A stretch of 14,200 bases of DNA from the IMG/VR virus record IMGVR_UViG_2778261543_000011, one strand, 5' to 3'. Positions 1 through 14,200 of this stretch are shown here, one piece after another (position 1 is the first letter of the stretch; every line of letters begins with the position of its first letter). The stretch comes from a virus. Lineage: Duplodnaviria; Heunggongvirae; Uroviricota; Caudoviricetes. The notes beneath the pieces are model-generated. The model saw only the letters and a list, made by a program, of their open reading frames with translations. It had not been told where the DNA came from and did no database searches. Position numbers and translations under genes: made by a program.

Positions 1-750
1 TCAGTCAATTGTTTTGTTTATTCCATCTGTGACGCCGATTATTTTCTCAAAATAATGAGATGGCGTGACACCATAATAATCTTTAAATGCACATATGAAA
101 TATGAAGTACTGTTATAGCCACATTTCTGGGCTACGACATTGATAGAATAAGAGTTTGAAGTTATGAGTTTTTTTGCATACCTCATCCTAGTATCTCTCA
201 ATATTTCAGTAAATGACGTTCCTTCATCCCTTAATCTTTTTTTTATTAAACTTTCACTCGTATAAATCAATTCCGCAATATCTTTTAAATGCCATTGCCG
301 CTCAATATTAAAACTGATTATTCCAGTAATTTTACAGGTAAATGTATTTATATTTGTTAGTATAAAAGAATTTACACTTTCGCGTTTTTTGAACATGGCA
401 AGTAAGGATATACATAGTCTTTCTTTTAACCAAAGGGAGTGTGAGTCTGCTATTTTAATCCCTTCAAACAGAGAAAAAACAAGCGATAATGGAGGTTCCT
501 CTTCAGCAATATAGCCATTCTTATCAAGAGTAAATTTGCCAGGCAGCTCATTATTCACGTCGATAAAAAAGGATAAACAAGTTTTCTTATCTATATCAAC
601 AATTCTTAGTTTAGAGGGGCATACTGGTAACTCCCTTCTAATTTTGTCGCTTACAATAAACAATGAATTTTTTTTGAACGAGATAACTCTCCTGTTTATA
701 ATTAAATCAAATGATTGACAGATGAAAACTACGGAGCAAACATAATCCAT
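1..750 (-). CDS. appY: AraC-family transcriptional activator AppY
   Basis: Complete 249-aa ORF (stop at 1-3). C-terminal AraC-type HTH ([47 protein letters not shown]). N-terminus [21 protein letters not shown] matches my recollection of E. coli AppY. Gene and the ~600 bp upstream are very AT-rich. Confidence 0.85.
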
Positions 751-1320
751 CTTGCACCTATCATAAAATTAAAACAAGTTGATAGCAGTCAAATAACAAC
801 CAATTAAATACACAATCATAATCAGGATGATGTGCATTTATATTTTTATACACAAAATTATAGTTTGCAAATTTTAATAAATTTCATTTAAGATTAAATT
901 ATTATATGTATATTGTTTTTTATTCTAACGTATTTCAAAGTTACATTTTTCAACGCTTACTATACTTTTTATTAACATAAACTCACTACAACGCACCTGA
1001 AACCTCTTGCTATATATATGTCAACCGTTTGAATTTAAAATAAAAAGAGTATCATTTTTACTTGCATTTCTTATCAAGTCACATTCAACAACAGTAAAAA
1101 AACATTATTAGAACCATTCAATTAACAAAAAAACCAACATCCAGCTTGCTTAATTTTTCTTTATTAAACGATATTGAAAATCAATTGATAAAATACATCT
1201 AAACAACCTTTTGGGGCGCAAAAGCATAACATCAAACAAATAACACACCGAAAAAACTCACAATTAATAATCTATGATATACATACTGTTTATTATGGTT
1301 GAATAAGCCACTCGATATCT

Positions 1321-1553
1321 GGTGCTACGGAAGTGTCCACACGGTTTAGCAGCACCCGATACTTTTTTCAGGCTTCCAGCAACGATCTTTCTTCCTCCGT
1401 TGCGATTTCCAGATCTACAGCATCCTGCAGTGGCGCAATATACTCACTGAATTCCTGGATGTAGAACTGTGTGGTGACGGTCTTCCAGCTATTCGGCTCC
1501 TGCTGTATTGAAGCATACCAGGCTATTTCAATATCGCTATGCTGCGGCAGCAT
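1321..1553 (-). pseudogene. tfaX: tail fiber assembly protein remnant (TfaX-like), frameshifted
   Basis: 61-aa ORF (1368-1553) ends ...[29 protein letters not shown]. The intact tfa at 4064-4639 continues ...[20 protein letters not shown] at 1340-1450 is about 90% identical to 4111-4220, and a 1-bp difference (gaagcctgaaaaaag vs gaagcatggaaaaag) creates the stop. Confidence 0.55.
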
Positions 1554-1609
1554 TTAACCCCTTGTAATTCATTGCCATAATTGATTTAATTCACAAATAA
1601 AACTATAAC

Positions 1610-2278
1610 ATGGTGAAATTAATGAAAAAAAACACAGATGATGGGGCTAAAATTTACACACCACTTACCCTAAAGCTTTATGACTGGTGGGTTTTGGGAG
1701 TATCAAATCGGCTTGCATGGGGATGTCCTACAAAGGAACACCTTCTTCCACACTTTCTGGAACATTTAGGTAACAACCATCTGGATATTGGTGTTGGAAC
1801 TGGGTTTTACCTTACTCACGTACCTGAGAGTAGTCTGATATCTTTAATGGATTTGAACGAAGCTAGCCTGAACGCGGCATCTACAAGGGCTGGGGAATCA
1901 AAAATTAAACATAAAATTAACCATGATGTTTTTGAACCTTATCCCGCGGCGTTACATGGTCAATTTGATTCCATTTCCATGTTTTACCTTCTTCACTGCC
2001 TGCCTGGAAATATATCTACAAAAAGCTGTGTAATACGCAATGCGGCGCAGGCCTTAACTGACGATGGAACTCTATACGGAGCCACAATTCTTGGCGATGG
2101 AGTTGTGCACAATAGCTTCGGTCAAAAACTGATGCGCATTTACAATCAGAAAGGCATCTTTTCAAACACAAAAGATTCCGAAGAAGGCTTAACACATATA
2201 CTCTCAGAGCATTTCGAGAATGTTAAAACCAAGGTTCAAGGTACTGTAGTAATGTTTTCCGCTTCAGGGAAAAAATAG
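1610..2278 (+). CDS. ybcY: class I SAM-dependent methyltransferase (YbcY-like)
   Basis: 222-aa ORF with SAM-binding motif I (HLDIGVGTGFY) and a downstream acidic residue (LMDLNE). Sits between tfaX-like remnant and appY as ybcY does in DLP12. True start may be the internal Met (MKKNTDD). Confidence 0.65.
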   Translation: MVKLMKKNTDDGAKIYTPLTLKLYDWWVLGVSNRLAWGCPTKEHLLPHFLEHLGNNHLDIGVGTGFYLTHVPESSLISLMDLNEASLNAASTRAGESKIKHKINHDVFEPYPAALHGQFDSISMFYLLHCLPGNISTKSCVIRNAAQALTDDGTLYGATILGDGVVHNSFGQKLMRIYNQKGIFSNTKDSEEGLTHILSEHFENVKTKVQGTVVMFSASGKK

Positions 2279-2285
2279 CATCCAA

Positions 2286-2324
2286 CCGCAGCACGTTCTT
2301 GCATAAGGCGTGTCTGCGGTTTTT
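2286..2324 (+). terminator. putative intrinsic terminator downstream of the methyltransferase
   Basis: ccgcagcacg...cgtgtctgcgg stem-loop followed by TTTTT (2320-2324), starting 8 nt after the stop codon. Confidence 0.4.
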
Positions 2325-2643
2325 CAACTATTCAGATACATCACTCCCATCACATTCATTCCTCCGCATCATAGGCATATAGGCTATATCACCTTGATAT
2401 TTTTCTTCTTCAGATAAAAACTGTTATCTATGTATACTTTTAAACCCAATCCGTGTAGAGTCTCTGCATAAGATAGTTTGCAGTTGCCACTTCAGCTTGC
2501 GCCATAAACCGCCTGATTTTTGCTGCCACCTGTTAGCATTCCTGTATACCTGAAACGACAATGTTTATCTACGAACTTTAAGAACCCCCAGGATAAAAAT
2601 TGTCAACTATATCATATATAACACATTACTAATTCGAGGCTAT

Positions 2644-2757
2644 ATGAACAGCATACTGATAATCACTTCGCTCCTTATCATATTCAGCATTTTTAGTCAT
2701 GCGCTAATAAAATTAGGGATTGGCATATCCAATAACCCAGACAAAACCGATGTATAA
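2644..2757 (+). CDS. hypothetical 37-aa hydrophobic small protein
   Basis: ATG at 2644, TAA at 2755-2757. Translation [37 protein letters not shown] has one predicted TM helix and a short polar tail. Below the ORF-track length cutoff. No obvious strong SD, so low confidence. Confidence 0.2.
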
Positions 2758-2825
2758 GTCAACATATCCTGAATCAGACATACAATATCGCAATGAAAAT
2801 CAATAATATTTTAAGGAATATCTTC

Positions 2826-3059
2826 ATGAAATCAAAAGACACCCTAAAGTGGTTCCCTGCGCAGCTTCCTGAAGTAAGAATTATCCTAGGGGATGCTGTA
2901 GTGGAAGTAGCAAAACAGGGAAGACCTATCAATACCAGAACATTGCTTGATTACATTGAAGGAAACATAAAGAAAAAATCATGGCTGGATAACAAAGAAT
3001 TATTACAAACAGCGATATCAGTTCTTAAAGACAACCAAAATTTAAATGGTAAAATGTAA
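2826..3059 (+). CDS. ydfK: prophage small protein, YdfK/YnaE-like (77 aa)
   Basis: ORF track gives 2793-3059, but the in-frame ATG at 2826 is preceded by AAGGA (2813-2817) at good SD spacing. MKSKDTLKWFPAQLPEVRIILGDAVVEV... matches my recollection of the Qin/Rac paralogs YdfK/YnaE, which also sit beside pin genes. Confidence 0.55.
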   Translation: MKSKDTLKWFPAQLPEVRIILGDAVVEVAKQGRPINTRTLLDYIEGNIKKKSWLDNKELLQTAISVLKDNQNLNGKM

Positions 3060-3375
3060 TATAATAAACTTACTTTTTTATCATTTTTCCACTTTAACAA
3101 CATTTTGCTCCACTTTTCCACGACCAAACAACTTGAAATCTGGTTAAAATAACACGCAACACTATTCTTCTTCCTTGAGTCCGCCCGGAACTCGAAAAAC
3201 AAACCGAGTTAAAGCCATTTTTCACAAAATCGATTTTGGGTCTCACCAAAATTACGGGGTTGCATACGCATTCGTTTATTTTCGAACGTGTACATACAAA
3301 TATGCACAAAAATAATCATAATTATTTTCTGAGATGCATTATGATATGAACACCAATTTCGTATAGAGTCTCACT

Positions 3376-3966
3376 ATGTCTCAAATTTTTGCTTACTGTC
3401 GGATATCAACGCTGGATCAGACCACCGAAAATCAACGCCGGGAAATCGAAAGTGCAGGTTTTAAAATCAAACCTCAGCAAATAATCGAAGAACACATTAG
3501 CGGCTCAGCAGCAACCAGTGAGCGTCCTGGTTTTAACCGGTTGCTTGCTCGCCTGAAATGTGGTGATCAATTGATTGTGACAAAACTGGATCGCCTTGGT
3601 TGTAATGCAATGGATATCAGGAAAACAGTGGAACAACTGACCGAAACAGGTATCAGAGTGCATTGCTTAGCATTGGGGGGCATTGACCTGACCAGTCCAA
3701 CAGGAAAAATGATGATGCAAGTAATTTCAGCAGTCGCTGAATTTGAACGAGACCTTTTACTTGAACGCACTCATTCCGGGATAGTAAGAGCCCGCGGCGC
3801 AGGGAAACGTTTTGGTCGACCACCTGTGTTAAATGAAGAACAGAAACAGGCGGTATTCGAACGAATTAAGTCAGGTGTAAGTATAAGTGCCATTGCCCGG
3901 GAATTCAAAACCTCGCGGCAAACCATTTTAAGAGCCAAAGCAAAACTTCAGACACCTGACATATAA
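3376..3966 (+). CDS. pin: DNA invertase, Pin/Gin/Hin-family small serine recombinase
   Basis: 196-aa ORF. N-terminal resolvase catalytic domain with serine motif ([12 protein letters not shown]), conserved [12 protein letters not shown] and [18 protein letters not shown]-terminal HTH ([20 protein letters not shown]). Neighbours (ydfK-like upstream, converging tfa) resemble the Qin pinQ context. Confidence 0.85.
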
Positions 3967-4063
3967 AAAATAATCTCGGTGTGAGATGCTTTACGTCTTC
4001 CAAGCCCCCTTCCTTGCCGTAAATGGAAAGATACATCTAATTATAGAATTTATATGTTTTACC

Positions 4064-4639
4064 CTACGGCAGTGCTGGCCATTCAATATCCTGTGCAGTT
4101 GACGTATCAACACGGTTCAGCAATACCCGATACTTTTTCCATGCTTCCAGCAACGAGATTTCTTCCTCCGTTGCAATTTCCAGATCTGCAGCATCCTGAA
4201 GCGGCGCAATATGCTCACTGGCTACCTGCATCAGGTTGTTTTTTGTTTCTTCCGCCTCCCGGATCCGGAACAGTTTTTCTGCTTCCGTATCCTTCACCCA
4301 GGCTGTGCCGTTCCACTTCTGAAACTCCCCTTCCGGCGATAACCAGGTAACATTTTTCGGTAACGGACCGAGTTCAGAAATAAATAACGCGTCGCCGGAA
4401 GCCACGTCATAAACCGTTTTACCCCGATGATCTTCAACGAGATGCCACGATGCCTCATCACTGTTGAAAACAGCCACAAAGCCAGCAGGAATATCTGGTG
4501 GTGCAATATCGGTACTGTTTGCTGGCAGACCTGTATGAGGCGGAATATATGCGTCACCTTCACCAATAAATTCATTAGTTCCGGCCAGCAGATTATAAAT
4601 TTTTATGGTCCGTGGTTGTTCACTCATTCTGAATGCCAT
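4064..4639 (-). CDS. tfa: tail fiber assembly protein (Tfa)
   Basis: 191-aa ORF with conserved Tfa C-terminal module ([38 protein letters not shown]). Start codon overlaps the stop of the upstream tail-fiber fragment (TAATG). Confidence 0.8.
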
Positions 4640-4959
4640 TATGCAAGCCTCACAATATAGTTAAATGCGATGTTTTTGACGGTGTTTTCCGCGTTACCAG
4701 CAGCGTTAACGGTGATGGTGTGTCCATGTGAACCAATCGCAACGGAGTGCGTATGAGCACCAATACCGACAGTATGCGCGTGTGCACCTGCAGATGCTGC
4801 TGTGCCGGACAGTGAATGGCTATGATTACCATCTGTACTGGTATTCGCTAACCACCCCGTAGACATACCTACTGAGCCTTGTACACCCGTTGTTAACTTA
4901 TCCATGGATTTCATAACCCCACCTCGCAGACAAAGCGGGTGTAAATTGAGGGAATACAA
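4639..4959 (-). pseudogene. stf: side tail fiber protein, C-terminal fragment only (5'-truncated)
   Basis: About 90-106 aa with Gly/Ser-rich and HxH repeat motifs (GNHSHSLSG...[27 protein letters not shown]) typical of tail-fiber distal tips. No N-terminal shaft domain in any frame upstream. Internal Met at 4914 (MKSMDKL) is preceded by GAGGTG. Confidence 0.6.
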
Positions 4960-5040
4960 CGTATCGCAAAAAAGCAGAAACGTAACAGACTCGGAGTCAG
5001 TGAATAACTCAGGTATTGGGTTATCAGCTAATATCGAGAC

Positions 5041-5075
5041 TCAAAAAATGGAAAAACCCGCTCGACGGCGGGTTT
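5041..5075 (-). terminator. putative intrinsic terminator (minus strand)
   Basis: 8-bp stem aaacccgc/gcgggttt (5054-5075, 6-nt loop); on the minus strand it is followed by TTCCATTTTTTGA. Confidence 0.4.
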
Positions 5076-5503
5076 AAGCTGTGTGACGAAGTAACCACTC
5101 TTAACAGCATAACCAATTTTTTACGTACGTAAACCACAAAATGATATTTGCGAGAATGCTACCGAGTATTGAAAACACCACTACAAATACATAAGCAAAT
5201 CTCAACAAATAACCAACAAATAATTTCCAGTGTTATTTTTAGCCGATTTAAATTGAACCTTCAAATTACAGAGCACTTATAAATAACAGCCGTTAATATA
5301 AATTGGCTAATAGATTTATTTTTATTCAGCCAAGATCCATGAATAGGATTCGATAGAAAAAAGTTCAGATAAAAATAGAGATCTACTTCACAAATCAAAC
5401 GAGAAACCAAAACTTACATCTTGAAATAATCACATTGATTAGATGAATATTTATCGCGCAGTGACATCATTTTTTAATAATAGTTCAAAAAAAAGGGCTC
5501 ACG

Positions 5504-6586
5504 ATGAAAAAATTAACAGTGGCAATTTCTGCTGTAGCTGCATCAGTACTGATGGCGATGTCTGCTCAGGCAGCTGAAATTTATAATAAAGACAGTAACA
5601 AGCTGGATCTATATGGGAAAGTTAATGCCAAGCACTACTTCTCCTCTAATGATGCAGATGATGGTGATACTACTTATGCCCGTCTTGGCTTCAAAGGTGA
5701 AACCCAAATCAACGATCAACTGACTGGTTTCGGTCAGTGGGAATATGAATTCAAAGGCAACCGCGCTGAATCTCAAGGCTCCTCCAAAGACAAAACCCGT
5801 CTTGCATTTGCAGGCCTGAAATTCGGGGACTACGGCTCAATCGATTACGGCCGTAACTACGGTGTAGCATATGACATCGGTGCGTGGACTGACGTTCTGC
5901 CAGAATTCGGTGGCGATACCTGGACCCAAACAGATGTGTTCATGACTGGTCGCACCACTGGTGTTGCAACTTATCGTAACAACGACTTCTTTGGTCTGGT
6001 TGATGGTCTGAACTTTGCTGCTCAGTATCAGGGTAAAAATGACCGCACTGACGTAACTGAAGCTAATGGTGATGGTTTCGGTTTCTCCACTACTTATGAG
6101 TATGAAGGATTCGGTGTAGGTGCAACCTATGCTAAATCTGACCGCACTAATAATCAGGTTATCTACGGTAACAACAGCCTGAATGCATCTGGTCAAAATG
6201 CTGAAGTATGGGCAGCTGGTCTGAAATATGATGCGAACAACATCTATCTGGCTACCACCTATTCTGAAACCCAGAACATGACTGTTTTTGGTAATAACCA
6301 TATTGCCAACAAAGCACAAAACTTCGAAGTAGTTGCACAATATCAGTTCGACTTCGGTCTGCGTCCGTCCGTTGCTTACCTGCAATCTAAAGGAAAAGAC
6401 TTGGGTGCGTGGGGTGATCAGGACCTGGTTGAATATATTGATGTAGGTGCAACCTATTACTTCAACAAAAATATGTCCACTTTTGTTGATTACAAAATCA
6501 ACCTGATTGATAAGAGCGATTTCACGAAAGCATCTGGCGTTGCTACCGATGATATCGTTGCTGTAGGTATGGTTTACCAGTTCTAA
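5504..6586 (+). CDS. nmpC: general outer-membrane porin, NmpC/Lc type (OmpC/OmpF/PhoE family)
   Basis: 360-aa ORF. Signal peptide [29 protein letters not shown], porin beta-barrel motifs, C-terminal aromatic residue (VYQF). SD AAGGG upstream. Convergent with quuD as in DLP12. Full length, with no IS interruption. Confidence 0.9.
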
Positions 6587-6748
6587 TTTGATTACTAAAA
6601 GATATGTTGCGGGAGGCTTTGCCTCCCCAACATATAAGTGGCTCCCTCAAGCCACTTCCTTTAGGAGCACAACCTTGCTTCTAACTATATAAACCTTCTG
6701 TTATATATTACCCTTTATTTTTGGGGGCGTTGCAACGCCCCATTTTTA
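6587..6748 (+). ncRNA. ipeX: ipeX-like structured 3'UTR of the porin gene
   Basis: About 160 nt between the porin stop and a terminator, with two further stem-loops (6602-6636, 6636-6657). From memory, ipeX is described as lying between the nmpC stop and its terminator in DLP12 and phage PA-2. Confidence 0.4.
6724..6747 (+). terminator. rho-independent terminator
   Basis: Perfect 18-bp palindrome GGGGCGTTGCAACGCCCC (6724-6741) followed by ATTTTT. Confidence 0.6.
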
Positions 6749-6774
6749 ATAATTTTTAGTAAACAATTGGCATA

Positions 6775-7173
6775 TTAATTAGAGTTATTAACAACGATAT
6801 CCATCTCTAACCGGATATCTAATGCCATTAACATCCCTTCAATTATGCCCTCAGCCTTCTGTAACCTTTTCCCGATATAACCATCAGAGCAGCAATGCTT
6901 ACCTGCCAGTGACATGAATGTCATACCGACTACATAATAATCTACTAATAAATCGTGCAAATCGCTGTTGTTCTTTTTCAGACGGGCCATGCACCCGCAA
7001 ATAATCATCGCGTCATCGTCACAACATTGCGGGCGAGATTTTACTTTTGAAGTAATTAATCCCTTAAAACCGGCGGCAATGGACGACCAGGTCACATCTT
7101 CATGATTATTAGCCGCCCACGCTCCCCAACGCTCAAGAACCATCTGAATATCACGCATCAACTTACTCCACAA
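6775..7173 (-). CDS. quuD: late-gene antiterminator Q (QuuD-like)
   Basis: 132-aa ORF; sequence from [22 protein letters not shown]... matches my recollection of DLP12 QuuD. Cys-rich ([23 protein letters not shown]). Real start may be the internal Met at about 7158. Confidence 0.85.
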
Positions 7174-7243
7174 AAATCAGACCAGAACGCCAATTACAAG
7201 CAAAAATCAACAAAACAGTATTAGTTGATTGTTATCTCTGACT

Positions 7244-7384
7244 TCATACTCCTGCTCCTGTCAGGGTTTTGGCGTAATTCTTCAGTATTCGGTAATCGGT
7301 CAAAACAGAACCGGGGAAACGATATAAGCGCAGATGCCCCCAGCGGTGGCGAAGAAGTTCTGCCATATAAAACTCAAACATCAT
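7244..7384 (-). CDS. ylcG: small prophage protein, YlcG-like (46 aa)
   Basis: Hand-translated minus-strand [49 protein letters not shown]. Start overlaps the rusA stop (ATGA); stop at 7244-7246. Below the ORF-track cutoff. Confidence 0.45.
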
Positions 7385-7743
7385 TCATTCCCCATTTCGG
7401 TGATGGTCAGTTCCAGCCTCCCACCTTTGGTAACAGGCATCTTCACAACGCGGTAATCAACGACCTGAGCATCATCCAGCCAGAAACCTGCTTTGGTGAG
7501 TGCGTCAAAAGCGGCTTTTTGCAGATTATCCAGGTCACGGCGACGGCGATCCGGCATGTGGCACTCAATGCGGATTTTCACAGGCATAGCCAGGCCGATA
7601 TCCAGCATTGCGTTTTTAATGATTCGGGCGACGTTATCGCGGTATGCCTGCCCCTCTGCACTGACGTGCGTGCGCCCGCGATTATGGCGGTAATAGCGAT
7701 TATTGCTCGGAGGCCAGGGTAATGTGATACTGTAGGTATTCAC
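7381..7743 (-). CDS. rusA: Holliday junction resolvase RusA
   Basis: 120-aa [41 protein letters not shown]..., matches RusA; lies between the nin gene and Q as expected. Confidence 0.9.
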
Positions 7744-7793
7744 GCCTTAATAACCCCCTCTTTCAGCCAGATAACCTGTGTTCTCGCCATACC

Positions 7794-8207
7794 TTACAGC
7801 GCGCATTCTTTTGCATATGCAGCATCGACAAAATGTGTGCGGCGGTCGATTTCGTCGTGGCAGGCAGAACATGCAATGGTGGCAATCAGGTCTGGCGGTT
7901 TGATAGTGGTGATATCACCGGTTACGACATCAACCAGGTCTTTGGTTTCATAACCGAGATATGTGTGTTTGAGAGCATCTTTTACCCAAGCTGGAGTGGC
8001 GAACGTTTTACCCCTGCTGATGAGGTATTCACTGATTTCGCTGTACCACATGTGGCTGAGTGCATTCTGGGAAAGACTGCGTTTCTCACGCCACGGTTTA
8101 AGCACCATGCGAAAGCATTTGCCCTCCTCCAGATAAGGCTGGATCTGCCGACCGATAGCGGTGAAGTTGCCGCGATGTAATTTGATGCCGTCTTGTGAGA
8201 GGTTCAC
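7794..8207 (-). CDS. nin-region protein, NinB/Orf-family-like (YbcN-like)
   Basis: 137-aa ORF. Segment [15 protein letters not shown] resembles the lambda NinB/Orf motif (RSLDQNRKLWA, from memory). Cys/His-containing C-terminus ([11 protein letters not shown]). Sits immediately upstream of rusA. Exact family assignment is uncertain. Confidence 0.45.
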
Positions 8208-8299
8208 GCTTCACCTCCGCAGAGGTCAAACGCTAGATGCAAAGAATTGCAGGTGCATTTCTGCATCTGTGAAGGGAGAAGAGAGTTTGGATTGTATGT

Positions 8300-8357
8300 G
8301 CGCATAAACGTCCCCGTTTAGCGCAGAAGTCACCGGAGTTGTTCAGGCTCCGGTGAC
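8300..8357 (-). other. tandem stem-loops between ybcM and the nin gene
   Basis: gcgcataaacg-tcccc-gtttagcgc (8300-8324) and gtcaccggag-N9-ctccggtgac (8329-8357). No clear U-tract, so the terminator role is uncertain. Confidence 0.25.
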
Positions 8358-8421
8358 ATAATTATGCCGTGTTGATTTCCCAAAATCAAAATCGATAGAA
8401 TTGCTCCTTCTTAAAACACTT

Positions 8422-14200: not shown

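Follow-up and report, generated by a model that had tools for sequence, protein, structure and literature searches.

The pinQ locus of an Escherichia coli prophage remnant is probably a resolvase-type module in decay rather than an orphaned tail-fibre invertase

We analysed a 14,200-nucleotide stretch of viral DNA (the window), which matches exactly the chromosome of E. coli PSS-07 at a prophage remnant in the DLP12 position, from appY to ybcK/emrE. The window carries, in order, appY (minus strand), a tfa pseudogene fragment, a SAM methyltransferase gene (1610-2278), ynaM, ydfK, a recombinase gene, tfa (minus strand), a 3' fragment of stf and an nmpC/ompC-like porin gene, and the features around the recombinase gene are collected in Table 1. 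A preliminary description of this DNA had taken the recombinase gene to be intact, with tfa and a tail-fibre fragment converging on it as fixed genes, and both points were confirmed: the gene is an open reading frame encoding Resolvase and HTH_7 domains, and tfa and the stf fragment both run toward it from the minus strand. At the place corresponding to the stf fragment, other genomes carry a full 3.4-kb stf. The neighbourhood ynaM/ynfT-ydfK-pin-tfa-stf is shared with K-12 pinQ and pinR in prophages Qin and Rac, although the module in the window differs in lying within a DLP12-position remnant, from appY to the nmpC-like porin gene, and in having its stf cut to the 3' fragment. The recombinase gene is also carried by plaque-forming lambdoid phages (e.g. 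Tritos, Kati, mEp460 and 2H10), in which ydfK and pin sit as a pair, between tfa and attP/int in Tritos and beside tfa in Kati. A small open reading frame across the ydfK-pin spacer, called in phage Kati, displayed by eye no third-position bias between two haplotypes and was treated as spurious.

Table 1. Features of the window around the recombinase gene, with positions counted from the first nucleotide of the window.
Feature	Position	Strand	Basis or remark
ydfK, cold-shock gene	2826..3059	+	Annotation; upstream neighbour of pin, which it accompanies in phage and prophage genomes
Three CAAAAT/ATTTTG motifs (forward, reverse, forward), including ATTTTGG-N6-CCAAAAT	3222..3252	n/a	
Perfect 14-bp palindrome CAAAATCGATTTTG	3225..3238	n/a	Read directly
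Site I relic (12+2+12 bp, family crossover site), CATACGCATTCGTTTATTTTCGAACG	3263..3288	+	13/26 matches to consensus TGTCCGAAACCGACCGGTTTCGTACA
Predicted sigma-70 promoter TGTACA-16-AATAAT	3289..3316	+	Promoter scan
Site II relic (32 bp), TGCACAAAAATAATCATAATTATTTTCTGAGA	3303..3334	+	20/32 matches to family consensus
TATGAT, homologue of the family-conserved TATAAT -10 element between sites II and III	3340..3345	+	Family alignment
Site III relic (two direct half-sites), TATGAACACCAATTTCGTATA	3345..3365	+	15/21 matches to consensus
pinQ-type small serine recombinase gene, 196 aa, intact	3376..3966	+	Resolvase and HTH_7 domains; open reading frame
Codon 76, TGT (Cys), at the catalytic Arg position (Tn3/gamma-delta R71)	3601..3603	+	HMMER alignments
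tfa, tail fibre assembly gene, converging on pin	4064..4639	-	Caudo_TAP domain, E 7e-43; RefSeq annotation
stf 3' fragment, without N-terminus	4639..4845 (or 4959)	-	RefSeq pseudogene annotation

We found that the recombinase is 100% identical to K-12 PinQ (b1545), and that the 181 nt 5' of its gene are likewise identical to the sequence upstream of K-12 pinQ. The preliminary description had called it a Pin invertase of the Din family that had lost its invertible segment, a classification that the protein comparisons contradict: identity to Gin, Cin and PinE is merely 36-38%, compared to 58-84% with a large family of recombinases on plasmids and genomic islands. Din invertases are about 60-70% identical to one another and functionally interchangeable, a level of identity that the protein of the window does not reach with Gin, Cin or PinE. 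Its best sequence match in the PDB is Gin (E 1.6e-29). The relatives number in the thousands, on plasmids and islands of Enterobacterales, Vibrio, Shewanella and Burkholderiales, with some annotated as resolvase; a relative at E<=1e-40 occurs in 1,868 plasmid records, mostly at 60-84% identity. The relative on plasmid pEA29 is 72% identical, has a canonical array of the kind described below upstream of its gene and lies near parA/parG, and a homologous SAM methyltransferase is found near the recombinase both there and in the window. The recognition-helix residues RQTILR are the same in the phage and plasmid lineages and differ from the recognition helix of the Din invertases. The gene is therefore K-12 pinQ, with its closest relatives among the small serine recombinases of plasmids and genomic islands, and E. 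coli PinQ appears from these comparisons to descend from plasmid resolvases, not from tail-fibre invertases. That thousands of genomes, and plaque-forming phages as well, carry an intact and nearly identical copy argues that some function is retained. Gene and upstream region together form a mosaic, in that haplotype B differs from the window by 0.7% in the gene versus 10% upstream, and recombinant alleles combining plasmid type and phage type exist.

We then aligned the DNA upstream of these relatives. Upstream sequence was taken from 80 loci, of which the 65 with at least three half-site matches were aligned and 63 were used for the model; among 74 diverse family loci, 65 have at least three such matches 5' of the gene. 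Most of the relatives' loci carry an array of about 115 bp directly 5' of the gene, overlapping the promoter, with six TGT(C/A)CGAAA half-sites, and this regular array sits no more than about 125 nt from the start codon. Site I consists of 12+2+12 bp with inverted arms (TGTCCGAAACCG-AC-CGGTTTCGTACA) and is followed by a variable spacer of about 12 nt; site II spans 32 bp, again with inverted arms (TGTCCGAAAGTnAGTGnAATTnATTTCGTACA), and is followed by a TATAAT -10 element; site III is a pair of half-sites in the same orientation (TTCGTACATCCATTTCGTACA). In the 63-locus model the half-site columns hold about 1.5-2 bits each and the spacer columns almost none, and conserved half-site columns set against free spacer columns are the signature expected of protein-binding sites. 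A literature search for the res half-site strings returned nothing relevant.

The family array has the layout of a Tn3-type res and, judged from this architecture and by analogy with Tn3, is a putative res. Both the family and Tn3/gamma-delta pair a small serine recombinase bearing a C-terminal HTH with an array directly 5' of its gene, made of three dimer sites of differing arm spacing, and Tn3 res measures 114 bp and likewise has three dimer sites (PMC9943657). The family half-site is similar to the motifs TGTCTGATA and TGTACCTTA of the Tn3 DNA-binding domain, the promoter is embedded in the array, and there is one array per replicon, with exactly one cluster of strong half-sites in pEA29 (28 kb). 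The family differs from Tn3 in its low protein similarity (phmmer E about 1e-22, weaker than to Gin), in the half-sites of site III, which are direct and not inverted, and in a site I of 26 bp, not 28; the window differs further in that its array is decayed and its R71 equivalent is a Cys. In the two loci with listed reading frames (L021 and L049), and in the plasmid loci, the gene has no neighbouring reading frame of the size of a Tn3 transposase, and the family looks stand-alone, like plasmid resolution systems. Tn3-type systems have one res per replicon, and two copies are recombined in a dimer or cointegrate, so that an inverted partner site is not to be expected; a single site per replicon is the mode of a resolvase, not of an invertase. 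In contrast to plasmid multimer resolution, the copy in the window sits on a prophage with no obvious need for multimer resolution, and both its site and its active site are degenerate.

A homologue of this array is kept in the window at 3263-3365, badly decayed. MAFFT alignments that include L007, the closest relative on a plasmid (84% protein identity), and prophage variants show the spacer to be homologous from about 3188 to the ATG, and the register from site I to the ATG is free of gaps save for a 2-nt difference near the start codon. Scored on the family half-site models, the window holds -0.1 bits at the left half of site I (family median 11.4) and 6.5-6.8 bits at the right half (15.8), 4-5 bits at the left half of site II (14.7) and -2.7 bits at the right half (15.8), and 2.4 bits at the first half-site of site III (11.2). 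The second half-site of site III (3356-3365), with 10-11 bits versus a family median of 13.3, is the only one that is well kept, so that of the six half-sites of the window one is strong and two are weak. The left arm of site I is better kept in haplotype B (CATCCGAATT, 5.0 bits), and loss runs from the canonical array of L007 through the intermediate haplotype B (L016 and L090) to the window, which indicates that decay was stepwise. Phage Tritos carries a single relic, and no second copy of the site I relic was found in the window or in the complete 46-kb genome of that phage. The preliminary description had supposed a relic recombination site upstream of an orphaned pin gene. A relic does appear to lie there, probably of res type and not Din type, beside the palindrome on which that supposition had centred; the gene also lacks partner sites in cis, probably for the different reason that it is of the one-site resolvase type and its site is decaying.

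Decay extends to the active site. The protein of the window retains Y7, R9, S11 and R73, and has E39 in place of D36, as does the whole family. HMMER alignments to Gin, gamma-delta and Tn3 resolvase chains place kldrlgC opposite kldrlgR (the LDRLGR motif), so that the full Tn3 catalytic set (Y6, R8, S10, D36, R68 and R71) is broken by the replacement of R71 with Cys76. Arginine stands at this position in the plasmid relatives shown and in plasmid/phage hybrids (CGT in L007 and L008), and Cys76 is found in the whole PinQ/R lineage and in a second prophage lineage that is only 84% identical. R71 is one of six Tn3 resolvase residues whose mutation abolishes recombination, and the R71A and R71K substitutions give no recombination and reduce cleavage about 1000-fold (PMC2794168). 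Between the two Cys76 lineages dN/dS is 0.375, and 0.134 versus the plasmid type, values that fit a constraint relaxed, not absent.

The palindrome and the motifs around it fall outside the array conserved in the family, 11 bp from the site I relic on its upstream side. Direct reading bore out both elements noted earlier, the 14-bp palindrome and the ATTTTGG-N6-CCAAAAT (ATTTTGGGTCTCACCAAAAT) at 3233-3252. On the family half-site model the three motifs score -3.2, -0.7 and -2.7 bits (family median 13.3, 5th percentile 6.4). The window contains six perfect palindromes of at least 14 bp, and at least one occurs in 72% of dinucleotide shuffles; the palindrome is not beyond chance. When the hexamer is left free, 38% of shuffles contain three copies of one hexamer within 28 bp; a triple of CAAAAT, fixed beforehand, is found in 0.3%, a figure that reflects a post hoc choice of hexamer. 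The core AAAATCGATTTT does not change across the 31 distinct variants of the upstream region in the PinQ/R lineage, and the outer pair does (C or A at 3225; G, T or A at 3238), with a variability of 0.18 for the cluster versus 0.17-0.29 for its flanks, and thus no excess conservation over the flanks in these variants. The homologous stretch of the nearest plasmid relative is not palindromic, and no second copy of the palindrome or of the cluster was found in the window or in the complete Tritos genome. A DnaA-box-like TTTTTCACA at 3218-3226 was set aside, as by our own estimate the relaxed consensus should be matched exactly about twice in each window. The palindrome is most likely not a recombination site, and is probably incidental sequence of a lineage-specific, A/T-rich spacer or at most a weak nucleoid-protein site.

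The best surviving alternative is that the cluster is a working operator of the pin promoter, bound either by a PinQ of relaxed specificity, for which it would be a fourth accessory site, or by a nucleoid protein or transcription factor such as H-NS, a possibility that we consider real and yet unlikely. The K-12 ydfK-pinQ spacer, identical to that of the window, contains a genomic SELEX peak of sigma-70 RNA polymerase, and Shimada et al. predicted the TGTACA-16-AATAAT promoter there and marked the spacer with an H-NS site (PMC3946193). The cluster lies about 50-65 bp upstream of the -35 element of this SELEX-supported promoter, although the resolution of SELEX is too coarse to put H-NS on the palindrome itself. 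The palindrome also fits the high-affinity H-NS motif tCGATAAATT poorly, at about 6 of 10 positions by our own count against the published template, and has no central T-A step, which is found in all listed H-NS sites (PMC2094087). As for PinQ, three Erwinia loci have an extra dimer site upstream of site I at the same offset as the cluster, and this likeness is countered by half-site scores below 0 bits and by a recognition helix unchanged between phage and plasmid lineages. A constrained site would be expected to show an invariant core and symmetric double changes, and some haplotype B copies indeed carry a symmetric C3225A/G3238T change that keeps the 14-bp palindrome; however, the signal of covariation in these copies (L016 and L090) is weak, since the 31 variants include G, T and A at position 3238 on one and the same background, so that the full palindrome is not maintained, and conservation does not rise above the flanks. 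The rarity of the CAAAAT triple for that specific hexamer is the remaining point in favour of an operator.

It is very improbable that the palindrome is a new crossover site of the PinQ/R lineage, replacing site I and serving recombination between prophage copies (Rac, Qin and DLP12). The polarity of its arms is that of family site I, accessory-site relics adjoin it, and the up to six copies of the spacer per E. coli genome are possible partners. However, the hexamers are spaced by 4 bp versus the constant 8 of the family, the central CG is symmetric, no half-site matches, and the catalytic Arg is absent. The spacer is contiguous in 2,778 of 2,996 matching E. coli records (5,426 E. coli genomes searched), and the partial matches listed, drawn at even intervals from the ranking, represent homologues of plasmid type or IS events, and none of them breaks at the palindrome (3231/3232). 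One partial match (H181) ends nearby, at window position 3211, and was rejected as a breakpoint because it is an IS1 insertion. Published inversions, moreover, were found in e14 only (PMC12529663).

Less probable still is the origin that the preliminary description had suggested for the palindrome, a degenerate crossover site of the hix/gix/cix/pix type left behind after loss of an invertible tail-fibre segment. Din crossover sites are two 26-bp sequences (12+2+12) with a consensus of about TTATCNNAAACC, inverted around the segment. There is a superficial A-tract likeness between TTTTCACAAAAT and TTATCAAAAACC, a gix site of Mu sits upstream of gin, and the 10-mer TCGATTTTGG is common to the pin upstream region and the Mu gixR-gin spacer. 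This 10-mer is matched in 5 of 200 shuffles, extends no further and was the only homology, at chance level, that we found between the pin upstream region and those of Mu gin, e14 pinE and P1 cin. (The P1 annotation places the enhancer of that phage inside cin.) Our Din-site model, constructed from gixL/R, cixL/R and pixL/R as read from Mu, P1 and e14 together with hix sites, gave 25-30 bits to seven of the eight known sites and 14.8 bits to hixR. The palindrome scored -3.1 bits (rank 53 in the window), the best position of the window reached 4.5 bits compared to a mean maximum of 8.6 in random windows, and the position-weight scan found no Din-type 26-bp site anywhere in the window. The comparison with known crossover sites thus returned no significant match, an outcome that the preliminary description itself had named as counting against such a site.

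The genes also speak against a lost Din segment. The likeness to the Din systems is that of a small serine recombinase beside phage tail-fibre genes, whereas the protein identity is 36-38%, the recognition helix is different, the catalytic Arg has become Cys, and no invertible segment accompanies the gene in phages or prophages. Functional phages with the pin gene have one tail-fibre set: no second, inverted set was found in the window, in other prophages or in the complete phages Tritos and Kati, each of which has a single stf-tfa set, and the layout of Tritos- and Kati-type phages is consequently not of the G- or C-segment type. An inverted-repeat search of the window agreed with the earlier failure to find paired crossover sites around a segment, revealing no convincing bracketing pair. 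The best candidate, 3133-3166 with 5219-5252 around pin, tfa and the stf fragment (74% over 34 nt), did not stand out from 24 other pairs of chance quality, and its right arm is specific to the deletion junction of PSS-07.

Least probable of all is an RNA hairpin or terminator ending the ydfK transcript. In its favour the palindrome follows the ydfK stop codon at a distance of 166 nt on that strand; it is contradicted by its fold (-9.3 kcal/mol, z-score -0.31, with 71 of 200 shuffles folding at least as well) and by a terminator scan that found no terminator-like site in 2950-4100, the stem being A-U only and followed by no U-tract.

These data suggest, with a probability of roughly 0.6, that 3263-3966 represents a decaying module of resolvase type and not a tail-fibre invertase that has been orphaned, and that the palindrome beside it is incidental. 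In the lambdoid-phage lineage the module is placed together with ydfK between the tail-fibre genes and attP, and it has eroded. Resolution at the relic site has probably been lost or is very weak. PinQ may still bind the surviving half-site between promoter and start codon, which would permit autorepression as in Tn3-type systems, and it may keep whatever activity it has in trans.

An activity in trans has been reported by Kirigo et al., who found that overproduction of PinQ drives inversion of the e14 P-segment at pix sites, a further likeness to the Din invertases, that neither Qin nor Rac showed inversions, and that a pinE mutant stays locked in a single orientation (PMC12529663). If the effect on the P-segment is direct, PinQ is catalytically active despite Cys76. 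Given Cys76, the resolvase-type recognition helix and the locked pinE mutant, the effect of PinQ on e14 inversion may be indirect. More tentatively, and on balance we think it doubtful, PinQ and PinR may not be invertases at all, and would instead be former plasmid resolvases that have lost the Arg at the R71 position and whose res has eroded, persisting as DNA-binding regulators or architectural partners; inversion in e14 would then be indirect and dependent on PinE, which fits the locked orientation of the pinE mutant.

For the palindrome itself, the result is deflationary. For the wider family, the alignment defines an apparently undescribed res consensus for a recombinase common on enterobacterial plasmids and in Burkholderiales genomes, which should be useful for annotation. 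Annotations and recent literature describe PinQ and PinR as DNA invertases, and the two have been proposed as the first recombinase-activated anti-phage system; the res-associated relatives, the decayed state of their own site and the missing Arg change how the invertase and anti-phage claim must be tested.

Codon 76 of pin, the PinQ-type small serine recombinase gene, encodes Cys in PinQ and PinR, the recombinases of K-12 prophages, at the position that is occupied in all characterised small serine recombinases by the catalytic Arg (R71 of Tn3). The Cys is common to PinQ/PinR and a second prophage lineage that is merely 84% identical, and plasmid relatives carry Arg at this position. This pattern fits uneasily with a published report in which PinQ is claimed to be the catalyst of e14 P-segment inversion (PMC12529663). 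Further along the coding sequence, GCATTG occurs three times as a direct repeat within 28 bp, probably as a by-product of a conserved peptide.

Across the whole window, six palindromes of at least 14 bp were observed, compared to 1.2 expected. Two neighbouring imperfect 20-bp palindromes in the lambda-like early region, close to a DUF1382 gene, are among the few hexamer clusters of the window that rise above randomised sequences.

Features of the window outside the recombinase array, in window coordinates
Feature	Position	Strand	Remark
tfa pseudogene fragment, second (tfaX-like)	1293-1460	minus	same orientation as intact tfa
SAM methyltransferase gene (ybcY-like)	1610-2278		~1.1 kb upstream of pin
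Codon 76 of pin	3601-3603		
GCATTG triple repeat	3660-3687		within pin
Truncated stf and junction with porin upstream DNA	~4846-5500		
Perfect palindrome TTTACGTACGTAAA	5120-5133		upstream of porin gene
Perfect G+C-rich 18-mer palindrome GGGGCGTTGCAACGCCCC	6724-6741		~140 nt past porin stop codon
Imperfect palindrome pair TTTACCTGATTCAGGTAAA / TTTACCTCTTTCAGGTAAA	13937-13974		

The phage morphogenesis region is wholly deleted from the window, and the stump of stf is fused to DNA upstream of an nmpC/ompC-like porin gene. The match to most other genomes ends near 4888, and most of the junction is common to only 2 of 5,426 genomes. The two tfa sequences form direct partial repeats that bracket a block comprising the methyltransferase gene, ynaM, ydfK and pin.

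Three Erwinia loci (L018, L045 and L049) contain, at -191 to -129 from the recombinase start, an additional mirrored set of half-sites to the left of site I, the first of the three sites in the res-type array. The set repeats sites II and III in inverted orientation, generating the order III'-II'-I-II-III; no strong extra half-site near the array was seen in most of the other ~60 loci.

The window methyltransferase is 53% identical to that of plasmid pEA29 (L009 4915-5574), which lies immediately downstream of a related recombinase. Thus the recombinase-methyltransferase neighbourhood recurs on plasmid and prophage. Natural recombinants (locus L175, proteins P0004-P0008) join a plasmid-type N-terminal half with Arg76 to a PinQ-type C-terminal half, and in L175 the upstream sequence passes from haplotype B, the second prophage variant of this region, to plasmid-type sequence, with the changeover falling within the site II relic. 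The existence of these natural recombinants indicates that plasmid and prophage copies of the recombinase exchange sequence.
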